Part shown: positions 1 to 64,000 of the stretch, piece after piece
How the letters are laid out: each line of letters opens with the position of its first letter
How positions within the stretch are numbered: position 1 is the stretch's first letter
Origin: Candidatus Spongiihabitans sp.
GTDB lineage: Bacteria > Pseudomonadota > Gammaproteobacteria > Arenicellales > Poriferihabitantaceae
Direction: 5' to 3'
Length of the DNA: 64,000 nucleotides
NCBI GenBank assembly: GCA_965261335.1
Contig: OZ253450.1
Location: forward strand, 2,519,492 to 2,583,491
Program-made: the position numbers and the translations under genes
Notes under the pieces: model-generated
The model's database searches: none
Told to the model about the DNA's origin: nothing
Seen by the model: only the letters and a program-made list of their open reading frames with translations

Positions 1-544
1 CGACCTTACCGATAACACAATCAGCCTCCCAATCGCCTATACGCGAGCGATTGTCCACTATACTGGGTCTATCCGCAATATCAACCCGATTGGGGATGCG
101 TCCGCGGTAATCATTCTGTCCATAACGCTTGCGATATTTCTTACCCTGATGGCGCAAGTATCGATATAACGACCCACCAGCTACTTTGTCTTTCAAAATG
201 AGACGATAGATGGATTCGGTGCTAATACTGATGTTTTCCTCCATTCTCAAACGACCGCTAATTTGTTCAGGACTCCAATACAGCGCGATCTTTTGTTGAA
301 TATGAAGCTTTAACTCGTCATTGAGCTTGATGTGCTTGGGCTTTTGCTGATGCCTCGTTTGGGCAAAGCGGTGGGCTTGTTTGTAGCGATAGCCGTTGCC
401 CCCGGTATTGCGTTTAATTTCACTGCTGATGGTTGACCTACTTCTGCCCATGGTTTTAGCGATTCCTGTCAGTGTACAGTTTTGCTTATTCATGAGGTAA
501 ATGTGGTATCTTTCGTGTTCAGTCAAATGGGTATATCTCGTCAT
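1..544 (-). CDS. IS30-family transposase, N-terminal part (partial, open to window edge)
   Basis: Own translation from ATG at 544: MTRYTHLTEHERYHIYLMNKQNCTLTGIAKTMGRSRSTISSEIKRNTGG...RIPNRVDIADRP...GDWEADCVIGK. This is the HTH plus the start of the DDE domain typical of IS30 transposases, and it is in frame throughout. Confidence 0.8.
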   Translation of the reverse strand, partial: MTRYTHLTEHERYHIYLMNKQNCTLTGIAKTMGRSRSTISSEIKRNTGGNGYRYKQAHRFAQTRHQQKPKHIKLNDELKLHIQQKIALYWSPEQISGRLRMEENISISTESIYRLILKDKVAGGSLYRYLRHQGKKYRKRYGQNDYRGRIPNRVDIADRPSIVDNRSRIGDWEADCVIGKV

Positions 545-633
545 GTTTCACTCCTTTTTTCCGTTCAATTAAAAGAGTACGAGTGTACCCTTTGACTGAC
601 TTAGGCGTGTTGCACTTATTATGTGAATTCAAG
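1..633 (-). mobile_element. IS30-family insertion sequence, copy 1 (cut by window edge)
   Basis: Near-identical to 57521-58167. The outer end GAATTCACATAATAAGTGCAACAC (read inward from 630) matches the terminal inverted repeat at 57044. Confidence 0.8.
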
Positions 634-705
634 AATACTTAAGTTCTTGTTATTAAATATATTATTTTTTTAAAATTAGACTGTTTTGAATTAACCGACA
701 AGCCC
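634..705. repeat. Partial copy of the 113-bp MITE-like element seen complete at 59481-59593
   Basis: About 72 bp align with 59522-59593 with a few mismatches, ending in the same CCGACAAGCCC terminus. It abuts the IS30 end. Confidence 0.6.
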
Positions 706-783
706 ACACTGGAAACCCAAATGGATCAGATAGTGTACAATCTATACAATCTCACAGTCGGTGAAATAGCCATTATAGAATAA
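691..783 (+). pseudogene. C-terminal remnant of a DNA methylase / type IIG R-M-like gene
   Basis: The frame ending at TAA 781-783 reads LTDKPTLETQMDQIVYNLYNLTVGEIAIIE. This resembles the conserved ...VYxLYGLTxEEIxIIE tail of N6-adenine methylase/R-M fusion proteins. There is no upstream body. Confidence 0.35.
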
Positions 784-788
784 ACAAA

Positions 789-2006
789 ATGAACAACGAA
801 AAAGCAATAGAATTTTTCAAAAGAGGCGATGCACATCTTGAAACAGGCAAATTTGAACAATCACCAAATCGAACATCTGACCAAGTGATTGATGGCGACA
901 ATACGCGCTTGACTATCGGTGATGACGAGCGTTATATGGCGCTGGCATTACAATTAGCGCGTAAGGGAATTTATACCACTCATCCCAATCCAGTGGTCGG
1001 TTGTGTGATTGTCAAGCAGGGCAATATTGTCGGACGGGGTTGGCATGAATCAGCAGGACAAGCACATGCAGAAGTCAACGCCTTGCGACAAGCAGGAAAA
1101 TCAGCGGACGGGGCAACCTTGTATGTTACCCTGGAGCCGTGTAGCCACCAGGGCAAGACCCCGCCGTGTGTAAAAGCCATTATAAAAGCAGCCCTCAGTC
1201 GAGTGGTTATCGCCATTGAAGACCCCGATCCACGGGTAAATCGCTCTGGCATCTCGGCATTACAACATGCCGGCATTGCGGTAACCTTAGGCATTGGACG
1301 GGCTCAGGCAACCTACCTTAACCGCGCATTCCTCAAACGGGTCACCAGCGGAATGCCTTGGGTAACCCTCAAAATTGCCACCAGTCTGGATGGCAAAACG
1401 GCGATGGCAGATGGTGAAAGCCAGTGGATAACTTCGCAATCAGCACGACAGGATGCACATAAATTAAGGGCGGCAGCCTCGGCCATATTGACTGGTGTCG
1501 GCACCGTATTGTGCGATGATCCGAATATGACGGCGCGCCTCTCGGGCTTGCAAAGGCAACCATTGCGTATCATCCTCGATACCCATTTAAGTACGCCAGT
1601 TAATGCTAAAATTCTGCGCGGGGCAGGCACTGTATTGATTGTTACGGCTAATTCGGAAGATGAGGCAGCCATAGCATTGCGCCAGCAGAGCGCGGTTGAG
1701 ATTATCAATTGCCGCATCGCATACGGTAGAATAGATTTGCATCAACTTATGCGCGAACTCGGACGGCGCGAAATGAATAGCATTTTACTCGAATCTGGCT
1801 CAAGACTCAGTGGCAGTATGCTGGAGCAAGGCTTGGTAGATGAGATTGTTGTTTATATGGCACCAGATTTATTAGGTGGCGATGCCAGAGATATGTTCAA
1901 GATTCCCGGACTTGAACATATTGCCGACAAATTAAAGCTGGAGTATAAAGAGGTTATTAGGGTCGGGCGGGATTTGAAATTGACCCTAGAATTGGCGCAT
2001 AAATAG
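789..2006 (+). CDS. ribD: Bifunctional riboflavin biosynthesis protein RibD (deaminase/reductase)
   Basis: HPNPVVGCVIV, HAEVNAL and LEPCSHQGKTPPC zinc-deaminase motifs plus a C-terminal reductase domain. The first ~40 codons are not RibD-like. The true start is probably TTG 909 or ATG 936 (DDERYMALALQLARKG aligns with RibD N-termini). Confidence 0.9.
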   Translation: MNNEKAIEFFKRGDAHLETGKFEQSPNRTSDQVIDGDNTRLTIGDDERYMALALQLARKGIYTTHPNPVVGCVIVKQGNIVGRGWHESAGQAHAEVNALRQAGKSADGATLYVTLEPCSHQGKTPPCVKAIIKAALSRVVIAIEDPDPRVNRSGISALQHAGIAVTLGIGRAQATYLNRAFLKRVTSGMPWVTLKIATSLDGKTAMADGESQWITSQSARQDAHKLRAAASAILTGVGTVLCDDPNMTARLSGLQRQPLRIILDTHLSTPVNAKILRGAGTVLIVTANSEDEAAIALRQQSAVEIINCRIAYGRIDLHQLMRELGRREMNSILLESGSRLSGSMLEQGLVDEIVVYMAPDLLGGDARDMFKIPGLEHIADKLKLEYKEVIRVGRDLKLTLELAHK

Positions 2007-2029
2007 ATGCACCGCAGGCACTAATCATC

Positions 2030-2662
2030 GTGTTTACTGGCATAGTACAGAGTGTGGGCTCGGTCACCGCCATGACTCCCACCAACAGTGGCTTGAAACT
2101 TGCTTTGGATGTGGGCACTTTGGAGTCAGCACGGCTCCAAGTAGGCGATAGTATCGCGCTCAATGGGGTTTGTCTTACGCTCACTCGATTCGAGTGCAAC
2201 GAAGCCTGTTTTGATGTCTCATGTGAAACCTTGTCAAGTGGCTTGATTGGCGACTGGAAAATCGGTGAGCGGATAAATTTAGAGCTTGCTCTGACCTTGC
2301 AAACACCGCTCGGCGGACATCTGGTATCGGGTCATGTCGATGGCACGGCAACCGTGCTTGAGCGAAAAGATAAGCAGGATTTTACTGCCATGCTGTTTGA
2401 AACGGATTGTTTGATTGGCAAGTTTATCGCGGTCAAAGGATCAGTAGCCATCGATGGCGTAAGTTTGACGACCAACACCGTGACCGACTGCCAGCAGCGG
2501 ACACAGTTTGAAATTATGCTGGTGCCTCATACGCTTGCATGTACAACATTGGGGAATCTCAAAAAGGATTCCCAAGTGCATGTTGAAGTGGATCAGATTG
2601 CCCGTTACATTCAGCGAATGGGTGAATCTGTGCATGGCTGGCATTCCGACAAGCAAAACTGA
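2030..2662 (+). CDS. ribE: Riboflavin synthase alpha chain
   Basis: MFTGIVQSVG start, two lumazine-binding repeats (GDSIALNGVCLT / GSVAIDGVSLT), rib operon context. Confidence 0.92.
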   Translation: MFTGIVQSVGSVTAMTPTNSGLKLALDVGTLESARLQVGDSIALNGVCLTLTRFECNEACFDVSCETLSSGLIGDWKIGERINLELALTLQTPLGGHLVSGHVDGTATVLERKDKQDFTAMLFETDCLIGKFIAVKGSVAIDGVSLTTNTVTDCQQRTQFEIMLVPHTLACTTLGNLKKDSQVHVEVDQIARYIQRMGESVHGWHSDKQN

Positions 2663-2673
2663 AGCAAACCACA

Positions 2674-3867
2674 ATGAATAAAACACCGTTGACCGTGAAT
2701 AAAATCGAACAGGTTATTGAAGACTATCGTCAGGGTAAGATGGTGATTATGGTTGATGATCAGGATCGAGAAAACGAAGGGGATTTGCTGGTTGCCGCAC
2801 AGTGTATTACCAGTGATCATATCAATTTCATGGCTTCCAAAGGACGCGGGTTAATCTGTCTGACGTTGACTGAGGAGCGTTGCAGCCAACTGGATTTACC
2901 GCTTATGGTGAGTCGCAATAGTGCGCGCTTTTCGACTAATTTTACGGTTTCGATTGAGGCTGCCAAAGGCGTTACCACCGGGATTTCAGCACAAGACCGA
3001 GCGATTACCATTCAAGCCGCAGTCAGCCCGAATGCTCGTCCGGACGATCTGGTTACTCCAGGGCATATTTTTCCAATAAAAGCACAAGCGGGTGGGGTAT
3101 TGACCCGTGCCGGTCATACTGAAGCAGGCGTGGACATGGCACGATTATGCGGCTTTCTACCCGCCAGTGTCATTTGCGAAATCCTCAAAGATGACGGTAG
3201 CATGGCGCGTCTGCCGGATTTGATTGAATACGCTAAAAAACACCATTTGAAAATCGGCACCATTGCCGATTTGATTCGCTATCGCTTAAAAAGCGACCCG
3301 ACCCTACGGCGAATGGCACAAGACATCTTGCACTTAAAACAAGGTATATTTCAATCTTATGTCTATCACGATGAGATAGAGGGCGGTACGCATCTGGCTT
3401 TGGTGAAAGGAGAAATCAAGCGCAATCGGGTGATTCCGGTGCGCGTACATGTTCATCGGGGATTGCTCGATATGGTACTCAATCCGATTTCTAGGCTCAA
3501 GTCGAGCGGGAGCTGGACGTTGGAAAATGCACTCGAGGCGATTGCCAAACAGGTCTCGGGGGTAGTTGTTATATTGTCCTATAATGAATCTGTGGATGAA
3601 TTGGTTAGTCGTATTAACCTGAACAATAACGAAACTCAATCAGCCAATAGCGAAACGCTTCGTGCGGAGACGCAAGAGAGCTCGGAAAACTTAAGAATGT
3701 TAGGGGCGGGTGGGCAGATTTTGGCTGATCTTGGGCTAACAAAAATTCTGGCATTAGGGCGACAAAAGAAAGCACATGGATTATCTGGATTTGGGCTCGA
3801 AATCATCAACTATATCGAAACCCCGCAACAACTGTTGCAGTGGAATGATGAAAACAATGCGCTCTGA
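2674..3867 (+). CDS. ribBA: 3,4-dihydroxy-2-butanone-4-phosphate synthase fused to a degenerate GTP cyclohydrolase II-like domain (RibBX type)
   Basis: The N-terminal DHBP synthase motifs are present ([20 protein letters not shown]). The C-terminal half aligns with RibA but lacks the Cys cluster ([13 protein letters not shown] where RibA has HSEC...CDC). Confidence 0.88.
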
Positions 3868-4050
3868 TACAATCAAAATGTTCGAAAATGGGAGTTTGCC
3901 TATGATTACTCCTCGACAATTGTTCATCGCCTTGTTCCTTGCTAGGCATGTATTACATGTGGAAAACCCTGGCGGGTTTGTGTGTTTGACTGGATTCCTG
4001 CTTTCGAGACTGTGCAAAAAACCAATATTTGTCTTTCCTAACCCCCCTTG

Positions 4051-4100
4051 CCCCCCTTATCAGGGGGGAATTAGAGTGACAAGTCCCCCTGATAAGGGGG
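4051..4100. repeat. Pair of G/C-clamp hairpins in inverted orientation, followed by a G-run
   Basis: CCCCCCTTATCAGGGGGG (4051-4068) and CCCCCTGATAAGGGGG (4085-4100) are each self-complementary and reverse complements of each other. GGGGGATTTGGGGGGGTGGG follows. Confidence 0.8.
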
Positions 4101-4191
4101 ATTTGGGGGGGTGGGTTTTCCGCCAGCGTAACCTGCGAGGGTTTCTTGCACAATCTCTTTGCACGGATGAAGCCACGCTTCCGATAATGAT

Positions 4192-4242
4192 ACCCGCAGG
4201 GCACAAGTACCCACAGGGCACAAGTACCCACAGGGCACAAGC
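4192..4242. repeat. Three tandem copies of a 17-nt unit ACCC(G/A)CAGGGCACAAG(T/C)
   Basis: Read directly: 4192-4208, 4209-4225, 4226-4242. The same 17-mer occurs as insertions in the IS5 copies at 36901, 53464, 58684 and 59248. Confidence 0.9.
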
Positions 4243-4259
4243 ACAAAGGTCTCAAAATA

Positions 4260-4727
4260 ATGAATATTAAACAAATAAGCGGTGATTTCGAAAATTGTTC
4301 CGGTCGCTATGCGTTGGTTGCCAGTCGCTTTAATCACTTCATCACCGAGCGTCTCATTCAGGGTGCGACAGATACCTTGAACCGTCATGGTATCAACAGT
4401 GCGGAGATTGACTGTATCTGGGTTCCCGGTGCTTTTGAAATACCGTTGGTGGCAAGAAAATTGGCGGAAAGCGGGAATTATGCGGCAATTATTACCCTAG
4501 GAGCGGTGATTCGCGGTGCGACCGCGCATTTTGATTTTGTTGCGGGTCAATGTGCCAGTGGCATTGCCCAATTAAACCTACAAAGTGATGTTCCCGTCAT
4601 TTTTGGTGTGTTGACTACCGACACCATCGAACAGGCGATTGAACGAGCTGGTAGCAAGGCTGGGAATAAAGGTGCGGACTGTGCGTTAGCCGCCATAGAA
4701 ATGGTCAGTTTGTTGAAGCAATTATGA
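4260..4727 (+). CDS. ribH: 6,7-dimethyl-8-ribityllumazine synthase
   Basis: Typical RibH sequence ([36 protein letters not shown]) in rib operon context. Confidence 0.93.
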
Positions 4728-4772
4728 ATTTATCTGAGCAGATGCGACCACCCATAGGGGCGAAGCGCAATA

Positions 4773-5189
4773 ATGGTTGCTAGTAGTCGGCATCTTGCCA
4801 GACGATGTGCCATACAGGCACTCTATCAGTGGGGGGTCACCGGGCAGTCGGCAAGTGAGATTGAAAAGGGCTTTATCAAAAATGAAAACCTATCCGGTCG
4901 GCATCTGGATTATTTTCTAATACTCATCAAAAATGTACCCGTGCAGGTTGAAAATATCGACCGGCTTATATCGCCGCACTTAGACCGCAAACTGGAAATG
5001 GTTGATTTGATTGAACATGCGATATTGCGAGTCGCCACCTATGAATTGCAATTTGAACAGGATATTCCGACCCGAGTCATTCTCAATGAAGCGATTGATT
5101 TAGCCAAGATATTTGCTTCGCAGCATAGCTATAAATATGTCAACGGCGTACTCGATAAAGTTGCCCATGCAGTAAGAGGTAAAGCATAA
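4773..5189 (+). CDS. nusB: Transcription antitermination factor NusB
   Basis: RRCAIQALYQW..., size 138 aa, conserved ribH-nusB linkage. Confidence 0.9.
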   Translation: MVASSRHLARRCAIQALYQWGVTGQSASEIEKGFIKNENLSGRHLDYFLILIKNVPVQVENIDRLISPHLDRKLEMVDLIEHAILRVATYELQFEQDIPTRVILNEAIDLAKIFASQHSYKYVNGVLDKVAHAVRGKA

Positions 5190-5212
5190 TTCGCAGCATT
5201 ACCCGCCAAGAT

Positions 5213-5707
5213 TTGTTGCGCTCGCCATGCCATTTTCTGGCACTTGGATTTGGTGCTGGTTTATCACCCAAAGCACCCGGCACAGTAGGCACATTGGTCG
5301 CTATGCCATTGATTTGGCTGTTCGCTCAGTTCGGTACTTTGTTCTATGTGTCGCTGACACTGGTTTGTACGGTAGCTGGCGTAGCGATTTGTGGGCGCGT
5401 GGCAAAAACGCTGACATCGCCATGTTCGGAACAAGGTCGTCCTCAAGATCATCCTGCTATTGTCTGGGACGAAATTGCTGGCATGATGCTGACTATGCTT
5501 TTTATTCCTGTTCACGGGATGACTTTGGTGATGGGTTTTATATTGTTTCGCTTGTTTGACATCTGCAAACCCTGGCCGATTGGTTATTTCGACCGTCAAG
5601 TACACGGTGGTTTGGGCATTATGCTGGATGATATTGTTGCCGCGCTATGCGCCAACATCATACTCAGAATATTGTTGCCTTATTTACCGCCTTATTTATC
5701 ATCGTGA
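5213..5707 (+). CDS. pgpA: Phosphatidylglycerophosphatase A
   Basis: GFGAGLSPKAPGTVGTL N-terminal motif, polytopic membrane protein, WDEIAG, DICKPWP. TTG start. Confidence 0.85.
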   Translation: MLRSPCHFLALGFGAGLSPKAPGTVGTLVAMPLIWLFAQFGTLFYVSLTLVCTVAGVAICGRVAKTLTSPCSEQGRPQDHPAIVWDEIAGMMLTMLFIPVHGMTLVMGFILFRLFDICKPWPIGYFDRQVHGGLGIMLDDIVAALCANIILRILLPYLPPYLSS

Positions 5708-5759
5708 ACAGATGTCATAAAATAAGCCCTCGTTAATAACCGCCTTTTTGGAGTAAACC

Positions 5760-6746
5760 ATGTCGTTCCGAGCCTTTAGAATCAATCAAGTTGAAAAAAA
5801 CATCGTCGCAGATTTCGCTGATATGACTATCGACCAGCTCACCGAGGGCGAGGTCGTTATTCGGGTGCAATGGTCGGGAATAAACTTTAAGGACGTTTTA
5901 GCCGCCACTGGACGGGGCAAAATTTTACGCCAATATCCGCTCAATGGCGGGATTGATCTGGCGGGTGTGGTTATGCGATCGACCGATGCACGATTTAAGG
6001 AGGGCGATGAAGTATTGGCAACCGGCGGGGGGTTATCCGAAACTGCCGACGGGGGGTATGCCGAAGTCGCCCGCGTCAAAGCTGATTGTGTTGTGGCATT
6101 GCCGCAAGGGTTGAGCTTGAAGGAATCAATGGCATTGGGGACGGCTGGTTTTACCGCCGCACTGGCTGTGGCGCGAATGGAAACCAATGGTCAAACGCCG
6201 GATGATGGTGCGATAGTGGTCACTGGTGCGAGTGGTGGGGTAGGGAGTACTGCAATCGATATTCTGGCTTCAAAGGGTTATCGGGTGGCGGCATTTAGCG
6301 GCAAAAAAGAGCAACACGAATACTTAAAACAGCTTGGTGCCAATGAATTCATCGACCGACATACTGTAGAGATGGGAACGCGCCCACTGGAATCAGCGTT
6401 GTGGGGCGGTGCCGTTGATAATGCGGGCGGTGAAACGTTGGCATGGCTCACCCGCACGGTTAAACCCTGGGGCAATATTGCCAGCATCGGTTTGGTCGAT
6501 GATTACAATCTCAATACCACAGTGATGCCTTTTATTTTGCGTGGCGTATCGCTATTGGGCATCAACTCCATTGCAATGCCAAGTCATATCAGGGAACAGA
6601 TTTGGCATAGTTTGGGCAATGAATTCAAACCACAGCATCTGGATACAATCGTGACCAATGAAATTGCTTTCGCAGACTTGCCCAATGCGTTTGAGCGTTA
6701 CTTGAACGGAAATAATTGGGGACGAACCATCGTAAAAATCCAGTAA
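5760..6746 (+). CDS. MDR-family NADPH:quinone/acrylyl-CoA reductase-like oxidoreductase (YhdH/AcuI type)
   Basis: SGINFKD, GIDLAGVV and VTGASGGVGS nucleotide-binding motifs, 328 aa. Confidence 0.8.
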   Translation: MSFRAFRINQVEKNIVADFADMTIDQLTEGEVVIRVQWSGINFKDVLAATGRGKILRQYPLNGGIDLAGVVMRSTDARFKEGDEVLATGGGLSETADGGYAEVARVKADCVVALPQGLSLKESMALGTAGFTAALAVARMETNGQTPDDGAIVVTGASGGVGSTAIDILASKGYRVAAFSGKKEQHEYLKQLGANEFIDRHTVEMGTRPLESALWGGAVDNAGGETLAWLTRTVKPWGNIASIGLVDDYNLNTTVMPFILRGVSLLGINSIAMPSHIREQIWHSLGNEFKPQHLDTIVTNEIAFADLPNAFERYLNGNNWGRTIVKIQ

Positions 6747-6750
6747 CCAA

Positions 6751-9700
6751 TTACCTGCTCAAAGATTGATATAAAAAATCAAATAGTGTTTCAATTTTTT
6801 CAATTCGGGTTATCGGTTCGCTCAGATCATCGGCTATTTTGAACGCATTTGCACCACACAGTTTGTAGATGTGAGGATGCGCTTGAATCAGAGAAAATAT
6901 CACGCTGGGATCGATGGCGGGTTCATCATGGAATTCAATTACGCCGCCATGCTCATCAATATCGACTTTGTGTATATCTAATTGCTCGGCTTGTAGGCGC
7001 AATGCCGTTAGTCGAAAGAGATTTTTCCCCTGTTCGGGTAACAGTCCAAACCGATCGATGGTTTCGATTTGTAGCTCGTTCAGTTGCTCAATATTGGTGG
7101 CATTGGAGATTCGTTTGTATAAAATCAGTCGAGTATGTGCATTGTCCAGATAATCCTGTGAGAATAGAGCAGTAACATGCAAGTCGATAATAGATGCTTT
7201 TTCAATCTGTTCGGCAGTATTCGGCTCAGGTAAGCGCCCGTCCTTGATGGCGGTTACCGCAAGGTTCAAATATTCGCTATACAGCGAAAAACCAACCTCA
7301 TCAATCGACCCGCTTTGCGTTTCGCCAAGTAATTCTCCAGCACCGCGAATTTCTAAATCATGCGATGCGAGCGTGAATCCAGCACCTAGATTATCCATAG
7401 AATCAATAGCATCAAGCCGCTTCTTAGCATCATTGGTAATATATTGTTTGTCCGCTATCAATAGATAGGCAAAGGCTTGATGTTGTGAGCGACCTACACG
7501 TCCCCTGAGTTGGTGTAATTGTGCCAGACCGAAACGATCTGCACGATTGATAATAATCGTATTTGCGGTCGGAATATCGATGCCGCTTTCGATAATGGTC
7601 GAGCAAATTAGGATATTAAAACGGCGATGATAGAAATCCTGCATGACACGTTCAAGCTGTAATTCGTGCATTTGCCCGTGGCAAATATCAATCTTGGCTT
7701 CTGGCAATAATTCGGCAATTTCAACTGCCATACGGTCGATTGATTTGACCTCATTATGGAGGAAGAAAACCTGTCCGCCACGTCTTATTTCGCGTAAACA
7801 GGCTTCCCGAATTAACCCCCGACTCCACTGACGAATAAAGGTCTTTATCGACAAGCGGTTGAGTGGCGGGGTGGCAATAATGGAGATTGACCTTAATCCT
7901 GACATCGTGATGTTCAGCGTACGCGGAATAGGGGTTGCTGTCAAAGTTAAAATATCAACCTGACTGCGAATGCGTTTAATATGCTCTTTCTGGCGCACAC
8001 CGAAGCGGTGTTCTTCATCAATAATCAGTAATCCTAAATCGTGAAAGCGAATGTCGGCTTGCAATAATCGATGCGTGCCAATGATAATGTCAATCTGTCC
8101 GCTGGCGACACGGGTAATCAATTCGTTCGCTTGCTTTCGGGTGTTAAATCGTGACAGCACTTCAATATTGATAGCCCAGTCTGAAAAACGCTCTACAAAG
8201 ACCTGATGATGTTGCTGTGCTAACAGCGTAGTCGGGGTTAAAATGGCTACTTGTTTACCATTATTTGAGACAATGAACGCAGCTCTTAATGCGACTTCAG
8301 TTTTGCCGAATCCAACATCGCCACAAACCAATCTGTCCATCGGCTCGGGAGAACCGAGATCGGCGAGCACTTCGCGAATAGCCTGTTGCTGATCGGGTGT
8401 TTCATCGAATGGAAATAGGCTATTAAAACGCTGGTTTTCCAGCGCGTTAATTTCAAAAGCATGTCCTTTGCGTGCTGTTCTGGACGCTTCCATCTCTAGT
8501 AGTTCAGCCGCGACATCATAGGCTTTTTCCCGTGCACGGTTTTTTGATTTTTCCCATTGATCGCCACCAAGCCGATGCAGCGGTGCTGATTCAGGAGAGC
8601 CACCGACAAAACGGCTGATGAGATTCAATGCCAAAACAGGAATATACAGTTTGTCACCGTTTTGATATTCAAGGGTCAGAAAGTCACCTGTTTCGTCGCT
8701 GATGGTCAGCGTATGTAAGCCTTTATATCGACCTACGCCATGCTCAATATGCACCACCGGATCGCCAATATTCAGCTCTGCCAACGATTTGATAATAGAT
8801 TCTGGATCGCGCGATTCTTTGCTACGTCGACGCCGTTGATAAACTTTGTCGCCGTATAACTGGCTCTCGCAAATTATTTCGATGCCATGCGTATTCGAAG
8901 TCAACCCACGTTCAAGGGCTGCAATGGCGAGTCCCAAAGTGGCTTGCTTGTCGGCGATGAAGTCGTGCAATCCTTGAAATGAGGAGGGACGTAGATTATT
9001 CCTGAATAGCACGTCCCCTAAGGCTTCTTTGCGTCCAGGGGTTTCGGTAACAATTAAAATTCGCCGACTACTGTTGTGCAAATGGGTCAGCAATTCCTGA
9101 TACGGTGTTTCATTTCTGGGGTCAACCGGAAATTGTTGGTTGTAATTCGTATCAGCGCACCACGATGCGGCGGCGTTATGGTCGCGAATGATGTCAATAC
9201 CCGAACATTTTTCGCAGCTTTCCATGAACTCATCTGCCGCCATATAGAGTTGATAGGGTGGTATGACTTTACGCTCCGAATCATAATTGGCATTGCTGTG
9301 TCGAGCATTGACTTCGGCCCAATAGGCTGTAGCGGCTTTTTTGAAATCAGGTGTTTTGACGATAATCGAATCACCCTGAATATAATCGAACAACGTGGCA
9401 GTATGGTCAAAGAATAGTGGGAAGAAAAATTCGGTTCCGGTCGGCGTGTGTCCGATAGAGACTTCTTTGTAAATCGTCTGTTTCATCGGATCGCCCTCAA
9501 AACAACGGCGAAATGATGATCGAAAATGCTTGATACCGCTTTCGGTCATCGGAAATTCCCGTGCTGGCAATAGCTCGACCTTTGCGACATGTTCTTTTGA
9601 TCTTTGACTGTCCGGGTCGAAAACTCGAATGCTTTCCAGCTCATTATCAAATAAATCGAGACGAAAAGGGATGTGTGACCCCATCGGAAATACATCAATC

Positions 9701-10248
9701 AATCCGCCACGCACGGCAAATTCCCCGGGTGACACGACCTGATTGACGGCAGTATAATTTGAATTGACGAGCTGTTGTTTTAAGTGATCGAGGTTAATCT
9801 GCTGTGATTCTTGTAACGAGAAAGTATGCCCGAGTACATAATTGAGTGGCGGAAGGCGTTGCATCAAATTAGTTGTTTGAATCAACACAATGCCGTTTCG
9901 CAGGGACGGCAATTTCCCTAAAACTCGAAGTCGTTCCGATATGATGTTCTGATGAGGAGAAAATATATCGTATGGCAGGCATTCCCAGCTTGGAAAATTG
10001 AATATCGGAATATCTTTCGTTGGTTGCAGGAAATATCGAATTTCGTTTTCTAAAATCTGAAGCTGATGCTGATCTTCAAGTACAATAACCAAAATGCCAT
10101 GGTATTGACGTGCGGCTTCGGCTATTGCCAAACCCAGAGCCGCACCGTGCAGATTTGACCAAATGATATGTTGCCCCCGTGCAGGTAGTGGTGGATTGAG
10201 TAGCCGATGGGGCTTGGACGGGAGGGAATCGGGTTTGGACATACGCAA
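6751..10248 (-). CDS. mfd: Transcription-repair coupling factor Mfd
   Basis: 1165 aa. UvrB-homology N-terminus, CarD-like RID (GDPVVHIEHGVGRY), superfamily-2 helicase motifs (GDVGFGKTEVA, DEEHRFG), TRG and C-terminal domains. Confidence 0.95.
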   Translation of the reverse strand: MRMSKPDSLPSKPHRLLNPPLPARGQHIIWSNLHGAALGLAIAEAARQYHGILVIVLEDQHQLQILENEIRYFLQPTKDIPIFNFPSWECLPYDIFSPHQNIISERLRVLGKLPSLRNGIVLIQTTNLMQRLPPLNYVLGHTFSLQESQQINLDHLKQQLVNSNYTAVNQVVSPGEFAVRGGLIDVFPMGSHIPFRLDLFDNELESIRVFDPDSQRSKEHVAKVELLPAREFPMTESGIKHFRSSFRRCFEGDPMKQTIYKEVSIGHTPTGTEFFFPLFFDHTATLFDYIQGDSIIVKTPDFKKAATAYWAEVNARHSNANYDSERKVIPPYQLYMAADEFMESCEKCSGIDIIRDHNAAASWCADTNYNQQFPVDPRNETPYQELLTHLHNSSRRILIVTETPGRKEALGDVLFRNNLRPSSFQGLHDFIADKQATLGLAIAALERGLTSNTHGIEIICESQLYGDKVYQRRRRSKESRDPESIIKSLAELNIGDPVVHIEHGVGRYKGLHTLTISDETGDFLTLEYQNGDKLYIPVLALNLISRFVGGSPESAPLHRLGGDQWEKSKNRAREKAYDVAAELLEMEASRTARKGHAFEINALENQRFNSLFPFDETPDQQQAIREVLADLGSPEPMDRLVCGDVGFGKTEVALRAAFIVSNNGKQVAILTPTTLLAQQHHQVFVERFSDWAINIEVLSRFNTRKQANELITRVASGQIDIIIGTHRLLQADIRFHDLGLLIIDEEHRFGVRQKEHIKRIRSQVDILTLTATPIPRTLNITMSGLRSISIIATPPLNRLSIKTFIRQWSRGLIREACLREIRRGGQVFFLHNEVKSIDRMAVEIAELLPEAKIDICHGQMHELQLERVMQDFYHRRFNILICSTIIESGIDIPTANTIIINRADRFGLAQLHQLRGRVGRSQHQAFAYLLIADKQYITNDAKKRLDAIDSMDNLGAGFTLASHDLEIRGAGELLGETQSGSIDEVGFSLYSEYLNLAVTAIKDGRLPEPNTAEQIEKASIIDLHVTALFSQDYLDNAHTRLILYKRISNATNIEQLNELQIETIDRFGLLPEQGKNLFRLTALRLQAEQLDIHKVDIDEHGGVIEFHDEPAIDPSVIFSLIQAHPHIYKLCGANAFKIADDLSEPITRIEKIETLFDFLYQSLSR

Positions 10249-10360
10249 TACGGGACGCTAAACGGGGGTCGGATTCTAACCTCTCTGGTGTTTATATGAC
10301 ACAATAGATAATCGATTATGGCTATAATTTTGCGACCCCGAAAATTGATGACAGAAAAGC

Positions 10361-11074
10361 ATGACACAGGCAGGGACGGGCGAGGGTTTGGGCAATCATC
10401 CCCGCTGGCGGTATCGGTGTTCGGATGTCTGTCGATAGTCCGAAACAGTATCTAAAAATTCTTGGCAAGGTGATTTTGCATCATACTTTGGCGCGTATCT
10501 GTGCCAGCTCGGTGGTTAGTGGCTTGGTCATCGGGCTTAGTCGTCATGATTGTTGTTGGGCAAAAAATCCGTTTACTGACACCAAGATATTAGGCACCTA
10601 TGAGGCAGGTGAACAACGATTCGATACGGTGTCAATGGGTTAAAGTTTTTGCAACAACTGGATACTATAACGCAATCGGATTGGGTTCTAGTGCATGATG
10701 CAGTGTGCCCCAGTATCATGCGGCAAGATATTCAGAATCTGCTAGACGAGGCGAATAACAACCAAACCGGGGCAGTACTGGGTAAAAAAATGACAGATAC
10801 GTTGAAAATCATCGATCAGAGGCAGGTCATTCAACAGACGGTTGAACGTGGACAGTTTTGGCGCACCTTCACGCCACAGATATTTCGCCTCGGCGATTTA
10901 TTGACCGCGATTGAAACATCGATTAGCGATGGCGTTTTGGTTACTGATGAGTCGATGGCAATGGAGTGCTTCGGGTTTTGTCCGACAATAGTTGAAGGTC
11001 ATGCGCGTAATCACAAAATAACCACTGCCGAATATTTGGATTTAGCTGGTTTATTTCTGATGGAATTTCAATAA
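10361..11074 (+). pseudogene. ispD: 2-C-methyl-D-erythritol 4-phosphate cytidylyltransferase IspD, apparently split by two 1-nt frameshifts
   Basis: ATG 10361 is in one frame, the WAIIPAGGIGVRM...PKQYL motif is in a second frame (no start codon before 10425), and NGLKFLQQLD...DWVLVHDA...FTPQIF is in a third frame from about 10635. Concatenated, the three pieces make a normal IspD. Confidence 0.75.
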
Positions 11075-11553
11075 TGAGAATAGGTAGCGGCTACGACATT
11101 CACGCCTTGGTCAAGGGCAGAAAATTGATTGTCGGTGGCGTTGAAATAGATTGGCATCTGGGTTTGCAGGGTCATTCCGATGCCGATGTATTGTTGCATG
11201 CGATATGTGATGCCTGTCTCGGTGCGGCGGCAATGGGCGACATCGGGACACATTTTCCGCCCAGTGATGAGCAATATAAAAATAGTGACAGCCGAATATT
11301 GCTCAGAAAGGTGGCGACGATGTTGTATCAAGCACAGTGGAGAATTTCGAATCTGGATTGCACCATCATTGCGGAAAAACCACGCATGGCACCTCATATT
11401 CCTAAAATGCGGGCGCGTATTGCGTCAGATTTATCGCTCACTCAGAGTCATGTCAGCATCAAAGCAACCACCACCGAAGGGCTGGGATTCATTGGTCAAC
11501 AACAGGGTATTGCGGCTCAAGTTATGGTGTTGTTGTTAGCGGACACGGCTTAA
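11074..11553 (+). CDS. ispF: 2-C-methyl-D-erythritol 2,4-cyclodiphosphate synthase
   Basis: [29 protein letters not shown]..., 159 aa. Confidence 0.93.
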
Positions 11554-11936
11554 TCTGCCAACATGCGCCCCAACTTTCTACCACCGACTAAGTGCATGTG
11601 TAAATGATAAATCTCCTGTCCACCATGATTGCCACAGTTGACAATCAAGCGATAACCGTTTTCGGATAACCCTTCTTGCTGGGCGAGTTTTTTGGCAACA
11701 ATAAACAGGTACCCGAGTACGGATTCATCTTCTTCGACAACCTGATTGACCGTTGGGATTGGTTTATTCGGAATGATGAGTATATGGCTCGGTGCTTGCG
11801 GCTGAATATCGCGAAAAGCGGTGACCCGATCGTCTTGAAATATAATATCAGCCGAGATTTTTTTATTTATAATTTTGCTAAAAAGTGTTTCGTCAGTCAT
11901 AGGATTAGAGTATGTAAATGATAGGATATCCCCCAT
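11550..11936 (-). CDS. HIT-family (HinT-like) nucleotide hydrolase
   Basis: Histidine triad HLHMHLVGG near the C-terminus, 128 aa. Confidence 0.85.
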
Positions 11937-12195
11937 TCTACAATAATTTGAGGGACTGGTATGGGATTTGTTGCAGTTGAGACATTGTTATTTAGTGAGT
12001 ACTTTGCACGATAGTTCTTGCCTTCGGTGTCAAAAACGGTCTCAATCGGTCATTTATAAGATAAACTCTCTTTTTCCTTGCTAATAAACAAAATTCACGG
12101 CTCGTGCAAAGTGTTCTTATCGGTTAAATTTATCAAATAAGATTGTTTAATGAATTGAAACGATGACCGCTAATAAGGTAGAATCCATCTCCCAG

Positions 12196-13844
<1,649 letters not shown>

Positions 13845-13848
<4 letters not shown>

Positions 13849-13979
13849 TTCTTTGGTTTTCGGTCGTGGTCGTCTCGCTCTCGTCGTTCATGGTCTCGTT
13901 TGGCTTGCTGACGTGCCAGTTTGCGCACAAGTTTATGTACGAGTTCCGTTCGTGAAAGTGTAGCACTTTTGTTGTCCAT
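13845..13979 (-). CDS. Small basic protein (44 aa) translationally coupled to the recombinase (candidate directionality factor)
   Basis: Own translation: MDNKSATLSRTELVHKLVRKLARQQAKRDHERRERDDHDRKPKK. Its TGA overlaps the integrase ATG (ATGA). Confidence 0.4.
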
Positions 13980-14124
13980 TAACAGAACCTGAGTCCTTTT
14001 TCGTGGCTTGCCGCCGACCAGATGCGTTTTTATCCTTGAAATCGATAAATAAAACGGTCATTGAGCAAGAGGCAGGCGTAAAGATTGGTGCACTTTTTCG
14101 GGTTCACCGAGATTGGCGGCTCTG

Positions 14125-16812
14125 CTACGGGGTGGTTGTGCCTGCACTAAACACCCAACATTTGACCGTTGCGGAGGCGACATTGTTATCACCGGCGTTA
14201 AGCGCGGAATTAACCGGCTTGATGGCGTAAAACTTGCGCTCTTTTGATGTTTTCAGGTGGTTTTTCAGCTCTATCAGCGGCGGAATCTCTTGCTTATTCT
14301 CGGCTGCGACATGGGTAAAATGATTGAGGTTAATCGCAATGAGCTGGTCGTTGCGAGAATGGTTGAGCGTGCTGTGTGGGTTGCCGTCATTAAGATATTC
14401 ATAGGTCTCCCAGAACTGTTGCACCACTGGATGATCCAATTCAAGGGCTTGTTGTCGCTCAATCGCCATTTGCTCAATACAGCTCTGAACCGACTGGCGT
14501 TGCTCGCTGGGCAGGTCAAGTAACGTGCTAAAAGCCGTCGCTAGGGACATAATCTGGGCATGATTTTTTGCCACACGCACCGATTTGATTTCGGTTAGTG
14601 ACAATAATTGTCGCTCATAAACGGGGGTGTTGCTTTTAACGCTCTCCATGATTTGTGCTTCATTCTGTACCGCTTGGTGCAGGAAAAAACTTAAATGCTT
14701 CGGCACAAGCAGATTCATTTCATCGGCGGCGCTTTTGCTTTGTGCTGAATGACCCGACCGATCCAAGCACAAATGAACAATGCGTTGCAGCACGGCTTCC
14801 GAGGCACTCACTGCTGTATTTTGGCTAATGACAATAGCCCCGCGAAACAGCGGCTCGTAGGTTTCGTTACCGTTGTTTTTTACTCCTCGCACACTACTTG
14901 CTCTACCGTTATACGCGGTTTTTAATTCATCCCAGTTAAAACCACGCAATTTGGCGGCACTGGCTTCACGATCCGCTTCAATCAAGACCACCGGCAAATT
15001 GCTGACCTGAGAAAATTTACGCGTTACCCCCGCAAACGAGGATTTAGTTGGATCAAAGCCTTCCTCGTCTTCCTTGCCCAATAATTTCCACATAAACTCA
15101 ACCAGCGTTGTCTTTCCGCCACCCGGTTCGCCAATAATTTCCAGAAAAGGAAAGCTCTTATGGATGGCTCTGATTTGTTCAGCAAATAACGAACCCATCC
15201 AAAAACTAACCGCAACCAAGCCCTTGCCACCAAAAGCGCGATAAACCATTTGTGTCCAATCCGCACGATAATCCGATCTGTCGCCAATGGACAAATGGAA
15301 GCCTTGATTCAAACTCTTAATCGCGATCTTGCCTATTTCAAAAAAATCCTCATCATTAATTTTATATGTTTTGCCCTGACTGACTGCCAAATCATTAAAA
15401 ACATAAGCCTTATGTGCTTTGCTATAGCCAATAAAATCGATGGTATCGACCACCTTGATATTGTGTATGTGATGTTTTACCAACCAGTCTAACTGCTTCG
15501 CATTGCCGCTAAACAATCCGCCGGGCGCAATCGACAATAAGCGTTTCTTAAACTCAGGGGCAGATGCGACTTGTCCGCCGGTAAAGGTGTTTTTGATTGT
15601 TTTACCGTTATGCGGAAATTGCACTCTACAGTAATACCAGCTCTCATCCGTCAGCTTGTTCGATTGATAGTACAGAAAGCTCGGCTGGCAATTGGCAACA
15701 TCGCTTAATGTCCCTGATTGCTCGGCTGCCTTAGTGCGTATTTGTGCGGCGGTGTGTTTATGTCCACGATTCTTATCGGAGGCATCGGAGGCACTAGCAA
15801 TGCTTTCGGTGGCTTTGTTGAACTTGTCAACATCCAAATCAAACCAATACATACGGCGATTAAAATCAAAACAAAAGCCGCTCATGTTTTTCCTGTTCCA
15901 GATAAGCAATGCTTTGTCTAACGCGCTTTTGGCAATCAGCAAACTGCCATGATAAAGATATTCTTCGCGGTGCTTTTCGCTTAATCGCTGGCTGATATGA
16001 CAATCGTTCCAGTCGGTTTTTAGGTTGTTTTTTTGTGGTATTTGGGCGGCTTGCACACAAAGCCCCTCCTCGCGACCACGCTTGATAAACTTTCTGAGGT
16101 AGCGTCTGCCAGCGGGGTCGTTATCCAAAGCCCAAACCCAAGTCACTTTTTTGCTCGTATGCTGCGCAAATTGTTTATCCGGATAATTGACGCACGAAAG
16201 TGTCGCCACCGCTTTTTGTCCATTTTGCTGTAGCGCAATCGCATCCAGACAGCCCTCAACCAGCCAGATGGTGTCGCCGTGATTGATTTGTAAGTCCGGT
16301 GGTTGCCACCAAAGACCACGATAGGCACCTTTATAATGCGCTCTGCGCGGCTTTTTCTCGCCGAATTCGTCGCTAATCAATATCTCTTCGACAAAACGCT
16401 CCATGTAAATATCATGGGCGCGGTCAATATCAAAACGCACGGTGGCGGTGCCTTTGTTGGCATCCGGGTGCCAGAAACCACCTTGTCGATACCAACCTTT
16501 AATGCTCGCCAGATCAAAGCCGCGGGCATACTGCATATAAGCATCAGCAGTCGCATTTGGATTCGTTTGGGTGGCGACAAAAAGCCGATTAAAGGAGGCA
16601 AAAACGTCCGGATAAAGTGTTTTGGTATATTCTTCCCAGCCACATTTATTGGCCCGACCGCAACGCACCACCAACGGCTGTTCCACATGGGCAAATAATT
16701 CTTTTTTACCGCAGTGCGGGCAAATGCCCCGCTGTAACCATTTGCCACGTTCTATCATTTCGTAGTCGGCGATCAGCCGTGCGACAATGTCATGCTGAAT
16801 ATCTTTACGCAT
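14125..16812 (-). CDS. Primase-helicase: zinc ribbon + Toprim + P-loop NTPase
   Basis: CPHCGKKE...CGRANKCGW zinc ribbon, Toprim acidic motifs (LVEGCLDAIAL, ALDNDPAG), Walker A GEPGGGKTT. The likely start is MRKDIQHD at 16812, not the upstream ATG of the ORF track. Confidence 0.8.
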   Translation of the reverse strand: MRKDIQHDIVARLIADYEMIERGKWLQRGICPHCGKKELFAHVEQPLVVRCGRANKCGWEEYTKTLYPDVFASFNRLFVATQTNPNATADAYMQYARGFDLASIKGWYRQGGFWHPDANKGTATVRFDIDRAHDIYMERFVEEILISDEFGEKKPRRAHYKGAYRGLWWQPPDLQINHGDTIWLVEGCLDAIALQQNGQKAVATLSCVNYPDKQFAQHTSKKVTWVWALDNDPAGRRYLRKFIKRGREEGLCVQAAQIPQKNNLKTDWNDCHISQRLSEKHREEYLYHGSLLIAKSALDKALLIWNRKNMSGFCFDFNRRMYWFDLDVDKFNKATESIASASDASDKNRGHKHTAAQIRTKAAEQSGTLSDVANCQPSFLYYQSNKLTDESWYYCRVQFPHNGKTIKNTFTGGQVASAPEFKKRLLSIAPGGLFSGNAKQLDWLVKHHIHNIKVVDTIDFIGYSKAHKAYVFNDLAVSQGKTYKINDEDFFEIGKIAIKSLNQGFHLSIGDRSDYRADWTQMVYRAFGGKGLVAVSFWMGSLFAEQIRAIHKSFPFLEIIGEPGGGKTTLVEFMWKLLGKEDEEGFDPTKSSFAGVTRKFSQVSNLPVVLIEADREASAAKLRGFNWDELKTAYNGRASSVRGVKNNGNETYEPLFRGAIVISQNTAVSASEAVLQRIVHLCLDRSGHSAQSKSAADEMNLLVPKHLSFFLHQAVQNEAQIMESVKSNTPVYERQLLSLTEIKSVRVAKNHAQIMSLATAFSTLLDLPSEQRQSVQSCIEQMAIERQQALELDHPVVQQFWETYEYLNDGNPHSTLNHSRNDQLIAINLNHFTHVAAENKQEIPPLIELKNHLKTSKERKFYAIKPVNSALNAGDNNVASATVKCWVFSAGTTTP

Positions 16813-16819
16813 AAGGGTC
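16704..16819. repeat. 116-bp direct repeat, copy 1 (5' end of the primase gene)
   Basis: Identical to 17563-17678 except for 2 mismatches (read by eye). Confidence 0.9.
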
Positions 16820-16964
16820 TCCCTGATTTTGTTGCTCACAGGTAGCAACAGAATTACTAGCATAGGTGGTTAGGTGTTGGAGGCGCAACAGTACATTTAC
16901 ACGGGCAAGGAGAACCCGACTTGTGCTACCATCGACTATCAATACCATAAATAGGAATTCACGA

Positions 16965-17210
16965 ATGACATCATCAAAAACACCAAAACCATTGGTACAA
17001 AAAATGGATATTGTTACCAAGGGTGGGTTTACAGAAGAATTACTCGGCATATGCGATGCCATTGAAGCTGCACTCATGCACATGGGAGCGGTTCCGGGTG
17101 AGGACTATTCATCTGCTGATCTGGTAAAAATGGCAGAGCCGTATGTTCTAAGTCTTTTTAATAGTTTGCCCGGCGGGTTGATTTACTATTTACCCGGACG
17201 AGAGGAATAA
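16965..17210 (+). CDS. Hypothetical protein
   Basis: ORF only, start chosen at MTSSKTPKP. No recognisable motif. Lies inside the duplicated segment. Confidence 0.3.
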   Translation: MTSSKTPKPLVQKMDIVTKGGFTEELLGICDAIEAALMHMGAVPGEDYSSADLVKMAEPYVLSLFNSLPGGLIYYLPGREE

Positions 17211-17512
17211 TCTGCACGTTTTCTGCGCTGTTGTGCTACGGCAGCCGTCGCCGTCATACGCTTGCGTCTCAAAACCTCAGGGCTATCAATTAAAAAGGTT
17301 TCCCCCGTTTGACTAACCGTAACGTATTGCTTACCTTCGGGTGCTTTTCTCCTCGTTGGCTCGGGGTGACCTGCACGTTTTCTGCGCTGTTGTGCTACGG
17401 CAGCCATCGCCGTCATACGCTTGCGTCTCAAAACCTCATGGTTGTCAATTAAAAAGGTTTCCCCCGTTTGACTAACCGTAACGTATTGCTTACCTTCGGG
17501 TGCTTTCATCAT
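17186..17512 (-). CDS. Hypothetical basic protein made of two fused 53-aa repeats
   Basis: A 159-bp tandem duplication (17212-17370 / 17371-17529) encodes APEGKQYVTVSQTGETFLID..EVLRRKRMTA.AAVAQQRRKRA twice. Confidence 0.5.
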   Translation of the reverse strand: MMKAPEGKQYVTVSQTGETFLIDNHEVLRRKRMTAMAAVAQQRRKRAGHPEPTRRKAPEGKQYVTVSQTGETFLIDSPEVLRRKRMTATAAVAQQRRKRADYSSRPGK

Positions 17513-17562
17513 TATTCTCCTCGTTATGTTTAGATTGGTGTATCGTCTTTATTTCCCCACGC

Positions 17563-17678
17563 TTTTACCGCAGTCCGGGCAAATGCCCCGCTGTAACCAT
17601 TTGCCACGTTCTATCATTTCGTAGTCGGCGATCAGCCGTGCGACAATGTCATGCTGAATATCTTTACGCATGAGGGTC
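17563..17678. repeat. 116-bp direct repeat, copy 2 (orphan duplicate of the primase 5' end; would encode a 40-aa stub)
   Basis: See 16704-16819. The stub reads MRKDIQHDIVARLIADYEMIERGKWLQRGICPDCGKSVGK. Confidence 0.9.
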
Positions 17679-17906
17679 ATTTTTTCTGTTCATTTGTTCA
17701 TGAATAATCTGGGCTTTTAGGTTTGCTTCGCTATGTTGATGAGTCTCTGCCCAGTGAGCAATCAAGTGCCGCCGCAGGCGAAAGGGATGGCTCAAAACCA
17801 AACGTGCTAAACAGCACCGACACTTCATGTTATACAATCCGCCATGGGTATTTTTGTTGTGCCGGCAGTGCGGGCATTGAGTGGTGTCATATCGCTTATT
17901 GTTCAA
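17664..17906 (-). CDS. Small Cys-rich (zinc-ribbon-like) hypothetical protein
   Basis: CPHCRH...CRCC pattern, 80 aa, overlaps the next gene by 4 nt. Confidence 0.45.
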   Translation of the reverse strand: MNNKRYDTTQCPHCRHNKNTHGGLYNMKCRCCLARLVLSHPFRLRRHLIAHWAETHQHSEANLKAQIIHEQMNRKNDPHA

Positions 17907-18208
17907 GAGTCCAGTTCTAATACGCTAACCAGATCAGCAATACCCAGCGAGCGTAATTGCCCGTTCACCCGGACAAACAGACAACGAGAAGTAGAGTGAT
18001 CAATGTCGATGTAGGCATCAATACCGTTAGATTCGATATTGGCAACCGCGCAAGGGGCAAGATAGGCAGCAGTATCCGGGGAGCATTGATGCTGGGTGGT
18101 TAGGTAATAGATAGCCTGCCTCATCATCTCATCACGGGACAAGGTAGCACCGTTGCGGTGGGCAAAAACAAAACGTTCGGCAGAGGCGAGTAACTTTAAG
18201 TTGGACAT
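17903..18208 (-). CDS. Hypothetical protein
   Basis: ORF in an operon-like overlap with its neighbours. No motif recognised. Confidence 0.45.
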   Translation of the reverse strand: MSNLKLLASAERFVFAHRNGATLSRDEMMRQAIYYLTTQHQCSPDTAAYLAPCAVANIESNGIDAYIDIDHSTSRCLFVRVNGQLRSLGIADLVSVLELDS

Positions 18209-18459
18209 GCGCGTTTAGCCTGCGACCTCGCTGTTGGTTCGGGGCGGGGAATGTCATCTGGCCAAGGGAGGTCGTCTGGCCAGTGATCGGAGAACCATTG
18301 AATAACTCGGTTGTAGCGGTTTGTTGTAATATCACATCCGCCACGAAGACGCTTAATGAATCCACCAGCGGATGTGGCATATGTGGCAATTGTTGATTCT
18401 TTTAGCCCCGTGCTTTTGGAATATAATTCAAAGAGAATTAGTATATTTTCGGTATTCAT
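18196..18459 (-). CDS. Small protein with an integrase SAM-like/core-binding-like segment, first gene of the leftward operon
   Basis: Start chosen at MNTENILILFELY (ATG 18459). LKESTIATYATSAGGFIKRL resembles recombinase core-binding helices. Confidence 0.45.
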   Translation of the reverse strand: MNTENILILFELYSKSTGLKESTIATYATSAGGFIKRLRGGCDITTNRYNRVIQWFSDHWPDDLPWPDDIPRPEPTARSQAKRACPT

Positions 18460-18545
18460 ACCGAACACTTTATCGGTATGAATACCGAAAGTCAAGTATT
18501 TATTTCTCTAAATGTAGCGGGATTAAATTCGGTATAATTGCCGAA
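18448..18545. promoter_or_regulatory. Divergent promoter/operator region with three 18-bp palindromic operator-like sites
   Basis: TTCGGTATTCATACCGAA (18448-18465), ATCGGTATGAATACCGAA (18472-18489), TTCGGTATAATTGCCGAA (18528-18545). TATAAT is at 18533-18538. Leftward TTGACT-17 nt-TAAAGT spans 18495-18467. Confidence 0.65.
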
Positions 18546-19486
18546 TGAATAACGATCAATTGATAGAAATTATCCGCACAGAATTAAATAATCGCGGGAC
18601 AAACGCATACAGGGTTGCCAAAAGCACGGGGTTGCCAGATGATGCAATACGTTATGTGCTTAAAGGTAGAGACCCTAAATTCAGCAGGCTGGTAGAGATA
18701 TGCCACGCTTTAAATCTTGAGTTCTACATTGGTCCCTTGCGAGACGGCAAAAATCTGAATCAATCCCAACTTAAATCAGATAAATCTGTCCACAATGACT
18801 GGGGCGAGCAGATTACCAGCGCATTGAAACTACCCAAAGATGCCACTCTGGACGATGTTCTCACCGTTATTGAAACACTGCTACATCCCCAACCTAACGA
18901 TGTTCGGTGGGCAACCTTGGAGGCGGAAATAACAGCCTTGCGTGCCGACATCAAACTGTTGAGCGTGCGTAAAGAGGATACCGATGCGGGCAATCAAATC
19001 GCCGAGTACCCCGCCCACTACACCGTGTCTGCGGACGACCTGACGAATCAGGCGGCTTTGTCCGCCGAAGCACGGTCGGCGCGGCAGGTGGCGACCATTG
19101 AGTTTGAGGCGGCTGCAGGTGGCGGGGCATATAACCTGAACGAAGCACCCGTCAAGGGACAAGTCTGGTTTCGGCGCGACTGGTTAGACCGCAAAGGCAT
19201 TGATGCCACTCAGTGCAATGTGATCAGCGTGCATGGCGAATCGATGGAGCCAACCCTACCAGACGGCTCCAAAATCCTAGTCGTACGGCACCGTTGCCGC
19301 CGTCGTGTTGGCGGCATATTCGTCCTCAATACCGCAGACGGCTTAATCGTTAAGCGTTTGGACAAAGATACCGCGGGGCATTGGCAATTGGTGAGCGATA
19401 ACCCCGCCCCAGATTGGTCTGCACTACCTTGGCCAAACCATGCAGAAATCATCGGTGAGGTGATGTGGGTGGCACGGAGTTTGTAG
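18545..19486 (+). CDS. CI/LexA-like repressor (XRE HTH + long linker + S24 peptidase)
   Basis: N-terminal HTH (NAYRVAKSTGLPDDAIRYVLKG). C-terminal GESMEPTLPDGS (Ser) and IVKRL (Lys) autocleavage dyad. Confidence 0.85.
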   Translation: MNNDQLIEIIRTELNNRGTNAYRVAKSTGLPDDAIRYVLKGRDPKFSRLVEICHALNLEFYIGPLRDGKNLNQSQLKSDKSVHNDWGEQITSALKLPKDATLDDVLTVIETLLHPQPNDVRWATLEAEITALRADIKLLSVRKEDTDAGNQIAEYPAHYTVSADDLTNQAALSAEARSARQVATIEFEAAAGGGAYNLNEAPVKGQVWFRRDWLDRKGIDATQCNVISVHGESMEPTLPDGSKILVVRHRCRRRVGGIFVLNTADGLIVKRLDKDTAGHWQLVSDNPAPDWSALPWPNHAEIIGEVMWVARSL

Positions 19487-19807
19487 TGAGTGAGTATAAT
19501 TGGGTTGTTTGGGTGCTTATGGTAGCGGGATTAGTTTGGTGGATATTTGTTGATTGGTGCAATAGGTGCCCACGCATAGCAATCCACTGCACAACCCATC
19601 AGCCCCCTAATTCGAGAGATTCATATCCATCGACAAAGATGGTTAAAGTTTCTGCTACAAATATTGGATTAATACCCGTTTCAATATTTACCGTATTTAG
19701 CAAGTTCTCTCCTTAAGGAATAAAGTGAATTGTTATATTGATATTTTTCGTGAAGTTAATGATAATCTCCGCATATATATCGCTATGAACTTAAAACTAA
19801 AATCGCT

Positions 19808-20473
19808 ATGATTCTATCAGACAAGGACATTCGCGATGCTGTGGCGACTGAGCATGGTGGTATCTGCATTGAGCCTTTTTCCGAGCAATTGGTACAACCT
19901 GCCTCTTATGATTTGCGTGTAGGGAACCAAGCCGCCACCACTTCAAACAAGAAGGTGACGGATTTAGTAAAGGAGGGGTTCGTCGAAATCAAGCCTGGCG
20001 ATTTCGTTATTGTTATTACTTACGAGAGACTTACCTTGAGTGCGCGACATGTTGGTCGCTTCGGGTTGACCAGTACCTATGCACGAAAAGGGTTAATCGC
20101 CACGGTTGGACCACAAATTGACCCGGGTTTTCGTGGGCGGCTGACGGTGGGACTGACCAACCTTTCAACAAAACCTATTGCCTTGCCATACAAGGATGTT
20201 TTTCTGACTGTTGAGCTTCACAGCCTTGAGCAGGCGGTAGATACTCCGTATGCCGGTCCTTATCAGGAGCGAGACGAGTTGTCACCAGAAGACATTCGCA
20301 TCGTGATGGAACGTGAGTACATGTCTCAGACAGAGATGATGCGTACACTGGAGACATTAGTAGCGTCGGTGGATAGCTTGAAACAGAGTATCAGTTGGCG
20401 ACTTCCATTGACTTTAGGATCCATAGTTGCCATTGGCATAGCAGTTGGCTCTTTATTGGTCAAATTTTCGTAG
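19808..20473 (+). CDS. dCTP deaminase/dUTPase-fold protein with a C-terminal coiled-coil and transmembrane helix
   Basis: MILSDKDIRDAV...VQPASYDLRVG...IDPGFRGRLTVGLTN aligns with Dcd, but the catalytic Glu position (E. coli VLEF) reads TVGL. The tail LPLTLGSIVAIGIAVGSLLVKFS is hydrophobic. Confidence 0.7.
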   Translation: MILSDKDIRDAVATEHGGICIEPFSEQLVQPASYDLRVGNQAATTSNKKVTDLVKEGFVEIKPGDFVIVITYERLTLSARHVGRFGLTSTYARKGLIATVGPQIDPGFRGRLTVGLTNLSTKPIALPYKDVFLTVELHSLEQAVDTPYAGPYQERDELSPEDIRIVMEREYMSQTEMMRTLETLVASVDSLKQSISWRLPLTLGSIVAIGIAVGSLLVKFS

Positions 20474-20623
20474 GCTTCCGACACAACCTCCACAACGGCA
20501 ACTTCGGTATCCGTTTTTGTTTTCCCACGCAAGCTGGACTTCAACCTTGCCGTTTGGCAGTCGTTTTTCGATGCTATCAATCACACCACCACAAAACGGA
20601 CACTAAGGAATAGAAACCGTCCG

Positions 20624-21625
20624 CTATATGTCGAGACCGTTGTCTGTATCCGGTCCACGCTTCCACTCCTCTTTACCCGGTTCTTTGTAGGTGCAGTCGC
20701 CGTTGGAATGGGCGTAATATCTGGCAGATTTGAGTGTTTTTTCTGTCGCTAGAACCGTTCCTTGAAGGGAAATTGTTGCCCGCACAGAAAGGTGGTTGGC
20801 AAACGGACGCAAATCGCCCGCATCGGCTTTTTCAAGTGTAGCAATGTACAGGGGTTTTTCATCCGCCTTAATCACCGGCGGAAACTCCCCGCGCCGGATG
20901 TAGGCATACGCCATCAGCAAACGCGCAGTGCGTCCATTGCCGTCCTGAAACGGGTGAATTTGGATGTAGCGATGATGTAACCACGCGGCTACGACTTCGG
21001 TGGCATAGTTTTTCTCATGTATTTTGCCGTACATATCAAGCAATCTATCGAGTTCAGAACGCACCTGTTCCGGTGGGCAATACTGATGAACAATGCCATC
21101 CGGTCGGCGCGGGTTGTTGGGACGTAACTTGTATTCGCCTTTAAGCAGGGGGATGCCGACACGCTTTCCTTCCAGCGTTCTACCTGCGGCAGTGGCTTGA
21201 TGGCGGGTAAGCAGTTGATGCCATTCCTTGAATGCCGTATGCGATAACGGTCGACGTTGCGCAACCGTATCAAACACCATTTCCAATGCGGTTTTCTGAT
21301 CTTGTAGCAACCCTGTCAAGCTGCCGTCTTCAACCTCGGGTGCTGCCATGTTATGCGATAGCCGAACACTTTCCAGCCCCTCGGTGATGAGCTGCTCGGT
21401 GATGCCTCGGGGAATCACATACAGCCCCTCAACCTGTCCAGTCTCAATAGCAAACCGTCTTTGACGCTCTTCCGACCAGATGTCAATAATATTCTTATCC
21501 AACTTCGTGCTTTCAAGCTGCGGTCGCAGTTCCTTCCATTCGGACAAAATTCTTTGATATGTCGGGTCTTGCCATTTATCCGCACCTGCCGGCATATCTT
21601 CGATAGGTGACCATTGTTCTCTCAT
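20624..21625 (-). CDS. Fic-domain protein with an internal inhibitory helix (class II-like)
   Basis: Fic motif HPFQDGNGRTAR. N-terminal TGQVEG fits the (S/T)xxxE(G/N) inhibition motif. Confidence 0.85.
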   Translation of the reverse strand: MREQWSPIEDMPAGADKWQDPTYQRILSEWKELRPQLESTKLDKNIIDIWSEERQRRFAIETGQVEGLYVIPRGITEQLITEGLESVRLSHNMAAPEVEDGSLTGLLQDQKTALEMVFDTVAQRRPLSHTAFKEWHQLLTRHQATAAGRTLEGKRVGIPLLKGEYKLRPNNPRRPDGIVHQYCPPEQVRSELDRLLDMYGKIHEKNYATEVVAAWLHHRYIQIHPFQDGNGRTARLLMAYAYIRRGEFPPVIKADEKPLYIATLEKADAGDLRPFANHLSVRATISLQGTVLATEKTLKSARYYAHSNGDCTYKEPGKEEWKRGPDTDNGLDI

Positions 21626-21687
21626 TGGTTGATCCTCTGAATTAAATTAGAATTAAGATTGATAACAAGGATATTACGCTATTTTGT

Positions 21688-21751
21688 GATGTTTTGGCAA
21701 AAACCACGTCCTTATTTGTCGTATTTCGGACGATCTCATGTCAACCCCTTG
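21688..21751. repeat. 64-bp direct repeat, copy 1 (downstream of ficT)
   Basis: Matches 22776-22839 with 3 mismatches. Contains two small hairpins (GTTTTG/CAAAAAC; CGTCC..GGACG). Confidence 0.9.
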
Positions 21752-21754
21752 GTG

Positions 21755-22456
21755 CTAATCGAAATCAAATTCAAGCGATTTTTCAACGACTTTGACTTTA
21801 TCCTGGCGATTGTAGGGTTTTTGAGTATTGGCAAAATCGTTTCGTTCAAGTATGTCATTATGTACTACGCCAGTTGGAGATTTTCCTATGCTATTCTGGA
21901 CAATAGAGTTGAGTACCTCTACCATTAGTTTATCATTGCCATAATGACCTTGAATTGATGCCCCAAGCCAAGCATCTCGACCAACATCATTATAGTTTAT
22001 TTGGTATCCGTGCTGGTTTGCGACAGCAACCATGAATGCACGAAGTGTCCGGCCGTTGCCCTCTCTAAATGGGTGAATAGCATTTAGTTCATTTATAAAA
22101 TGGGCGGATTGATGGACAAAATCTTTTTTGCCTAGACCCTTATTCCACATCCATTCCTGTATTTGATTAAGAATTTTGTTTAGATAGCGGTCGATATAAT
22201 TGTGCGAAGCAAACAAAGAGCCGCCTTTTGTAAGATTTACTTGTCTGGTTTCACCAGCCCATGAATAAACTTTTCCAAAAAGGTGTTTGTGTACTATCTT
22301 AAAGTGGTTAGCCGAAAAATCACCTGTTGGGATTCCAGCCGAATTTGCAAACAGAACGCAACGGCTTTCATATAGATGAAATTTGCGCGCATCGGTTATG
22401 CAAGGAATGTTTTTGAGGATGTTTGTGCCCGGGTAAACATACGGGTCTTTTGACAT
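21755..22456 (-). CDS. Fic toxin (class I, FicT/VbhT-like)
   Basis: HPFREGNGRTLR Fic motif. DPYVYPGTNILKN N-terminus is typical of short Fic toxins. No internal inhibitory motif was seen. Confidence 0.85.
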   Translation of the reverse strand: MSKDPYVYPGTNILKNIPCITDARKFHLYESRCVLFANSAGIPTGDFSANHFKIVHKHLFGKVYSWAGETRQVNLTKGGSLFASHNYIDRYLNKILNQIQEWMWNKGLGKKDFVHQSAHFINELNAIHPFREGNGRTLRAFMVAVANQHGYQINYNDVGRDAWLGASIQGHYGNDKLMVEVLNSIVQNSIGKSPTGVVHNDILERNDFANTQKPYNRQDKVKVVEKSLEFDFD

Positions 22457-22644
22457 TACCGCTCCAAGAGGGTTTCGCTTGTGTTTTGTTTGTTGGCTTC
22501 TATCATAGCTTGTTTTTCTGTCAGCAACCCATCCTTCACTTTTTGAGCCAGAGCAAGCTCTTTTCTTGTGTAAAACACATTTTCTATTGCGGCGGAACCG
22601 GCAATAGATATAATTTCATCACTAATTTTGTTCGTGATTGGCAT
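22456..22644 (-). CDS. VbhA/FicA-like antitoxin
   Basis: Start chosen at MPITNKISDE. SAAIEN fits the (S/T)xxxE(G/N) inhibitory motif. Its stop overlaps the ficT start. Confidence 0.7.
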   Translation of the reverse strand: MPITNKISDEIISIAGSAAIENVFYTRKELALAQKVKDGLLTEKQAMIEANKQNTSETLLER

Positions 22645-22775
22645 ATTATAGCTATCCCTTTGGCTGGTATTGGTTGTTACCGTGGGTGTCTGCTCCCCTA
22701 GATTCAATTCACGCACCCCGTGCGTGGCACGACTACAACTAATTTAATATCAATAGTCATTTCGCCATTATACCG

Positions 22776-22839
22776 GATGTTTTGTCAAAAACCACGTCCT
22801 TATTTGCCGTATTTCGGACGATCTCACGTCAACCCCTTG
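22776..22839. repeat. 64-bp direct repeat, copy 2 (upstream of ficA, downstream of pilU)
   Basis: See 21688-21751. Confidence 0.9.
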
Positions 22840-22854
22840 CTGGGTATTACCCGG

Positions 22855-23448
22855 TTATCCGAAAAATAACCACCATACTCCACCAATTGCCAGACCGGGA
22901 CCGAATGGGATCTGGGCCACACGGCGACGGTAAGCCGAATTAGATAGCGCAACACCAATAACCACAAGCGAAGCAATGAGGACAATAGTCGATAACGACT
23001 GCCAGCCAAACCAAGCACCCAGAGCCGCCAAGAGCTTCGCATCACCGCGACCCAGAGCGGCACGTCCGCGCACCAATTGGTAAGCGTAATTCAGCATTAC
23101 AAAAATTAAGTATCCGGACACCGCGCCGATCAGGGCACTTTGCAGATCAGAGAAAAGACCCCAATAACTACTCATTAGTCCAGCAAATAGAAGTGGAATT
23201 GTGAGTACATCAAGGAGCAAATGCGATTTAATATCGATGTAGCTTAGTGCCGCCAAAGCCCAAATAAAAATCGTTGCGAACAGGAATTGAACAGAAATGC
23301 CGTGCTGAAGCACAATAGCGAAAGTAACCATACTGGCGATGCTGATACAACCCGATAACAACCAATTATTAATCGACCATTTCAATGGCGTTCTTGTTTG
23401 CCGCATCCTGTTTCTTTTCCCGCAATTTCTGTTTAGCTTTTTCGCCAT
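22855..23448 (-). CDS. pilU: Short A24-family prepilin peptidase (PilU-like)
   Basis: Polytopic membrane protein with GRGDAKLLAALGAWFGW and an upstream Asp. The start is uncertain (ATG 23448 or 23406). Confidence 0.8.
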   Translation of the reverse strand: MAKKLNRNCGKRNRMRQTRTPLKWSINNWLLSGCISIASMVTFAIVLQHGISVQFLFATIFIWALAALSYIDIKSHLLLDVLTIPLLFAGLMSSYWGLFSDLQSALIGAVSGYLIFVMLNYAYQLVRGRAALGRGDAKLLAALGAWFGWQSLSTIVLIASLVVIGVALSNSAYRRRVAQIPFGPGLAIGGVWWLFFG

Positions 23449-23555
23449 CTTTCGCCATCGCTTTCTTCAGATTAGCCGATGCTTCTTTTAGTTTCGCTAA
23501 CTGTTCCCCACCGCGCCATTCAACACCCAGAATTGTCTATTCTGCAACCGGCGCG

Positions 23556-24545
23556 CTAAATGGGTGCTAATTTGTAGCCGCTTTCGGTACCAGAAATAAC
23601 TTCAACAACCGCGTTGACGCGACGTTGTCCGCCGGTCGAGGAGCGCGCAATATAAATAATGAGCCCGACGCTCTCACCAATGACTTCGCGCAGAATGTGC
23701 ATTGCACTTGGACATTGATGGTTTTCGGCAGATAACTGCTCTAATCGTTTGAGTGCGGCATCATATTTTTTCGTCCGTTGCGGCTCTGCATCAGAATGGA
23801 TGGTACAAATTCCGCCCGGGTGCCCCGTATTCCACGCCTTCAGTAAATCCCAAGCAACCGCACCACGCACCTCGCCCACTAAAATACGGTCCGGTCTTTG
23901 TCGCAAGGCAGACCTTAACAAATCCAATATGGTTGTCGTATCCGTAGATTGTTTGATGTTCCGATTGGATGCGCTGCATTGTATTTCTGGCGTATCTTCA
24001 AGCACAAAAATCCTTTCCGTCTCGTCTTGGGCAACAATTTCGGCGATAACCGCATTGGTCAGTGTCGTTTTGCCAGACCCAGTCGATCCAGCAATCAAGA
24101 TGTTTTCGTGTTCCGCGACCGCTCTTTCTATCCGCCGTTGTTCCCCGACCGACATGATACCCGATTCGGTATAATCAGCGAGGGTGAAAACTTTTGATGC
24201 TTTCTTACGAATCGCGATGGTGGGGGCTTTAACGATGGGTGGAATGTTCGCTTCAAATCGAGAGCCATCTCCGGGTAACTCACAACTGATGATTGGATTA
24301 TCCGCCCGACAGACGATGTTGTAGCAACTCGCAATCGCGTTTATCGCAACAATCGCAGCACCCGCATCCAGCATACCTACAACCGACATGGGTTGACCAA
24401 ATCGCTCAACCCAAATCCGACCATCTTCGTTGACCAAAATATCACTTACATCATCCGCTTTTAGTGCAACGTTAATCGAGTCGCCTAAACTACGATTGAT
24501 CTGATCAACCAATCGAGTACGCACAACCGCAGTAACATCATTCAT
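23556..24545 (-). CDS. trbB: VirB11/TrbB-type T4SS traffic ATPase
   Basis: Walker A GSTGSGKTT, Asp box, Walker B ILVGEVRG, His box GHPGG..TIH. Confidence 0.88.
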   Translation of the reverse strand: MNDVTAVVRTRLVDQINRSLGDSINVALKADDVSDILVNEDGRIWVERFGQPMSVVGMLDAGAAIVAINAIASCYNIVCRADNPIISCELPGDGSRFEANIPPIVKAPTIAIRKKASKVFTLADYTESGIMSVGEQRRIERAVAEHENILIAGSTGSGKTTLTNAVIAEIVAQDETERIFVLEDTPEIQCSASNRNIKQSTDTTTILDLLRSALRQRPDRILVGEVRGAVAWDLLKAWNTGHPGGICTIHSDAEPQRTKKYDAALKRLEQLSAENHQCPSAMHILREVIGESVGLIIYIARSSTGGQRRVNAVVEVISGTESGYKLAPI

Positions 24546-24560
24546 AGTAGAATAAAAAAT
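24542..24560. repeat. 19-bp perfect direct repeat TCATAGTAGAATAAAAAAT, copy 1 (covers the trbB start codon and leader)
   Basis: Identical to 25714-25732. Confidence 0.9.
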
Positions 24561-24605
24561 TCTATCGTGTTCGGTGCAAACTTCATTTGCAGTGTTTGTG
24601 TATTG

Positions 24606-25682
24606 TTATCTCTCATAATGATTTTCAATTATAGACTCTCCGATTCGGGTTGCAAAAAGAGGCGGGACAGCATTTCCAACCATTCGTGCAATAGCTGCAA
24701 TACTATTCCCAAAGAATTTATACGTTGTCGGAAATGTTTGCAGTGTCGCCCCCTCACGCAAAGAAATTGCTCTATTCTCTTCTGGATGAGCAAATCTGCC
24801 GTTCGAAATACTAAAAAATTTTGTGGTTATTGTTGGTGCTGGCTTATTCCAAGCCATTCGTCCATAAGTATCATTAAAAGAAAAATTTTTATCATTTTTT
24901 CTATAGGCATTAATTTGCAAATCGGTATCTGCCCACGCATGACGAGTACCCCCATTTTTCGGGGTTAATTTCAATCGTTTTATATTCGTATCACTCAATC
25001 CAGCAACAGTGTGCATGAAATCAGTGTCATCTGTATGTCCTGCGGCAACCTTTGCGAAGCCATTTTTTTCACCAATAAAATTTGCCACAGTTGGACAAGA
25101 ATTATTTGGAGCAGGAAATATTTTTTTATTGGTAACTCTGTTTGCAATTAAAGAAAATCTTTTCCTTGTTTCCGGGACACCATATTCGTTTAAGTTCACG
25201 ACTTGGTAATGAACCGAATATCCTTGTTTTTCCAATTCTTTTACGAATTTATCTAATCCACTTTCTTTACGTCTAGTCAGAATTCCCGGGACATTTTCTA
25301 CAACAACATACCCTGGACTGTAATATTTTACAAATCTATGAAACTCATGCAGTAAGTTTTTAGATTTTTGAGCCTTACTTTTATTTGTTCTAATAATCGT
25401 CCAATACTGACACGGACTACATCCGACAAATATTAAATCATCATCGTTTCTTTTTATATCAATGCTTTGGGACAAATCTGCTTCTTTTAATTTTTCTACA
25501 TCAGCAATAATATATTTAGAACCCTTTACATTGGCTTCATATGTTTTTTTACAACTAACATCAAAATCAATGCCAGCAATAACTTTTATTCCCGCTTGTT
25601 GCAAACCAAAACTCATTCCGCCACCAGAGCAGAAAAAGTCAACCGACTTTAATTTAGATATGTTTTTTATATTTTTTATCAT
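24606..25682 (-). CDS. DNA (cytosine-5) methyltransferase, no adjacent endonuclease recognised
   Basis: Motif I FCSGGGMSFG, IV GCSPCQ, VI ENVPG, VIII GVPETRKR, IX LQTFP, X GNAVPP. Confidence 0.9.
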   Translation of the reverse strand: MIKNIKNISKLKSVDFFCSGGGMSFGLQQAGIKVIAGIDFDVSCKKTYEANVKGSKYIIADVEKLKEADLSQSIDIKRNDDDLIFVGCSPCQYWTIIRTNKSKAQKSKNLLHEFHRFVKYYSPGYVVVENVPGILTRRKESGLDKFVKELEKQGYSVHYQVVNLNEYGVPETRKRFSLIANRVTNKKIFPAPNNSCPTVANFIGEKNGFAKVAAGHTDDTDFMHTVAGLSDTNIKRLKLTPKNGGTRHAWADTDLQINAYRKNDKNFSFNDTYGRMAWNKPAPTITTKFFSISNGRFAHPEENRAISLREGATLQTFPTTYKFFGNSIAAIARMVGNAVPPLFATRIGESIIENHYER

Positions 25683-25713
25683 AATTGCCCACTAAACACT
25701 TTTTGCAAGATAC

Positions 25714-25732
25714 TCATAGTAGAATAAAAAAT
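25714..25732. repeat. 19-bp perfect direct repeat, copy 2 (upstream of the methyltransferase gene)
   Basis: Identical to 24542-24560. Confidence 0.9.
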
Positions 25733-25761
25733 CCAATTTTTAATTTTGTTGAGGTATCGAA

Positions 25762-26241
25762 ATGAAAACACCTGCTTATGTGATTTGCGCCGCAAACCAA
25801 AACGATGTCCATATCTTGTCGCATAATCTTGGCGCGGCATGGGAAACGCCGAAAGGGAATTTTCGGGTACAGCTTCATTTTTATAACACACAACCATGCG
25901 CGTTACTTTATTTGCAAAAGCCCAACATGAATCGGCCTAGCGCAACATTAGAGCACCTGCTACAGCACGGTATCAATAATTATACAGAAACACACCGGGT
26001 TTTCAGTGCGAAAAAATTAAAGGATGGGGGAGCTTGGTTTCAAAATCATGGCGTAATAATCAAACCCGTAGATACCAGTCTGCTGGTTTTGCGCGTTCAG
26101 ACATTACCCCATCCAAACGGCGAATATGCGTTATATTTTGCACCCATGGCAAAAGCAGAAAGGATCAAAAACCACATGACGGAAGGTGCTGGCTTTTCTG
26201 ATGAATCCAGCGAACCGCTTGACCCAGACGACTTCATTTAG
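25762..26241 (+). CDS. Hypothetical protein with an acidic C-terminal tail PLDPDDFI
   Basis: ORF only. The tail is shared with the traK-position protein. Confidence 0.5.
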   Translation: MKTPAYVICAANQNDVHILSHNLGAAWETPKGNFRVQLHFYNTQPCALLYLQKPNMNRPSATLEHLLQHGINNYTETHRVFSAKKLKDGGAWFQNHGVIIKPVDTSLLVLRVQTLPHPNGEYALYFAPMAKAERIKNHMTEGAGFSDESSEPLDPDDFI

Positions 26242-26696
26242 AACCCGCCTAATAAGAACAAAAACAGGACTGATGCAGAAACGAAAGAAGTGAGGAATGT
26301 ACACCAAATCAACAACAAAGCGGTTACTGATAAGACGTACCCGCCATCCTGCCGGCTGAGATGTTCTGATTTTGCTAACAAAGCGTTCTGTGCCACGCTA
26401 CCATCATCGAGCAACTGCCTCATTCGCTTCTCCAACTTTGTGAGCTGACCGGTAGAAAAATGATTAAACTCTGCCAGCGCAGCCGCTTTATCTGCTTCTA
26501 ACTGGGTAGCGAACTCATCAATAATTAAACCGAAGCGACTTTCAAGTTGTTCAAGTCGTTGTTCATCGTCGATAATGATTGCTTGTGCAACAATCATCAG
26601 TGCGCCAAAAATTGGATCATTCGGATCTACATCAAGCCGATATTTGGAGAATATTTGCAGAACCAATTCATGGCGCTCAGAATCTTGCATGATCAT
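26238..26696 (-). CDS. TraM-position protein (C-terminal membrane anchor)
   Basis: Follows the ParA-like gene with an ATGA overlap. The size and position correspond to IncP traM. No sequence motif was recognised. Confidence 0.45.
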   Translation of the reverse strand: MIMQDSERHELVLQIFSKYRLDVDPNDPIFGALMIVAQAIIIDDEQRLEQLESRFGLIIDEFATQLEADKAAALAEFNHFSTGQLTKLEKRMRQLLDDGSVAQNALLAKSEHLSRQDGGYVLSVTALLLIWCTFLTSFVSASVLFLFLLGGF

Positions 26697-27487
26697 TACG
26701 CCCCTATAGCTTCATCAGCAACATCACAAAAAAGCTGTTTCAAGTTTTTAATCCGCATCTTGCTGACGATCCCTGTTTGTGCCGATTTAATCGCCGCATC
26801 AAACATTTCATTTCTTTTTAATAACTCAATCATGTCTTGCCGGTGCAAAGCGTCTTTTTGTTCTGGCAGTACAACAATCCGTGAAATACGCGATGATGTT
26901 TCGTCATAAATTTTCATACATTGAAAGGTTTTTCCATTGCGCTCAATTTCACCCTCAACTTCATTTAACCAGACCACAATTTTTGCATGAGTCGATGAAT
27001 GGTAAGTACAGAGCTTCTTTAGCCCGTTTAAGCATTCCAGTAGCGAACTTCCTCCGCGGATGACGCAATGTATGATGATTTCTGCGTTCGCACTTTCTTT
27101 GAGTAACTCAAATATTCCATTTCTAACCAAATAATTGTTAAACGGTAAAAAACTGGTCGCGCCTAAATCCATAATAATGTCGTGCTTGGTTTGATAAATC
27201 GTTTCTACCAGGCGATCAAATTTTGCCGGGTCAATATCCGCATTTGTTTGCAATATTTTCCACGGCTGGGCGTTCAAGCCAGCGATCGCGGCGAGCGACC
27301 GGTTGACTGGGTCAAGGTCAAAAGCCTCATATTTTTTCCCCGTGCGTAAATAACTTTGGCAGAGCAAGGATGCAATAAACGTTTTTCCAGCACCACCTTT
27401 GCCTTGTGCGACCACATGGATTTTTGGACGCACGGCTTGCTTGGATGTTTCGCTTTGTTCGGGTTTTATTTCTGCTTTTTTGGACAT
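26696..27487 (-). CDS. ParA/MinD-family ATPase in the TraL position
   Basis: Deviant Walker A GKGGAGKT. Placed between small leftward genes next to the oriT spacer, as in the IncP leader operon. Confidence 0.75.
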   Translation of the reverse strand: MSKKAEIKPEQSETSKQAVRPKIHVVAQGKGGAGKTFIASLLCQSYLRTGKKYEAFDLDPVNRSLAAIAGLNAQPWKILQTNADIDPAKFDRLVETIYQTKHDIIMDLGATSFLPFNNYLVRNGIFELLKESANAEIIIHCVIRGGSSLLECLNGLKKLCTYHSSTHAKIVVWLNEVEGEIERNGKTFQCMKIYDETSSRISRIVVLPEQKDALHRQDMIELLKRNEMFDAAIKSAQTGIVSKMRIKNLKQLFCDVADEAIGA

Positions 27488-27509
27488 CAGGTTTTCTCCA
27501 TTGTGGTTA

Positions 27510-27797
27510 TTAAATTAAATCATCTGGGTCAAGCAAATCGCCTTCACCAAATGGAACACTCGATTGCTTGGTTGGTTGCGGAGTCAGATTTTTCAGCAGA
27601 ATTTTACCGAAATAAGCGTAGCTGCAATCAATCACTTTTTCCGACACAAGCAAGTCATAGATTTTCTTTTTGGTGTATCCCAGAGCCAGCGCCTTTTCAA
27701 TCTCATGCAGATTGAGCAGGATAACGACTTTCTGTGACGGATGTGCATCTCTCTCCAAAAGTTCAGATATATCGACAATGTGCGTATTGCGGGACAT
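27510..27797 (-). CDS. TraK-position small protein, tail LLDPDDLI
   Basis: First leftward gene from the oriT-like spacer, 95 aa. Confidence 0.45.
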   Translation of the reverse strand: MSRNTHIVDISELLERDAHPSQKVVILLNLHEIEKALALGYTKKKIYDLLVSEKVIDCSYAYFGKILLKNLTPQPTKQSSVPFGEGDLLDPDDLI

Positions 27798-28113
27798 ATT
27801 TGCAGTGTTATGTGAAAAAAGGCCATTTATGAAGATAAATCAGTTCTAAATAGGTTACTAGAGGTTGCATATTGTTGTTTTAAGTTGATTATAGGTTGAT
27901 TATAGGTTTCTTTACAAGAATATAAACTAAAAACAACCAAAAAGAAACTAAAAACAACCGAAAAGAAACTAAAAGCACATCGAAACATAAAGGCAAGATA
28001 TGTAACGGCAGCCCGTCAATGAATTGACGACAGCCCGTTACTGACTTGATTTTTCGCCGATGGCTTAAAATAGGACGTTTTCGCCGATGGCTCAAACGAT
28101 AAAGAGGAGAGTG
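27798..28113. promoter_or_regulatory. Candidate oriT / divergent promoter region
   Basis: Lies between divergent relaxosome operons. Contains an 11-bp x2 repeat (27884-27905), a 21-bp x2.4 repeat (27927-27978), the inverted repeat CGTCAATgaATTGACG (28014-28029) flanked by CAGCCCGT x2, and a 15-bp x2 TTTTCGCCGATGGCT repeat (28051, 28078). Confidence 0.55.
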
Positions 28114-28485
28114 ATGCAACCAAAAAGTAACCAACGAAAACGCAATTACGACATGGTTCATGTTCGGTTGGATGAAACAGAAGCAAGGCAAGTAAAACAA
28201 AATGCCGAGAATACCGGCTTGTCAAAAGCAGGTTTAATGCGCACCCTAGCGACCGGGCATATACCGAAATCAATCATTGATTCAAAGCATATCTGCGCAT
28301 TGATTCATCTGCGCGGAGATGTTGGCAGAATGCGCGGATTGCTCAAATTTTGGTTAAGTGAAGATGTCAAAATTAGCAATTACAATCCACACGAAATTAT
28401 CAAAATAGCGCGCAATGCCGATGCGACCCAACGTCAAATCGGGCTTGTCATTGATAAGTTATCCCCTCTGCGATTTACCCTTTGA
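28114..28485 (+). CDS. MobC/TraJ-like relaxosome accessory protein, paralog 1
   Basis: KRNYDMVHVRLDETEARQVKQNAENTGLSKAGLMR matches the ribbon-helix-helix MobC pattern. Start chosen at ATG 28114, after AGGAG. Confidence 0.7.
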   Translation: MQPKSNQRKRNYDMVHVRLDETEARQVKQNAENTGLSKAGLMRTLATGHIPKSIIDSKHICALIHLRGDVGRMRGLLKFWLSEDVKISNYNPHEIIKIARNADATQRQIGLVIDKLSPLRFTL

Positions 28486-28497
28486 AGCGATGAAGCG

Positions 28498-28863
28498 ATG
28501 CCACCAAAAAGTAATAATCGAAAACGCAATTACGACAGCGTTCATGTTCGGTTGGATGAAACTGAAGCAAGGCAAGTAAAACGCAATGCCGAGAATACCG
28601 GCTTGTCAAAAGCAGCCTTAATGCGTGAACTTGCTATTGGACATGTCCCAAAAGCAACCCTTGATTCAACCCAGATCAATCAATTGATAGTGCTACGCAA
28701 AGAACTTAACCGCAGGGGGCGGTTATTGAAATTGTGGTTAGAGGGCGATGAAAAGACTCAAAATTACAAACCCCACGACATGATGAAAATAGTGAATAAT
28801 GTGAACTCGATTCAACGGCAAATTCGTTTTTTCGTTGACCGACTGAACGAGCCTAAAAAGTAA
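28498..28863 (+). CDS. MobC/TraJ-like relaxosome accessory protein, paralog 2
   Basis: Clearly paralogous to the preceding gene along its whole length. Confidence 0.7.
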   Translation: MPPKSNNRKRNYDSVHVRLDETEARQVKRNAENTGLSKAALMRELAIGHVPKATLDSTQINQLIVLRKELNRRGRLLKLWLEGDEKTQNYKPHDMMKIVNNVNSIQRQIRFFVDRLNEPKK

Positions 28864-28895
28864 CCGGATTAAATGATTAAACCACAAGCGAGGTA

Positions 28896-29789
28896 ATGAA
28901 TATGAGTAATCAAGCTGAAAATAGCCAAGAACAACCCACCAAGACAGAACAAGCTATCCATTTATTGGTCGCACAAGTCCCGGCAAATCGTGGCGAAGCC
29001 TTTGCGACGCTAAAAAATGCAGACCTGACCGGTAGCGGACAATTTTTCAACGCCGTTATGTCGGGTTATACCGACAAAACAGGTATCACATTACAAAAAT
29101 CTGACCGAGCAGCGCAAAGAGAAGACAATAAAGCAGCGTTGCAATGGGCACACAATGCACCCGTATCGGAAGTTGCAAAAATTTGTACTCAAAGTAATGG
29201 TCAAGGCGCCCACTTTTGGTCCGCTTGGAAACTGCATAAGGAGGGAAAGTGGCCAGAACTCGGCACACAGGAAACCTTCACACAATATTTCGACAGCACC
29301 AAGCGCAAAAGCGTTGAACCCGATGTGCTGTTAAAAGCCGTCATAAAACTCTCCGATGGTAAAGCACGCACCAGAGGCGATGCCTTTAATTTGCTCAAAG
29401 ACGAGCAAGGTAAAGTGGATAAAAACCTATATGCCCTTGCCGTGCAACAGTATGAGGAACAAACAGGAACAAAACTCGAACAAAGCGAAACGTCAATACA
29501 GCGTAATGCACAACGAGCAAAAGTACATGCTATGGACGCACAGGCAATACGCGAGCACATCGCACAAATTCCTGCGGCTGATGAAACTTTTTGGCTCGCA
29601 CACAGCATGATGAAAGAAGGCAAATGGGACGGAGAGATTAGCGGTGAGGATTTTTCGCGCCACTATGACAAGGGCAAGGGCAAGGGCAAGGATGCTAAAG
29701 GGACGCAACAAAAAAGGGAACAACCGGCTCAAAAGCATTCAAACCGCAAAATTGAACGCCCTCCATTCAATCTTGATCTCTCTTTCTAA
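28896..29789 (+). CDS. Hypothetical protein with an internal two-fold repeat and a KGKGKGK tract
   Basis: HFWSAWKLHKEGKWPE...FTQYFD versus TFWLAHSMMKEGKWDG...FSRHYD. Confidence 0.5.
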   Translation: MNMSNQAENSQEQPTKTEQAIHLLVAQVPANRGEAFATLKNADLTGSGQFFNAVMSGYTDKTGITLQKSDRAAQREDNKAALQWAHNAPVSEVAKICTQSNGQGAHFWSAWKLHKEGKWPELGTQETFTQYFDSTKRKSVEPDVLLKAVIKLSDGKARTRGDAFNLLKDEQGKVDKNLYALAVQQYEEQTGTKLEQSETSIQRNAQRAKVHAMDAQAIREHIAQIPAADETFWLAHSMMKEGKWDGEISGEDFSRHYDKGKGKGKDAKGTQQKREQPAQKHSNRKIERPPFNLDLSF

Positions 29790-29875
29790 AGCGACTGTTA
29801 ATGTCCCCTTAACGTGCCGATCAGGTTGAGCGGCACCAGTTTTTTTGCGCATACGGTGGCAAATTTTGAAACCGA

Positions 29876-31870
29876 ATGATTGCTAAAATTGCACAGCGAA
29901 AAAAAGGCGCGAAATCATCATTTGTAACACTGGCGAACTACATCACAAAACAACAAAAACTGGCTGATGGCACAGCCAAAACAAGCCGCTTAACATTCAC
30001 CAATTGCACCGCATTGGATATGCAGAATGCACTGAACGAAATTGTTGAAACACAAAAGAAAAATCAAACCACCAAAGCCGACAAAACCTATCACCTCATC
30101 GTCTCATTCCCGCTCGGCGAAAGACCTGATAACAAAACACTGCACGACATTGAAGCGTCTCTGGTGGACGCAGTCGGACTCAATGAACACCAGAGAATGA
30201 GTGCGATTCATTGCGACACATCGTATTATCACATGCACATTGGGGTGAATAAAATACATCCTCATACGGCTGCTATCGCTACGCTCAAGCATGACTATAA
30301 CAAATTGCAACAGGCGAGTAGGGCGTTAGAGAACAAGCATAATCTACAAAAACTAAATGCCAGTGTGGGTATCGACATCAAACAGCTTGCAGATGAATTG
30401 CACGATGAAATTGATGTAGCTATGCGGAATCCTACCGCAAACTGGGCAAATGTGCATGCTGTATTTGCACGGCGAAAACTTAAAATCAAACCGAGCGGAC
30501 GAGGCTTGCAGGTTGTTGATGCACAGGGTACGCAAATCCTAAAAGCCTCTGAGATTAGTCGTGACTGCTCAAGAGCCAATTTAGAGAAAAAATTGGGTCC
30601 GTTTGAAATTGACCAAAAAGACAACCAAGCACCAATATCACCTACCGCAGAACGCATTGAAAGAAGCGCGAAGATCGAGTCATTCCAGACTTGGGCAAAG
30701 AAAGTATTGACAGAGACTTTGCCCTCGGTTTTAGATAATCCAAGTGCCCGATGGCACGACATACACGCCATGCTCGCACAACATGGACTACGCATAACGA
30801 CATCTGGACGTGGGCTGACAATGACAGATAATGCGGGTAAAAATGCCGTTAAGCCGTCCCAAATCAGTCGCGATTACTCAAGAGCAAAATTAGAACAAAA
30901 ATTAGGACCTTTTGAGCAAAAGCAATCCAGCCTGAAAGTCAAACGATGCCAATACAAACGCACCGCATCACAAAAACACGCTAACACACAGCCCTTGTGG
31001 GACGAATATACGCAACTAAAAGAATCAGCAAAGCAGGCGAGAAAGAACCAATACGCTGAATATGTTAGAGACCGTGATGACCACGCTGGGCAACTTAAAT
31101 CTGAGTTTGCAGCCGCACGAAACGCTATTTGGAAGGACGATTTGCTTACCGTAGCAACGAAACGACAAATGGCAAAGAAACTGGCACGAAAACGGCAAGC
31201 AGCTTTAGAAAAATTAGCCAACGATAACGCCAAGCGGCGCGACCAGATCAACGCAAGCACACATTGTCCATGTTGGCGCGATTATTTGCTCGACAAAGCG
31301 CAAGCAGGCGATGCGCGTGCTATACCGGCTTTGCGTAACAATAAATCACGTTCATCACAAGAAAATCTGGCTGATGACTACGCGCTTTACCGACAAAATA
31401 AGCAACAAACCAAAGAGGAGATGTATAACGAATTTAATGACTTGCGCAACCGAATTTGGGCAGATAATTTACTCAGCGCAAAACGTAAATATGCGCTTAA
31501 TCAATATATCAATCGGCGGCAAAAAAAAGCAATGGCGCATGTCCAAGGAGCTGGATGGCACGATTTTTTACAAGAAAAAGCACAGCAGGGCAATCTGACT
31601 GCCCAGGTCGCATTAAATCAAGAAAAGACGGATCTACAAAACTCAACAACGGTCAATATTGAGTTTGCAGAAACGCTCCTAGCATCAAAAAATAAACAGT
31701 TTCAGGTAAAACCGAATGGCGACATCATGCCAAAAAAAGATGTTTTAATCCGTAACAATAAAATTCAAATTCTCGCTGTATCCGGGTGCGAAGCCGCCTT
31801 TCATATCGCATCACGACTTTATAACTGGTTGCGACAAGCACCACAACAAACAGAAAAAGAGAGGGGCTGA
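29876..31870 (+). CDS. traI: MOB-P-type relaxase (TraI/VirD2 family)
   Basis: LANYITK (Tyr motif), YHLIVSFP, HUH-type motif HCDTSYYHMHIGVNKIH. The C-terminal half has an internal repeat (...SGRGL.V.D..G....KPS.ISRD.SRA.LE.KLGPFE twice). Confidence 0.85.
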   Translation: MIAKIAQRKKGAKSSFVTLANYITKQQKLADGTAKTSRLTFTNCTALDMQNALNEIVETQKKNQTTKADKTYHLIVSFPLGERPDNKTLHDIEASLVDAVGLNEHQRMSAIHCDTSYYHMHIGVNKIHPHTAAIATLKHDYNKLQQASRALENKHNLQKLNASVGIDIKQLADELHDEIDVAMRNPTANWANVHAVFARRKLKIKPSGRGLQVVDAQGTQILKASEISRDCSRANLEKKLGPFEIDQKDNQAPISPTAERIERSAKIESFQTWAKKVLTETLPSVLDNPSARWHDIHAMLAQHGLRITTSGRGLTMTDNAGKNAVKPSQISRDYSRAKLEQKLGPFEQKQSSLKVKRCQYKRTASQKHANTQPLWDEYTQLKESAKQARKNQYAEYVRDRDDHAGQLKSEFAAARNAIWKDDLLTVATKRQMAKKLARKRQAALEKLANDNAKRRDQINASTHCPCWRDYLLDKAQAGDARAIPALRNNKSRSSQENLADDYALYRQNKQQTKEEMYNEFNDLRNRIWADNLLSAKRKYALNQYINRRQKKAMAHVQGAGWHDFLQEKAQQGNLTAQVALNQEKTDLQNSTTVNIEFAETLLASKNKQFQVKPNGDIMPKKDVLIRNNKIQILAVSGCEAAFHIASRLYNWLRQAPQQTEKERG

Positions 31871-33717
31871 TGACTCAGAACATCAAATATGGGCTTAAAT
31901 CGAGTGTCGCGCCGACAAAAAAAATGACCCTCATCGGTGTGGTTGGTATTGCTGGTATTTTGCTCTTATTTTCAATATTCACGACGCAACAAATTGCCGA
32001 CTTATTCCAATTTAATGTGCTGCTCGGCAATCCCCTTGCCGGCAACATTTATGCGCCCTGGAAATGGTTTGTTTGGTACATCGACTATCGTGCTCAATAT
32101 CCGCATGAACTCAATGCCATTGTGCGAACTAACCTCAATTTTGCGGTGGTCGCGTTTGGACTCTTTGCGGCGACTATCTATTATTCATCGCGTACTGCCA
32201 GAGACAAGCACGACCATCTCCATGGCTCAGCACAATTTGCAATATTGGATGATATTCGCAATATGGGCTTGCTCGATGACCATGGCATTGTGCTTGGCTC
32301 ATTCATTGATCCGAAGGGAAAATCACACATTCTACGACATGATGGACCCGAGCATGTTCTCATGGTTGCACCAACGGGATCAGGAAAAGGCGTGTCAGTG
32401 GTTAATCCAACGCTCTTGACCTGGCCACACTCGATGGTCGTTTACGACCTAAAAAAAGAAAATTGGGCATTATCCTCGCGCTGGAGAAAAGAATATGCCA
32501 ACAACACTGTCATCAGATTTGAACCCACCTGTAGCGATGGAACCGCCGCCAGTTACAACCCGCTGGCAGAAATACGGCTACATACTGACCATGACGTTCA
32601 AGACGCGCAAAATATCGCCGCGATTGTGCTAGAGCATGGTGATGAGGGTTCCGGTAAAAGCGGCGGAGATACTTATTTCATTGATGCCGCTTATGGCTTA
32701 TTAGTCGCTTACATACTCCATACTTGTTACGAACAGCATAATCAGGGAAAGTTAGCAACCCTCACGGATGTCGCCGAAACCCTCAGTGATCCAAATTTAG
32801 ATTTTCAATCGTTGCTTGAACACATGCAAAAGACTCAACACTGCAAAGATGCACCACACCCACTCTGCATGAGACAAGCCACTTCATTGCTCAATATGTT
32901 GGGTTCTGGTGCCGGCAAACAGTTTGCTGGCATACAAGGGGTCGTTGAGAGCAAACTATCGCTATATGCAGACCCGATTGTGCGTAAAAACATCACTGAT
33001 AGTGATTTTAAGGTACCCGATTTAATGTCTCGCGACAAACCGGTAACGCTTTATATTTGTGTCGGTAGTACCGATAAGTCGCGGCTAAAACCACTGACAA
33101 AACTACTGCTCACTCAAATTATCCGAAATTTAACCAAAGAAGTCGAATACGCTCTGGGCGTTTCTGCACCAACTTATAAACACAAACTTCTGATGCTCAT
33201 TGACGAGTTTCCCTCACTCGGGAAAATGGGTATCGTCAATGAAGCGATTGCTTTTCTTCGCGGCTATGGCATTCGCTGTCTCCTTATCATTCAAGACTTC
33301 AATCAACTACGTTCCGATGATGCTTATGGACGTAATGAAGCGATTACCGCTAATTGCGGTGTGCAAATCGCATTTGCGCCAAATATATTCCCAACCGCCG
33401 ATGAGTTATCCAAAAAAGTGGGGACAACAACGATAACAAAAAGAGAAGTATCCGCATCAGCAAATAAGAAACTGCTCGGCGGCTCAAGTGCGACTAAATC
33501 GATTCGCGAGGTATCGCGACAGCTACTTACGCCTGACGAGATTATGAGGTTACCCACCGTGCGCAAAGTCAACGGTAAAACACTGCCGGGCGATGAATTG
33601 ATATTAATTGCCGGACAACCGCCCATTTATGGACGACAAATTCTACACTTCGTCGACCCAATATTAAGCAAAAGAGCCCAGCTTGGTGCACTGGATAAGT
33701 CAGATGTACTCGATTAA
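31870..33717 (+). CDS. traG: Type IV coupling protein TraG/VirD4
   Basis: N-terminal TM segments, Walker A APTGSGKGVSVVNPTLL, Walker B LLMLIDEF. Confidence 0.9.
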   Translation: MTQNIKYGLKSSVAPTKKMTLIGVVGIAGILLLFSIFTTQQIADLFQFNVLLGNPLAGNIYAPWKWFVWYIDYRAQYPHELNAIVRTNLNFAVVAFGLFAATIYYSSRTARDKHDHLHGSAQFAILDDIRNMGLLDDHGIVLGSFIDPKGKSHILRHDGPEHVLMVAPTGSGKGVSVVNPTLLTWPHSMVVYDLKKENWALSSRWRKEYANNTVIRFEPTCSDGTAASYNPLAEIRLHTDHDVQDAQNIAAIVLEHGDEGSGKSGGDTYFIDAAYGLLVAYILHTCYEQHNQGKLATLTDVAETLSDPNLDFQSLLEHMQKTQHCKDAPHPLCMRQATSLLNMLGSGAGKQFAGIQGVVESKLSLYADPIVRKNITDSDFKVPDLMSRDKPVTLYICVGSTDKSRLKPLTKLLLTQIIRNLTKEVEYALGVSAPTYKHKLLMLIDEFPSLGKMGIVNEAIAFLRGYGIRCLLIIQDFNQLRSDDAYGRNEAITANCGVQIAFAPNIFPTADELSKKVGTTTITKREVSASANKKLLGGSSATKSIREVSRQLLTPDEIMRLPTVRKVNGKTLPGDELILIAGQPPIYGRQILHFVDPILSKRAQLGALDKSDVLD

Positions 33718-34204
33718 ACCGCTCAAAGTGATTGGCATCCTAATGCTGGTCACTATCGTCATCACGATAATCTGTTATTACGCTGGATTGAGAATAAATA
33801 CCGACCGAAGCATGTCAGCCATATTCTGGCGGTTATCAAGCCAACCAATAAAACGCAATAGTTACGTCTTGATTTGTCTGCCACGCTGGTTTGTCACACA
33901 ACATTCTCTTGATAGGCACTTTCCCAGAGGCGGGCGATGCGGTGGTATTTTGCCGTTGATCAAGCAGGTTATTGCCCACGAAAACGATCAAATATCAATC
34001 AATGCTAACGGCGTATCTGTCAACAGCATGTACATACAACACAGCAAACCATTACCTCACGTTGTGCGACATCATAATCAACAAACCATCGTGCCACAAA
34101 ACAGGTTTGTTGTTGTTGGGCAAACCTTCGACAGCTTGGATAGCAGATATTTTGGACTGGTGCACAAAGAATGGATCGAATCAAGCATCACGCCCCTTTT
34201 TTAA
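33704..34204 (+). CDS. traF: TraF-type conjugative signal peptidase (S26 family)
   Basis: TM anchor, IKQVIA Lys box, DSLDSRYFG motif. Position after traG as in IncP/Ti. Confidence 0.75.
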   Translation: MYSIKPLKVIGILMLVTIVITIICYYAGLRINTDRSMSAIFWRLSSQPIKRNSYVLICLPRWFVTQHSLDRHFPRGGRCGGILPLIKQVIAHENDQISINANGVSVNSMYIQHSKPLPHVVRHHNQQTIVPQNRFVVVGQTFDSLDSRYFGLVHKEWIESSITPLF

Positions 34205-35328
34205 GCGGCTTAGTGGCCGCCGGCGGGGTCGGTGTTGGACACATCATTACACCCGTAATGATACCGCTCATATTCGCTTTACCCGTCTTGTTACGACTCA
34301 CCAAAACACCCACAGCAGCCGCTAGTCTTGTTGGTGGCTACATTCTTTCAGCAAGTTATGGTTTGTTTTTCGGCGTTGCTAACTTGAGTGGGTTTTGGGT
34401 CGGGTTGGCTACATGGTTCGGTCTTGCGCTCTGTTTGTCCATTCCTTGGCTTTTCGCTCACATCCGATGGACTGGACTGATTATTGCCATTACCCTGATG
34501 TCAATTCCGCCGTTAGGCTATTTATCCCACGTTTCACCCTTAATGGGAGCGGCCTATCTGTTCCCCGGATTTGGCTTCATCGGACTATTCTTATGCGCTA
34601 TCGTATTTCAAGTACTCTACATCCTCAAATGGCCGTATAGCGTCAGCATTGTCTGCGCCATGCTGATTTCAACCGTTGTTTTTCAAGTGCCCACAACCGC
34701 AACATCACCAACCAGCATAAGTGGGTTGCATCCACGCGACATGCAAGTCGGACCGCTTATTAGCAACAGCAATTGCTGCGAAACAGATTACCAAGCGCGA
34801 CAAGCCTTGTTTGATAATTTATTGAGATACGAGACAGCCAGCGGTATCCCAATTTACCCCGAAGCCAGTGCTGGAACACTCAGCAAAATAACAACAAACG
34901 AATTAACTCGTTTCGCCCAAGCGACCAATCAGCCATTCTTCGCCGGTGCGGAGGAGCGGGTAGGGCGGTCGTATAACAACGTTTTGATTCACGTCGATCA
35001 CCAATCTGCAAACATTGTATATCGACAGCGATTGCCCGCTCCTTGGTTTATGTGGCGCGGACAAGATAAACCAAGATTCTTTCGCGCCGGGCTGGGACGA
35101 GCCGCAACCTTCGCTTACCAAAGAAAACGGATCGGCACATTAATTTGCTATGAACTCAGCACAACATGGCTCGTCTTCGACACCCACTTTGAATCTCCCG
35201 ATGCGGTCATTGCTATCAGCAATCTATGGTGGGCAAAAAAGACTAATTTGGCTTATCTAATGAGACTCCAAAGCGCAGCATGGTCGCGTTTGTTTGGCGT
35301 ACCCTACATATTTAGTCTGAACACATAA
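34171..35328 (+). CDS. Polytopic membrane protein with a C-terminal CN-hydrolase (Lnt-like) domain; Ti-type TraB position
   Basis: About 6 TM helices, then IYPEASAG (Lnt Glu motif) and GTLICYE (Lnt Cys motif). The Lys-motif region reads VYRQRLPAPWF. Confidence 0.6.
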   Translation: MDRIKHHAPFLSGLVAAGGVGVGHIITPVMIPLIFALPVLLRLTKTPTAAASLVGGYILSASYGLFFGVANLSGFWVGLATWFGLALCLSIPWLFAHIRWTGLIIAITLMSIPPLGYLSHVSPLMGAAYLFPGFGFIGLFLCAIVFQVLYILKWPYSVSIVCAMLISTVVFQVPTTATSPTSISGLHPRDMQVGPLISNSNCCETDYQARQALFDNLLRYETASGIPIYPEASAGTLSKITTNELTRFAQATNQPFFAGAEERVGRSYNNVLIHVDHQSANIVYRQRLPAPWFMWRGQDKPRFFRAGLGRAATFAYQRKRIGTLICYELSTTWLVFDTHFESPDAVIAISNLWWAKKTNLAYLMRLQSAAWSRLFGVPYIFSLNT

Positions 35329-35329
35329 T

Positions 35330-35809
35330 ATGGTGGCTTCAACAATCCTCGCATTAGCCCTTCAATGTGCGCCACAGGTCGCACCAATGACCATTTTGCA
35401 TATTGTCTCCGTTGAAGCGGCGCGATTACCAAACGGCGGGTTTAATGTTAATTCTCTTCATCTAAATCATGGGCAACTTAAGCAACAACCTGCATCCAAA
35501 AGCGAAGCACTGGCACTTGCAACACAACATATTGCCCGAGACAAAAGCGTTGATGTCGGATTGATGCAAATTAACAGTGCCAATTTACCATCGCTCAATC
35601 TATCGTTAGCAGATGCCCTCGATCCCTGCACAAACATTCGTGCTGGTGCAAAGATTTTAACGGACTTTTACTTAAGAACAGATCGCAAAGAACCACAACA
35701 AATACGCCTACTTAAAGCATTGTCAGCGTACAACACAGGAGATTATCAAAAAGGTTTTCGGAATGGGTATGTTGTGCGTTATCTACGGATTGCGGCAAAG
35801 AAAAAGTAG
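35330..35809 (+). CDS. VirB1-like soluble lytic transglycosylase
   Basis: SVEAA catalytic Glu region, GLMQINS, AYNTG. Confidence 0.85.
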   Translation: MVASTILALALQCAPQVAPMTILHIVSVEAARLPNGGFNVNSLHLNHGQLKQQPASKSEALALATQHIARDKSVDVGLMQINSANLPSLNLSLADALDPCTNIRAGAKILTDFYLRTDRKEPQQIRLLKALSAYNTGDYQKGFRNGYVVRYLRIAAKKK

Positions 35810-35975
35810 CGCACCGCGGCGACTGTCGGGCAATAAAATCAGCCGAAACGGGTGAGTGGTACAAACTGGAAATTCGGGTAGAGGTCGATATTCAGATGAT
35901 TATTCGCTGGGCAGAGCGGGGGGGATGGCAGCGACCAGAAAGACGATGGTAACCACGATACGGCATCACAATAAA

Positions 35976-36599
35976 TTAAATCCTTTTTTTAGCTCGCTTG
36001 GCTTCAGTTTTCAACCGCTCTAACAGATTCAGCGTCTTGCTAAATTGTTGGCGATGCGTTGTTTTGCTACTTCTTGAATTACGACGCAAATGTGCCGACT
36101 TACTTATTTCCATGAAATTTGATAACACGCAGTTTGTCTTGTCTCCATCAATAAAAACGATGCACTTTCCTTTTGATAGTTGACCATGCGCTTTCTCCCA
36201 CAACCAGCCGTGCTTTAACCGGTATCTTGTCGGTGCATCCGTATAGGGATTTCGCTCGGCTACCTTAATCTCAATATAACCGTCTTTGCGCACACGTTCG
36301 GCATACATCTTTGTGCGATTTTTAGGTATGTTGCCAGCACGAAACGAACCACTATTTCCTTTAACCAAACCAGTGCCCTTACAGCGCACCGTCCATGGGA
36401 CATGCCCAGACACAAACCGCCCACTTCGCCCGGACACTATTTGGTGCTTGCGCAACAGATACCTAATTTGGTTGACCGTATAATTGCGATTGAAATATTG
36501 ATTAAAGCAATTCGTCAATTCTTGTCTATTCGACACCCGCTCATAGTAGTGACACAGAAAGCTAATCTGCTCGGTTTGCTTGTGAGATACTCCTTTCAA
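35976..36599 (-). CDS. HNH homing-type endonuclease
   Basis: C-terminal HNH_3-like IVFIDGDKTNCVLSNFMEISKSAHL. Confidence 0.65.
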   Translation of the reverse strand: MKGVSHKQTEQISFLCHYYERVSNRQELTNCFNQYFNRNYTVNQIRYLLRKHQIVSGRSGRFVSGHVPWTVRCKGTGLVKGNSGSFRAGNIPKNRTKMYAERVRKDGYIEIKVAERNPYTDAPTRYRLKHGWLWEKAHGQLSKGKCIVFIDGDKTNCVLSNFMEISKSAHLRRNSRSSKTTHRQQFSKTLNLLERLKTEAKRAKKRI

Positions 36600-36658
36600 C
36601 AGATTGTCAACCCAAGCAGATCGCCACCAGCACCCGAAGAAAAATCAATCAATGTATA

Positions 36659-37926
36659 GAGACCTTTGCATAAATCCACCCGGGGCACCACTTAAAATGG
36701 TAAAATAGCGTTCATTCAATAAACCCTTGAGGATACCGTCAAATGTCTTGGAAATAAACCGCCCAATACGCGTTCGCAGATGCTCTTTTAATTGAGCATA
36801 AGTCATTGTCCAAACTAGATGATGTGCATGAAATTATCGATTGGAAACAGATCGAAAAAACGCTCAGCCATCTTTATGCTAGCAAGCGTGGTGTGCCGGC
36901 ACTTGTGCCCTTTGGCTATGCCCACCTTTGATGATGTTTAAGATACTGATTTTACAGGCGTAGTATAACTTAAGCGATGAAGCCTTAGAAGAACAGATAG
37001 CCCGGGATTTAATGTTCCGCCGGTTTATTGGTTTGAGTCTCAGTGATGCAGTACCCGATCATTCCACTATTTGGCGGTTTAGGAACTTATTACACACCGA
37101 AAATCTGCTTGATTCTTTATTGGTGCAGATCAATCATCTCGCTAAAAACAGTCTTATTGTTGCCACAGGCTCGGTCAATATTATCGATGCGACTGTGATT
37201 GAGGCGAAGCAATGCCGTTCTAAAAAGAACAAACAAGGCACAATACCCAAGACCGGAAGCGGCATGGAACGTGAAAACGGCATCCGATGGCAGGCGTAAA
37301 AGCACCTACGGATTTAAGATGCACGCCAATACCGATGAAGATGGTTTTATCAAGAAAATGACCTATACGCCTGGCAATGTGCATGATTCACAGGAGTTTG
37401 AACATCTGTTAGGCGATAGGCACGGACAAGTTTACGCAGACAGTGCCTATGCCAACAAAGACAATGACGAGAAACTGGGTAAAGAAAACAATAGAATCCT
37501 GCACCGAGCTTATCGCAACACACCATTAACGGAGCAACAAAAAGCACTGAATAAAATGTATAGCAGTGTCCGCTATGTGGTTGAACGCACCTTTGGCTTA
37601 CTCAAACTGCATCACGGATTAGGCAAGGCAAGATACATGGGGTTAGCCAGAAACAAAACCCGTGCACATCTGATTGCCATGAGCCATAACCTTAAAACTG
37701 GGATGAATATTTTCAAAGAACTGCAACGTTTAAAGGAGAGTTGTGCCTAAATGGGCAATAAAACAGATTAAAACCCACTAAAAGTGGTTAAAAGTGCCGA
37801 AATAGCGGCTTTTTTGGTGTCGTATTGATGATTGAGAGAACATGGGCGAAAAAATGAGGCAAATTTATAAAAAATCGCGTTGTTTGTGAGTTGCGAGGGG
37901 TGTTTTGTGGATTATGCAAAAGTCTC
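36659..37926 (+). mobile_element. IS5-family IS, copy A (transposase disrupted)
   Basis: Terminal inverted repeats GAGACCTTTGCATAAATCCAC / GTGGATTATGCAAAAGTCTC. The transposase is split (37012-37299, 37199-37750) and the N-terminus is broken by stops and a 17-nt insert at 36901-36917. No flanking target duplication was seen. Confidence 0.85.
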
Positions 37927-39224
37927 ATTGTATTAATCTATTTGCCCCCACTGGTCGCGCAGTCAAAATTAGAGCAACTGGTTTATACGGACAAAGGCGG
38001 AGCAGGGACGATTGGTGACAAATTGCTATCCGATTTCGTCGATATTTGTATATCGTTTGCGGATGATTTGGCGGAAGTAGCGCATGTCGAGATGTTGGCG
38101 AAATATAGCGCAACATCGAATCAGGTGGAGGTGGTGCGTGATGGTTTAATTGACCACCTGCATCATTATATCAGCGGATTGCATCATCCGATTAACATAC
38201 CAGACTCGGTCATTTTTCTGGACAGTTTGCTTGGTCGACACGATTTTGTCTCGGGTCTAGAACCGATTATTGACGATCAGCATTTGCGCGTTGTTGCTAT
38301 TGACGGCTATCCGTCAATGACCTTTCCGGGCATTTTAAGAGCATTGGATTCTTTGCCACTGGAATATCGCTGGTCAAATCGTTTCATTTATTTAGATACT
38401 GAAGCGGCCAAACAAGAACTAAATAAGTTTCGGCGGCGTTGGAAACAGAAACAGCGTGGCTTTGCTGATCAGATGTTTAATACGCAAAAGGGCGCAGTTG
38501 ATACGGATGCAGTGAGCATGGTAGCGGAGACAGAAGACGCACTTGCATCGGCATCCAGTCAGGAGGTCACGTTTGGTTATTTCAGCTCGGTCTTTGTGTT
38601 ACAAGAAACCAATGTTCCCCTGCTGGACGAAAAGGTCAAATTTGTGATGAGTACAATCCGCCGGCATGGTTGCGGTGCGCGATTAGAAACCGCCGAGTTG
38701 AAAAAGCTTTAACGGGTGCGCCTGCGTTGATTTTGATTGATGAAGCGTGGATAATGCTTGGACATGCGATGTTTCGCGACAAAATTGTTGAGTGGCTTAA
38801 AGTGATGCGAAAGAACAATGCGGCGGTGGTTTTAGCCACGCAATCGCTTTCCGATGCGACCCGCTCGGGCATATTGGATGTGATTCTTGAATCGACAGCC
38901 ACGCGCCTATTCTTGCCGAATCCGGCGGCGACCTCTGATGCGGCGCGGTCGGCGTATGAACAGATTGGCTTAAATCGGGCAGAGATTGATTTGATTGCGT
39001 CTGCGACACCAAAACGGCAGTATTATGTTTCTTCGGCTGATGGCAACCGTCTATTCGACTTAAAATTGGATGACATCGCACTGGCTTTTCTTGGACAAAG
39101 CGGTGTTGCGGCAAAGCGAGCCGTTAATGAGTGTATGAAAACACATGATGATGGGTGGCAAATGGCATGGTTAGCACAATATGGGTTAGCTGATAGGGCA
39201 AAATCTCTGGGGGGTGTAATTTGA
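37927..39224 (+). pseudogene. trbE: TrbE/VirB4 ATPase remnant (5' end lost at IS5 copy A, internal out-of-frame deletion near 38690)
   Basis: EYRWSNRFIYLD... and ARLET (ariEt) in one frame, then RRVEKALTGAPALILIDEAW (Walker B) in another. No Walker A is present. Total about 445 codons versus about 800 expected. Confidence 0.8.
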
Positions 39225-39967
39225 TAGTCTTTGGTCGATTACTGCTTGTCGCGCTATTGGTTTATACCGCACCTTCGCAGGGTGGTGCCGTTGTTGGTGC
39301 GACGGAGTTCACCCAGATTGCGAATAATATTGAATTGCTTGCATCGGTACAAACGCAGATTGAGACATATCGTCAAATCGTGCAGTCGTTTAATCTTGAT
39401 CGCTTGAACATACAATCGCTGGGCGGTTCTTTTCTGACTAATCCCGCATCCGCATTATTACGCCTGCGCCGTGCAGTGCAACGCGATGGTGAGCTTGGAC
39501 GCGCTACGGTTTACACTCTGGAGAAGAATGAGGAATTGTTTCCGGGCTACGCCCATTATTTGGAGCAAACCGATCCAGAGCAAACGATTGACACCTATAT
39601 GCAGTGGGATACCCGATCTCGGGATAATGTCCGAGCAGCACTTGAAAGTGTTGGCGCAAACAGAGAGCAATTGATTACGGAAGGGCAGTTGATACGCAAT
39701 CTACAACAACAATCACAAAGCGTGTCAGGTCAAAAACAAGCCATACAGGTTGGCAATGATATTGCGCTGGCACAAATAGCACAGAATCAGCGGTTGCAGG
39801 TTTTGCTAGAGCGACAAATCGAACTGCAAGCAAATTATCAGTTGCAGGAGCAGGATATTCGTGAAAAAGATAGAGCAGCTAAAGAAAACTTCTATGATTA
39901 TCCAAAAACTGTAAGTGGTGGCGATCCTTGGGTCAAACGCAAACCCAATCCTTTTCCTAGAAAATAA
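39221..39967 (+). CDS. trbJ: TrbJ/VirB5-like protein
   Basis: Signal peptide, helical Gln-rich protein, position after trbE. TTG start. Confidence 0.6.
   Translation: MIVFGRLLLVALLVYTAPSQGGAVVGATEFTQIANNIELLASVQTQIETYRQIVQSFNLDRLNIQSLGGSFLTNPASALLRLRRAVQRDGELGRATVYTLEKNEELFPGYAHYLEQTDPEQTIDTYMQWDTRSRDNVRAALESVGANREQLITEGQLIRNLQQQSQSVSGQKQAIQVGNDIALAQIAQNQRLQVLLERQIELQANYQLQEQDIREKDRAAKENFYDYPKTVSGGDPWVKRKPNPFPRK
39890..39954. repeat. 65-bp perfect direct repeat, copy 1 (3' end of trbJ)
   Basis: Identical to 40296-40360. Encodes FYDYPKTVSGGDPWVKRKPNPF. Confidence 0.92.
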
Positions 39968-39995
39968 ACGAATCTAACAATTACGAGAAATCAAA

Positions 39996-40406
39996 ATGAA
40001 TCCAGAAAAAGTAATAGAAATATTTAGAAAAATATCAAAAAAAGCTTTGTTTCCCCTCACGCTATTAATTTATTCGCTCACAATAGTTTTCGTATCCTAC
40101 ACCCTTGGCACGAAATCTGTTGGAGAAAGACAGAACATCAATGATTTAAATGTCAACACAAGCGATGTTTTATCAATATCTGACCCGCTCCTTATTGAAA
40201 AACTTGCAAATCAATGCCCGCAACTACCACTAGAATTGTTAGATATGGCACTGATGTTTTTTGATAAGTCAGAGAAAAGCACGAATAAGGAAGCATTCTA
40301 TGATTATCCAAAAACTGTAAGTGGTGGCGATCCTTGGGTCAAACGCAAACCCAATCCTTTCGCAAAAGAAAGAGAGAAGGAAAGAGACGCGGCTTTGTCG
40401 AAATAA
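39996..40406 (+). CDS. Small membrane protein in the TrbK (entry-exclusion) position
   Basis: One N-terminal TM helix. The C-terminal 22 aa are identical to the TrbJ tail. Confidence 0.5.
   Translation: MNPEKVIEIFRKISKKALFPLTLLIYSLTIVFVSYTLGTKSVGERQNINDLNVNTSDVLSISDPLLIEKLANQCPQLPLELLDMALMFFDKSEKSTNKEAFYDYPKTVSGGDPWVKRKPNPFAKEREKERDAALSK
40296..40360. repeat. 65-bp perfect direct repeat, copy 2
   Basis: See 39890-39954. Confidence 0.92.
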
Positions 40407-40410
40407 GAAA

Positions 40411-41376
40411 ATGAATATTCGGTACAACATATTCGCGGGGTTGCTTGTGGTCGCTTGTCTGTCAAGTGCTGATGTGTTTGCGGCATCTGACGCAGTATTA
40501 GGTATTGATTCTCTTGTTGGCGAGTTTGAAAGCAAGGCTAATGACTGGCTTGGCCCAATTCTTCGTATTGCTACAACTGTTTTCTGGTCGCTTGCAATAA
40601 TGGAATTCATTCTCTGCTTTGGCAAGCTCGCTATACAGGGCACAGATTTCGCTGAAGTTACTATTGAGCTGTTTCGGAGAATTCTCATATTGTCTTTTGG
40701 TTGGTGGCTCATAAGCAATCCGTGGGTTTTCTGGCATGTCATTAGTGGTTTCCTCGACTCTGCAGCTTTAGCAATGGGCAAGAGTGCTGACTATAGATTC
40801 AATGCAGAACAGGTGATGATCGAAGGGCGTGTTCTCGTAGAACAAATATTCAATCAAACAAAGGAGCTTGGATGGTTTCAAATCTCCGAATCTCTGATGC
40901 TGGTTTTAACTGCTCTCATTATTTTGTGGGGACTGGGAGTTGCCGCAGGTCAAATGCTAATGGTGATGTGCGAGATGTATATTGTTATTTCTCAGGGATT
41001 GATAATGTTGGGTTTGTACAGTCTCGAAATGACACGCGAATACCCGATGAAATTGTTCGGTTCTCTTATCGGTACGGGCATGAAACTATTCTCTCTCCAG
41101 CTGATTATAGGATTGGGTTTTTCATTAATTTTAAGCTGGGTTGAGCTTGGAGCAACCGATGTCGGCAGTTATATGGTTATGGCTGGTGCTGCGATTGCAT
41201 TCAAAGAAATCGCCGTGAAAGTACCTGATTATATGTCTAGTTTATTCTCCGGTTCCCCCGGATCGGGCATTTCAGCCGGTGGCGCGGTTGCTGCTGCTGG
41301 CACGGTCGGTGGCCGCATGGGTGCATTCAATCGTGCTCGTGGGATGGAAGATGCCGCTGATAAATTAGGCAAATAA
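40411..41376 (+). CDS. trbL: TrbL/VirB6 polytopic inner-membrane T4SS protein
   Basis: Signal-like N-terminus (MNIRYNIFAGLLVVACLSSADVFA), multiple TM helices, Gly/Ala-rich C-terminus. Start chosen at ATG 40411. Confidence 0.75.
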   Translation: MNIRYNIFAGLLVVACLSSADVFAASDAVLGIDSLVGEFESKANDWLGPILRIATTVFWSLAIMEFILCFGKLAIQGTDFAEVTIELFRRILILSFGWWLISNPWVFWHVISGFLDSAALAMGKSADYRFNAEQVMIEGRVLVEQIFNQTKELGWFQISESLMLVLTALIILWGLGVAAGQMLMVMCEMYIVISQGLIMLGLYSLEMTREYPMKLFGSLIGTGMKLFSLQLIIGLGFSLILSWVELGATDVGSYMVMAGAAIAFKEIAVKVPDYMSSLFSGSPGSGISAGGAVAAAGTVGGRMGAFNRARGMEDAADKLGK

Positions 41377-41386
41377 TCGGACACCA

Positions 41387-41405
41387 CGCGCCCGTGCGGG
41401 GCGCG
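41387..41405. terminator. GC-rich hairpin between convergent trbL and the small-gene cluster
   Basis: CGCGCCC-gtgcg-GGGCGCG. No clear U-tract. Confidence 0.35.
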
Positions 41406-41494
41406 ACACAAAACACAGCTACTGTTGCTTTGATGCAATCACGAACAGAATGTATGCTACGACCAGTGCAGGGTGTGTGAATAGTTGTATCATT

Positions 41495-41641
41495 TCAATC
41501 GACGTGCGTCGTGTGGTTGGATGGAGGGTATTTATGCTTGTCTGGTCGCTTGTCTTGCTTTCCTTCAAGATACAACCCGACCAGCATGATAATCATCAGC
41601 GGAACAGCAGCGGCTATAGCGGCCCATAATACTGGATTCAT
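41495..41641 (-). CDS. Tiny single-pass membrane protein (48 aa), partner of 41638-41817
   Basis: Own translation: MNPVLWAAIAAAVPLMIIMLVGLYLEGKQDKRPDKHKYPPSNHTTHVD. Its ATG overlaps the upstream stop (AATGA). Confidence 0.45.
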   Translation of the reverse strand: MNPVLWAAIAAAVPLMIIMLVGLYLEGKQDKRPDKHKYPPSNHTTHVD

Positions 41642-41817
41642 TTTTTATCTCCTCTCTGAATACTCGAAGTAAAAATTAAAAGTACACCAATACCAATCAA
41701 ACTCCCAATATGTATTGCCCCAACATGCCCAAAAAAGGCCTGAACCAAACCACCAGCAATTATTACGACACCAACCTGATTAGCAGCAGTCTGGATTTTC
41801 TCGAAATCAATTCTCAT
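41638..41817 (-). CDS. 59-aa two-helix membrane protein
   Basis: Own translation: MRIDFEKIQTAANQVGVVIIAGGLVQAFFGHVGAIHIGSLIGIGVLLIFTSSIQRGDKK. Confidence 0.45.
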   Translation of the reverse strand: MRIDFEKIQTAANQVGVVIIAGGLVQAFFGHVGAIHIGSLIGIGVLLIFTSSIQRGDKK

Positions 41818-41843
41818 TCTTGAATCATACCATAACCAATTAT

Positions 41844-42029
41844 TTAGCGGAGAAAGCTAAACAGTGCGACCATCACCCCTACGCTACCCATTGTTAATCC
41901 GACCATCCACTTGATTAGGTGGGCTTCTATTTTAGCCAACGCTTTATTGAGTTCCAATTTTGTAACCAGATTGGAATTGAGTAGGTCAGCTTGAGATCCG
42001 GCAAGTGCTTCGGCTTGTTGCTCAGGCAT
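41844..42029 (-). CDS. 61-aa coiled-coil + C-terminal TM protein (DUF1640/XhlA-like architecture)
   Basis: LVTKLELNKALAKIEAHLIKWMVGLTMGSVGVMVALFSFL. Confidence 0.45.
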   Translation of the reverse strand: MPEQQAEALAGSQADLLNSNLVTKLELNKALAKIEAHLIKWMVGLTMGSVGVMVALFSFLR

Positions 42030-42083
42030 GCCTGCTACCGTACCTAGTAAGCCAGCAACTGAAACGCAACTGAAACTAAATGG

Positions 42084-42191
42084 TTAATCTGAAGATTCTT
42101 TTGTGTCCTTATCTTGCGTGTGATTATTGAGCAACAAGATAAGAACTAAAACAGCCAATGGTAATACGACCGCATAAAAAGCTGTACTCAT
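42084..42191 (-). CDS. Tiny single-pass membrane protein (35 aa), partner of 42188-42367
   Basis: Own translation: MSTAFYAVVLPLAVLVLILLLNNHTQDKDTKESSD. ATGA overlap with the upstream gene. Confidence 0.45.
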   Translation of the reverse strand: MSTAFYAVVLPLAVLVLILLLNNHTQDKDTKESSD

Positions 42192-42367
42192 TTCGTTTCC
42201 TCCAGTGTGGCAATTAATATAGCAAGAATACCAGCTATAACCATTCCTATTGCCGATAACAAATCACCTTTCTCAATAACTCCATGTGCCGCGCCAGCGG
42301 CAATGGTGACTATCCCGATTCTGCGGATATCTTCTCTTAGATTGTCAGGATTAAACCGGTATTTCAT
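42188..42367 (-). CDS. 59-aa two-helix membrane protein, paralog of 41638-41817
   Basis: Own translation: MKYRFNPDNLREDIRRIGIVTIAAGAAHGVIEKGDLLSAIGMVIAGILAILIATLEETK. Confidence 0.45.
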   Translation of the reverse strand: MKYRFNPDNLREDIRRIGIVTIAAGAAHGVIEKGDLLSAIGMVIAGILAILIATLEETK

Positions 42368-42374
42368 GTTCTTA

Positions 42375-42404
42375 CTGTATCACAAATTCCTGTATCACAA
42401 ATTC
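42375..42404. promoter_or_regulatory. Perfect 15-bp tandem repeat CTGTATCACAAATTC x2 in the 5' region of the small-gene cluster
   Basis: Read directly. Lies 8 nt upstream (on the minus strand) of the ATG at 42367. Confidence 0.6.
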
Positions 42405-42480
42405 ACTTCCTTTGCTTTTCTTCGCAAGCCAGCCATCTGAAAGCCTATAAAATAGATATGTTATATAACAGTGTAGGGAT

Positions 42481-42774
42481 TTATGTCAAATGGCGGGTTA
42501 CATCCATGTTTTGATGCAACACCCCTAATATCTCAATGTGGCTTTCTTTCTCACGAAAAAAAATCACATGCTTGCCCTGTGGGTAGCTTCTATAACCATG
42601 TTTAATATCATCGCGTAGTTTTGCCAGTTTCGGATTTTCTGCCAATCGTTCAAAACATTGGTTAAGGTTGATTAGGTATTTATTGCGCTGTCCTCTGCCC
42701 CATTGCCGTTCTGTATAACGCGCAATGTCACGCATATCGTCCAATGCGTCTGGTGTAAGTTTGAATTCTGACAC
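42481..42774 (-). CDS. parE: ParE-family toxin
   Basis: 97 aa, typical ParE sequence (DIARYTERQWG...HVIFFRE....IEILGVLHQNMD). Coupled to the upstream antitoxin. Confidence 0.85.
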   Translation of the reverse strand: MSEFKLTPDALDDMRDIARYTERQWGRGQRNKYLINLNQCFERLAENPKLAKLRDDIKHGYRSYPQGKHVIFFREKESHIEILGVLHQNMDVTRHLT

Positions 42775-43031
42775 TAGGCAACGCTTTCTTGGTCAATCTC
42801 TTCGATTAGTGTTTCGGCACTGTAATTTACAAACTGATTATTGTCGGCTTGCCGTTCGCTGGCTGATAGTTTAGCTTTCAATGAGTTTAGTTTTACTTCG
42901 TGTTCTTCGAGCAGACATAAAGCGGTCTGTACCACGTCCCTGGCAGATTCGTAATGCCCCTCCTGAATTTGATTACTGATAAAGGCATTAAAACGCTCGT
43001 CTAGTTTGATGTTTGTATTTTTCATAGTCAT
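42774..43031 (-). CDS. parD: ParD-type (CC2985-like) antitoxin
   Basis: NIKLDERFNAFISNQIQEGHYESARDVVQTALCLLEE is the typical type II ParD1/3/4 fold signature. Confidence 0.8.
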   Translation of the reverse strand: MTMKNTNIKLDERFNAFISNQIQEGHYESARDVVQTALCLLEEHEVKLNSLKAKLSASERQADNNQFVNYSAETLIEEIDQESVA

Positions 43032-43201
43032 TTTGAAACCCCGAGCCGTTATAAAATAGATGATGTAATTTTAACATGAACCACCAATTTGTGGCAAAGC
43101 GGGTATTCGGCAAATAAACAGCATTATGAACAACAACTATTATTTGGAAGGCAAAGCGGCGTATAGCACAATTTTGGAAGTTTCTGCGGCGACTATGCAC
43201 A

Positions 43202-43768
43202 ATGATTGCAATCATCGTATCTGGTTTAGGGATAGCGGGTGCGGTGTATGTAGGCAGTCAATCGAAAATACAACCTGTTCTGGTTGTTATGAAAGACGAT
43301 TTTATACCTGTTGGCATCTTTACGCCACAGGGAACAATAGCGGTCAATGACGAGCGAGTAACGAAAGCGACTTTAGCACGTTTAATCACCAGTTTTCGGA
43401 CAGTCAGTAGAGACGGTGATCTACAAAGAAAAAGGGTGAATGAATTAGCTGAATTTGTTAAGAGCGGATCAAGTGCGTATGCAAAAATACAGACTTACAT
43501 GGCGGATGAAAAAACAAATCCGTTCCAGCGAGCGAAAAAAGAAACTGTCGATGTAACGATAGTCAATGTGCTTAAAATCACGACATCGACCTGGCAGGTT
43601 GATTGGATAGAAAGAAGCTGGGCTCGAAATGGACACGTTGATGCGCCATTGAATTATCGGGCTAATTTAACCTTTACACACATGTCATCGGTGCCGGCAC
43701 AGACGATGCTTATTAACCCTACTGGGTTGTTGGTGAGTGATTTGAATTGGGCACGAGTTGCCGGTTAG
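43202..43768 (+). CDS. trbF: TrbF/VirB8-like protein (N-terminus probably frameshifted; see 43126)
   Basis: TM helix followed by an NTF2-like periplasmic domain, position before trbG. The upstream frames carry the missing N-terminal segments (MNNNYYLEGKA in one, KAKRRIAQFWKF in the gene frame without a start codon). Confidence 0.7.
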   Translation: MIAIIVSGLGIAGAVYVGSQSKIQPVLVVMKDDFIPVGIFTPQGTIAVNDERVTKATLARLITSFRTVSRDGDLQRKRVNELAEFVKSGSSAYAKIQTYMADEKTNPFQRAKKETVDVTIVNVLKITTSTWQVDWIERSWARNGHVDAPLNYRANLTFTHMSSVPAQTMLINPTGLLVSDLNWARVAG

Positions 43769-43801
43769 AGACTTTATTGCCACTGCGAGCCAAACTGCGA
43801 A

Positions 43802-44815
43802 GTGAGAAAAGAAACCCGCCTCGGAATCTGTTTAAGCATATTGGCATTTGCTTTGTGGACTCAATCAATCTTTGCTGGCGAAGGTACGCCACCAGTTGCT
43901 GGGGCATTGCCGGAGGAGTCGACGCATACGGCAACAACGAATACGCCGCTGATTGTCCCTGAGATAATACCTGCACTATTACCAAGCGAAATCGTGCCAG
44001 AGATTCCACTGAATTTTAAGGAGACGGAGGCGGTGTCATTGTCGGAGGATTGGAAGGAGAAATACACGCCGCCGACGATGGGTCGCAACGGTCAGGTTAT
44101 TTATCATTTTGGCGAATCAATAGCATCGGTTGTGACGGCACCGGGCAACGTCACGGACATTGAATTGGAGGCGGGAGAATTGATCACGGAAAATGGTATT
44201 TTTGTTGGAGATTCGGTCAATTGGGAGGTATCACCGTTGGCACAAAAGAAAGGCACCGAGATTGTCTCGCATATTATTGTCAAACCTTTTCTTGCCCATC
44301 TTGAAACGACAATGACGGTATTGACGGATCGTCGGACGTATTATTTTTACTTACATTCGACCCTAAAAAGGTTTATGACCAGTATCGCTTTCTCTTATCC
44401 AAAAGTGTTGAAATCTGATTTTGTCGCCTATCAAAACCAAATTGAGCGGTTTCGTTTGGCGGCGACTAAAGCGAGTGAATTCTCGATACCGTCAGCGTCA
44501 GGCACGGGTATTGAGAAGGTATCGAGCGAGACCTTAGATTTCAAGTTTGAGTTGTCCGGCGATACGCCAGCATGGACACCTGTGCGGGTCTATTCTAGTG
44601 CTGGTAAAACATATATTCAAATGCCACGCAGGATGCGGCATACAGAAGCCCCTGTATTTCTGGCTTTGGGCGATGGCGGTAATCGTAAGTTAGTCAATTA
44701 TCGCGTTCAAGGCGACACCTATGTTATTGATTCATTGTTTTCTGCTGGGGTCTTATTTGCTGGGATTGGTGGCAAACAAAGCATGGTGCGGATTGATTAT
44801 GTTGGTGATGAATGA
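43802..44815 (+). CDS. trbG: TrbG/VirB9-like outer-membrane core protein
   Basis: Signal peptide, conserved C-terminal beta domain (PAWTPVRVYSSAGKTYIQMP...APVF), gene order. Confidence 0.8.
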   Translation: MRKETRLGICLSILAFALWTQSIFAGEGTPPVAGALPEESTHTATTNTPLIVPEIIPALLPSEIVPEIPLNFKETEAVSLSEDWKEKYTPPTMGRNGQVIYHFGESIASVVTAPGNVTDIELEAGELITENGIFVGDSVNWEVSPLAQKKGTEIVSHIIVKPFLAHLETTMTVLTDRRTYYFYLHSTLKRFMTSIAFSYPKVLKSDFVAYQNQIERFRLAATKASEFSIPSASGTGIEKVSSETLDFKFELSGDTPAWTPVRVYSSAGKTYIQMPRRMRHTEAPVFLALGDGGNRKLVNYRVQGDTYVIDSLFSAGVLFAGIGGKQSMVRIDYVGDE

Positions 44816-45242
44816 ATCAATAACAAAGCCGTTAATCTGTCTGCTTTCGGTTGGGCTGTTATTGTCGTCTTGTGCACCCAGTTTACGCTTTACGGGTGGT
44901 AATGTAGGCCATTTGAGTACGCAAGCACAATCAAGCATTGCGCTTGATTTGTTCAATTCGAGCGTAGATTTGTTTAAGAACAAAGACAATTTGATTACGA
45001 TTATTACAACAAATATCGGCGAACAGGTGTATGCAAATGCACTACGACAGGCTGGATTTGCGGTGCAAACAGTTGGCAAAAGGAGTGATGTAAAACTTGA
45101 TTTTTACACTATTGAATCGGCTGAATATGTTGGTGTCGTTACGGTCAAGCAACGCAGAGTAATACGCCGCTATGCAGAAGAGAACAATACGATTATTGCG
45201 CTTGGCACATCTGTTGCGTGGCCGGGCGTACAGCGGCAGTAA
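44808..45242 (+). CDS. TrbH/VirB7-position lipoprotein
   Basis: Lipobox LLSSC after the signal peptide. Lies between trbG and trbI as in IncP. Confidence 0.6.
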   Translation: MNESITKPLICLLSVGLLLSSCAPSLRFTGGNVGHLSTQAQSSIALDLFNSSVDLFKNKDNLITIITTNIGEQVYANALRQAGFAVQTVGKRSDVKLDFYTIESAEYVGVVTVKQRRVIRRYAEENNTIIALGTSVAWPGVQRQ

Positions 45243-46495
45243 TCGTGAGCAATCCGCTGAGCATTGAAACGCGCCCGGGTATTGGCAGTTTAGGGCGAGA
45301 GCGGACGGGGAAACACATTGGTAAGTTGCCGATTATTCTCGCGGTTAGTTTTGGCATGTTGTTTTTGGGTGGAATGATTTTTGGTGTTGTTAATCGCATG
45401 ACGGGTAACAACGAGGTCAAGACAGCGGTGTCCGTCGACCCTACATCGCAGCCAACAGAAGAGGTTGTTCCTGTGGTGTTGTTTGAGGTTCCTGATATTG
45501 ATGAGTTTGGAGGCGAGGAAGTCGTGGCAGAAGGAGTCGCGTCTGTTGAGGCATCGAAAGAGAATGAGTTGGTCATCACGCCGCGACCGAGCGAGGTAGC
45601 GATTACTGAGTTTCGTAACCGCATGAGGCTGGAAGAGTTACAGGCACGGTCGGCTGGTCTGCAAAGCACCAGCAAGATTAATTTTCGTCTTGCGGACAAT
45701 TATGGCACTGAAATTCCGCCAATGAGCAATGCTGAAACAATGGCGAGTACGCATGGTGCAACCGTTGTTGATGATCCATTACAACGCCAACGGGCATTAT
45801 TAGAACGCTTAGCGCAGCGGGGTAGTCGCTCGGTCAATAACGACCCGAATAAACAAACGGAAAAGCATCAATTTATCACTCAACAAATATCGGACGCAGG
45901 TTACTTATCACATCGAGTAACGCCGTCATTGTCGGCATATGAACTCAAGACTGGGACAATTATTCCTGGCATTTTATTGACCGAGATTAATTCTGATTTG
46001 CCGGGCACTATTTTGGGTCAAGTGTCATCGAACATTTATGACACCGCGACCGGACGATATTTGTTAATACCGCAGGGCTCCAAGCTCATCGGTGCGTATG
46101 ATTCGAAGATTACATACGGACAAAAACGTGCGTTAGTTACTTGGCGGCGACTGGTGTTTCCAGATGGGCAAAGTTTAAATTTAGACAATATGCTGGGTGT
46201 TGATCAATTGGGCACGAGTGGTTTTAGTGACAAGGTTGACAATCATTTTGGGCGGGTATTCGGGTCGCTTTTTGGTTTATCCATATTTCAAGCGATACCG
46301 TTAAAATTGAAAGGCGGTGGCGAAGCTTCTGAATTAGAAAAAATCACGGCGACAAACATCTCGAAAACAGGCGAAAAGTTGACCGAGAAAAATCTTGGAA
46401 TACAGCCGACGGTTCGGGTACGTCCGGGCTATCGCTTCAATGTTTTAGTCAACAAAGATATTTTGTTTACGAGCCCCTATTTGGTCGCTCAGTAA
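45218..46495 (+). CDS. trbI: TrbI/VirB10-like protein
   Basis: Cytoplasmic N-terminus, one TM, acidic/Pro-poor linker, conserved C-terminal barrel (GTIIPGILLTEINSDLPG...QGSKLIGAYDS...VRVRPGYRFNVLV). An alternative GTG start is at 45245. Confidence 0.85.
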   Translation: MAGRTAAVIVSNPLSIETRPGIGSLGRERTGKHIGKLPIILAVSFGMLFLGGMIFGVVNRMTGNNEVKTAVSVDPTSQPTEEVVPVVLFEVPDIDEFGGEEVVAEGVASVEASKENELVITPRPSEVAITEFRNRMRLEELQARSAGLQSTSKINFRLADNYGTEIPPMSNAETMASTHGATVVDDPLQRQRALLERLAQRGSRSVNNDPNKQTEKHQFITQQISDAGYLSHRVTPSLSAYELKTGTIIPGILLTEINSDLPGTILGQVSSNIYDTATGRYLLIPQGSKLIGAYDSKITYGQKRALVTWRRLVFPDGQSLNLDNMLGVDQLGTSGFSDKVDNHFGRVFGSLFGLSIFQAIPLKLKGGGEASELEKITATNISKTGEKLTEKNLGIQPTVRVRPGYRFNVLVNKDILFTSPYLVAQ

Positions 46496-47139
46496 TGCGT
46501 TGTATTTTTCTGGGTATTTTTTTGATGGCTGTTAATGGTGTCAATGCGGATGCGTTGAGATTAGGCGCTGCGAGCCGAATCGTTATTGATGGCGGCTATT
46601 TGTACTCGATGCCAATCCAAGCCCAGCTCGATGGCTACTCCACGTTTCGTGCCGTGCTGGTTGGTGGTGATGTCGATTTTCTGTCGCAAACAAGCACTGA
46701 GATTATTAAAACTGATCGGGGAGCCGCGTTGCAGTTTTGGACGCCGCGTCACCTTGCGAGCATAGATATTACAGCGCGTGTTGAGTATCAAGGGCGTTCA
46801 GTGAGCAAGACATATCGGTTGTTGCCGGTGGCAGAAATTGCCCAAGATGGGGAGGCACTTTTATACGGTTGTCGGCAACAATGGGTTATTCGCGGCACCT
46901 TGATCAACAATATTGTGCGTATTTTTCGTGAGTGTGGTCGCCGTTTGGGTCGCTGGCCTTTGTTGGCTGGTGCGGATTATGTTGACTTTGTGATTCTGCG
47001 ATCATTTGAGTTGCCTTTGGAAGGCGGTTTATCTGAGCTACTGGATTTTGTGCGAGCTCGATTTGGTTTCAAGGCAGCAACAAGTCAGTCAGATGATGTA
47101 ATCGGGTTTGTTGATCTCATTGCGGAGGGGAATTTTTAA
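46495..47139 (+). CDS. Secreted protein with a TcpQ/PilL-like C-terminal region
   Basis: Signal peptide. Position immediately upstream of the secretin. The C-terminal pattern resembles the PilL/TcpQ domain (weak, by eye). Confidence 0.4.
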   Translation: MRCIFLGIFLMAVNGVNADALRLGAASRIVIDGGYLYSMPIQAQLDGYSTFRAVLVGGDVDFLSQTSTEIIKTDRGAALQFWTPRHLASIDITARVEYQGRSVSKTYRLLPVAEIAQDGEALLYGCRQQWVIRGTLINNIVRIFRECGRRLGRWPLLAGADYVDFVILRSFELPLEGGLSELLDFVRARFGFKAATSQSDDVIGFVDLIAEGNF

Positions 47140-47140
47140 T

Positions 47141-48691
47141 ATGAAAATGATGTACAAAAAATTAAATGTATTTTGTCTTGTTGTGCTACTGGCTGGTTGT
47201 GGTGGAGGGGCAATAACCCCAGCCACAACCAGTTCTGTGAAAAACTTGGCATCGGAATCGCAAGTTAAACAGCAGATGTTTGATGCGGTATCGAATCAAT
47301 ATCCGGCACGAGATCACGACGTAGTAATCCCAAAGGATGCGTTATGGCTCGGAGACGCACGCAAAGCGCATTTTAAGCAGGGTGCAGCACGCACGTTGAT
47401 TCGTGCGTTAGCGGTACCGCATCCGGTCAAATTCAATGTAGCCGATGATGATGACCCGGTCGTTTATTCGCCGCCAGCGGCGGTCATTCTGAAGGACTAT
47501 TTTGATTCTTTTGCAGTTCAGAGTAATTGGTCATACAAGGTAGCCAATGGGGTGCTTATTTTTAGTGATTGGGAGTCGCGCACGATTCCGCTCGCGGCGT
47601 TGGTCGGGGAGGCATCGACGGTATTGAAAAGCACGAATGGTGCAGGGGTTGCGGCGCAAGAAAACAAACTGGTCGTAAGCACGGATGCTTACGCTGAAAT
47701 AGAAAAGATTGTTGCAGAAATTTTGCATACGCCGGACAACCCGGAGCCTGTCTTTCCTTCGACTATACAACCCATTAGAAGGTCTGTCGATGACTTGATT
47801 GTGCCTGACTTAGGTGCGGACACAGCGGTTTTTAGGGAAACATACCCAAGCCCGGCAAGCGCGCAAGCAGAGACTCGGGTTGCGCGGTATTCGGTCTCGC
47901 GTGCGGCAAATATGTTGTTTGTATCTGCCGCCCCGAATGAGATAAGAGAAGTTTTGACCGCCATGGAGCGATACAACGCCAGTGTCAGCAAACGTGTCGT
48001 GATAGACGTTACCGTGTATGACGTTACTTTGGCGGATGGTGATAAGCGATCTTTGAACTTGAATTTACTACGCGCTGCGGCGGGCACATTGGCATCGGTT
48101 GGAACGGGTGATGCTTTGACGATCGCACGGGTATCCTCTGCGACCGAGCGTGCGCGTAACCAGACGATTATTTTTGATTGGGTGGAGTCTCACGGCACGA
48201 TCAGTAAACGTATACATCGGCGTTTTGAGACTTTGAATAATCATGCAGTAACCTTTTTGGATACGGCAGAGATTGAGTACGTTAAGAAAATTGCACTCGT
48301 ACAGCAAACGAGCGGGGCGACTTCGAGCGTTACGCCGGAGGTCGAGATTGGCGCACATCAGATTGGTCGGGCGTTTAATCTATTTGCCACGATTATTGAC
48401 GATCGGGTGAATATACAAATGACCATCAATGATCGGCGGATCGGGGGTAGAGAGACGTATTCGCTGGGCAGTGCTGGGGAAGGCACATTACTGAACATTT
48501 TGAATATTGACAAAGTGATTCCGCTCAGTTTGCGCAATGGAGAGACCCGCGTATTAACGTATTTTCAAGATGAAAGTACGGAGACGAATCACACGCGCAA
48601 TAAAGTGTTGCCGGTGCTACTTGATGGCAAGAATGATCGTGTTGAGCGTAGCGAAACGGTGATTGTGATTAGTGCGGACGTAGTTGGCTAA
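47141..48691 (+). CDS. pilN: PilN-type lipoprotein secretin (type IVb thin pilus)
   Basis: Lipobox LLAGC. C-terminal secretin domain (...NHAVTFLDTAEIEYV...RNGETRVLTYFQD...VIVISADVV). Confidence 0.75.
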   Translation: MKMMYKKLNVFCLVVLLAGCGGGAITPATTSSVKNLASESQVKQQMFDAVSNQYPARDHDVVIPKDALWLGDARKAHFKQGAARTLIRALAVPHPVKFNVADDDDPVVYSPPAAVILKDYFDSFAVQSNWSYKVANGVLIFSDWESRTIPLAALVGEASTVLKSTNGAGVAAQENKLVVSTDAYAEIEKIVAEILHTPDNPEPVFPSTIQPIRRSVDDLIVPDLGADTAVFRETYPSPASAQAETRVARYSVSRAANMLFVSAAPNEIREVLTAMERYNASVSKRVVIDVTVYDVTLADGDKRSLNLNLLRAAAGTLASVGTGDALTIARVSSATERARNQTIIFDWVESHGTISKRIHRRFETLNNHAVTFLDTAEIEYVKKIALVQQTSGATSSVTPEVEIGAHQIGRAFNLFATIIDDRVNIQMTINDRRIGGRETYSLGSAGEGTLLNILNIDKVIPLSLRNGETRVLTYFQDESTETNHTRNKVLPVLLDGKNDRVERSETVIVISADVVG

Positions 48692-49959
48692 TGAGTATCA
48701 CAGGTGTCAGCAAAGAAAGCATGAATGGCGTTAAATTCACGCTGATCTATAACGCAGTGTCAACCTTTGTTGAAGGTAGCACCAGTCGGAAAATTAAATC
48801 CAAAAGCATCCGTCAAGTGGCGACGAAAAACAGATGTAGATATTGCTTGCGCGTTGTTGATGGGAGTCATGAGTTTTATTTTTTCGCCCCAAAATACGGG
48901 ATTTCCTTTGCGCGTCAGCTTGAATATTTCATTGCCAACAGCGGTAACCCGCGCTGGCAGGAAGATGTCAAAGTATTGATCATTATTGCATTAGACAGCA
49001 GGGTATATATGGCCGAAATCACCCGTGGCGAAGTGGTCAATGAACATGTGCTGGTGGTTGCAGTGGCGCGGGATAGGATTAACGAAATGAGTCAAACAGT
49101 ACATCAGATATTTTGGATTGCGGGTGGTCATAGTCAGACGGAACTAGGCATAGATGGATTGACTGAAATAGAAGATGGTGCGATTACGGTCAAAAAAGAT
49201 AAGGCGTTTACGTTTAGCTCTTTATCAATATTGATGACGCGGCACCTGTTATTTCATCCGTCACAGGTGATGTGTACGCTACCTATTTTAATCATTAGTC
49301 TGCTCGGGTCTGTGGGCTACATTGAATATCGAAATGAGATTGAACGTGCCTTTTTGTCCGCGCAGGAGGCGGCAGCGAAGGAGAGAAACCGCGTGGCCCG
49401 GGTCGCTAAAGAAGGCACATCTAAAAGCGATGCAAATCATTCAGGCTCTGTTAATTTGCTCAGTCTATTAAGCGTATTTCAGCAGTCCATGTCCTTGTCG
49501 GCTGATGGTGTTGCCGAACTAAGATGGAATCGCACTGGCGTTAAAATGAGTGGTAAGAGCGCGCACTTTCCGCATCGAGCAGCGCAGCTTGGTCGAGAAT
49601 CAGATTGGCACTTTCGGCTATCGAACGAGGGTTGGACAGTGCAACAATCTAGTTTAGCGCATACGAATAATAAACGACCGACGGTCGGCGGGACCGCGAT
49701 GCGACACTCGCTGTTTTCTTTGTCCAATGTGTCGCATTCTGAGATGAAAATAACGGATACCTTATACGCAGATGAATATGAAGTGATTGAGTTTGTATTA
49801 ACCATGCGGGTGGGGATTCAAACTGCATTGGTGAAATTGTCTGAGGCAATGCACGATAAACCGTATCGCTTGGATAGTGCCTTGTGCCGATTTTCTGGTC
49901 GGCGCACTGCAGTTTGCAATATAGCAATGACCGCCAAATATGGAGAGCAACATGACTAA
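48691..49959 (+). CDS. PilO-position pilus biogenesis protein
   Basis: Size, single mid-protein TM and position match R64 pilO. No motif-level evidence. Confidence 0.45.
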   Translation: MSITGVSKESMNGVKFTLIYNAVSTFVEGSTSRKIKSKSIRQVATKNRCRYCLRVVDGSHEFYFFAPKYGISFARQLEYFIANSGNPRWQEDVKVLIIIALDSRVYMAEITRGEVVNEHVLVVAVARDRINEMSQTVHQIFWIAGGHSQTELGIDGLTEIEDGAITVKKDKAFTFSSLSILMTRHLLFHPSQVMCTLPILIISLLGSVGYIEYRNEIERAFLSAQEAAAKERNRVARVAKEGTSKSDANHSGSVNLLSLLSVFQQSMSLSADGVAELRWNRTGVKMSGKSAHFPHRAAQLGRESDWHFRLSNEGWTVQQSSLAHTNNKRPTVGGTAMRHSLFSLSNVSHSEMKITDTLYADEYEVIEFVLTMRVGIQTALVKLSEAMHDKPYRLDSALCRFSGRRTAVCNIAMTAKYGEQHD

Positions 49960-50511
49960 ATTTAGACGTTTATCAAACCTGTTGTTGTTGTGCTTATTGG
50001 TTTCTGTTGCCAGTGCGCAGGAAACCAATCCAACGGCATCTGATGCGGTGTTATTTGAGTTGTCCGGCAACATTGAGTTAGCAGAGCAGATAAAGAATCT
50101 AGCTGATTTGATACGAGAACTGCCAGAAGGATCGCTTTCTGCTGAGGTAATTAGTGCTTATTTTGGTACGAAAACGCAAAGCATCGTCCTTGCGCTTGCG
50201 GATGTACTGCATAAGACCCCGCGCAACAATGCCACCCCTGCGGCAACAGTGGTGTCTAAACGAGATGCGGATTCCGGTTGTTTGATTGGCGCAGTGCCCA
50301 TATTGTTTTTGCGGAAGTGCGTACCAGCCATGCGCCCGGCATGGTTGTTTTTGCGTACGACGGTCAAACCTATAGCGGTCGTGAAGGGCGTTCTTTCACG
50401 ATTTGCGGTAAAAAATATCTTGTTGTGAATATCAAATATTTATCCGCGTTGGAACTGCAGGTTTCGGTTAAAACCAAATATGGAATAACACCACTGCACT
50501 ATAAAATATAA
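49952..50511 (+). pseudogene. PilP-like lipoprotein/periplasmic protein, apparently frameshifted near 50290
   Basis: The signal peptide frame (MTKFRRLSNLLLLCLLVSVASA) runs into nonsense, while the beta-rich C-terminal domain (AHIVFAEV...MVVFAYDGQTYSGREG...YLVVNI) is in another frame ending at 50511. Confidence 0.5.
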
Positions 50512-51986
50512 TGGAATTAAAGCAGGTAACACCGCTGGACAAATCTACAGATGGTGAAATTAATGCGCTGCTGAGAGCCAATAAATCATCGTTACGCGCA
50601 ATTGTTTTGTCAAGTGGCAAAGTGTTCTATGTGTCATCAAAAAGCCCCAAACTGGAATCTATCCTGTTTAAGCTGATTCAGCGGGTCTATGGAACAGTTG
50701 AGAAAGTTCGGGTTACGCCGCTTGAGTTTGATCAGTCGCAAAGGAAATTTGATGCATCGAAAACAGCACAAGTAGAAAAAAGTAAAGTCAACACGTCAAT
50801 GGAGTGGGTTTTTGATGAAGCGATTAAACAGCGCGCTTCGGATGTCTATTTGTTCATCGGCAAGGATGCGACCCGCTTGGAATATAAGGTCTATGGCTTT
50901 AAGCGGCTGATTGATACCTTTGATGTTGAGCAAGGTCGTCGTTTAGCATCTTTGATATGGTCGTCAGCGAATAGTCAGTTTGATCAGTCGAGTCCGTGCG
51001 ATGCGAGTTTTTCGTTTGATTGTCAAGGAAAGACATACCGTATCCGGGCAAACTCTGTCTGTACGTCCGATGGTGGTAATACGATTGCTTGTCGAATCCG
51101 TGATCCAAAAGAGATTTTGCTGGTTGAGGATTTGGGATATGGGGACTCACAATTACTCGCACTCAAGGAGATTTGTGGTGCCGCTGGTGGGTTGGTATTA
51201 TTTACGGGTGCGACGAATTCGGGCAAATCTACGTCGGTTACTGCATTGATGGGTTCGGTGCCAAAAACGGATCATATGATTGAGGTTGCTGATCCGGTGG
51301 AGGTTGAATTAGAGAATTGTACGCATGTCGAAATAGATCGTTATCATAAAAACCACGAAGAGATTTTTAGTCGTGTTTTAGCGTCCTTCGTGCGCCAGAA
51401 CCCGGATGTTTTGGTGCTTGGTGAGATTCGCGATGAGCGCACTGCCGCGGCTGCGGTGAATATGGCGATACAGGGTAAGCGGGTTTATTCAACTCTACAT
51501 TCAACGACTGCGGCCGGCGTTTTTGCGCGTTTGCATGGCTTAGGTGTGCCCGATCACGTTCTAGCGTTGCCTGACTTTATCGCCGGCGTTATATCGCAGA
51601 ATCTGGTTCCCATGCCTTGTCCTGCTTGTGCGGTATCCTATCAACAAGTGAGCCTACAAAAATCGTCCTACGAAATAAGCACCTTAGGCGGTCTTGATCA
51701 TGCTCGTTTGCGTTTTATGAATGAATCAGGCTGCGATAGTTGTATTAAGGGCATTATTGGTCAAACTTTGGTCGCGGAAGTACATCCATATACCCTTGAC
51801 GATGGCAAGGTGTACGAGATTATCACTGCCAAAGCATTTCATTTACTCACCGATTATATGTGTCGCGAGCATCATGTCATGAGTAAAGCCGCACACGCGA
51901 GAGAAAAAATGAATCGTGGTGAAATCGATCCATTTGCGACGATGCGGATTATTGGTAATTTTCGTGCAGAAAAGTGGGCAGTTTGA
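50511..51986 (+). CDS. pilQ: PilQ-type (GspE/PilB family) pilus assembly ATPase
   Basis: Walker A GATNSGKST, Asp box, Walker B VLVLGEIRD, His box, CxxC...CxxC cluster. Confidence 0.88.
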   Translation: MELKQVTPLDKSTDGEINALLRANKSSLRAIVLSSGKVFYVSSKSPKLESILFKLIQRVYGTVEKVRVTPLEFDQSQRKFDASKTAQVEKSKVNTSMEWVFDEAIKQRASDVYLFIGKDATRLEYKVYGFKRLIDTFDVEQGRRLASLIWSSANSQFDQSSPCDASFSFDCQGKTYRIRANSVCTSDGGNTIACRIRDPKEILLVEDLGYGDSQLLALKEICGAAGGLVLFTGATNSGKSTSVTALMGSVPKTDHMIEVADPVEVELENCTHVEIDRYHKNHEEIFSRVLASFVRQNPDVLVLGEIRDERTAAAAVNMAIQGKRVYSTLHSTTAAGVFARLHGLGVPDHVLALPDFIAGVISQNLVPMPCPACAVSYQQVSLQKSSYEISTLGGLDHARLRFMNESGCDSCIKGIIGQTLVAEVHPYTLDDGKVYEIITAKAFHLLTDYMCREHHVMSKAAHAREKMNRGEIDPFATMRIIGNFRAEKWAV

Positions 51987-53008
51987 ATAGAGCGGTCAAC
52001 GTATTTAATCAATGGATACGTTTCCCCAAAGAAGCGCGTGCGATGTTTTATGAAGTCATGGAAGCGCAATTGGAGGCTGGTTTGCCCTTAAAGAAAGTGT
52101 TTGAAGTTTTACATCGTGATTTGAACGTATCGCCTGAAATAACGCGGGTGTCTGCTGCTGGCTATCAAGCGATCAGTCAAGGTCGGTTAGGCACTGAGGG
52201 ACTCGCTGATTGTAACTTGCTGCCGGTGGATGAGGCTTATTTGCTCATTGCGGCGGAAAAAAAAGATGTCTTGATTCAAGTTTTGCGCCAACTGCGTGAG
52301 CGCGCAGAAGCGGATGCTACGTTCTGCCAAGATGTCATTGTAGCGAATTTGTATTATATCGTCTTGGTGTCGCTACTGGGTTACATGGCACTTAAAACCA
52401 AGGATCTCGCAACCGCTTTCGGTAATTTTGTTTCATTGGATGACAATCCAGCCTATCAATTAAGTCTAACACTCAATGAGTATGGGACTCCGGTCGCGTT
52501 TAGTGTCGTTATCATTAGCATCTTCGTTTGGTTTTGTGCCAATCATTGGTATCACCCATTGCGCCGTTATGTGTGGTTTTTTTCAACGGATATACAGCTG
52601 CAAATTGGTGTTAAATTTAGTGCGTTATCGAGTGCTTTTTATTCAATTGGCGCAACACACAGTGATGTGTTGCAAGCGGCGACAGCCGTTTTTCATGGCT
52701 CGGGCTTTATGCGCGGTGCGCTTGCAGATTTGATTGCTCGGTATGAGTCTGAAGGTGATTCGTATAATGAGGCGTTAGGTGACACCGTGTTGCATCCGGA
52801 CATTGCGATGGCAATTATGGCAATGACACCGGCGGAGGATCGGGCGGCTTTTTCTCGCGCACATGTTGCTGCCGAAAAGTTGCAAATCAGTTTGATTAAA
52901 CAACGCCACGGCAAAGCAAAATTGTTAGTGCAATTGGTATTGCTGGGGGCAATTAGTTATATGCTTCTGACGATGTTGATTGGTTTATATAGTGAGACTT
53001 TTGCATAA
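51974..53008 (+). CDS. pilR: PilR-type (GspF/PilC family) platform protein; last 4 codons supplied by IS5 copy B
   Basis: Two GspF-like repeats with TM helices. The IS end begins at 52994, so the tail ETFA is IS-encoded. The native tail IYNF-stop is readable after the IS at 54276. Confidence 0.8.
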   Translation: MGSLNRAVNVFNQWIRFPKEARAMFYEVMEAQLEAGLPLKKVFEVLHRDLNVSPEITRVSAAGYQAISQGRLGTEGLADCNLLPVDEAYLLIAAEKKDVLIQVLRQLRERAEADATFCQDVIVANLYYIVLVSLLGYMALKTKDLATAFGNFVSLDDNPAYQLSLTLNEYGTPVAFSVVIISIFVWFCANHWYHPLRRYVWFFSTDIQLQIGVKFSALSSAFYSIGATHSDVLQAATAVFHGSGFMRGALADLIARYESEGDSYNEALGDTVLHPDIAMAIMAMTPAEDRAAFSRAHVAAEKLQISLIKQRHGKAKLLVQLVLLGAISYMLLTMLIGLYSETFA

Positions 53009-54270
53009 TCCACAAAACACCCCTCGCAACTCACAAACAACGTGATTTTTTATAAATTTGCCTCATTTTTTCGCCCATGTTCTCTCAATCATCAATACGA
53101 CACCAAAAAAGCCTCTATTTCGGCACTTTTAACCACTTTTAGTGGGTTTTTATCTGTTTTATTGCCCATTTAGGCACAACTCTCCTTTAAACGTTGCAGT
53201 TCTTTGAAAATATTCATCCCAGTTTTAAGGTTATGGCTCATGGCAATCAGATGTGCGCGGGGTTTGTTTCTGGCTAACCCCATGTATCTTGCCTTGCCTA
53301 ATCCGTGATGCAGTTTGAGCAAACCAAAGGTGCGTTCAACCACATAGCGGACACTGCTATACATTTTATTCAGTGCTTTTTGTTGCTCCGTTAATGGTGT
53401 GTTGCGATAAGCTCGGTGCAGGATTCTATTGTCTGCTTTACCCAGTTTCTCGTCATTGTTGGCACTTGTGCCCTGTGGGTATAGGCACTGTCTGCGTAAA
53501 CTTGTCCGTGCCTATCGCCTAACAGATGTTCAAACTCCCCAAAATCATGCAATGAATCATGCACATTGCCAGGCGTAGTGGTCATTTTCTTGATAACCAT
53601 CTTCATCGGTATTGGCGTGCAACTTAAATCCGTAGGTACTTTTACGCCTGCCATCGGATGCCGTTTTCACGTTCCATGCCGCTTCTGGGTCTTGGGTATT
53701 GTCGCCTTGTTTGTTCTTTTTAGAACGGCATTGCTTCGCCTCAATCACAGTCGCATCGATAATATTGACCGAGCCTGTGGCAACAATAAGACTGTTTTTA
53801 GCGAGATGGTTATTGATCTGCACCAATAAAGAATCAAGCAGATTTTCGGTGTGTAATAAGTTCCTAAACCGCCAAATAGTGGAATGATCGGGTACTGCAT
53901 CACTGAGACTCAAACCAATAAACCGGCGGAACATTAAATCCCGGGCTATCTGTTCTTCTAAGGCTTCATCGCTTAAGTTATACCACGCCTGTAAAATCAG
54001 TATCTTAAACATCATCAAAGGTGGGTATGCTGGCACACCGCGCTTGCTGGCATAAAGATGGCTGAGCGTTTTTTCGATCTGTTTCCAATCGATAATTTCA
54101 TGCACATCATCTAGTTTGGACAATGACTTATGCTCAATTAAAAGGGCATCTGCGAACGAGTATTGGGCGGTTTGTTTCCAAGACATTTGACGGTATCCTC
54201 AAGGGTTTATTGAATGAACGCTATTTTACCATTTTAAGTGGGGCCCTGGGTGGATTTATGCAAAGGTCTC
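52994..54270 (-). mobile_element. IS5-family IS, copy B (transposase frameshifted), simple insertion with a 5-bp flanking direct repeat ATAGT
   Basis: Same inverted repeats as copy A. ATAGT at 52989-52993 and 54271-54275. ORF fragments at 53557-54186, 53391-53654 and 53170-53364. 17-nt insert at 53464-53480. Confidence 0.88.
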
Positions 54271-54313
54271 ATAGTATTTATAATTTTTAATTTTTTAATA
54301 GCGAGGTTTTATT

Positions 54314-54784
54314 ATGTTGCAAAAAATAGGTTGTTTGTTAAGGGGAAAAGAGAGAAATCAAGCTGGCATTACCATTGTTGAGATTAGCGTGGGGTTGGCA
54401 ATTATCGCTTTTTTGGCGGTCTTTCTGGGACCGCGTGTGGCTGGGTTATTCAGCAAGACGCGGGTGGAATTAGCCTCGCAAGAAATTATTCCTTTGGTGG
54501 TTGCATCGCAACAGTATCGGCAGGTGAACGGAGGTTATGCCGATATTTCATTTGCCGCACTTGATACGGGAGGTTATCACATTGAGCCTTTTTCAGAGGC
54601 GAATATGAAAAACGCTTACGGCAAAGATGTAGCGTTGACTTCGGGATCAAGCGGTGCTGCTGCGGTGCTGACGTACTTAACAGACGAAGACAGTGACTGC
54701 GCTCAAATAAGCAAGAGAATAGGTGCGTTAAATCCAGTGACTGCATCCTGTACCGGCAACAGTCTTGTGGTGACCATTAATTGA
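54314..54784 (+). CDS. pilS: Type IVb prepilin (PilS-like major pilin)
   Basis: Long basic leader ending ...NQAG, then ITIVEISVGLAIIAFLAVF with Glu at +5. Confidence 0.8.
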   Translation: MLQKIGCLLRGKERNQAGITIVEISVGLAIIAFLAVFLGPRVAGLFSKTRVELASQEIIPLVVASQQYRQVNGGYADISFAALDTGGYHIEPFSEANMKNAYGKDVALTSGSSGAAAVLTYLTDEDSDCAQISKRIGALNPVTASCTGNSLVVTIN

Positions 54785-55206
54785 GTTTAGTTCAGACGAC
54801 TGTTTTTCTGGCTATGGTAGCAACATTAGTGGCTGCCATAGGCGTGAAATATAATGGTCGTCTTGAAGACGAGATGTTGCGAGCGGATATTGAGTGTTTA
54901 TTGGGCATCGCAGCGTGCTGGGAAGACAATAAAGACTCTTTTGCAAGTGCTGGTTGGACGCGATGCCAAGCGGGCAAGAAGACACGAGTTATTTTTCGTG
55001 TCGGTGGTGTTACGCAAAAATGGTCAGAGAAACAGCTACTGCGTTTTGGCGGAACGAAGATTGAAGGCGGGATGTGTAGGTTGCGTGATACGGATGGCAA
55101 GTGTGTACCGGGTGCTGGGAGCTGCATTGTTTTTGAGCGATTACCAGTGCGTACAGCGATCGGTATTAACGCTTTTCAAGAGTTAATCACCGGTGGTTGG
55201 AATTGA
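54781..55206 (+). CDS. Hypothetical pilin-like protein without a prepilin cleavage motif
   Basis: TTG start overlapping the pilS stop. Hydrophobic N-terminal helix (LVQTTVFLAMVATLVAAIG) but no G-1/E+5. Confidence 0.4.
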   Translation: MSLVQTTVFLAMVATLVAAIGVKYNGRLEDEMLRADIECLLGIAACWEDNKDSFASAGWTRCQAGKKTRVIFRVGGVTQKWSEKQLLRFGGTKIEGGMCRLRDTDGKCVPGAGSCIVFERLPVRTAIGINAFQELITGGWN

Positions 55207-55226
55207 GACCGAGCGAGGTATGAGTA

Positions 55227-56171
55227 ATGAGTGCAGAAAAAACAAATAGCCAAGCGGGTTTTAGCTTAATTGAGATGACAGTTGTGTTGGCTATATTGGC
55301 GATTGGGGCGACCACCGCTATGAGTGTTGTTAATAATCGCCTAGAAGAAGCGGTTACGACGAGAACAGTCGCTGATTTAAGGGTTGTAGCAGAAGCGGCT
55401 TATGAGTGTTATGTTGCTGGAAATTGCAAGGATGCTGATAATGGAGGCTGGGCTTCGTCTATAACGACTGCAACGGGTGGTGTATCGGCTAATACAATAT
55501 TAGGGGATTTAGGGGATTATTTGCCTGTTGGATTGTCGGATCGTTATAAATTCAAAGTTCTAAGCCCCAACGCAGACGGGATTGTGAAACGTGCGAAAGT
55601 GCGTGTTGATATGGAAAATCCCGGAAGCGCAAAGCGCGTTGCTCGAACGTTTGGTTCCAGTGCTGAGGCAACCAATACTTTTGTGGTTGTAACGCTTGGC
55701 ATACCGGGTACAGAGCGAGCGATATACCGGGCAAAAGAAGCCGTAAAGGAAGAGATTAAATCGAATGATTTGGTTTTCACTAATAAACACGATATTTCTG
55801 GTGTTGGCGATGTCAGCGTAGAGAGTGCAACTATCGGTGGTGTTCGGTTGAGAGCCCGAGAGTCCGCCGCCTTGGTGTCCGTTCTTTCGTTATCTTGCCC
55901 ATCGGGTCTTGCCGTTGACGATGGTGTTTTCATGTGTTCTCCAGAAACCCCTGCGCCCCCTGCGCCAATCACCTGTAACGGTGTTCCAATTGGTCAAGAA
56001 ATTCCGGGGACAAGAGTAGTCGGTCCCTGTGTTGTGCCGTACGTTATATGTATCGGTGGCTATGAATATGGGGGGCAGAAAAAGACAACATGGAATACAT
56101 GTCTCGCTGGTGGGCGGAGTGAGCAAAGAAGCCAGACAAGTAGTTGCACACTCCGTTCCAGTAGATGCTGA
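55227..56171 (+). CDS. pilV: PilV-like minor pilin/adhesin (type IV prepilin)
   Basis: Leader ...SQAG / FSLIEMTVVLAILAIG (G-1, F+1, E+5). Cys-rich C-terminal region. Confidence 0.8.
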   Translation: MSAEKTNSQAGFSLIEMTVVLAILAIGATTAMSVVNNRLEEAVTTRTVADLRVVAEAAYECYVAGNCKDADNGGWASSITTATGGVSANTILGDLGDYLPVGLSDRYKFKVLSPNADGIVKRAKVRVDMENPGSAKRVARTFGSSAEATNTFVVVTLGIPGTERAIYRAKEAVKEEIKSNDLVFTNKHDISGVGDVSVESATIGGVRLRARESAALVSVLSLSCPSGLAVDDGVFMCSPETPAPPAPITCNGVPIGQEIPGTRVVGPCVVPYVICIGGYEYGGQKKTTWNTCLAGGRSEQRSQTSSCTLRSSRC

Positions 56172-56492
56172 CGAGATGCCGCTGTTACACTGTCGTATGA
56201 GTACTCGTACATTACCTCCACGAAATGTTAAAAGTATGCGTGGATAGAGAACGAGCAACCCTTTAACTGCAACACATTCAAAATGGATTGATAACCGCGC
56301 CAATCGGCGTAATGTTAAAAGTTTGCTTGTGCGATGTCAATTTATCGCATATAGTGGTAGCCGTTTGGTCGGCAAGGTCCGTCAGGGGGATACACTCCAA
56401 CAACATGTAAGGTTGCGAACAACCGACATCTAACTGCATTGTGCATGATGTTCCGGCCAGACCCTGTTTTTATAAATTAAATACATATTGAG

Positions 56493-56759
56493 ATGAACAT
56501 GCCGGTTGAAGAAACTCAGAATCAATTAAGTGGCGATGCGACCGAACGAGTCACGATTAGATTATCAGTAAAGGATGTACAAGTACTCAACCAATTGGCT
56601 GAAATAATTGGTTCAACCAAAGAACATTTGGCTAGAAAGTTTATTTTAGAATCTGCCGAGGATATGGCGGATACGATTATTGCGAAGGAGGAGATAGAGT
56701 CAATTCGAACAGGCAAAAGCAAACTTCGTACTTGGGAAGAAGCGGGGCTTGATTTTTGA
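56493..56759 (+). CDS. RHH/RelB-like antitoxin
   Basis: ERVTIRLSVKDVQVLNQLAEIIG ribbon-helix-helix start. 4-nt overlap with the toxin gene. Confidence 0.65.
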   Translation: MNMPVEETQNQLSGDATERVTIRLSVKDVQVLNQLAEIIGSTKEHLARKFILESAEDMADTIIAKEEIESIRTGKSKLRTWEEAGLDF

Positions 56760-57058
56760 CATGGGAGATTAAGCTTTCTGACTTGGCTGTTGAATCGTTC
56801 AAAAAAATGGACAAACAGGCTGGAAGCAGAATTAAAAATAAACTCTATAATCGCCTAGCAAAGCAAGAGGATCCCCGCAGACATCCTCATGTTAAGAAAA
56901 TAGTAGGCGTACAGAATCTTTTTCGGTACCGTGTTGGTGATTACCGTGTGCTATTTAGGGTGCTGGATCATCAAGTAGTAATTATTGTTGTTGATGCCGG
57001 ACATCGGTCAAAAATATACGACAGGGCAACGAAAATAAAGGGCGAATTCAATCCATAA
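56756..57058 (+). CDS. RelE/ParE-superfamily toxin, 3' end replaced by the IS30 terminus
   Basis: FRYRVGDYRVLFRV.DHQVVIIVVDAGHRSKIY is the classic RelE/StbE signature. The IS30 inverted repeat starts at 57044. Confidence 0.8.
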   Translation: MTWEIKLSDLAVESFKKMDKQAGSRIKNKLYNRLAKQEDPRRHPHVKKIVGVQNLFRYRVGDYRVLFRVLDHQVVIIVVDAGHRSKIYDRATKIKGEFNP

Positions 57059-58167
57059 GTGCAACACTCGGGTTTATATTATGATCTATTCCTATTGCGT
57101 GGGAAAAGACCTCCCAAGGGGTTTTATACCCCAAACATTTTCTAGGTCGGTTGTTCATTAAATCGGTCGCTTTGAACCGCTCTTTTTCGGTGACTTTATG
57201 CAAAGGCATTTTCTTTGGAAAAAACTGCCTGAACAAAAAGTATGAGCAAGCCATTGTGCCAGATGATTATTTGGCATTCAAGCCACGCTCCCAAGAGTGA
57301 TACGGTTTAGCAAAATAAGTTTCACACTCGAGTTGTTTAGCAAGCTCACTATGCCAACAAAATTCTCTGCCGTTATCAAAGGTTAGGGTCATTACATGTT
57401 GTTTCATATGCTTTAACAACCTGAGTATAGCCGCGTTGGTTTCTTTTGCGGTTTTGTTCTTAGTCCGAAGTGCGAGATAAAGCCTACTTTTGCGTTCAGC
57501 AAGGGTGGCAAACACCCCTTGACGACCCTTACGGATAACACAATCAGCCTCCCCCCTCTATCACTACGCCTATACGCGAGCGACTGTCCACCATGCGGGG
57601 TCTATCAGCAATATCAACCCGATTGGGGATGCGTCCGCGGTAATCGTTCTGTCCATAACGCTTGCGATATTTCTTACCCTGATGGCGCAAGTATCGATAT
57701 AACGACCCATCCGCTACTTTGTCTTTCAAAATGAGACGATAGATGGATTCGGTGCTAATACTGATGTTTTCCTCCATTTTCAAACGACCGCTAATTTGTT
57801 CATGACTCCAATACAGTGCAAGCTTTTGTTGAATATGAAGCTTTAACTCGTCATTGAGCTTGATGTGCTTGGGCTTTTGCTGATGCCTCGTTTGGGCAAA
57901 GCGGTGGGCTTGTTTGTAGCGATAGCCGTTGCCCCCGGTATTGCGTTTAATTTCACTGCTGATGGTTGACTTAACTTCTGCCCATGGTTTTAGCGATTTC
58001 TGTCAGTGTACAGTTTTGCTGATTCATGAGGTAAATGTGGTATCTTTCGTGTTCAGTCAAATGGGTATATCTCGTCATGTTTTACTCCTTTTTTCCGTTC
58101 AGTTAAAAGAGTACGAGTGTACCCTTTGACTGACTTAGGAGTGTTGCACTTATTATGTGAATTCAAG
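57044..58167 (-). mobile_element. IS30-family IS, copy 2 (transposase degraded into at least 4 fragments)
   Basis: Inverted repeats GAATTCAATCCATAAGTGCAACAC / GAATTCACATAATAAGTGCAACAC. ORF fragments at 57544-57783, 57267-57515 and 57048-57254. Indels relative to copy 1. Confidence 0.85.
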
Positions 58168-58207
58168 GAGTTAAAAAATTGAGTCTAAATGGATTTTCCT
58201 AATATAC

Positions 58208-59397
58208 GAGACTTTTGCATAATCCACAAAACACCCCTCGCAACTCACAAACAACGCGATTTTTTATAAATTTGCCTCATTTTTTCGCCCATGTTCTCTC
58301 AATCATCAATACGACACCAAAAATGCCGCTATTTCGGCACTTTTAACCACTTTTAGTGGGTTTTTATCTGTTTTATTGCCCATTTAGGCACAACTCTCCT
58401 TTAAACGTTGCAGTTCTTTGAAAATATTCATTCCAGTTTTAAGGTTATGGCTCATGGCAATCAGATGTACACGGGTTTTGTTTCTGGCTAACCCCATGTA
58501 TCTTGCCTTGCCTAATCCGTGATGCAGTTTGAGCAAACCAAAGGTGCGTTCAACCACATAGCGGACACTGCTATACATTTTATTCAGTGCTTTTTGTTGC
58601 TCCGTTAATGGTGTGTTGCGATAAGCTCGGTGCAGGATTCTATTGTTTTCTTTACCCAGTTTCTGGTCATTGTCTTTGTTGGCACTTGTGCCCTTTGGGT
58701 ATAGGCACTGTCTGCGTAAACTTGTCCGTGCCTATCGCCTAACAGATGTTCAAACTCCCCAAAATCATGCAATGAATCATGCACATTACCATGCGTATAG
58801 GTCATTTTCTTGATAACCATCTTCATCGGTATTGGCGTGCAGCTTAAATCCGTAGGTACTTTTACGCCTGCCATCGGATGCCGTTTTCACGTTCCATGCC
58901 GCTTCCGGTCTTGGGTATTGTGCCTTGTTTGTTCTTTTTAGAACGGCATTGCTTCGCCTCAATCACAGTCGCATCGATAATATTGACCGAGCCTGTGGCA
59001 ACAATAAGACTGTTTTTAGCGAGATGGTTATTGATCTGCATCAATAAAGAATCAAGCAGATTTTCGGTGTGTAATAAGTTCCTAAACCGCCAAATAGTGG
59101 AATGATCGGGTACTGCATCACTGAGACTCAAACCAATAAACCGGCGGAACATTAAATCCCGGGCTATCTGTTCTTCATAAGGCTTCATCGCTTAAGTTAT
59201 ACCGTGCCTGTAAAATCAGTATCTTAAACATCATCAAAGGTGGGCATACCCAAAGGACACAAGTGCTGGCACACCGCGCTTGGAGGCATAAAGATGGCTG
59301 AGCGTTTTTTCGATCTGTTTCCAATCGATAATTTCATGCACATCATCTAGTTTGGACAATGACTTATGCTCAATTAAAAGGGCATCTGCGAACGAGT
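58208..59397 (-). mobile_element. IS5-family IS, copy C (5'-truncated, transposase disrupted)
   Basis: The right inverted repeat is present at 58208. Similarity to copy B stops at about 59397. 17-nt inserts at 58684-58700 and 59248-59264. Confidence 0.85.
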
Positions 59398-59480
59398 ACC
59401 CAAATCCCCAGATAGAGTGGCGCTAGTGCTTCAAGAGCCTGTGAATCCCTCTTTCAAGTCTTATGGCTGGAAATTACAGC

Positions 59481-59593
59481 AGGGGCTTGTCGGAAAATGG
59501 CGTTTTTAGCTTGTTGTGAATATTTAAGTCCTTGTTATTAAACATTTTATTTTCTTAAAATTGGACTGATTTTGAATTAACCGACAAGCCCCT
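59481..59593. mobile_element. 113-bp MITE-like element with 13-bp terminal inverted repeats
   Basis: AGGGGCTTGTCGG (59481-59493) ... CCGACAAGCCCCT (59581-59593), AT-rich interior. A second partial copy is at 634-705. Confidence 0.6.
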
Positions 59594-59807
59594 TAGAGGC
59601 GGTGCCGATAGCACCACAAGCCCGATAAGCACGGGTTAAACGCTTGACCTGCCTGATGCCCAGTTTTAGTTGCTGTGTCGCCCGTGCTTGTGTCAGCCGG
59701 CGACCGATGATGGATTGAATAACCGATATGCGGTGGTCAAGTTCTGTTTTGCTCAATGTAATAATCTCCTCTGTCATAACACTCCTGAATAAGTCAAAAG
59801 GGGACAT
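59577..59807 (-). pseudogene. N-terminal HTH fragment of a transposase (IS481/ISNCY-like)
   Basis: LSKTELDHRISVIQSIIGRRLTQARATQQLKLGIRQVKRLTRAYRACGAIG pattern. The frame is terminated by the MITE end. Confidence 0.5.
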
Positions 59808-59829
59808 TACTGCTTTGGGCTAACACGTC

Positions 59830-60540
59830 CGTGTTAGGGTATCTTTCTTTGTAGTTCTCGGATTAGAATATGGGCAATCGTTCGCAATCGTTTCAATGCC
59901 TTTTTAGCGGATGCGCGCTTTTTAACATGGCGGAAGTGGCGAATGCGTAAGCGGCAGTTTTTAACTTCTTTTACGAAGGTTCTGCGTTGTTTGATGCCAT
60001 GTTTTTTCGCCAATTTGTTGAGACGGTTGATAATTTTGATGGCTAGTTTAGAATCAGTCGGATAGGTGATGTTTTTTTCCTGTTTTTCCCTTCTCTACAG
60101 GGGTGTCAATCAAAACAGTGTTTTCATTAGCTTTTTTGCCGTGCAACATCACACTCATCTTAAAAATGAGTTCAAAACCGGCGACACTGATTCTGTTTCT
60201 AAAATGCACCAGTTCGGTTGCATTGCAAGGCACGTTTGGGGTGTAAGGTTGGATAACCGCAGAAGTATTGATAATACGGATTACGCTTGAACTGTAAGAC
60301 CACATTCTCATCGGACAGGTTTTCCAGTTGTTTGAGCATCAGCAACCCGACCATTAAGCGTATTGGTTTTGAGGGTCTGCCGTTATCGTGGCAGTCGTGT
60401 TTGCTAAATGCATCCTCGAAGACCTTCCAGTCGATGACGTTGGCTAATTGGATTAAAGGGTCTCGCTGGTCTAATTGAGAGAACAGCTCGGTGTGAAACA
60501 GATTTTGTTGCCCAGTATTTGGGGTTGAAGGAGTCAGCAT
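59830..60540 (-). pseudogene. Second IS5-superfamily transposase gene, frameshifted and 3'-truncated
   Basis: N-terminal ORF 60199-60540 (DPLIQLANVIDWKVFEDAF...RPSKPIRLMVGLLMLKQLENLSDE) continues in other frames down to about 59830. Confidence 0.65.
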
Positions 60541-60794
60541 AATTTTTTTAACCTAAACGACCAGAAGATAACGGTTATTCTAACATAAAACGGTTGATTT
60601 GGTTAATGGTTTTGTTTGTTTTATTGATATAAATCAACCTGTTTAGATGTTTTTAAGGGCTGACTATTTATACAATGAGCGATTGAAATCGCTTTTGACA
60701 TCGAATAGAAAACAACTATCGTGCAAAGCACCTAATACAACTACTGAAAGCTGCTCGTCTATGAGGCGAGGGGTTTAACCTTAAAAGAGGACGA

Positions 60795-61271
60795 ATGAAA
60801 ACCAGACTAACACACTTCGATGAACACGGAGAGGCGCGTATGGTTGATGTGGGTGACAAACAACCGACTCAACGCAAAGCCATCGCAGAGGGGCGCATTA
60901 CGATGAATGACAAGACCCTTGAGATGGTTCGCCACAGCGGGCATCACAAAGGAGACGTACTCGCGATTGCCCGCATCGCTGGAATTATGGCAGCAAAGCA
61001 TACTGCCAAATTGGTGCCGCTTTGTCATCCAATCATGCTGACCAAAATAACGGTGGAGTTCGATGTTGAGCTAGAAAATTCAGCCATTATATGCACTGCG
61101 ACCACCTGTACTACCGAGCGAACAGGTGTTGAAATGGAAGCATTGACGGCAGTTCAAATCGCTTTATTGACCATATACGACATGTGCAAGGCGGTTGACC
61201 GTGGTATGCAGATGCAGGCGATTCGGTTGTTGCATAAATCGGGCGGGAAATCGGCTGACTGGAAGCGATAA
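60795..61271 (+). CDS. moaC: Cyclic pyranopterin monophosphate synthase accessory protein MoaC
   Basis: [39 protein letters not shown] motifs. Confidence 0.92.
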
Positions 61272-61309
61272 AAATCGACCTCATAAACCCGCAACAAGCA
61301 AAAAAGAGG

Positions 61310-62554
61310 ATGACCGACCAAAACTCAATTTCATGTGATTTTGACTCAGATTCGATAACCGTAGCACAGGCTACGGCGCATATTCGTGACACAATTATAC
61401 CGATTACTGAGCGGCAAATGGTCGACATATATACCGCATTAGGTCGGGTAACGGCAGAGGATGTCATCAGTCCATCTGATGTTCCCAATCATACCAATTC
61501 TGCTATGGATGGATATGCAGTACAGGGCAATGACATGCCTAATGTCAATACAAAAAAATTCAAGTTAGTGGGTTCATCGTTTGCCGGTGCGCCCTATCGC
61601 GGCACGGTCGAGCGCAATCAATGTGTGCGTATTATGACTGGTGGGGTGATGCCAGATGGTACCGATACGGTGGTGATTCAGGAGCAGGTCAAGCGTGTTG
61701 ACGATGAAGTGATTATTCCGTCTGGTGGTCAAAGTGGTGCAAATGTACGCTATGCTGGCGAGGACATTAAAGTCGGTAACATTGCCATACCCAAAGGCAC
61801 AAGGCTGGGTGCCGCTCATCTTGGTTTAGCTGCCTCGTTAGGAATGCAAGAAATATCTGTTTTTCGTCGCCCTAAAATTGCGTATTTTTCTAATGGTGAT
61901 GAACTCATCGCAGTCGGCAATGCACTTGAAATCGGTCAGGTTTACGATTCGAACCGTTACACCTTACATGCCCTGTTAAGCACCCTCGCTACCGAACAAC
62001 ATGATTTAGACATCGTCAAGGACGACCCCGATGCGATTGCTCATGTATTCAAAACCGCTGCTGAAGAGGCAGACCTCATTATTACCACCGCTGGTGCATC
62101 AGTCGGCGATGCCGATTATGTTAAACAAGCTCTGGCAGGATTGGGGGAAGTTAGTTTCTGGAAAGTGGCAGTAAAACCGGGTCGTCCGATGTCGTTTGGC
62201 ACGCTCAACAATAGCTCGTTTTTTGGATTACCCGGCAATCCAGTATCAGTCATGGTGACATTCCATATATTTGTCAAGCCAGCAATCAGACATTTATCCG
62301 GAGAACAACAGAGTGTACCACTGACCCTCAAAGTCAAGACCCTCAACGACTTAAAAAAACGACCCGGTCGCATGGAATATCAACGCGGCATCCTGTCTTT
62401 GGACGACAAAGGGGAAACTGTAGTCCACTCCACTGGAGAACAAGGCTCGGGGATTTTAAGCTCTATGAGTTTGGCAAACTGCTATATTGTTCTAGCCGAC
62501 GAGTCACGAGGGGCAACGGTCGGCGAATGGGTAACAGTACAGCTCATCGACTAA
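61310..62554 (+). CDS. moeA: Molybdopterin molybdenumtransferase MoeA
   Basis: NSAMDGYAV, MTGGVMP, TTAGASVGDADY, KPGRPMSFG, GLPGNPVS motifs. Confidence 0.9.
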   Translation: MTDQNSISCDFDSDSITVAQATAHIRDTIIPITERQMVDIYTALGRVTAEDVISPSDVPNHTNSAMDGYAVQGNDMPNVNTKKFKLVGSSFAGAPYRGTVERNQCVRIMTGGVMPDGTDTVVIQEQVKRVDDEVIIPSGGQSGANVRYAGEDIKVGNIAIPKGTRLGAAHLGLAASLGMQEISVFRRPKIAYFSNGDELIAVGNALEIGQVYDSNRYTLHALLSTLATEQHDLDIVKDDPDAIAHVFKTAAEEADLIITTAGASVGDADYVKQALAGLGEVSFWKVAVKPGRPMSFGTLNNSSFFGLPGNPVSVMVTFHIFVKPAIRHLSGEQQSVPLTLKVKTLNDLKKRPGRMEYQRGILSLDDKGETVVHSTGEQGSGILSSMSLANCYIVLADESRGATVGEWVTVQLID

Positions 62555-62949
62555 AGCGGTCAATGCCAAGTGTCTTAAATTGATTGTATTAAGCATTTTT
62601 ACTACAACCTCGTTTCCTTTGCTTAGTCGAATTATTACGTTATGAGTAGCAATAGAAACTATCGGACTCATATTAAGAAAATTTTGGAAAAATACTAGAA
62701 GCGGAGCTGTTTCTGTCATGCTATCGGCAGAGGGTCTAAACAAGACGATTGTACAAAAAATCACTGTATCGTCAAATCAAGTAGTCCAATGGAGAAACCG
62801 ATTTGTCTCATAGGTATTGAACTCGGACATCCGCTTGACTCTAGTGTTTGAATTAGGTAACAATGACCAGCGTAGTCCGCCTGCAAAATTAATGCAATAT
62901 ATGGCAAAGCACATTATGAGAAATTTACGTCCAACATTATCTGTGCCCG

Positions 62950-64000
62950 ATGACATCTCTAGTTCGCTTCGTTGATATTCAAAAGAGCTACGATGGTGAA
63001 GTTCTGGTTGTCAAAAACCTTAATTTGGACGTGGCAGAAGGAGAATTCCTTACTATGCTTGGTCCCTCTGGCTCCGGAAAAACCACTTGTTTAATGATGC
63101 TGGCCGGGTTTGAACCGGCAACATACGGTGAGATTTACCTAAAAGACCAGGGCATTAACAATGTCGCACCGCACAAACGCGGTATTGGCATGGTGTTTCA
63201 AAATTATGCCTTGTTTCCACACATGACCGTTGCCGAAAACTTGGCATTCCCTCTCGAAGTTCGAAAAATGAACAAGAGTGAACGCGAGCAGAAGGTCAAG
63301 CGAGCATTGGAGATGGTGCAATTAGAGGCTTTTGGAGACCGCCGACCGGCACAATTATCGGGCGGACAACAACAACGAGTGGCGGTGGCAAGGGCATTGG
63401 TTTTTGACCCAGATTTGGTGTTGATGGATGAACCACTGGGCGCACTGGATAAAAACCTACGCGAGCAAATGCAGTATGAAATCAAACACATTCACGAGAA
63501 TCTCGGTTTGACCGTGGTGTATGTGACCCATGACCAGAGCGAAGCATTAACCATGTCAAACCGCATCGCAGTATTTGACGATGGTATTATTCAACAATGT
63601 GCCCCGCCTGAAGTGTTGTATGAAAAACCTGAGAATGCCTTCTGTGCCAATTTTATCGGTGAAAACAATCGCTTGCTCGGCAAGGTGGTTGACGATCTCG
63701 GCGACAGCGTCAAAGTTGAAGTTGACGGTACTGGTGATGTAGTAAGCGCAATTAAAATCAAAGTTGCTGGCGTAGGGGTGAGGGCGACTTTATCGTTGCG
63801 ACCAGAGCGCGTAACGGTATCGCCGAAAGCAGGTTCTTTACCAAATATTTTCCCGGCCCGAGCCGAAGAGTTGATTTATTTAGGTGACCACATTCGCACA
63901 CGCTTCACCGTTTGTGGGCACGATGACTTTATTGTAAAAATTCCTAATTCAGCCGTACACGCCCATCTCCAACGCGGAGATACGGTGGATATTGGCTGGA
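62950..64000 (+). CDS. ABC transporter ATP-binding protein (PotA/polyamine-type), partial at window end
   Basis: Own translation from ATG 62950: Walker A GPSGSGKTT, Q-loop, signature LSGGQQQRVAVARAL, Walker B LVLMDEPL, H-loop VTHDQ, plus a TOBE-like C-terminal domain. Open to position 64000. Confidence 0.85.
   Translation, partial: MTSLVRFVDIQKSYDGEVLVVKNLNLDVAEGEFLTMLGPSGSGKTTCLMMLAGFEPATYGEIYLKDQGINNVAPHKRGIGMVFQNYALFPHMTVAENLAFPLEVRKMNKSEREQKVKRALEMVQLEAFGDRRPAQLSGGQQQRVAVARALVFDPDLVLMDEPLGALDKNLREQMQYEIKHIHENLGLTVVYVTHDQSEALTMSNRIAVFDDGIIQQCAPPEVLYEKPENAFCANFIGENNRLLGKVVDDLGDSVKVEVDGTGDVVSAIKIKVAGVGVRATLSLRPERVTVSPKAGSLPNIFPARAEELIYLGDHIRTRFTVCGHDDFIVKIPNSAVHAHLQRGDTVDIGW

Follow-up and report, generated by a model that had tools for sequence, protein, structure and literature searches.

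A 17-nucleotide unit triplicated upstream of ribH and inserted in IS5-family elements belongs to a widespread family of apparent small insertion elements

A 17-nt DNA unit, present as a tandem triplet upstream of ribH in a Candidatus Spongiihabitans genome and again inside IS5-family insertion sequences (IS), belongs to a family of what are very probably discrete insertion elements acting through a trans factor. A sequence-only reading had proposed that the unit behaves like a very small mobile or templated-insertion element. That proposal gains support from at least 113 stretches of other genomes that carry the 17-mer, from a flank signature shared among sites, from the open reading frames (ORFs) that reappear when units are removed, and from a recurrently hit site in IS3 elements.

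The triplet lies at positions 4192-4242 of the window, which is the whole 64,000-nt stretch of DNA analyzed here, and both its coordinates and its sequences were confirmed. It occupies the ribBA–ribH intergenic region, with its last base 17 nt upstream of the ribH ATG (4260), and TRF describes it as a repeat of period 17 with 3.0 copies, 97% matches, and a score of 95. The array and its neighbor are as follows.

4192-4208, forward strand: unit 1 of the ribH array, ACCCGCAGGGCACAAGT, GCA loop, T-end
4209-4225, forward strand: unit 2 of the ribH array, ACCCACAGGGCACAAGT, ACA loop, T-end
4226-4242, forward strand: unit 3 of the ribH array, ACCCACAGGGCACAAGC, ACA loop, C-end
4260..4727, forward strand: ribH, 6,7-dimethyl-8-ribityllumazine synthase (PF00885, DMRL_synthase), given for context only

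Four additional 17-mers, at 36901, 53464, 58684, and 59248, are likewise present, with zero to two mismatches. A census allowing at most three mismatches yields seven matches in the window versus 0.09 expected by chance, and none of 100 shuffled windows contains seven. Two weak matches, at 143-159 and 57676-57692 (ACCCTGATGGCGCAAGT), were rejected as family members; they are coding sequence inside an IS30-type transposase ORF. Beyond the rib operon, the window consists mostly of an integrative conjugative element adjoining tRNA-Met.

The four additional units reside in three copies of one IS, assigned to the IS5 family by the DUF772 and DDE_Tnp_1 domains found in homologous copies. Two sites, here called site 1 and site 2, are filled in some copies and empty in others.

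36659..37926, forward strand: IS_A, IS5-family, hosts one unit, transposase fragmented
52994..54270, reverse strand: IS_B, same IS as IS_A, hosts one unit, transposase fragmented
58208..59398, reverse strand: IS_C, same IS as IS_A, hosts two units, truncated at the transposase-start end
36901..36917, reverse strand: unit AGCCAAAGGGCACAAGT, site 2 of IS_A, antisense to the transposase, splits ...SKRGVPA^YPPLMMFK...
53464..53480, reverse strand: unit ACCCACAGGGCACAAGT, site 1 of IS_B, sense orientation, splits ...VYADSAY^ANKDNDEKLGK...
58684..58700, reverse strand: unit ACCCAAAGGGCACAAGT, site 1 of IS_C
59248..59264, forward strand: unit ACCCAAAGGACACAAGT, site 2 of IS_C
37443..37456, forward strand: empty site 1 in IS_A, GTGCCTAT^GCCAAC, junction between 37450 and 37451, frame continuous
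54020..54036, forward strand: empty site 2 in IS_B, GGTGGGTAT^GCTGGCAC, junction between 54028 and 54029, frame continuous

Each unit had been described as a clean insertion, and the alignment of IS_A, IS_B, and IS_C bears this out: every unit amounts to exactly 17 extra nt relative to a sister copy. At site 1, IS_B and IS_C carry the unit and IS_A lacks it; at site 2, where the unit has the opposite orientation, IS_A and IS_C carry it and IS_B lacks it. Translation runs unbroken across empty site 1 (...VYADSAYANKDNDEKLGK...) and across empty site 2 (...SKRGVPAYPPLMMFKIL...), in both cases as typical IS5 transposase, while the transposase frame is broken at each filled site. Because the empty sites encode continuous IS5 protein and the filled ones are frame-broken, the 17-mers are derived insertions rather than sequences deleted from the empty copies. 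Two further differences accompany the sites: base -3 of site 2 is C when filled and T when empty, and IS_B carries an additional 6-nt deletion adjoining site 1.

The same IS occurs in metagenome-assembled genomes (MAGs) of sponge symbionts at 90-97% identity. Across eight IS copies from five genomes, site 1 is filled in seven and site 2 in five, and the loop of the unit, its variable segment, is nearly always ACA at site 1 and always AAA at site 2. Since the loop variant is site-specific across genomes, most filled copies of this IS would descend from one insertion per site. The family to which the window's IS belongs probably received one hit per site, followed by recombination shuffling or by precise loss in IS_A.

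The structure of the unit is sharply defined. Its consensus is A-CCC-NNN-GGG-CA(C/T)AA(G/A)T, in which a 3-bp G/C stem encloses a free loop and is followed by a conserved tail. Neither the CCC and GGG runs nor the tail, CA(C/T)AA(G/A)T, changes from unit to unit. By contrast with these invariant parts, the loop varies in sequence (ACA, AAA, GCA, ATA, AGA, GGA, and TGA) and in length (CCC-TAAA-GGG): two to four free bases and then an A separate CCC from GGG, so that the unit is 17 nt long, or 18 nt with a 4-nt loop. An invariant stem and tail combined with a variable loop is the pattern of a mini-hairpin that would be recognized together with a single-stranded tail. Each unit has one such 3-bp hairpin and no terminal inverted repeats. 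The isolated hairpin is weak (-1.2 kcal/mol, z = -1.2).

The 17-mer is abundant elsewhere. We scanned one representative genome per species, for 185,579 species, with the query ACCCAMAGGGCACAAGT. The exact 17-mer occurs in at least 113 stretches of other genomes; by our own arithmetic, about 140 chance matches are expected collection-wide. The matches are far from random: Methylococcales, sponge-associated Arenicellales, Chromatiaceae, and Sulfuricellaceae dominate those listed, and many host genomes carry several matches each. Methylococcales hosts comprise Methylomonas, Methylobacter, Methylovulum, Methyloglobulus, Methylomagnum, and Methylotuvimicrobium, and Arenicellales hosts comprise Ca. 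Spongiihabitans and Poriferihabitaceae. Collapsing similar flanks leaves about 107 sites with unrelated flanks among the matches listed. No cyanobacterium is among the 113 or more genome matches listed.

A metagenome scan for two adjacent units revealed 12 further arrays of two to seven units. Arrays are also present in two Firmicutes-labelled MAGs, a label that comes from binning and may not name the true host: L052 has 3.3 units, located upstream of a short regulator-like gene (its translation was read by eye), and in L021 about 6.5 units, each 17-18 nt long, follow one another. Matches in Firmicutes isolates (Alkalibacillus, Kroppenstedtia, Paludifilum, and Brevibacillus) were rejected as unit insertions; there, the 17-mer is a fixed part of a larger conserved intergenic repeat in every copy, and it may reflect chance or a distant relationship. 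The 3-unit array found no match in the plasmid collection. IMG/VR supplied seven matches, of which five have chance-like flanks without the AT^G signature and two lie in the IS5-like transposase of one provirus, and on those seven a phage link was rejected.

Tabulation of the flanks of about 107 sites, among the matches listed, reveals a shared target consensus. Specifically, among the matches listed, position -1 is T at 81 of 104 sites (78%), position -2 is A at 51 of 104 (49%), and position +1 is G at 48, A at 31, and T at only three of 103 sites. In the window, AT precedes the unit in every case, as had been observed (left flanks GAT, CAT, TAT, TAT, and CAT in the motif orientation), and GC follows it in all four IS-borne copies. 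The empty site had been given as TAT^GC. Clean empty sites do exist, but that sequence is narrower than the actual preference: junctions read (A)T^G/A, often T^GC or T^GGC. There is no target duplication beyond the ambiguous T, and the orientation of the unit is fixed relative to the asymmetric target.

What the units interrupt is informative. We deleted units in silico and sought a long ORF across each junction. The ORFs restored in this way are nearly all transposases: IS5 (several elements), IS3, IS481-like, IS110, IS21, IS256, IS1182, and Y1_Tnp/RAYT. The junction in the IS481-like rve protein, for example, reads HSDNGSP^MKGATML. Four IS110 copies in Ca. Spongiihabitans carry units, an IS21 element carries them in both istA and istB, an IS1182-like transposase gene has two, an IS30-type gene has three (counted by eye), and the IS5-type copy in L099 packs four different units into about 500 bp. 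REPs are hosts as well. In Methylobacter REPs, the unit sits in the hairpin loop (GCGAAT^GAATTCGC), and it does so also in REPs from Chromatiaceae and metagenomes (CCGGCGAAT^GCCGG); in all cases inspected, REP-borne units have a single orientation relative to the REP. We noted just one inverted pair of units, with one member in each arm of a palindromic MITE (L115). More generally, 30 of 108 sites (28%) fall in the loop of a predicted stem of at least 4 bp, a modest enrichment over the 18.5% of control AT^G sites, with an MFE difference of p = 0.008. Relative to the ORFs that they break, units lie in both orientations, which argues that insertion occurs at the DNA level; insertion at the level of mRNA was rejected on the same ground. 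Units persist only in dispensable DNA: intergenic spacers, REPs, and IS or pseudogene DNA.

The strongest evidence for mobility comes from IS3 elements. In five of them (L007, L084, L089, L112, and L113), a unit interrupts the gene at one shared codon boundary, ...MA(F/L)^(W/L)(R/Q)RK.... Their 300-nt flanks are 54-81% identical, while their units differ at zero to two of 17 positions. Had one insertion been inherited from a distant common ancestor, it would be at least as diverged as the coding flanks around it. Thus, the five elements were hit independently and fairly recently at one hot spot. In two of the elements (L089 and L113), the predicted fold places the site in a small hairpin loop, GGCnTTT...AAAGCC. 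This recurrence is evidence of a process that is both active and site-selective.

The ribH array is itself changeable. Orthologous ribH loci come from two metagenome assemblies, in strains 97.4-99.7% identical. Two of these loci (L137 and L138) have a single unit, [ACA-C]; L001 has two, [GCA-T][ACA-C]; L002 and L136 have two in a different order, [ACA-C][GCA-C]; and the window has three. Compared for presence/absence polymorphism, the orthologous loci thus vary in copy number, which is one, two, or three, and no unit-free allele occurs among them. The window array equals the L001 array plus either one 17-nt slippage duplication or one consensus unit inserted after AAGT^, and the two routes are indistinguishable. 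No promoter-like site lies on the array on the + strand of the region, and terminator-like hairpins lie upstream of the array, with none on the array itself. Rfam 15, at the gathering threshold and at E-values up to 10, returned no meaningful match to the array, nor does any Rfam family cover the unit in the window or in 22 loci. We regard the ribH array as most likely neutral, a passenger of the rib-operon spacer that changes quickly. In L137 and L138, ribH is called with a 40-residue N-terminal extension.

How could so short a sequence be inserted? Units carry no gene and none is linked to them, so whatever machinery moves them would act in trans. A trans-acting enzyme would recognize the mini-hairpin and the 7-nt tail and would cut and join the unit. 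The whole unit is added as a block between T and the next base, usually G. Arrays could arise because the end of a unit, ...AAGT^A, resembles the target, and they would then grow or shrink by replication slippage. That the enzyme is a hairpin-specific single-stranded DNA strand transferase of the HUH/Y1 kind, with the chemistry of IS200/IS605 TnpA and RAYTs, is a tentative proposal made by analogy, favored because there is no target duplication, a hairpin is present, the 5' target is short, and the action is in trans. The combined picture, an ultra-small non-autonomous element family served by an HUH-type transferase, strikes us as having about even chances. Set against an HUH enzyme is the single weak hairpin, in place of two subterminal ones. 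IS608-like lagging-strand targeting predicts an orientation bias; orientation versus local GC skew stands at 23:23, although skew over an 8-kb locus reflects the replication strand poorly.

The suggestion that an enzyme might correlate with the 17-mer led to no encoded gene linked to it near units or arrays. When 2384 ORFs of the loci were clustered all against all, only disrupted transposases and unrelated housekeeping genes recurred, and the genes beside metagenome arrays are acnB, panC, gpsA, selO, and similar housekeeping genes. Among the window genes scanned, none encodes a Y1 protein or a reverse transcriptase (RT). A RAYT/Y1_Tnp gene was seen only once, in L114, where GTAG-type REPs flank it and a unit interrupts its coding sequence. 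A RAYT was accordingly rejected as the cognate enzyme, its sole example being a victim of a unit. A possibility we consider rather doubtful is a dedicated trans-acting machine conserved across phyla, either a strand transferase of a new kind, specific for hairpins, or a polymerase that copies a conserved master template. If it exists, the units would be the smallest known mobile DNA, and it would explain why near-identical units occur in Methylococcales, sponge symbionts, and Firmicutes despite unrelated surrounding DNA.

Among the rival explanations, the one that we take most seriously, while judging it improbable, is telomerase-like templated synthesis. The notion is that an RT or other polymerase that carries a fixed template of RNA or DNA would extend a nicked 3' end in T and add 17-nt copies, after which the gap would be sealed. 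Templated addition explains the arrays and the cross-taxon uniformity well. It would produce blocks of fixed length without target duplication; the T at -1 matches the last base of the unit, and re-alignment there would give arrays of two to seven; a conserved master template would yield near-identical units in distant taxa; and loop variants tend to be particular to a genome or array, which separate templates would produce. However, the base at -2 is mostly A, yet the penultimate base of the unit is G, and an RT or template gene is absent near any unit or array. Mixed-variant arrays are frequent (the window, L021, and L126-L130), and the single IS copy in L099 harbors several variants, which is not expected of a single template. 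Conservation of a stem around a free loop points to a hairpin, not to a linear template. To our knowledge, no bacterial template-directed system writes such repeats into chromosomes.

The abundance of broken transposase genes raises the idea that the cell silences transposons by directing 17-nt insertions into them, which we consider very unlikely. Transposase genes contain or adjoin at least 28 of the 110 non-redundant sites, many IS copies have two to four units, and a frameshift results from every unit borne by an IS. Among loci that carry such a unit, with the ascertaining unit removed, unit density is 0.29/kb in IS-like DNA versus 0.04/kb in other DNA. If about one-eighth of the other DNA is intergenic, which is an assumed figure, IS density equals intergenic density; on that assumption, tolerance in dispensable DNA suffices to explain the IS enrichment. 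IS-specific targeting was rejected after this normalization. In addition, REP loops and plain spacers host units equally, and second and third hits in an already dead IS would bring no benefit.

More improbable again is an account without mobility, in which the ribH array is a minisatellite grown by slippage and each IS site acquired one ancestral indel, later shuffled by recombination and carried to other genomes as the IS moved horizontally. Parts of it fit: one slippage duplication turns the 2-unit array of L001 into the 3-unit array of the window, the site-specific loop variants of the eight IS copies in five genomes agree with one insertion per site, and the IS is shared with sponge-symbiont MAGs at 90-97% identity. 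Ancestral indels plus recombination thus probably explain much of the filled and empty pattern in the window's own IS family, but in that family only. Overall the account fails. It leaves unexplained the approximately 107 unrelated-flank sites, the units in at least eight unrelated transposase families and in REP loops, and the near-identical IS3 units amid flanks of 54-81% identity. Even in the window's IS, two independent sites of opposite orientation gained the same 17 nt. The sequence-only reading had named its own downfall as a 17-mer found nowhere else in the genome, with the IS differences due to a single ancestral indel plus recombination; that objection fails in view of the dispersed sites, their shared flank signature, the restored ORFs, and the IS3 hot spot.

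Least credible is a selected functional motif (for instance a site bound by a protein, a signal for uptake or recombination, or a hairpin in RNA) arising in place by point mutation: conservation across taxa is strong and the array adjoins the ribH ribosome-binding site, just upstream of it, but filled and empty pairs differ by a 17-nt block and not by substitutions, units interrupt ORFs, and the array has neither an Rfam match nor a promoter or terminator signal. A specific binding protein, namely the mobilizing enzyme, could still exist.

With insertion of a discrete unit as the preferred reading, the closest known systems can be compared. The initial comparison was with the small dispersed repeats (SDRs) of cyanobacteria, without assignment to a described family, and SDRs are indeed the closest known relatives in kind. 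Reportedly, Elhai et al. described SDR1-8 of Nostoc punctiforme and other Nostocaceae in 2008 in Genome Res. Some SDR families have a hairpin, and their mobility has been inferred. We know of no enzyme for the Nostoc SDRs. The 17-mer family is also very short, non-coding, and both dispersed and tandem, and it too makes clean nested insertions with empty sister sites and a short specific target. Unlike the SDR unit of 21-27 nt, the unit here is 17-18 nt. Its hosts are Gamma- and Betaproteobacteria and Firmicutes-labelled MAGs rather than Nostocaceae, its target is T^G, often in REP loops, rather than HIP1, and the unit is common across phyla. In the SDR literature, SDR5 is nested in other mobile elements at HIP1 sites (PMC5861425), SDR copy number is variable (PMC2884548), and SDR-like repeats are reported absent outside Nostocaceae among the HIP1-enriched cyanobacteria examined (PMC5861425). 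The SDRs of Nostocaceae are also treated in PMC3116915.

REPs offer a second comparison. They are imperfect palindromes of 20-40 nt with a GTAG or CGTC tag; they are extragenic, mostly in inverted pairs, and they flank a RAYT gene (PMC3733652). REPs and REPINs are thought to be mobilized in trans by a single-copy RAYT acting on single-stranded DNA (PMC3116915, PMC3733652). The unit resembles them as a short hairpin repeat without a gene of its own and without target duplication. It differs in its 3-bp stem and its lack of a GTAG or CGTC tag, in occurring in direct arrays and inside IS ORFs, and in its relationship to REPs, whose loops are its insertion target; moreover, the sole RAYT seen (L114) is not flanked by units.

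Larger elements are more distant. IS200/IS605 members (IS608 and ISDra2) have two subterminal hairpins, guide sequences, a length of at least about 100 nt, and a strong lagging-strand bias. The unit shares with them an oriented insertion 3' of a short conserved sequence, the absence of duplication, and a hairpin within the element, but it has only 17 nt and one hairpin, and TnpA was not found near units. MITEs have terminal inverted repeats and a target-site duplication and usually exceed 50 nt; the 17-nt unit has neither feature. Mycobacterial MIRUs are 40-100 bp long and confined to their own loci. Like minisatellites and MIRUs, the ribH units are tandem in an operon spacer and differ in copy number between close strains, whereas single units of this family occupy more than 100 unrelated sites, including sites inside ORFs. 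Literature searches with the 17-mer sequence returned human or viral primer matches only, and searches on methanotroph repeats and on the smallest mobile repeats returned nothing relevant. The 17-mer family is widespread, apparently undescribed in the searchable literature, and different from SDRs in length, host range, target, and cross-phylum identity.

For the genomes that carry them, units are a source of frameshifts that help to fossilize IS elements of many families, and they make operon spacers differ in length between strains. They are also a hazard for annotation, as they split transposase ORFs and accompany the extended ribH calls in L137 and L138. Because the hosts include cultured, tractable methanotrophs (Methylotuvimicrobium buryatense 5G, Methylomonas, and Methylobacter), the question of how units move is directly testable. 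Should a dedicated enzyme exist, its ability to write a constant 17-nt tag into a short target would make it interesting in practice. Finally, a unit shorter than the Nostoc SDRs, with a sharply defined sequence and target, bears on how sequences of about 20 nt act as mobile DNA.

Two tail forms are found in the dispersed 17-nt unit, a mini-hairpin followed by a short tail. Specifically, units ending in CATAAAT in place of CACAAGT constitute a second subfamily, present at many loci (e.g., L006, L012, L051, L086, L095, L099, L127, and L133). Units of the two subfamilies occur together in the same genomes, and in several mixed arrays the CATAAAT-tail unit is the last (3') one. One unit breaks a RAYT-like gene, the Y1_Tnp gene of Methylomonas lenta (L114, 240-790), whose flanks carry GTAG-type REPs; the open reading frame is broken at ...RERGI^WQRRFW....

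In the Firmicutes isolates listed below, the exact 17-mer is a constant portion of a larger intergenic repeat that is conserved, multicopy, and roughly 100 nt or longer; it lies ~25-30 nt from the point at which the copies cease to align. The loci are:

Alkalibacillus: L005, L032, L035, L055, L058, L068, L072, L075, L092, L096, L103
Kroppenstedtia: L008, L040-L042, L080, L098, L102, L105
Paludifilum: L039, L047
Brevibacillus: L043, L069

Some copies occupy 5' leader positions (rpiB, fdhD). No Rfam match to these 17-mer-bearing repeats was found; a Bacillaceae-1 RNA lies ~200 nt away in L058 (a sub-threshold match) and in L075. In Kroppenstedtia sanguinis (L098 and L102), tandem 49-nt units (GATTGTAGTGCCCGTGGTGCTACCTTAATCTAGAGCTTCAGCTCCTTTG) reside upstream of the 17-mer, each holding a reverse-complement relative of the 17-nt unit core (GTGCCCGTGG).

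Mobile DNA occupies much of the window:

1-633 and 57267-58167, IS30-type insertion sequence, two copies or fragments, 96-97% identical
12196-57000, integrative conjugative element, adjoining tRNA-Met (12196-12272)
12229-13848, large serine recombinase, in the conjugative element
29876-31870, MobA/VirD2-type relaxase, in the conjugative element

The conjugative element also encodes a type IV secretion system (T4SS) coupling protein, VirB-type T4SS genes, a Toprim primase-like protein, a C5 DNA methylase, and two Fic proteins. A 99.99% identical copy exists in a second metagenome (L116). Two of the unit-carrying IS5 copies, IS_A and IS_B, break the element, and the third, IS_C (58208-59398), lies just outside it, directly adjoining the second IS30-type copy. 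Inside the element, beside the primase-like gene, a 159-bp unit is tandemly duplicated (17212-17506; 1.9 copies, 97%), and a 116-nt repeat lies on both sides of this duplication (16704-16819 and 17563-17678).

The ribBA-ribH spacer, which houses the triplicated unit, contains a further repeat:

4020-4125, G/C-run-rich MITE-like element, ~130 nt

Its layout is ...C6-ttg-C6-TTATCA-G6-aattagagtgacaagt-C5-TGATAA-G5-attt-G7.... Within it, ACAAGT followed by a C-run, loop, and G-run reproduces the layout of the 17-mer junction. The orthologous loci L002, L136, L137, and L138 also carry a 40-nt indel (TTGCACAGTCTCTTTCGCAGGAAAGATGAAT...TTT), the start of which is a near-repeat of the adjoining TTGCACAATCTCTTT; it lies upstream of the ribH array, at a distance of approximately 100 nt, and is absent from the window and L001. 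Gene calling extends ribH to 195 aa in two of these loci, L137 and L138. The G/C-run-rich element is common to the window and Ca. Spongiihabitans MAGs: it is also present in L010, L054, and L061, and five tandem copies exist in both L002 (5100-6200) and L136 (5600-6200). The element resembles the paired BoxC/intrastrand-triplex motifs of Holder et al. 2015 (PMC4666352).

What the first reader, a model, noticed from the sequence alone, without database searches (positions are those of the whole stretch)
19808..20473. Membrane-anchored dCTP-deaminase-fold protein lacking the catalytic glutamate
The first ~150 aa align well with Dcd (MILSDKDIR..., VQPASYDLRVG, IDPGFRGRL). Several catalytic positions differ from E. 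coli Dcd:
- The catalytic Glu position (E. coli ...IVLEFYN, E138) reads LTVGLTN, i.e. Gly.
- The GRSS segment reads GLTS.

After the fold comes a ~60-aa extension with a heptad-like segment and a terminal TM helix (LPLTLGSIVAIGIAVGSLLVKFS), which housekeeping Dcd and dUTPase lack.

It sits in ICE cargo next to two Fic proteins and the CI-like switch. Nucleotide-depleting Dcd-like enzymes are known anti-phage effectors. This variant looks like a nucleotide binder or pyrophosphatase tethered to the membrane rather than a deaminase.
Basis: partly seen in the sequence, partly recalled or inferred. Interest (0 to 1): 0.62.

Follow-up and report, generated by a model that had tools for sequence, protein, structure and literature searches.

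The report
Membrane-anchored dUTPase-fold protein, not deaminase
This gene, which databases would label "dCTP deaminase", encodes a membrane-tethered nucleotide-binding protein that lacks the deaminase catalytic residue. It belongs to a widespread, mobile family that I could not find described anywhere and whose function has not been tested.

Summary
ORF 19808-20473 (+) encodes 221 aa. Residues 1-160 form a Dcd/dUTPase beta-barrel; a heptad helix and a C-terminal TM helix follow.

**What the head resembles.** The closest solved structures are the archaeal monofunctional dUTPases P45 and T. pacificus (38% identity, TM 0.92), not Dcd.

**Residues lost.**
- The Dcd catalytic Glu is Gly115. It is Gly in 113 of 114 close homologues and almost never Glu in 113 more distant representatives.
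- The dUTPase motif IV Arg/Gln is also missing.

**Residues kept or gained.**
- Ser89, Arg93, Asp105, Asn118 and the lid Y148-x-G-x-Y-Q153 are kept.
- Glu136 and His138 are invariant and specific to the family.

**The family.**
- It comprises 754 proteins and 327 genomic loci in many phyla.
- dN/dS is 0.07-0.24.
- It has no conserved partner gene and moves as a single gene.
- It sits by transposases, restriction genes and conjugation genes, and inside phages.

**Local context.** In the window it is ICE cargo just downstream of a CI-like repressor. The CI and Fic neighbours are not conserved partners.

**Reading.** It is not a known defence family: PADLOC gives no hit. It is best read as a deaminase-dead, membrane-tethered trimer that binds pyrimidine dNTPs and probably hydrolyses them, with a likely role in conflicts between mobile elements. 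That function is inferred, not shown.

The parts
19738..19766 (+). Promoter-like site TTGATA-17-GATAAT, 42 nt upstream of the ATG
   Evidence: It matches 10 of 12 consensus positions, but such sites are no more frequent here than in shuffled sequence, so this is only suggestive.
19808..20473 (+). The gene: a 221-aa tail-anchored protein with a Dcd/dUTPase fold
19808..20287 (+). Cytoplasmic head, aa 1-160: a beta-barrel of the Dcd-type dUTPase fold
   Evidence: pLDDT is above 90. Foldseek top hits are 9ln3/9ln0 (P45 dUTPase) and 8y1w (T. pacificus dUTPase), with TM 0.91-0.92 normalised to the target and 36-38% identity.
20150..20152 (+). Codon GGA = Gly115, at the position of the Dcd catalytic Glu138
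   Evidence: Alignments. Gly in 113 of 114 close homologues.
20213..20221 (+). Glu136-Leu137-His138: family-specific invariant Glu and His on the motif IV strand
   Evidence: 114 of 114 close homologues have Glu136 and His138. Glu136 is present in 90 of 113 distant representatives. Dut, P45, SIRV dUTPase and Dcd all have hydrophobic residues here.
20249..20266 (+). Lid motif Y148-A-G-P-Y-Q153, equivalent to the C-terminal arm of Dcd-type enzymes
   Evidence: P45 has YRGNYQ and SIRV dUTPase has YNGKYQ at the same place. Invariant or nearly so in the family.
20324..20401 (+). Stalk, aa 173-198: heptad-patterned helix, strongly conserved (T180, L181, L184, V188, L191)
   Evidence: The distance from lid to TM helix is constrained, with a mode of 48 residues.
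20402..20461 (+). C-terminal transmembrane helix, aa 199-218, followed by only 3 residues
   Evidence: Kyte-Doolittle 2.07. Present in 108 of 114 close homologues.
20547..20570 (+). Terminator-like hairpin with a T run, 74 nt after the stop codon
   Evidence: suggestive only.
18545..19486 (+). Context: CI/LexA-like S24 repressor, same strand, 321 nt upstream. Not a conserved partner.
   Evidence: The segment 19047-20546 is 100% identical to a sister genome while its flanks are 79-93% identical.
20624..21625 (-). Context: Fic-domain protein, convergent with the gene. Not a conserved partner.

Best explanation
**What it is.** The gene encodes a tail-anchored inner-membrane protein. Its cytoplasmic head is a Dcd-type dUTPase beta-barrel. 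By homology, the head forms a trimer with three nucleotide pockets at the subunit interfaces. It is not a dCTP deaminase, because the catalytic Glu is an invariant Gly.

**How it most likely works.** I infer that the head still binds a pyrimidine deoxynucleoside triphosphate. It keeps Ser89, Arg93, Asp105, Asn118 and the closing lid Y148-x-G-x-Y-Q153. Most likely it cleaves the nucleotide to the monophosphate using a rebuilt pocket. In that pocket, Glu136 and His138 would take over from the lost dUTPase motif IV Arg/Gln. They would act from the neighbouring subunit, because they lie on the motif IV strand.

The lid runs straight into a conserved coiled-coil stalk and a single C-terminal TM helix. 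This fixes the nucleotide site to the membrane and probably couples the two.

**Its place in the genome.** The gene is autonomous and under purifying selection. It has no partner gene and moves horizontally on ICEs, IS-rich islands and temperate phages. Here it lies just downstream of the ICE's CI-like repressor. Its biological role is most likely in conflicts between mobile elements and phages, by removing or monitoring a pyrimidine dNTP at the membrane.

**Shown versus inferred.**
- Shown: the fold, the residue pattern, the architecture, the distribution and the mobility.
- Inferred: trimer formation, ligand, chemistry and role.
For: **Fold and residues.**
- The fold and nearest relatives are true dUTPases.
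- Gly115 aligns with Glu138 of E. coli Dcd.
- Gly115 is invariant and the binding residues and lid are kept.
- Glu136 and His138 are invariant where every characterised enzyme has a hydrophobic residue.

**Architecture.**
- The long C-terminal helix and TM helix are predicted.
- 108 of 114 close homologues carry the TM segment.
- Stalk length is constrained.

**Selection and mobility.**
- dN/dS is 0.07-0.24.
- No conserved neighbour appears among 80 loci.
- In two congeneric genomes, homology is confined to the ORF plus about 45 bp.

**Genomic company.**
- IS1595, IS1, IS66 and rve transposases
- Type IIG restriction-modification plus TraG
- SNF2, AIPR and Eco57I genes
- A dnd cluster
- A KAP NTPase
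- Genuine phage contigs

**Window context.** The gene lies in an ICE.
Against: - No biochemical or genetic data exist for any member of the family.
- The dUTPase motif IV Arg/Gln is lost. In the window protein the motif II Arg is also Thr88 and position 131 is Val, so two phosphate-binding charges are missing. Hydrolysis may therefore be absent.
- Trimer formation and the position of Glu136/His138 could not be checked. No multimer prediction was available and no model coordinates are returned.
- The association with defence genes is anecdotal. Many immediate neighbours are housekeeping genes, and PADLOC gives no hit.
- Expression is not shown. No RNA run holds the gene.
- I could not test whether the host genome has a canonical dut or dcd, because the genome search was shut.
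Confidence: 0.55

Rival explanations
1. Pure sensor coupled to a membrane effector. The head no longer catalyses anything. It binds a pyrimidine nucleotide, for example one that rises or appears during phage or plasmid entry. Lid closure is transmitted through the stalk to the three TM helices, which perturb the membrane and cause abortive infection or exclusion.
For: - The signature residues of both known chemistries are lost: Glu138 of Dcd, the motif IV Arg/Gln, and here also the motif II Arg.
- The stalk is conserved in sequence, not just in length.
- The same Glu-less head occurs with other outputs: an N-terminal Cro/CI HTH, a weak C-terminal winged HTH, and tandem heads with a TM helix.
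- The gene lies directly downstream of a CI-like repressor, as rexAB lies downstream of cI in lambda (the lambda comparison is from my own knowledge).
- It is carried in accessory regions of temperate phages.
Against: - A three-helix bundle with one TM helix per subunit makes a poor pore.
- An invariant Glu/His/Gln/Asp set looks like a catalytic site.
- The nearest relatives, at 38% identity, are enzymes.
- No toxicity or defence data exist.
Confidence: 0.25
2. Ordinary dUTPase that happens to be membrane-anchored. It keeps dUTP low for replication of the ICE, the phage or the host, with no role in conflict.
For: - The closest structures are monofunctional dUTPases.
- Position 115 is small, as in classical Dut, which has Ser there.
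- Phages and mobile elements commonly carry dUTPases.
Against: - Motif IV is lost.
- The family has specific invariant residues and a conserved stalk and TM helix, which sanitation of the nucleotide pool would not need.
- The distribution is rare and patchy: 327 loci among 185,579 species genomes.
Confidence: 0.1
3. It is still a dCTP deaminase. The invariant Glu136 on the neighbouring strand functionally replaces the lost Glu.
For: - Glu136 is the most universal marker of the clade (90 of 113 representatives).
- TIGR02274 scores above its cutoff.
Against: - By homology, Glu136 lies on the motif IV strand, which lines the adjacent subunit's phosphate side rather than the base pocket (PMC12524310).
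- All characterised enzymes have a hydrophobic residue at that position.
- The closest relatives are Glu-less dUTPases.
Confidence: 0.05
4. It is a component of the local CI-Fic module, for example a dUTPase-like modulator of the ICE repressor in the way staphylococcal Dut proteins relieve Stl repression.
For: - It has the same orientation as the S24 repressor and lies 321 nt downstream.
- The 1.5-kb segment covering the S24 C-terminus and this gene is 100% identical in a sister genome.
Against: - S24 and Fic neighbours recur only in that sister genome, where the S24 gene is frameshifted. Among 80 other loci, one has a Fic gene and one phage contig has an S24 gene.
- A membrane anchor is not expected for a partner of a repressor.
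Confidence: 0.05

Closest known systems
Archaeal Dcd-type monofunctional dUTPases (Pyrococcus furiosus P45, PDB 9ln0/9ln3; Thermococcus pacificus, 8y1w; SIRV1 dUTPase)
   Same: - Same compact beta-barrel, without the Dcd insertion.
- 36-40% identity and TM 0.92.
- No catalytic Glu in P45 and T. pacificus, which have Met there.
- Shared RS..AR segment, DPG motif, Asn118 and Y-x-G-x-Y-Q lid.
   Different: - These enzymes are soluble, about 155 aa, with motif IV GERF(V/L)(Q/H).
- The window family has (K/x)D(x)F(L/V)(T/S) there, plus invariant Glu136/His138, Gln103 and Thr99.
- The window family also has a 60-aa stalk and TM helix.
dCTP deaminase Dcd (E. coli, PDB 1xs1; TIGR02274) and bifunctional Dcd-Dut (M. 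tuberculosis 2qlp/2qxx, M. jannaschii 1ogh)
   Same: - Same superfamily; Pfam PF22769.
- The Ser111/Arg115 equivalents and Asp128 equivalent are kept.
- Like Dcd, it lacks the dUTPase motif IV Arg/Gln.
   Different: - Catalytic Glu138 is Gly.
- His121 is Thr.
- The insertion of about 25 residues is absent.
- It is membrane-anchored.
- Identity is only 24-29%.
Anti-phage dCTP deaminase (Tal et al. 2022; PADLOC/DefenseFinder 'dCTPdeaminase')
   Same: Only the idea of acting on the pyrimidine dNTP pool from a stand-alone mobile gene.
   Different: - No PADLOC hit.
- From my own knowledge, those proteins use a zinc cytidine/dCMP-deaminase fold with a kinase-like N-terminal domain, which is unrelated to the Dcd/dUTPase barrel.
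Lambda RexAB-type exclusion genes expressed with the prophage repressor
   Same: It lies directly downstream of, and on the same strand as, a CI-like repressor in an integrated mobile element, and its product is a membrane protein.
   Different: There is no sequence or fold relationship. This is an analogy of position only, and it holds in this window but not across the family.

Membership tests
dCTP deaminase (Dcd, EC 3.5.4.13; TIGR02274) | Dcd/dUTPase beta-barrel fold and an HMM match | tested here: met
   PF22769 at 1e-23. TIGR02274 at 107 bits, above the 92.8-bit cutoff. Foldseek match to 1xs1 and 2qxx.
dCTP deaminase (Dcd, EC 3.5.4.13; TIGR02274) | Catalytic Glu (E. coli Glu138) that activates the deaminating water | tested here: not met
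   Gly115 aligns with Glu138. Gly in 113 of 114 close homologues.
dCTP deaminase (Dcd, EC 3.5.4.13; TIGR02274) | Ser111 and Arg115 of the GRSSxxR segment | tested here: met
   Ser89 and Arg93 are invariant. The preceding Arg110 equivalent is Thr88 in the window protein.
dCTP deaminase (Dcd, EC 3.5.4.13; TIGR02274) | Deamination of dCTP | not testable with these tools
   Needs an enzyme assay.
Trimeric dUTPase, Dcd-type (P45-like) | Closest fold and sequence relative | tested here: met
   9ln0 at E 1e-24. TM 0.92 and 38% identity.
Trimeric dUTPase, Dcd-type (P45-like) | Motif III Asp (general base, DPG) and motif II Ser | tested here: met
   Asp105 and Ser89 are invariant.
Trimeric dUTPase, Dcd-type (P45-like) | Motif IV Arg and Gln (GERxxQ) | tested here: not met
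   Dut has GERIAQ, P45 GERFVQ and SIRV GERFLH. The window protein has KDVFLT, and the family has T or S at the Gln position.
Trimeric dUTPase, Dcd-type (P45-like) | C-terminal closing arm (Y-x-G-x-Y-Q in Dcd-type enzymes) | tested here: met
   Y148, G150, Y152 and Q153 are conserved.
Trimeric dUTPase, Dcd-type (P45-like) | Homotrimer and hydrolysis of dUTP | not testable with these tools
   Only a monomer model could be made, and no assay is possible.
Known anti-phage defence families (PADLOC-DB v2) | Match to a defence-protein HMM | tested here: not met
   0 families at E up to 1.
   The C-terminal 77-102 aa of four members gave no relevant Pfam hit at E up to 10.
ICE cargo gene | Lies between the integration and regulation genes and the conjugation genes of an integrated element | tested here: met
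   - tRNA-Met plus serine recombinase at 12.2-13.8 kb
- Toprim protein and S24 repressor upstream
- A24 peptidase, TrbB/VirB11, ParA, relaxase and TraG downstream

The most novel reading that the evidence does not exclude
The family is a new kind of single-gene immune or exclusion protein. A trimeric dUTPase-fold head has lost both ancestral chemistries and reads the pyrimidine dNTP pool, or a phage-made modified dNTP, at its three inter-subunit pockets. Lid closure is passed down a coiled-coil stalk to a three-helix membrane bundle. In logic this resembles a nucleotide-gated trimeric channel. The membrane is then permeabilised, or incoming DNA is excluded.
Probability: 0.2. Interest if true: 0.85.

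Novelty: new variant of a known kind. Interest (0 to 1): 0.55.

Why it matters
**Annotation.** Hundreds of proteins are, or would be, auto-annotated 'dCTP deaminase' because TIGR02274 scores above its cutoff, yet they cannot perform that reaction.

**Biology.** The family shows that the dUTPase/Dcd barrel has been re-used, with a rebuilt pocket, as a membrane-tethered module. The module spreads alone between phyla on ICEs, IS elements and phages.

If it hydrolyses or senses a pyrimidine dNTP at the membrane, it would add a new architecture to nucleotide-based conflict systems. It would be a compact single-gene case that is easy to test in E. coli.

The soluble relatives with HTH or other C-terminal domains suggest that the Glu-less head is a general ligand-binding module.

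Tried and rejected
- **Host dut/dcd.** I tried to search the window's whole genome for a canonical dut or dcd, but the genome search was shut.
- **Plasmids.** No match to the 4-kb region in the plasmid collection.
- **Cultured phages.** None holds a full-length member. The only hits were archaeal-virus dUTPases covering the head.
- **Fic look-up.** The window's Fic protein is not on record in the contig index.
- **Conserved partner.** Rejected. All-against-all clustering of ORFs in 80 loci gave no neighbour family in more than 9 loci, and the top ones are ABC ATPases and transposases.
- **Thymidylate-synthase or hydroxymethylase partner** (suggested by earlier notes for other subfamilies). No ThyA-like hit in any locus or in the window. 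A ThyX motif scan was too noisy to use.
- **S24 or Fic as partners.** Rejected.
- **XhlA-like C-terminus.** No Pfam support.
- **Expression.** No RNA run holds the gene.
- **Viral structure library.** Only generic Dcd/Dut hits.
- **Literature.**
  - Searches for membrane-anchored or TM dUTPase/Dcd proteins in defence found no description.
  - DefensePredictor (PMC13092281) only lists 'a dUTPase' among unvalidated predicted defence domains.
  - The 2015 paper it cites is not held.
- **Stalk length in heptad steps.** The distribution peaks at 48, 52-53 and 55-57 residues. This is too imprecise to support the idea.

Full report
**1. Observation**

The ORF listing gives one ORF at exactly 19808-20473 (+), 221 aa, starting MILSDKDIR (sequence).

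Domain matches:
- Pfam DCD PF22769, 1e-23, residues 2-126.
- NCBIfam TIGR02274 'dCTP deaminase', 107.2 bits against a cutoff of 92.8. Annotation pipelines therefore name it dCTP deaminase, and public names for homologues do say so.
- PHROGs phrog_1663 'dCTP deaminase'.
- PADLOC: nothing at E up to 1.

**2. Fold and nearest relatives**

By sequence, the best solved structures are 9ln0/9ln3 and 8y1w (E 1e-24 and 8.5e-23). The M. tuberculosis Dcd-Dut and E. coli Dcd follow far behind.

An AlphaFold2 model built on a 22-sequence family alignment has:
- mean pLDDT 85;
- pLDDT above 90 over residues 1-160;
- a helix at 160-168, a low-confidence hinge at 171-176, and one long helix at 173-220.

Foldseek against the PDB ranks these first:
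- 9ln3 and 9ln0, 'thermostable dUTPase P45';
- 8y1w, 'Thermococcus pacificus dUTPase with dUMP'.

These have TM 0.91-0.92 normalised to the target, rmsd 1.4-1.7 A and 36-38% identity. Bifunctional Dcd-Dut and Dcd come next.

In the phage collection, only the heads of archaeal-virus dUTPases match, and no cultured phage has a full-length member. The head is therefore a compact Dcd-type dUTPase barrel, not a typical bacterial Dcd.

**3. Residues**

I aligned the protein with E. coli Dcd and Dut taken from NC_000913.3, the SIRV1 dUTPase, P45, T. pacificus dUTPase and M. tuberculosis Dcd-Dut.

| Position or motif | Reference enzymes | Window protein / family |
|---|---|---|
| Dcd Glu138 (IVLEFYN) | M. 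tuberculosis Glu; P45 Met; E. coli Dut Ser; SIRV Glu | Gly115 (LTVGLTN) |
| Dcd Ser111 | conserved | Ser89 |
| Dcd Arg115 | conserved | Arg93 |
| Dcd Asp128 | conserved | Asp105 |
| Dcd Asn141 | conserved | Asn118 |
| Dcd Arg110 (GRSS) | Arg | Thr88; Arg in 59 of 114 close homologues |
| Lid | P45 YRGNYQ; SIRV YNGKYQ | Y148-A-G-P-Y-Q153 |
| dUTPase motif IV | Dut GERIAQ; P45 GERFVQ; SIRV GERFLH | KDVFLT; family (x)D(x)F(L/V)(T/S), so Arg and Gln are lost, as in monofunctional Dcd (PGMLIG) |
| 136 and 138 | hydrophobic in every characterised enzyme | Glu136 and His138 |

Frequencies among 114 full-length close homologues:
- Gly115 in 113.
- Glu136, His138, Gln103, Asp105 and Asn118 in all 114.
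- Thr99 in 108.

Frequencies among 113 full-length representatives of 50%-identity clusters:
- Position 115 is Gly 41, Ser 22, Thr 20, Asn 8, Ala 5, Pro 5, and Glu almost never.
- Glu136 is present in 90.

Positions 88 and 131 co-vary in the close set:
- basic 88 with acidic 131 in 58;
- non-basic 88 with non-acidic 131 in 51, of which 12 have a basic residue at 131.

This suggests the two positions are neighbours, although two clades carry most of the signal. The window protein has neither charge.

[quoted passage not shown] Glu136 and His138 lie two and four residues after the motif IV Gln position on the same strand face. I therefore infer that they face the neighbouring subunit's nucleotide or the interface. 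This could not be checked, because model coordinates are not returned and no multimer prediction is offered.

**4. Stalk and anchor**

- Residues 174-198 show 3-4 spacing of hydrophobic residues.
- Residues 199-218 (LPLTLGSIVAIGIAVGSLLV) are the most hydrophobic stretch, and only three residues follow.
- There is no N-terminal signal peptide, so the head is cytoplasmic and the protein is tail-anchored.
- 108 of 114 close homologues and 76 of 113 representatives have such a C-terminal TM segment.
- Stalk residues E168, E170, M172, E176, T180, L181, L184, V188 and L191 are at least 90% conserved.
- The distance from lid to TM helix has a sharp mode at 48 residues.
- The C-terminal part hits no Pfam family, XhlA included.
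- Relatives without a TM helix carry other additions: an N-terminal Cro/CI HTH, a weak C-terminal winged HTH, unannotated C-terminal extensions, or two heads in tandem followed by a TM helix.

**5. Family, selection and mobility**

Size and spread:
- 754 proteins at E up to 1e-3 in the 90% clusters, nearly all 214-232 aa with full coverage.
- 64 clusters at 50% identity below E 1e-30.
- 327 loci in the collection of 185,579 species genomes. Almost all are MAGs from Pseudomonadota, Acidobacteriota, Verrucomicrobiota, Planctomycetota, Nitrospirota, Thermodesulfobacteriota and others.

The window organism is a Candidatus Poriferihabitaceae sponge symbiont.

The tree places the window copy in a clade shared by several families of sponge-associated Gammaproteobacteria. 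It nests two Thermodesulfobacteriota copies inside another gammaproteobacterial clade (support 100/98). Overall it needs 17 phylum changes where 10 is the minimum.

dN/dS is 0.07-0.24 for unsaturated pairs.

No neighbour family recurs in more than 9 of 80 loci. Immediate neighbours are heterogeneous. The most recurrent specific neighbours are IS1595 transposases (7 loci), IS1-like transposases (5 loci) and AbiEi.

Two Foliamicus genomes share only the ORF plus about 45 bp, in otherwise unrelated surroundings. In another pair the shared block is the ORF plus about 235 bp upstream, and an IS sits right after the gene in one of two otherwise identical contigs.

Pfam-annotated contexts include:
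- a dnd cluster with Fic and S24 genes;
- SNF2, AIPR and Eco57I genes;
- MarR and an IS;
- a Type IIG restriction-modification enzyme with TraG and DtrJ;
- TnsA-like, KAP NTPase and DUF4411/M78 genes;
- three transposases;
- one plainly housekeeping setting.

Ten of 2.9 million viral contigs carry a relative. These contigs have terminase, portal, tail-fibre, integrase or Mu-type transposase genes, and the gene sits in accessory positions.

**6. Local context**

The window holds an integrated conjugative element beside mfd. In order, it contains:
- tRNA-Met, 12196-12272;
- large serine recombinase, 12229-13848;
- Toprim protein;
- small ORFs;
- S24 CI-like repressor, 18545-19486;
- this gene;
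- Fic, 20624-21625;
- a second Fic with an 86-aa ORF;
- A24 peptidase;
- TrbB/VirB11;
- Dcm;
- ParA;
- relaxase;
- TraG.

A promoter-like site (19738-19766) and a terminator-like hairpin (20547-20560) flank the ORF, but such sites are not enriched over shuffled sequence.

A second Poriferihabitaceae genome has the identical protein between a hydantoinase gene and a dnd cluster. The two genomes share window 18750-21747. Identity is 100% over 19497-20396 and at least 99% over most of 19047-20546, but only 79-93% in the flanks. This indicates a recent exchange of the segment covering the S24 C-terminus and this gene.

S24 and Fic are not family-wide partners.

**7. Interpretation**

The protein is not a Dcd-type deaminase. 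It keeps the parts of the fold that hold a pyrimidine deoxynucleotide and close over it. It has lost the motif IV pair seen in the dUTPases compared here, and it has gained an invariant Glu/His pair.

I commit to a membrane-tethered trimer that binds a pyrimidine dNTP and most likely still cleaves it with a rebuilt site. It acts as an autonomous accessory function of mobile elements.

The main rival is a non-catalytic sensor that acts on the membrane. A surviving deaminase, a plain housekeeping dUTPase, and a CI-Fic module component are less likely.

Earlier notes of this scan describe the same and sister families in other genomes, some with ThyX, hydroxymethylase or phosphatase partners. For this subfamily I found no such partner. 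Those notes, if right, make hydrolytic activity in the wider group somewhat more plausible.

**8. Novelty**

Nothing in the searchable literature describes a membrane-anchored Dcd/dUTPase-fold family. DefensePredictor mentions a dUTPase domain only among unvalidated predictions.

I rate this a new variant of a known kind: a known fold with a new architecture and probably a new role. Interest is moderate, because no function has been shown.

Noticed in passing
window 21688-21754 and 22776-22842: Two 67-nt direct repeats (94% identical) bracket a 1,088-bp cassette. The cassette holds the second Fic gene (21755-22456) and an 86-aa ORF (22456-22716). The sister genome (L001) has a single repeat copy and no cassette, so this looks like a discrete insertion or deletion unit.
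   Followed up: partly
window 19047-20546 vs L001 9240-10739: A 1.5-kb segment covering the S24 peptidase domain, the intergenic region and the Dcd-fold gene is 99-100% identical between two genomes. The flanking Fic gene and the S24 N-terminus are only 79-93% identical. In L001 the S24 gene is frameshifted or truncated.
   Followed up: partly
window 12196-12272 (+) and 12229-13848 (-): A tRNA-Met gene overlaps the 3' end of a large serine recombinase gene. This is probably the integration end of the ICE, next to chromosomal mfd at 6751-10248.
   Followed up: no
window 52994-54162 / 58208-59398, and 34-633 / 57567-58167: A 1.2-1.4-kb duplication lies 5.2 kb apart (97-100% identical). A repeat of about 600 nt lies 57.5 kb apart (96-97% identical). 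What they are is not known.
   Followed up: no
window 17212-17347 / 17371-17506: A tandem 136-nt repeat (97% identical) lies inside ORF 17186-17512 (-). It gives an internally duplicated 108-aa protein with no Pfam match.
   Followed up: no
P0225, P0156, P0198, P0231, P0163 (relatives): Soluble or differently built relatives of the Glu-less head exist:
- Cro/CI HTH followed by the head
- head followed by a weak winged HTH
- two heads in tandem followed by a TM helix
- forms of about 330 aa with Asn at position 115 and an unannotated C-terminal domain

   Followed up: partly
L007 and L008 (OZ243038.1), L036 and L056 (CBDCDS010000003.1): Two genomes each carry two copies of the family. In the first, both copies lie in a multi-kb duplicated, repeat-rich region next to an rve integrase. 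In the second, the two copies are divergent and their contexts are unrelated.
   Followed up: partly

Follow-up and report, generated by a model that had tools for sequence, protein, structure and literature searches.

Five small open reading frames (ORFs) lie on the minus strand of the window, the 64,000-nucleotide stretch of DNA that we analysed, between parE and trbL; all five are where an initial annotation had read them, and profile matches to ParE and TrbL bear out the flanks that it named. In the direction of transcription these are gene A (42367-42188), which encodes a 59-aa two-helix membrane protein; gene a (42191-42084), which encodes the 35-aa single-helix partner of A; gene D (42029-41844), whose 61-aa product comprises a coiled coil and a C-terminal helix; gene B (41817-41638), which encodes a second 59-aa two-helix membrane protein, a paralogue of A; and gene b (41641-41495), which encodes the 48-aa single-helix partner of B. 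Beyond b, on the same strand, is an orphan 24-aa ORF, MIQLFTHPALVVAYILFVIASKQQ (41493-41419), left over from a partner peptide of e type; 7 aa have been deleted from its interior, and no two-helix gene accompanies it.

The cassette converges on trbL/virB6 (40321-41376, plus strand), and between the two lies a G+C-rich hairpin (41378-41412, strand not assigned), inside which a sequence scan detected a terminator-like site (41394-41378). In relatives with extra cassettes inserted, the hairpin segment and the 3′ end of trbL are repeated. Directly upstream of the cassette, on the same strand, are parE (42774-42481; profile match to PF05016 at 1.1e-19) and parD (43031-42774; profile match to PF03693 at 2.3e-19), and a VirB8 gene (43202-43768, plus strand) flanks the region on that side. 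Consensus scanning revealed a promoter-like site at 43097-43068 and no sigma-70 promoter in the leader of A; parDE and the pair cassette are possibly co-transcribed. The small genes had been described as lying inside the trb operon. They are indeed within a Trb/VirB-type transfer region, as an accessory cassette, but because this cassette occupies the strand opposite the trb genes, together with parDE, it is an insertion and not part of the operon. The surrounding element is degraded: trbE, 709 aa in the related locus L007, is split in the window into pieces of 273 and 184 aa next to an IS, and the window trbL is missing 61 residues near its C-terminus relative to its relatives. Between trbJ and trbL, the TrbK position is taken by another small gene.

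Decay and rearrangement of the array

The leader of A contains a perfect tandem duplication of a 15-bp unit, GAATTTGTGATACAG x2 (42404-42375, minus strand), which ends 7 nt upstream of the start codon. The initial annotation located this repeat correctly, but two copies are present only in the window and L007, with a single copy in L001, L002 and L003-L006; it is a strain-level duplication rather than a conserved feature. The core of the leader repeat, TTGTGATACAGT, is kept in L002, and the repeat might conceivably act as an extended -10 element or an operator. Within the spacer between a and D (42083-42030, minus strand), an 11-bp unit is duplicated in tandem, GTTTCAGTTGC x2 (42076-42055), and a short stretch is homologous to helix 1 of a third two-helix gene, of E type. 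The spacer marks a deletion of ~330 bp relative to L004 and L005; in those loci the position is occupied by a truncated E gene with its partner e and by the complete 5′ end of the DUF1640 gene. Versions of e of 31-33 aa follow the truncated E in these two loci and an intact E in L031, where the E-e pair is whole. The window locus is a decaying, recombining array in which A-a is followed by a vestige, a truncated DUF1640 gene, B-b and the orphan remnant of a partner.

The proposal that the 61-aa gene is XhlA-like did not survive profile searches. Gene D had no match in Pfam, PF10779 (XhlA) was absent even at E<=1, and phrog_1193 (PHROG 'hemolysin') reached only E 0.14 (13.2 bits). Instead, D appears to be a 5′-truncated copy, and probably a remnant, of an 82-aa gene encoding a tail-anchored coiled coil of the DUF1640/CCDC90-like type (PF07798, which takes in MCUR1, CCDC90B and prokaryotic tail-anchored coiled coils). 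Versions of 82 aa occur in L001, L004 and L005; D is without the first 21 residues, starts at an internal Met after the head helix and lacks the N-terminal AFDT-type head helix itself, which is present in the 82-aa copies and more generally in relatives of 82-113 aa. D shares with these relatives the beta-layer motif (V/A)-T-K-x-(D/E), which it reads as L-V-T-K-L-E, and a C-terminal membrane helix, ending in WMVGLTMGSVGVMVALFSFLR. In DUF1640 proteins the beta-layer motif, given as [aliphatic]-A-T-K-[polar]-[DE], stands at the start of the stalk (PMC4786415). Against PF07798, whose cut-off is 33.5 bits, the 82-aa paralogue in L004 scored 30.8 bits (E 3.2e-7) and the DUF1640 neighbour of a distant pair, in L028, scored 35.9 bits. 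In L007, D has suffered a further 12-nt deletion, leaving 57 aa. DUF1640 genes flank pairs in three independent lineages and most pair loci are without any; the DUF1640 gene is a neighbour of the pairs, not their homologue. To our knowledge, no role has been established for DUF1640 proteins in bacteria, and their role in mitochondria is debated.

Coding character and family of the pairs

In both pairs the stop codon of the two-helix gene overlaps the start codon of its partner (ATGA in each), and the partner has a strong Shine-Dalgarno sequence embedded upstream, GGAGGA within the 3′ end of A for gene a and GAGGAG within gene B for gene b. The 59-mers have the shared (I/V)G(I/V)VxIAxG core (IGIVTIAAG in one and VGVVIIAGG in the other) and both partners have the QDK tails that were originally reported; gene b additionally encodes an AVPL-type mid-helix proline, a feature common to many partners. 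The view that these are two paralogous pairs was upheld by the 64%-identical relative L002: its B homologue falls between A and B, and through intermediate sequences in this locus A and B, like a and b, are linked as true paralogues. Comparison with L002 also gave pN below pS for gene A (0.21 versus 0.79), gene a (0.40 versus 0.66), gene B (0.32 versus 0.62) and gene b (0.21 versus 0.58). The resulting pN/pS ratios of 0.27-0.61, accompanied by a third-position excess across all four genes, show that A-a and B-b evolve as coding sequence under purifying selection. The invariance of peptide a across loci L003-L008 is not usable in this respect, since these loci were retrieved by exact match to it.

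A full HMMER scan (E<=1e-3, counted as cluster representatives) delineated a family of ~60-aa two-helix proteins with 108 cluster representatives, 94 of which are <=80 aa, and a median length of 62.5 aa. Gene A scored 104.5 bits against the family profile and P0007, the 90% cluster representative of B from which it differs by one residue, scored 83.9 bits; gene B itself matched the A3 profile at E 1.3e-17. Members carry an N-terminal amphipathic, basic motif, ED-x-(R/K)(R/K)-x-G (in stricter form ED-x-RR-x-G), and glycine-rich helices in which G18, G25 and G46 are conserved, and in the relatives clear Shine-Dalgarno sites precede the two-helix gene. In ~20 independent lineages the one-helix partner has 26-55 aa, follows the two-helix gene at -8 to +3 nt and has a Shine-Dalgarno site of its own. 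A partner-like ORF follows every intact family member, versus 2.7% of all ORFs, a background calculated over ORFs >=50 aa in the fetched loci with the true pairs included in the count. Furthermore, the subtype of the two-helix protein is tracked by that of its partner.

Natural in-frame fusions of the two proteins were found twice, as P0015, a 94-aa fusion of an A homologue and a in L002, and as P0023. An AF2 model of a natural fusion comprised three helices (pLDDT 77), and a Foldseek comparison of this model with the PDB gave a best E of 1.1. Programmed frameshifting as the means of joining A and a was rejected, given the start codon and Shine-Dalgarno site of the partner in every lineage, the spacing of -8 to +3 and the absence of a slippery site. 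Identity with VirB2/VirB3 (TrbC/TrbD) was likewise dismissed, as there was no profile match and the pair also occurs outside transfer clusters.

Neither the five window peptides nor the 60 family members searched gave a credible match in Pfam, NCBIfam, PHROGs or PADLOC; among the 2-TM effectors of defence systems, SLATT_6 (E 0.005) and PDLC00695, a PADLOC '2TM' effector (E 0.0049), were weak matches to one of the 60 members each. The best E of the family profile against PDB sequences was 0.94. The statement in the initial annotation that no family could be recognised therefore stood, and so did its suggestion of an undescribed small system, because the two genes form a conserved unit in ~20 lineages. 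On the evidence of these comparisons, the pairs constitute a previously undescribed conserved two-gene module, made up of a ~60-aa two-helix inner-membrane protein and a translationally coupled one-helix partner. What is new here is an always-paired, selection-maintained family, with ~108 clusters and ~20 inspected lineages, that is absent from Pfam, NCBIfam, PHROGs, PADLOC and the PDB and is repeatedly associated with bacterial DUF1640 proteins.

Distribution of the pairs on mobile elements

Among environmental Gammaproteobacteria, plasmids and conjugative elements carry the module, which is mostly accessory cargo of such elements. The pair in L031 is on a Rep3 and PemK plasmid, that in L037 adjoins TraG_N/TraU/TraC, and another is set among primase, resolvase and type I restriction-modification (R-M) genes; AbiEi is also among the neighbours, and further contexts include type IV secretion clusters and AcaB/bPH/ssb, DUF3577 and DUF2958 regions. 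Transfer genes are not near the pairs on the Rep3 plasmid L031, in the chromosomal islands L013-L016 or in L011, where the pair sits beside an ATP synthase gene. Sensor or nucleotide-signalling genes, to which 2-TM defence effectors would be linked, were not present among the Pfam-annotated neighbours of the examined loci. The family is rare, and many of its copies reside in pseudogene-rich genomes. A blastn search of the region against plasmids gave no match, and tblastn of several family members against plasmids gave one, to the Methylophaga pinxianii plasmid pWTT2411 (locus L032, pair at 5995-6281), on which a TraI-domain gene and a PRTRC-system protein D gene are nearby. Proteins below ~60 residues are systematically under-annotated, and the RefSeq annotation of this plasmid, which comes from a cultured organism, omits the one-helix partner. 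No relatives were detected by tblastn of several family members against 50,697 phage records, by an IMG/VR pattern scan with the patterns tried or by a metagenome scan with an A-type pattern.

Where related elements have decayed, the pairs have tended to be spared. Both A-a and B-b are intact in 5/5 transfer-linked copies, in which parE is broken in three (L001, L005 and L007) and D in three. Five orphans were seen and all are partners: a (L006/L008), b (L009), e (L004/L005 and the window) and a c-like gene (L031). Among the loci examined, no intact two-helix gene was without a partner.

Candidate functions of the pairs

We tentatively favour the idea that the pair is a membrane toxin/antidote-type module, a function that we infer and hold with less than even confidence. 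The hairpin and its one-helix partner would assemble 1:1 within the membrane. Left to itself, the glycine-zipper hairpin would oligomerize and permeabilize or depolarize the membrane; the partner would bind it inside the bilayer and keep it silent. The partner, downstream and with the stronger ribosome-binding site, would never be made without transcription of the hairpin gene. Loss of the element, or entry of a phage or foreign DNA, might then shift the balance and stop the cell, stabilizing or protecting the mobile element, and a DUF1640 stalk, where present, could serve as a third subunit with a regulatory or scaffolding role.

Several observations are consistent with such a module. The ATGA-coupled bicistron has the format of the adjacent parDE; like type II modules, the pairs are two small, co-directional, coupled genes on mobile elements; they remain intact where transfer genes and parE are broken; and stability or defence genes (parDE, PemK, type I R-M and AbiEi) are their neighbours. 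In size and architecture they resemble the two-helix toxin GhoT and the one-helix type I toxins Hok, Fst and Ldr, pairing a helical hairpin of 57-60 aa with a single helix of 30-50 aa and a charged tail, and small membrane toxins are likewise borne on plasmids alongside other stability genes. Overexpression of yqjE, a comparable small two-helix gene, is reported to be toxic (PMC11302039). That the orphans are all partners, with no lone intact two-helix gene, fits such a module, but this bias is weak: target size alone would give ~0.08, short ORFs persist by chance and, for several of the loci, retrieval was through an exact match to peptide a. Against a toxin/antidote module, library searches yielded no homology to a known toxin, antitoxin or holin; the small membrane toxins have no sequence match to the pairs, the type I toxin families in Pfam and NCBIfam did not match the window peptides, and Rfam (E<=1) found no family, and no antisense RNA family, over 41200-43200. 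The in-frame fusions are unexpected if the two proteins are antagonists, although the L002 locus, the source of one of them, is in decay and has a B homologue interrupted by a stop. The rarity of the family, with its many copies in pseudogene-rich genomes, also counts against this reading, as does the ambiguous topology that charge bias gives for several partners. Placing the toxin gene first is less usual than the reverse order, and we know of no described toxin-antitoxin type that uses a membrane peptide as antidote. Should the pairs prove to be a membrane toxin/antidote or an exclusion device, they would represent a new format, with a protein antidote or co-subunit inside the bilayer, and an addition to the minimal conflict systems.

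Entry or superinfection exclusion is a possible but rather less probable function. The pair would then act in the recipient inner membrane, engaging a donor VirB6/TraG-type protein and blocking related conjugative elements or phages, and paralogous pairs in one array would supply several specificities. In two unrelated systems the pair lies directly 3′ of a VirB6-class gene, namely trbL (the window and L002) and TraG_N (L037), which recalls TrbK (IncP), Eex/EexC (acting on TraG) and TraS (F), small envelope proteins in transfer regions beside a gene of this class. Known exclusion genes adjoin or act on such genes, as illustrated by eexC and traG and by the position of sfx next to traN (PMC11493245). 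Many other copies of the pair are on conjugative or mobilizable elements, the differences in gene A among near-identical elements are mostly amino-acid-changing and fall on 8 variable residues, and the fusions are compatible with a two-subunit complex. However, co-variation of the cassette with TrbL was looked for and not found: cassette and TrbL alleles (72% versus 98% identity) assort independently, with all four combinations occurring in the window, L004, L005 and L007. Known exclusion systems use one protein and the pair is a two-gene unit; the pairs have neither a lipobox or other lipoprotein signal nor similarity to TrbK, TraS or Eex; they are not confined to conjugative elements, being also found away from transfer genes (L031, L013-L016 and L011); and both the occupied TrbK slot and the convergent orientation of the cassette speak against exclusion. 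Control of lysis by a holin/antiholin-type pair, with D as an XhlA-like accessory, is highly improbable. In joining a small, charge-ended two-helix protein to a small membrane partner, the pairs do resemble pinholin/antiholin sets, and D has the layout of XhlA, a coiled coil followed by a C-terminal helix, but XhlA and holin/antiholin cassettes share with the pairs and D only a generic small-membrane-protein layout. This reading is disfavoured and largely refuted by context: no endolysin or spanin gene is beside the pair in any of ~20 lineages, the window region and related loci contain no lysin or holin family genes, 0/60 members match a PHROG (E<=1e-3) or a Pfam holin family (E<=0.01), D does not match XhlA, and the searches of phage records and IMG/VR described above produced no relatives.

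A third alternative, which we consider unlikely, is an envelope or stationary-phase module like YqjD-YqjE-YqjK (PA3040-3042) that buffers membrane stress or modulates the host and does not kill. Where a DUF1640 gene is present, as it is beside pairs in three independent lineages, the three small membrane proteins follow the same order in both systems, a tail-anchored coiled coil, a two-helix protein and an overlapping one-helix protein; yqjE and yqjK overlap by 11 nt in E. coli, and the PA3040-3042 operon of Pseudomonas aeruginosa responds to envelope stress and phage exposure (PMC11302039). By contrast, hhalign probabilities were 0.3% for the family versus YqjE and 0.2% for the partners versus YqjK, no family member matched PF07332 (YqjE) or PF13997 (YqjK), and YqjE and YqjK, at 134 and 99 aa, exceed the pair proteins of ~60 and ~35 aa. 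The anchors also belong to different families (DUF883 in Yqj and DUF1640 beside the pairs), the DUF1640 partner is optional and absent from most pair loci, and the pairs are multi-copy, recombining, fast-turnover mobile cargo, unlike the Yqj/PA304x genes, which are chromosomal core genes present in single copy. More speculatively, and with still lower probability, a new type of membrane machine carried by mobile elements might be assembled from the pair and the DUF1640 protein, three subunits in all. In it, the glycine-zipper hairpin and the one-helix partner would make up a small pore, and a beta-layer coiled-coil stalk, trimeric and tail-anchored, would act as its gate or scaffold. The parallel is with mitochondria, where MCU is a two-helix pore, EMRE its one-helix partner and MCUR1 the DUF1640 protein of eukaryotes. 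Plasmids and conjugative elements would employ this enzyme-free switch to collapse the membrane potential upon element loss or cell invasion. If the pair does partner a DUF1640 stalk, it would offer a genetic handle on the DUF1640 family. Only a slight chance is given to the remaining explanation, that the window ORFs are non-functional, decaying leftovers in a pseudogene-rich genome. The degraded surroundings (split trbE beside the IS and the 61-aa trbL deletion), the truncated D and the orphan e′, the pseudogenized A in L006/L008, the stop in the L002 B homologue and the mostly non-synonymous differences between close copies of A and of B would all suit decay. Yet A-a and B-b have stayed intact in every transfer-linked copy despite the breakage of parE and D, their start codons, Shine-Dalgarno sites and overlaps are kept, and across the family selection and pairing leave a strong signal.

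Coupled gene pairs beside parDE

Reading of the - strand across 41300-42600, together with the ORF listing, placed all five small genes exactly where the initial annotation had them: gene A (42367-42188, 59 aa) and its partner a (42191-42084, 35 aa), the coiled-coil gene D (42029-41844, 61 aa), and gene B (41817-41638, 59 aa) and its partner b (41641-41495, 48 aa). A and B encode two-helix hairpin proteins, and a and b encode one-helix proteins. The proposed overlap of hairpin stop and partner start is ATGA in both pairs, and each partner has a strong Shine-Dalgarno sequence within the preceding hairpin gene (GGAGGA in A, GAGGAG in B). A sixth tiny ORF of 24 aa (MIQLFTHPALVVAYILFVIASKQQ; 41493-41419, - strand) starts 1 nt after the b stop. 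The 15-bp tandem repeat at 42404-42375 is perfect, as described (GAATTTGTGATACAG twice). An 11-bp tandem duplication (GTTTCAGTTGC twice, 42055-42076) lies in the a-D spacer and is single in the related locus L001. DNA alignment found both duplications in the window and the related locus L007 only, two independent small events with an identical strain distribution.

ParD and ParE flank the small genes on the same strand, and the + strand flank consists of convergent TrbL followed by VirB8, CagX/TrbG-type and TrbI genes. The cassette and parDE are therefore an opposite-strand insertion between trbL and trbF/virB8, outside the trb transcript, and the earlier assignment of the small genes to the trb operon had to be abandoned.

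The four pair genes evolve as coding sequence. Compared with L002, a 1.8-kb Logan contig in which a 64%-identical version of the cassette adjoins the 3' end of a trbL, they had an excess of third-position substitutions and pN well below pS (0.21 versus 0.79 for A, 0.40 versus 0.66 for a, 0.32 versus 0.62 for B and 0.21 versus 0.58 for b). BLASTP similarity was weak between A and B (E 0.008) and between a and b (E 0.001); the suspected paralogy of the two pairs was settled by the L002 homologues of B and b, which fall between the two window copies in sequence. The A and a homologues of L002 are fused as one 94-aa ORF (P0015). The L002 locus is itself decaying, because an in-frame TGA interrupts its B homologue at codon 7.

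A hairpin family and its one-helix partners

Word-indexed searches recovered next to nothing. A seven-sequence profile, run with HMMER against all 1.84 billion representatives, returned 108 proteins at E<=1e-3, mostly matched near full length, with a median of 62.5 aa (94 of the 108 are at most 80 aa). In a 60-sequence alignment, an N-terminal ED-x-(R/K)(R/K)-x-G segment precedes two hydrophobic helices, with three conserved glycines (G18, G25 and G46 in A numbering). All named organisms are Gammaproteobacteria: Thiomicrospira, Sedimenticola, Methylothermaceae, Methylophaga and a lucinid symbiont. Isolated chance-level matches aside, no member matched a family in Pfam, NCBIfam, PHROG or PADLOC, and the family profile found nothing among PDB sequences. 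An AF2 model of the natural fusion (three helices, 7-30, 36-55 and 62-92; pLDDT 76.8, pTM 0.48) had a best Foldseek match of only E 1.1. These searches gave no credible match, in agreement with the initial annotation, which recognised no family for the pairs. The hairpin family is new, but small membrane modules of mobile elements, as a type of system, probably are not.

Neighbourhoods were inspected for ~20 of the 108 clusters, covering ~20 independent lineages (L011, L013, L014-16 with two pairs, L017/19, L021 and L023, L022, L026-L032, L036, L037 and window types A, B, C and E). Wherever a lineage had an intact hairpin gene, a partner ORF of 26-55 aa, encoding a single hydrophobic helix and a charged tail, was found at -8 to +3 nt after it, most with a recognisable GGAGG/GAGG-type Shine-Dalgarno sequence just upstream. 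By identical criteria, a partner-like follower occurs behind only 2.7% of the ORFs measuring 50 aa or more in the inspected loci, true pairs included. Partner subtype tracks hairpin subtype: AANQ/ASQAG-motif hairpins occur with partners carrying a mid-helix AVPL, EDLRK-type hairpins with proline-less partners ending in a W-x-x-K/R tail, and the A-type hairpin with a VLPL partner. A second in-frame hairpin-partner fusion is P0023 (86 aa). Charge bias places the hairpin N terminus in the cytoplasm (mean net +1.2) and its loop outside, and would orient partners mostly N-out/C-in; partners of the A-a subtype have an acidic tail, which fits the topology of the fusion. Hairpin and partner genes form a two-gene, translationally coupled, co-diversifying membrane-protein unit on mobile elements.

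On the Methylophaga pinxianii plasmid pWTT2411 (NZ_CP095734.1), RefSeq lists the hairpin as a 62-aa "hypothetical protein" (WP_226069712.1), and the overlapping 33-aa partner ORF (L032 6180-6281) lacks annotation, a concrete case from a cultured strain of standard pipelines overlooking the partner gene. A Tara Oceans contig has an odd neighbourhood (L011 574-950), in which a hairpin gene and two tandem 27-aa partner copies directly precede an ATP synthase gamma-subunit gene.

Rearrangement and decay around the pairs

The suggestion that D is XhlA-like did not survive XhlA membership tests. D corresponds, at ~95% identity, to the last 61 residues of a DUF1640-type protein of 82 aa, whose gene is intact in L001, L004 and L005, relatives of the window element. 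The head of the 82-aa gene matches PF07798 (CCDC90-like/DUF1640) at E 3e-7, slightly below the cut-off, which a DUF1640 gene adjoining a distant pair in L028 passes. Without the head helix, D retains the tail anchor and the beta-layer motif LVTKLE (for the DUF1640 beta-layer, see PMC4786415); the L007 copy has lost another 12 nt. DUF1640 genes adjoin pairs in three independent lineages (window type, L014-16 and L028).

DNA alignment against L004/L005 revealed a ~330-bp deletion in the window, L001 and L007. Lost with it were an already truncated third hairpin gene of E-type, which plasmid contig L031 has intact, and its partner e, together with the DUF1640 gene's 5' end; a sliver of E-type helix 1 is left in the a-D spacer of the window. 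The 24-aa ORF at 41493-41419 is an e-type partner minus 7 aa, without a hairpin gene of its own; longer e-type partners trail the hairpin gene in L031 and the truncated one in L004/L005. A third paralogous pair, C-c, is present in L007, L009 and L010 and truncated in L001, and each insertion of extra cassettes is accompanied by a repeat of the trbL 3' end with a G+C-rich hairpin (L001, L003 and L007). Pair cassettes are therefore stacked at this locus, which is prone to recombination. In L001, a 1.8-kb insert between the pair cassette and trbL (4742-6527), flanked by direct repeats of the trbL 3' end and hairpin, contains a C-type hairpin gene that is truncated and an 82-aa DUF1640 gene that is intact. 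It also encodes a membrane protein of 282 aa (weak GAF match) and a protein of 153 aa without family, and could be a further accessory or defence cassette.

Relatives of the window element occupy several 1.6-3.4-Mb contigs from one long-read metagenome. A-a and B-b are intact in 5/5 transfer-linked copies, and transfer genes and parE are variably broken: trbE, which is 709 aa long in L007, is broken in the window into pieces of 273 and 184 aa next to an IS, and parE is truncated in L001, L005 and L007. Each of these three relatives lost parE differently: by an IS immediately downstream of a parE cut to 73 aa, by a truncation or by a frameshift that splits the gene (L001 1849-3551, L005 5435-5683, L007 5417-5711). 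In all three parD is intact, the expected order of toxin-antitoxin decay. Window TrbL lacks 61 residues of an Ala/Gly-rich C-terminal segment at ~41285-41295 (trbL codon ~323), present in L004 and L007 and mostly in L005. TrbL has two alleles that share only 72-74% identity in elements that are otherwise nearly identical, which points to recombination within the transfer region.

Other copies lie apart from transfer genes: L003 has AbiEi/SNF2 nearby, L006/8 have IS110 nearby and a pseudogenised A, and in L009/10 the copy adjoins a broken rimO-like gene. Distant members occur on a Rep3 plasmid with PemK, on a RepA/Tn3 contig, between AcaB/bPH_2 and ssb, beside DUF3577/DUF2958, on the Methylophaga plasmid near TraI-domain and PRTRC-system protein D genes, in lucinid-symbiont MAGs beside a Toprim primase, resolvase and type I R-M, 3' of TraG_N in a TraU/TraC cluster and beside an S24 repressor.

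Candidate roles of the pairs

The hairpin and partner products would form a 1:1 intramembrane complex; neither has a soluble domain, so any action has to be through the membrane. They could serve as a toxin/antidote pair (addiction or abortive), in exclusion or as an envelope module. We tentatively favour a toxin/antidote pair, because the bicistron is coupled and lies among stability genes, the pairs have survived in elements that are decaying, the ribosome-binding site is stronger for the partner than for the hairpin, and all five orphan genes seen are partners, with no intact hairpin gene lacking one. However, the orphan bias is statistically weak and subject to ascertainment, as an exact match to a had been used to retrieve several of the loci, and in-frame hairpin-partner fusions also argue against a toxin and its antidote. 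A conjugative exclusion module seems rather unlikely: the pair adjoins VirB6/TraG-class genes in two unrelated transfer systems, and exclusion factors are found beside, or act on, such genes (PMC11493245), but cassette alleles assort independently of TrbL alleles, the slot for TrbK is taken and many pair copies have no nearby transfer genes.

The closest known system by layout is the yqjD-yqjE-yqjK / PA3040-3042 operon; no sequence relative of the pair was found among known systems, and a YqjDEK-like envelope role, suggested solely by this architecture, is less probable still. A more novel alternative, a DUF1640-gated minimal pore, has low probability. Lysis is disfavoured by the genomic context and by absence of the family from the phage collections searched.

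In chromosomal islands of L014-L016 (for example, L015 4915-5376 versus 5526-5867), porin and AAA_16/AAA_22 ATPase genes are interspersed among numerous DUF1640 paralogues of 79-159 aa. An internal 11-residue repeat makes the stalks of these paralogues vary in length (113 versus 153 aa).

Follow-up and report, generated by a model that had tools for sequence, protein, structure and literature searches.

A 17-nt insert and mosaic copies of an IS5-family element in a Candidatus Spongiihabitans genome

Three copies of an IS5-family element lie in the window, the 64,000-nt stretch of a Candidatus Spongiihabitans genome analysed here, and together they raise a question of history. How can the same 17-nt insert be present at one of two sites in one copy, at the other site in the next, and at both in the third? 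The three-copy alignment agrees with the first-pass annotation of this DNA that copy A carries the insert at site 2 only, copy B at site 1 only and copy C at both, and that the inserts at the two sites are in opposite orientation (Table 1). Translation of the ORFs also bears out its statement that each insert breaks the reading frame. The coordinates of the 17-mers are 1 nt off the earlier numbers because the first base of the insert (T) equals the base following it, so that both registers fit. A private 6-nt deletion adjoining site 1 of copy B was absent from the earlier description. With three or fewer mismatches the window holds seven matches to the 17-mer where 0.12 would be expected, and none of 100 shuffles gave as many; genome-wide, 82 matches with at most two mismatches compare with none for the reversed control.

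Table 1. Positions of the element copies, inserts and empty sites in the window
Feature	Position	Strand	Remarks
Copy A	36659-37926	+ (transposase sense)	Three-copy alignment
Copy B	52994-54270	-	Three-copy alignment
Copy C	58208-59398	-	Truncated at transposase 5' end; pseudogene, filled lineage
Insert, copy A site 2	36902-36918	-	Variant TAGCCAAAGGGCACAAG, common to 4 doubly filled copies
Empty site 1, copy A	37450/37451		CCTA^TGCC; intact-lineage markers on both sides (12-nt indel absent, AA present)
Insert, copy B site 1	53465-53481	-	TACCCACAGGGCACAAG
Empty site 2, copy B	54028/54029		GGGTA^TGCTGG
Target duplication ATAGT, copy B	52989-52993 and 54271-54275		5 bp, intact on both sides
Insert, copy C site 1	58685-58701	-	AAA variant
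Insert, copy C site 2	59247-59263	+	TACCCAAAGGACACAAG
Three head-to-tail 17-mers	4191-4241	+	In a MITE-like end with the IS terminal-repeat tip (..CACAAAGGTCTC), 12 nt inward from the tip

Two lineages of the element

The window belongs to a single contig of 2.77 Mb, in which repeated DNA makes up about 26%. BLAST found 76 pieces of the element in the genome, and the 40 pieces of at least 650 bp were aligned. A presence/absence matrix for the two sites, as the first-pass annotation had proposed, was built from them, and it separates two lineages and a few mixed copies. Both sites are covered in 32 of the 40 copies; 10 are empty at both, 19 are filled at both, and 3 are mixed, namely A, B and a third copy, c1479205, which has the insert at site 1, none at site 2, and its own 17-nt deletion between TGCT repeats. 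Eight of the 40 span one site only, and the insert is present there in all eight. All four combinations of the two sites therefore exist, and the earlier argument is upheld that the pattern calls for more than one history of insertion free of recombination.

The doubly empty set consists of eight identical copies of 1256 bp and two more, and the transposase is intact, with 331 aa, in all nine full-length empty copies that were translated or compared. The 331-aa ORF of an empty copy matches DUF772 (E 5.7e-28) in its N-terminal part and DDE_Tnp_1 (E 2.6e-23), and the element is therefore placed in the IS5 family. Its ends are GAGACCTTTGCATAAATCC and GAGACTTTTGCATAATCC, with terminal inverted repeats GAGAC.... 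A 5-bp target duplication flanks eight of the nine full-length empty copies, and the ninth has a 4-bp match. On the other side, all nine doubly filled copies that were translated (copy C and eight others) are fragmented pseudogenes. The duplication is kept in 3 of the 11 full-length doubly filled copies and lost in 8; it is also kept in copy B. Since three of these copies still have it, the filled form did transpose, presumably multiplying through mobilisation in trans by intact copies. Codon positions were also compared as a test for selection on filled copies. The variable sites by codon position (34/30/50 in filled against 33/22/63 in empty copies) are ambiguous and give no support to read-through of the insert.

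In the history that we propose, the empty lineage (E), with its intact transposase and both sites empty, is the young one and the filled lineage (F) the older. F is a pseudogene in which the 17-nt insert TACCCAMAGGGCACAAG occupies two A^TGC sites, facing opposite ways. With inserts at both sites, its frame is broken twice. Lineage F shares several traits with MITE-like non-autonomous derivatives of IS elements: the ORFs are broken, the ends are intact and target duplications occur in 3/11 copies. As in MITE-like parasitism, its copies outnumber the autonomous form (19 vs 10). It differs in that F copies are full length and disabled by two tiny inserts, not by internal deletion.

The variant of the insert depends on the site. 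Among the site-1 inserts of the genome, 20 are ACA, 4 AAA and 2 other, whereas all 25 site-2 inserts are AAA-type (Fisher 1e-10). The doubly filled form with identical variants and linked indels was also found in two related genomes, one of the same genus (G006) and one of another genus of the family (G012). Given the site-specific variants and this shared form, each site was most likely filled once, long ago, in an ancestor. Of 78 related loci collected from other assemblies, 17 can be scored at both sites: four are empty at both, seven are filled at site 1 only, five at both and one at site 2 only (L058). A copy filled at site 1 only is also present on one contig of run X6. The loci derive from sponge-associated MAGs (Candidatus Spongiihabitans, Poriferihabitaceae), a Pseudohongiella MAG and an unclassified gammaproteobacterium, and the insert is absent in more distant SUP05-type relatives (~74% protein identity). 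Most simply, the insert entered site 1 first and site 2 later, and the element then spread in that state. An intermediate with site 1 only probably existed, since such copies occur in other genomes.

Mosaic structure of copies A and B

The markers that separate the two lineages change in blocks along copies A and B, together with the insert. Copy A, compared with an empty copy and with its nearest filled copy, has E alleles at 12 consecutive markers (alignment columns 407-661), among them the 12-nt indel, the 2-nt (AA) indel and site 1 in its empty state. Its filled-lineage part begins about 250 bp further towards the 5' end of the transposase, and from column 709 to the end F alleles are found at 18 of 19 markers, the filled site 2 among them. 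This end segment shows 0/241 differences from the F copy c1419715 and 9/241 from E. Copy B is arranged the other way round. F alleles occupy 10 of its 13 markers in columns 423-661 and E alleles all 12 markers to the right, where its segments show 0/268 and 1/241 differences from E copies; it has an E backbone with an F tract of ~220-290 bp around site 1. A model with two breakpoints accounts for 34 of the 39 markers of A and for 33 of the 37 of B, and in each case only 1 of 2000 shuffles did as well, a significance that is inflated by taking as parents the nearest neighbours, picked after the fact. With other proxy parents (c34399 and c1419715), 137 of 2000 shuffles were as good for copy B. 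Lineage-separating SNPs are few and the signal comes largely from 3-4 indels, of which the 12-nt one is a near-tandem duplication that could recur.

The first-pass annotation had offered three ways to the pattern: independent insertion at the same site, precise loss, and gene conversion between copies. A fresh insertion or a precise loss would leave the neighbouring markers unchanged, unlike what is seen in A and B, and both are therefore disfavoured. The filled site 2 of A lies within the segment that is identical to a doubly filled copy and has the private variant of that copy; the site-1 insert of B is accompanied by the 12-nt and 2-nt indels of the filled lineage. Both contradict an independent insertion. 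Around the empty site 1 of A the markers are those of the empty lineage, which contradicts precise loss there. Of the three, recombination or gene conversion stands, as linked markers switch lineage with the insert. Thus, in our view and with a probability of about 0.75, A and B each arose when an E and an F copy underwent homologous recombination or gene conversion. A would be an F copy that was given an E tract around site 1, B an E copy that was given an F tract around site 1; C is an ordinary F copy. RecA-type recombination is the presumed mechanism. Copy B could in part descend from a lineage filled at site 1 only, such copies being common elsewhere. Its intact target duplication implies that no net crossover took place, so that conversion or an even number of exchanges is required. 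Copy A has no target-site duplication, which counts against the recombination account. As a case against its own view, the annotation had named one insertion per site plus one recombination event without further polymorphism. The data come close to this, but there is further polymorphism, and more than one recombination event is needed.

Mosaics of this kind are what recombination between repeated elements ordinarily produces. The exchange of sequence among IS copies by homologous recombination and gene conversion is a topic of PMC11708052, and copies A and B share with such cases the block-wise exchange of linked variants between paralogous copies. They also share the occurrence of IS copies without target duplications, which are lost in many old copies (the 8/11 F copies above). 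Reticulate indel markers in a set of 39 distinct copies, drawn from five genomes, show that such exchange is common. The difference lies in the exchanged tract, which in this case contains a discrete insert of 17 nt whose presence or absence determines if the transposase frame is open. Recombination therefore reshuffles "dead" and "live" transposase segments among the copies of an IS-laden, symbiont-type genome.

Was the tract exchanged between A and B themselves? The two copies are 15 kb from each other, in inverted orientation, and have opposite alleles at 27 of 38 markers, an extent that 3 of the 38 circular shifts equal; the same overlap is obtained in 1.8% of random shuffles. Their tract borders fall in the same intervals, columns 419-443 (24 nt) and 661-709 (48 nt). 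This is only a lead to a reciprocal exchange of the same ~250-bp tract. Two unrelated, non-reciprocal conversions, of B by some F or site-1-only copy and of A by some E copy, have a chance somewhat below even. The block structure of A and that of B were each established on its own, the test of their complementarity is weak by the circular shifts, the target duplication is retained in B, and many donors (10 E and 19 F copies) are at hand; against separate events stand the shared short border intervals and the position of the two copies as inverted neighbours. Inversion of the 15 kb between A and B by a single crossover was considered and rejected, as there are no matching 5-mers with swapped flanks and the duplication of B is intact.

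Opposite alleles at 27/38 markers with coinciding borders are also what a phase switch in the assembly would give, if reads of two similar copies 15 kb apart had been mis-threaded into artefactual chimeras, and the genome is apparently metagenome-derived, its related records being MAGs. We consider such an error improbable. The element is only 1.3 kb long, and about 40 copies are resolved with private differences on one 2.77-Mb contig; mixed states occur in independently assembled genomes as well; and the same flank-to-IS junctions at locus A appear in three runs from three studies, evidence that concerns the junctions only, as the Logan contigs of these runs end 28-40 nt inside the IS. Less credible still is a 17-mer active in this genome, with fresh insertion (B site 1, A site 2) or precise excision (A site 1, B site 2). 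Such activity would agree with the at least nine different sites entered, most of them with filled and empty alleles, with the A^T target preference, and with the "empty" site 1 of L058, which reads TATA instead of TATG amid filled-lineage markers and could have arisen by a 17-nt deletion between CC repeats. It does not explain why 7-12 linked markers around the site switch lineage with the insert in A and B, or why A has at site 2 the TAGCC variant that is private to one F subgroup, and the site-specific variants speak against repeated insertion from a common pool.

The 17-mer inside and outside this genome

The IS5-family element is not the only carrier of the 17-mer. At up to three mismatches the genome has 97 matches, 51 inside the element and 46 outside. 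Most of the latter lie 12 nt inside the tip of MITE-like ends, in the order GAGACCTTTGCA, 17-mer, TAATT.... These ends share the terminal tip of the IS family and also occur without insert; MITE-like elements with neither, one or both ends filled are all seen. The right terminal repeat of the IS itself is filled at the equivalent point in L058 and L069 (another genome). In an IS110-family transposase gene, which matches Pfam DEDD_Tnp_IS110 and Transposase_20, deletion of the 17 nt restores ..RNKTDKSDAGSIARYC..; G006 has 11 near-identical filled and 9 empty copies of this gene, G012 one empty copy and the present genome three filled copies. In the single filled G006 copy that was read, each of the two half-ORFs is open. 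An rve-type transposase gene of G006 carries two inserts in opposite orientation, 153 nt apart, and five such match pairs were found. In one copy of an IS30-like gene, the frame closes once the insert is removed. At 2-3 mismatches there are false positives, namely an IS30 segment that is native and in frame (TACCCTGATGGCACAAG) and the terminus of an ISL3-like element.

Altogether, nine insertion sites lie in identifiable transposable elements, and a tenth (L094, in G006) is beside a terminal-repeat tip. The flank at these 10 sites of this genome and its relatives is N^TGC in 8 and A^TGC in 6. No hairpin adjoins the insertion point at four internal IS sites, and no larger parent element ending in the 17-mer was seen among the 97 matches of the genome and 80 metagenome loci from the matches listed. 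Neisseria-type DNA uptake sequences were tried as an identity of the 17-mer and rejected, with 0-2 occurrences per dialect.

The first-pass annotation had suggested that the small element may be an IS-inactivating agent. In favour of this, all nine sites that can be defined here and in relatives are in transposable elements, six of the nine break a transposase, and transposase genes of at least four IS families are disabled by the 17-mer. The claim of an agent goes further than these facts, as hitch-hiking in horizontally spreading elements explains the restriction to transposable elements as well as deliberate targeting does. We put even odds on the 17-mers having arrived here inside elements that were hit in another host, the alternative being that mobile DNA is targeted as such.

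Among related bacteria the 17-mer is sporadic. Within the family, 8 of 69 genomes (including this one) have a match at one mismatch or less, and more than one match is found only in this genome (72), G006 (35) and G012 (14). In a sample of the class, the exact 17-mer is present in 2 of 401 genomes, again including this one. Altogether the sampling covered roughly 545 genomes. In metagenomes it is found exactly in at least 121 contig stretches, from which 80 loci were kept. In so large a collection many matches could arise by chance, but the flanks show that most of these did not.

The matches listed include at least 74 distinct metagenome contexts. In these, the base before the 17-mer is A in 61/74 and position -2 is A in 36/74, and the base after it is T in 44/74, with a flank composition of 25% per base. 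The A^T junction occurs in 41 of the 74 against ~6% expected from composition, a comparison in which not all contexts are independent, several being copies of one repeat family. In 16 of 71 contexts the 17-mer immediately follows the 5' arm of a hairpin with a stem of 7 bp or more, compared with 1 of 67 control positions. The stems are of at least seven different types, and many have a GTAG tag like REP elements. In one REP doublet (L143) the 17-mer is present in the first arm and absent from the second, the arms being otherwise identical; in L165 each arm is filled, in mirror arrangement. Further flanks in the metagenomes resemble transposase genes, which we assume from familiar motifs, and on the same footing two of the five matches in a viral collection presumably lie in an IS5-type N-terminal region. 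A search of 19 loci against Rfam assigned no family and gave just five chance-level matches far below the gathering scores. In the papers searched, neither the 17-mer nor its complement nor their 13-nt cores occur.

What the 17-mer may be

The 17-mer is a fixed, oriented unit, inserted without duplication and preceded by A, and many unrelated sites exist both with and without it. Now and then it forms head-to-tail arrays, such as the three copies at 4191-4241. It contains a single small hairpin, CCC-ACA-GGG with a 3-bp stem, 6 nt from its 3' end, and it ends in CAAG. The unusual part of the case is that so short and cosmopolitan a sequence is nearly always found in transposable elements or REP hairpins. 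As a tentative proposal, to which we give roughly one chance in three, TACCCACAGGGCACAAG would be a mobile unit of its own, the smallest so far, which enters after A, chiefly at A^T, spreads across distantly related bacteria and prefers repetitive or mobile DNA, being moved by an enzyme or produced abortively by a larger element. Its preferred landing places would be the junction of 5' arm and loop in REP hairpins, the point 12 nt inside terminal inverted repeats, and transposase genes of several IS families, where it would knock out the frame and so give rise to non-autonomous IS lineages. The candidate mover in this proposal is an HUH-type single-strand enzyme or another site-specific enzyme.

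Several routes can be imagined. Movement as single-stranded DNA by an HUH-type enzyme is doubtful; the target would then be read beside the element or by pairing with it, and the insert with its TGC flank would form GCACAAGTGC. That it is a footprint, or an abortive product of constant form, left by a larger site-specific element which targets REPs and terminal repeats like IS110/IS1111 seems unlikely to the same degree. A short templated filler copied during repair is the least plausible of them and is disfavoured because the borders are identical at every site. It is well possible, at a little under even odds, that none of these applies, or that the route cannot be named yet.

The search for a suitable enzyme gave a mixed picture. 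This genome has only a weak RAYT-like Y1 hit (E 5.7e-16), and the REPs that flank this gene are without the 17-mer. A canonical IS200-type TnpA (E ~1e-40) is present in G006 and G012, not in this genome; a strong TnpA is also found in G026 and G032, two genomes without the 17-mer. In G006 an IS200-type TnpA gene lies beside one copy of the rve-type gene, which we take as coincidence, since no TnpA is found close to any of the other four. For the Y2 transposase (PF04986) there was no match in G000, G006 and G012, and control genomes were equally silent.

Among known systems, REP and REPIN elements come to mind. They are mobilised by RAYT (Y1 HUH) transposases (PMC3116915, PMC3337134, PMC3733652), and REPs are described as targets of IS elements in PMC3733652. 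Like them, the 17-mer is very short, of high copy number and non-coding, and it makes no target duplication; it is found within GTAG-tagged REP hairpins in metagenomes, and a RAYT-like gene exists in this genome. In contrast to them, it has neither a GTAG/CGTC tag nor a palindrome of 20-40 nt, only the 3-bp CCC/GGG stem, and it is a guest in REPs of differing stem sequence, an extra piece in an otherwise identical pair.

The insertion is oriented, free of duplication and next to a fixed flanking base, as in IS200/IS605 and Helitron/IS91 elements, and the small hairpin near the 3' end is a further likeness. Helitrons target A^T, and the A^T preference of the 17-mer resembles this; insertion between A and T without duplication is a trait of the rolling-circle type that the 17-mer has. 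It departs from IS200/IS605 in having no hairpins at both ends and no fixed 5' target of 4-5 nt, position -1 alone being biased, and from these and the rolling-circle elements in having one hairpin, not two, and a CAAG end instead of CTRR. A length of 17 nt is, to our knowledge, far below that of any described member of the IS200/IS605 or Helitron/IS91 type.

A self-mobile 17-mer would set a new lower size limit for mobile DNA and imply an enzyme able to recognise so small a substrate. As a footprint, it would be the trace left by an element yet to be described, one with other mobile DNA as its target. In either case, it offers a ready marker for the descent of IS lineages and their horizontal spread in sponge-associated bacteria. 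For the footprint, IS110/IS1111-family elements offer a comparison. They target REPs, attC sites and the terminal repeats of transposons, a range like that of the 17-mer with its REP hairpins and its fixed position ~12 bp inside a terminal inverted repeat. They differ in being at least 1.2 kb long and encoding a recombinase, whereas the insert here is 17 nt only. As a separate observation, one of the genes hit by the 17-mer is itself that of an IS110-family transposase.

The 17-mer in hairpins and arrays

The short insert in its exact 17-nt form was found in at least 74 distinct contexts across many metagenomes (loci L141-L220), and among the matches listed the base preceding it is A in 61 of 74 of these metagenome contexts. 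Within the same loci, a frequent position of the insert is the junction of 5′ arm and loop in GTAG-tagged REP hairpins whose stem sequences differ. In one REP doublet (L143), one arm is filled with the 17-mer and the other is empty. GTAG-tagged REP-like repeats also flank the RAYT-like Y1 gene, and an intact copy of the IS5-family element is inserted immediately beside this gene. In the window, the head-to-tail array adjoins the tip of a MITE-like terminal repeat on its inner side.

Locations of the RAYT-like gene, 17-mer arrays and IS110-family elements (genome positions are whole-contig coordinates)
Feature	Location	Description
RAYT-like Y1 gene (L007)	genome 34250-36300	154-aa open frame
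Three 17-mers, head-to-tail	window 4191-4241	GCA variant (one copy) and ACA variant (two copies)
17-mer array	genome 2312739	two copies
17-mer array	metagenome locus L197	three copies, period 25
IS110-family element with 17-mer	genome 747670, 963298, 1457532	

Transposase genes carrying the 17-mer

An IS110-family element in G006, a related genome of the same genus, occurs as a lineage split by the 17-mer, with 11 near-identical copies, and an empty lineage with nine copies (L107, L109-L137). Both half-ORFs are open in L107, the sole filled copy read. The filled lineage would either be mobilised in trans or retain a split gene that still functions. An rve-type transposase gene of G006 (L004 and L139) contains two 17-mers in opposite orientation, spaced by 153 nt, and has the same layout of two inverted inserts as the IS5-family element; five opposite-orientation match pairs of this kind were found in G006. 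The 17-mer interrupts a single diverged IS30-like copy (genome 1126298, L262) at CGAT^GAAC and is absent from other IS30 copies.

Possible insert loss and possible spread of the IS5-family element

In the L058 copy, site 1, the insertion point in the C-terminal half of the transposase, appears empty but reads TATA, not TATG, and the surrounding markers are those of the filled lineage. This may represent near-precise loss of the insert through a 17-nt deletion between CC repeats. The same copy has a 17-mer in its right terminal repeat.

Among L009, L016, L052, L062 and L071, an intact copy in a genome of another genus shows 98.5% DNA identity to the copy here, and MAGs titled Pseudohongiella, Ekhidna and Nitrospinales hold filled or partial copies. 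Either the element has recently spread horizontally among sponge-associated bacteria, or these occurrences reflect cross-talk in binning.

Terminal-repeat tips and their neighbours

Repeated DNA makes up about 26% of the genome. The 12-nt tip GAGACCTTTGCA is common to several MITE families; another abundant tip, GAGACTGTGCAA, occurs about 100 times. At genome 1676548, 469185 and 1785822, related pieces of greater or lesser length, starting with CTTGTG or CTTGTA (for example, the 21-nt CTTGTGCGTACCCTATGGGTA), come after other terminal-repeat tips and may constitute a family of mini-inserts. The transposase 5′ end of copy C, a filled IS5-family copy, is cut off by an unrelated repeat (window 59399-59600, ..GGGCTTGTCGGAAAATGGCG..), which adjoins further terminal-repeat tips elsewhere in the genome.
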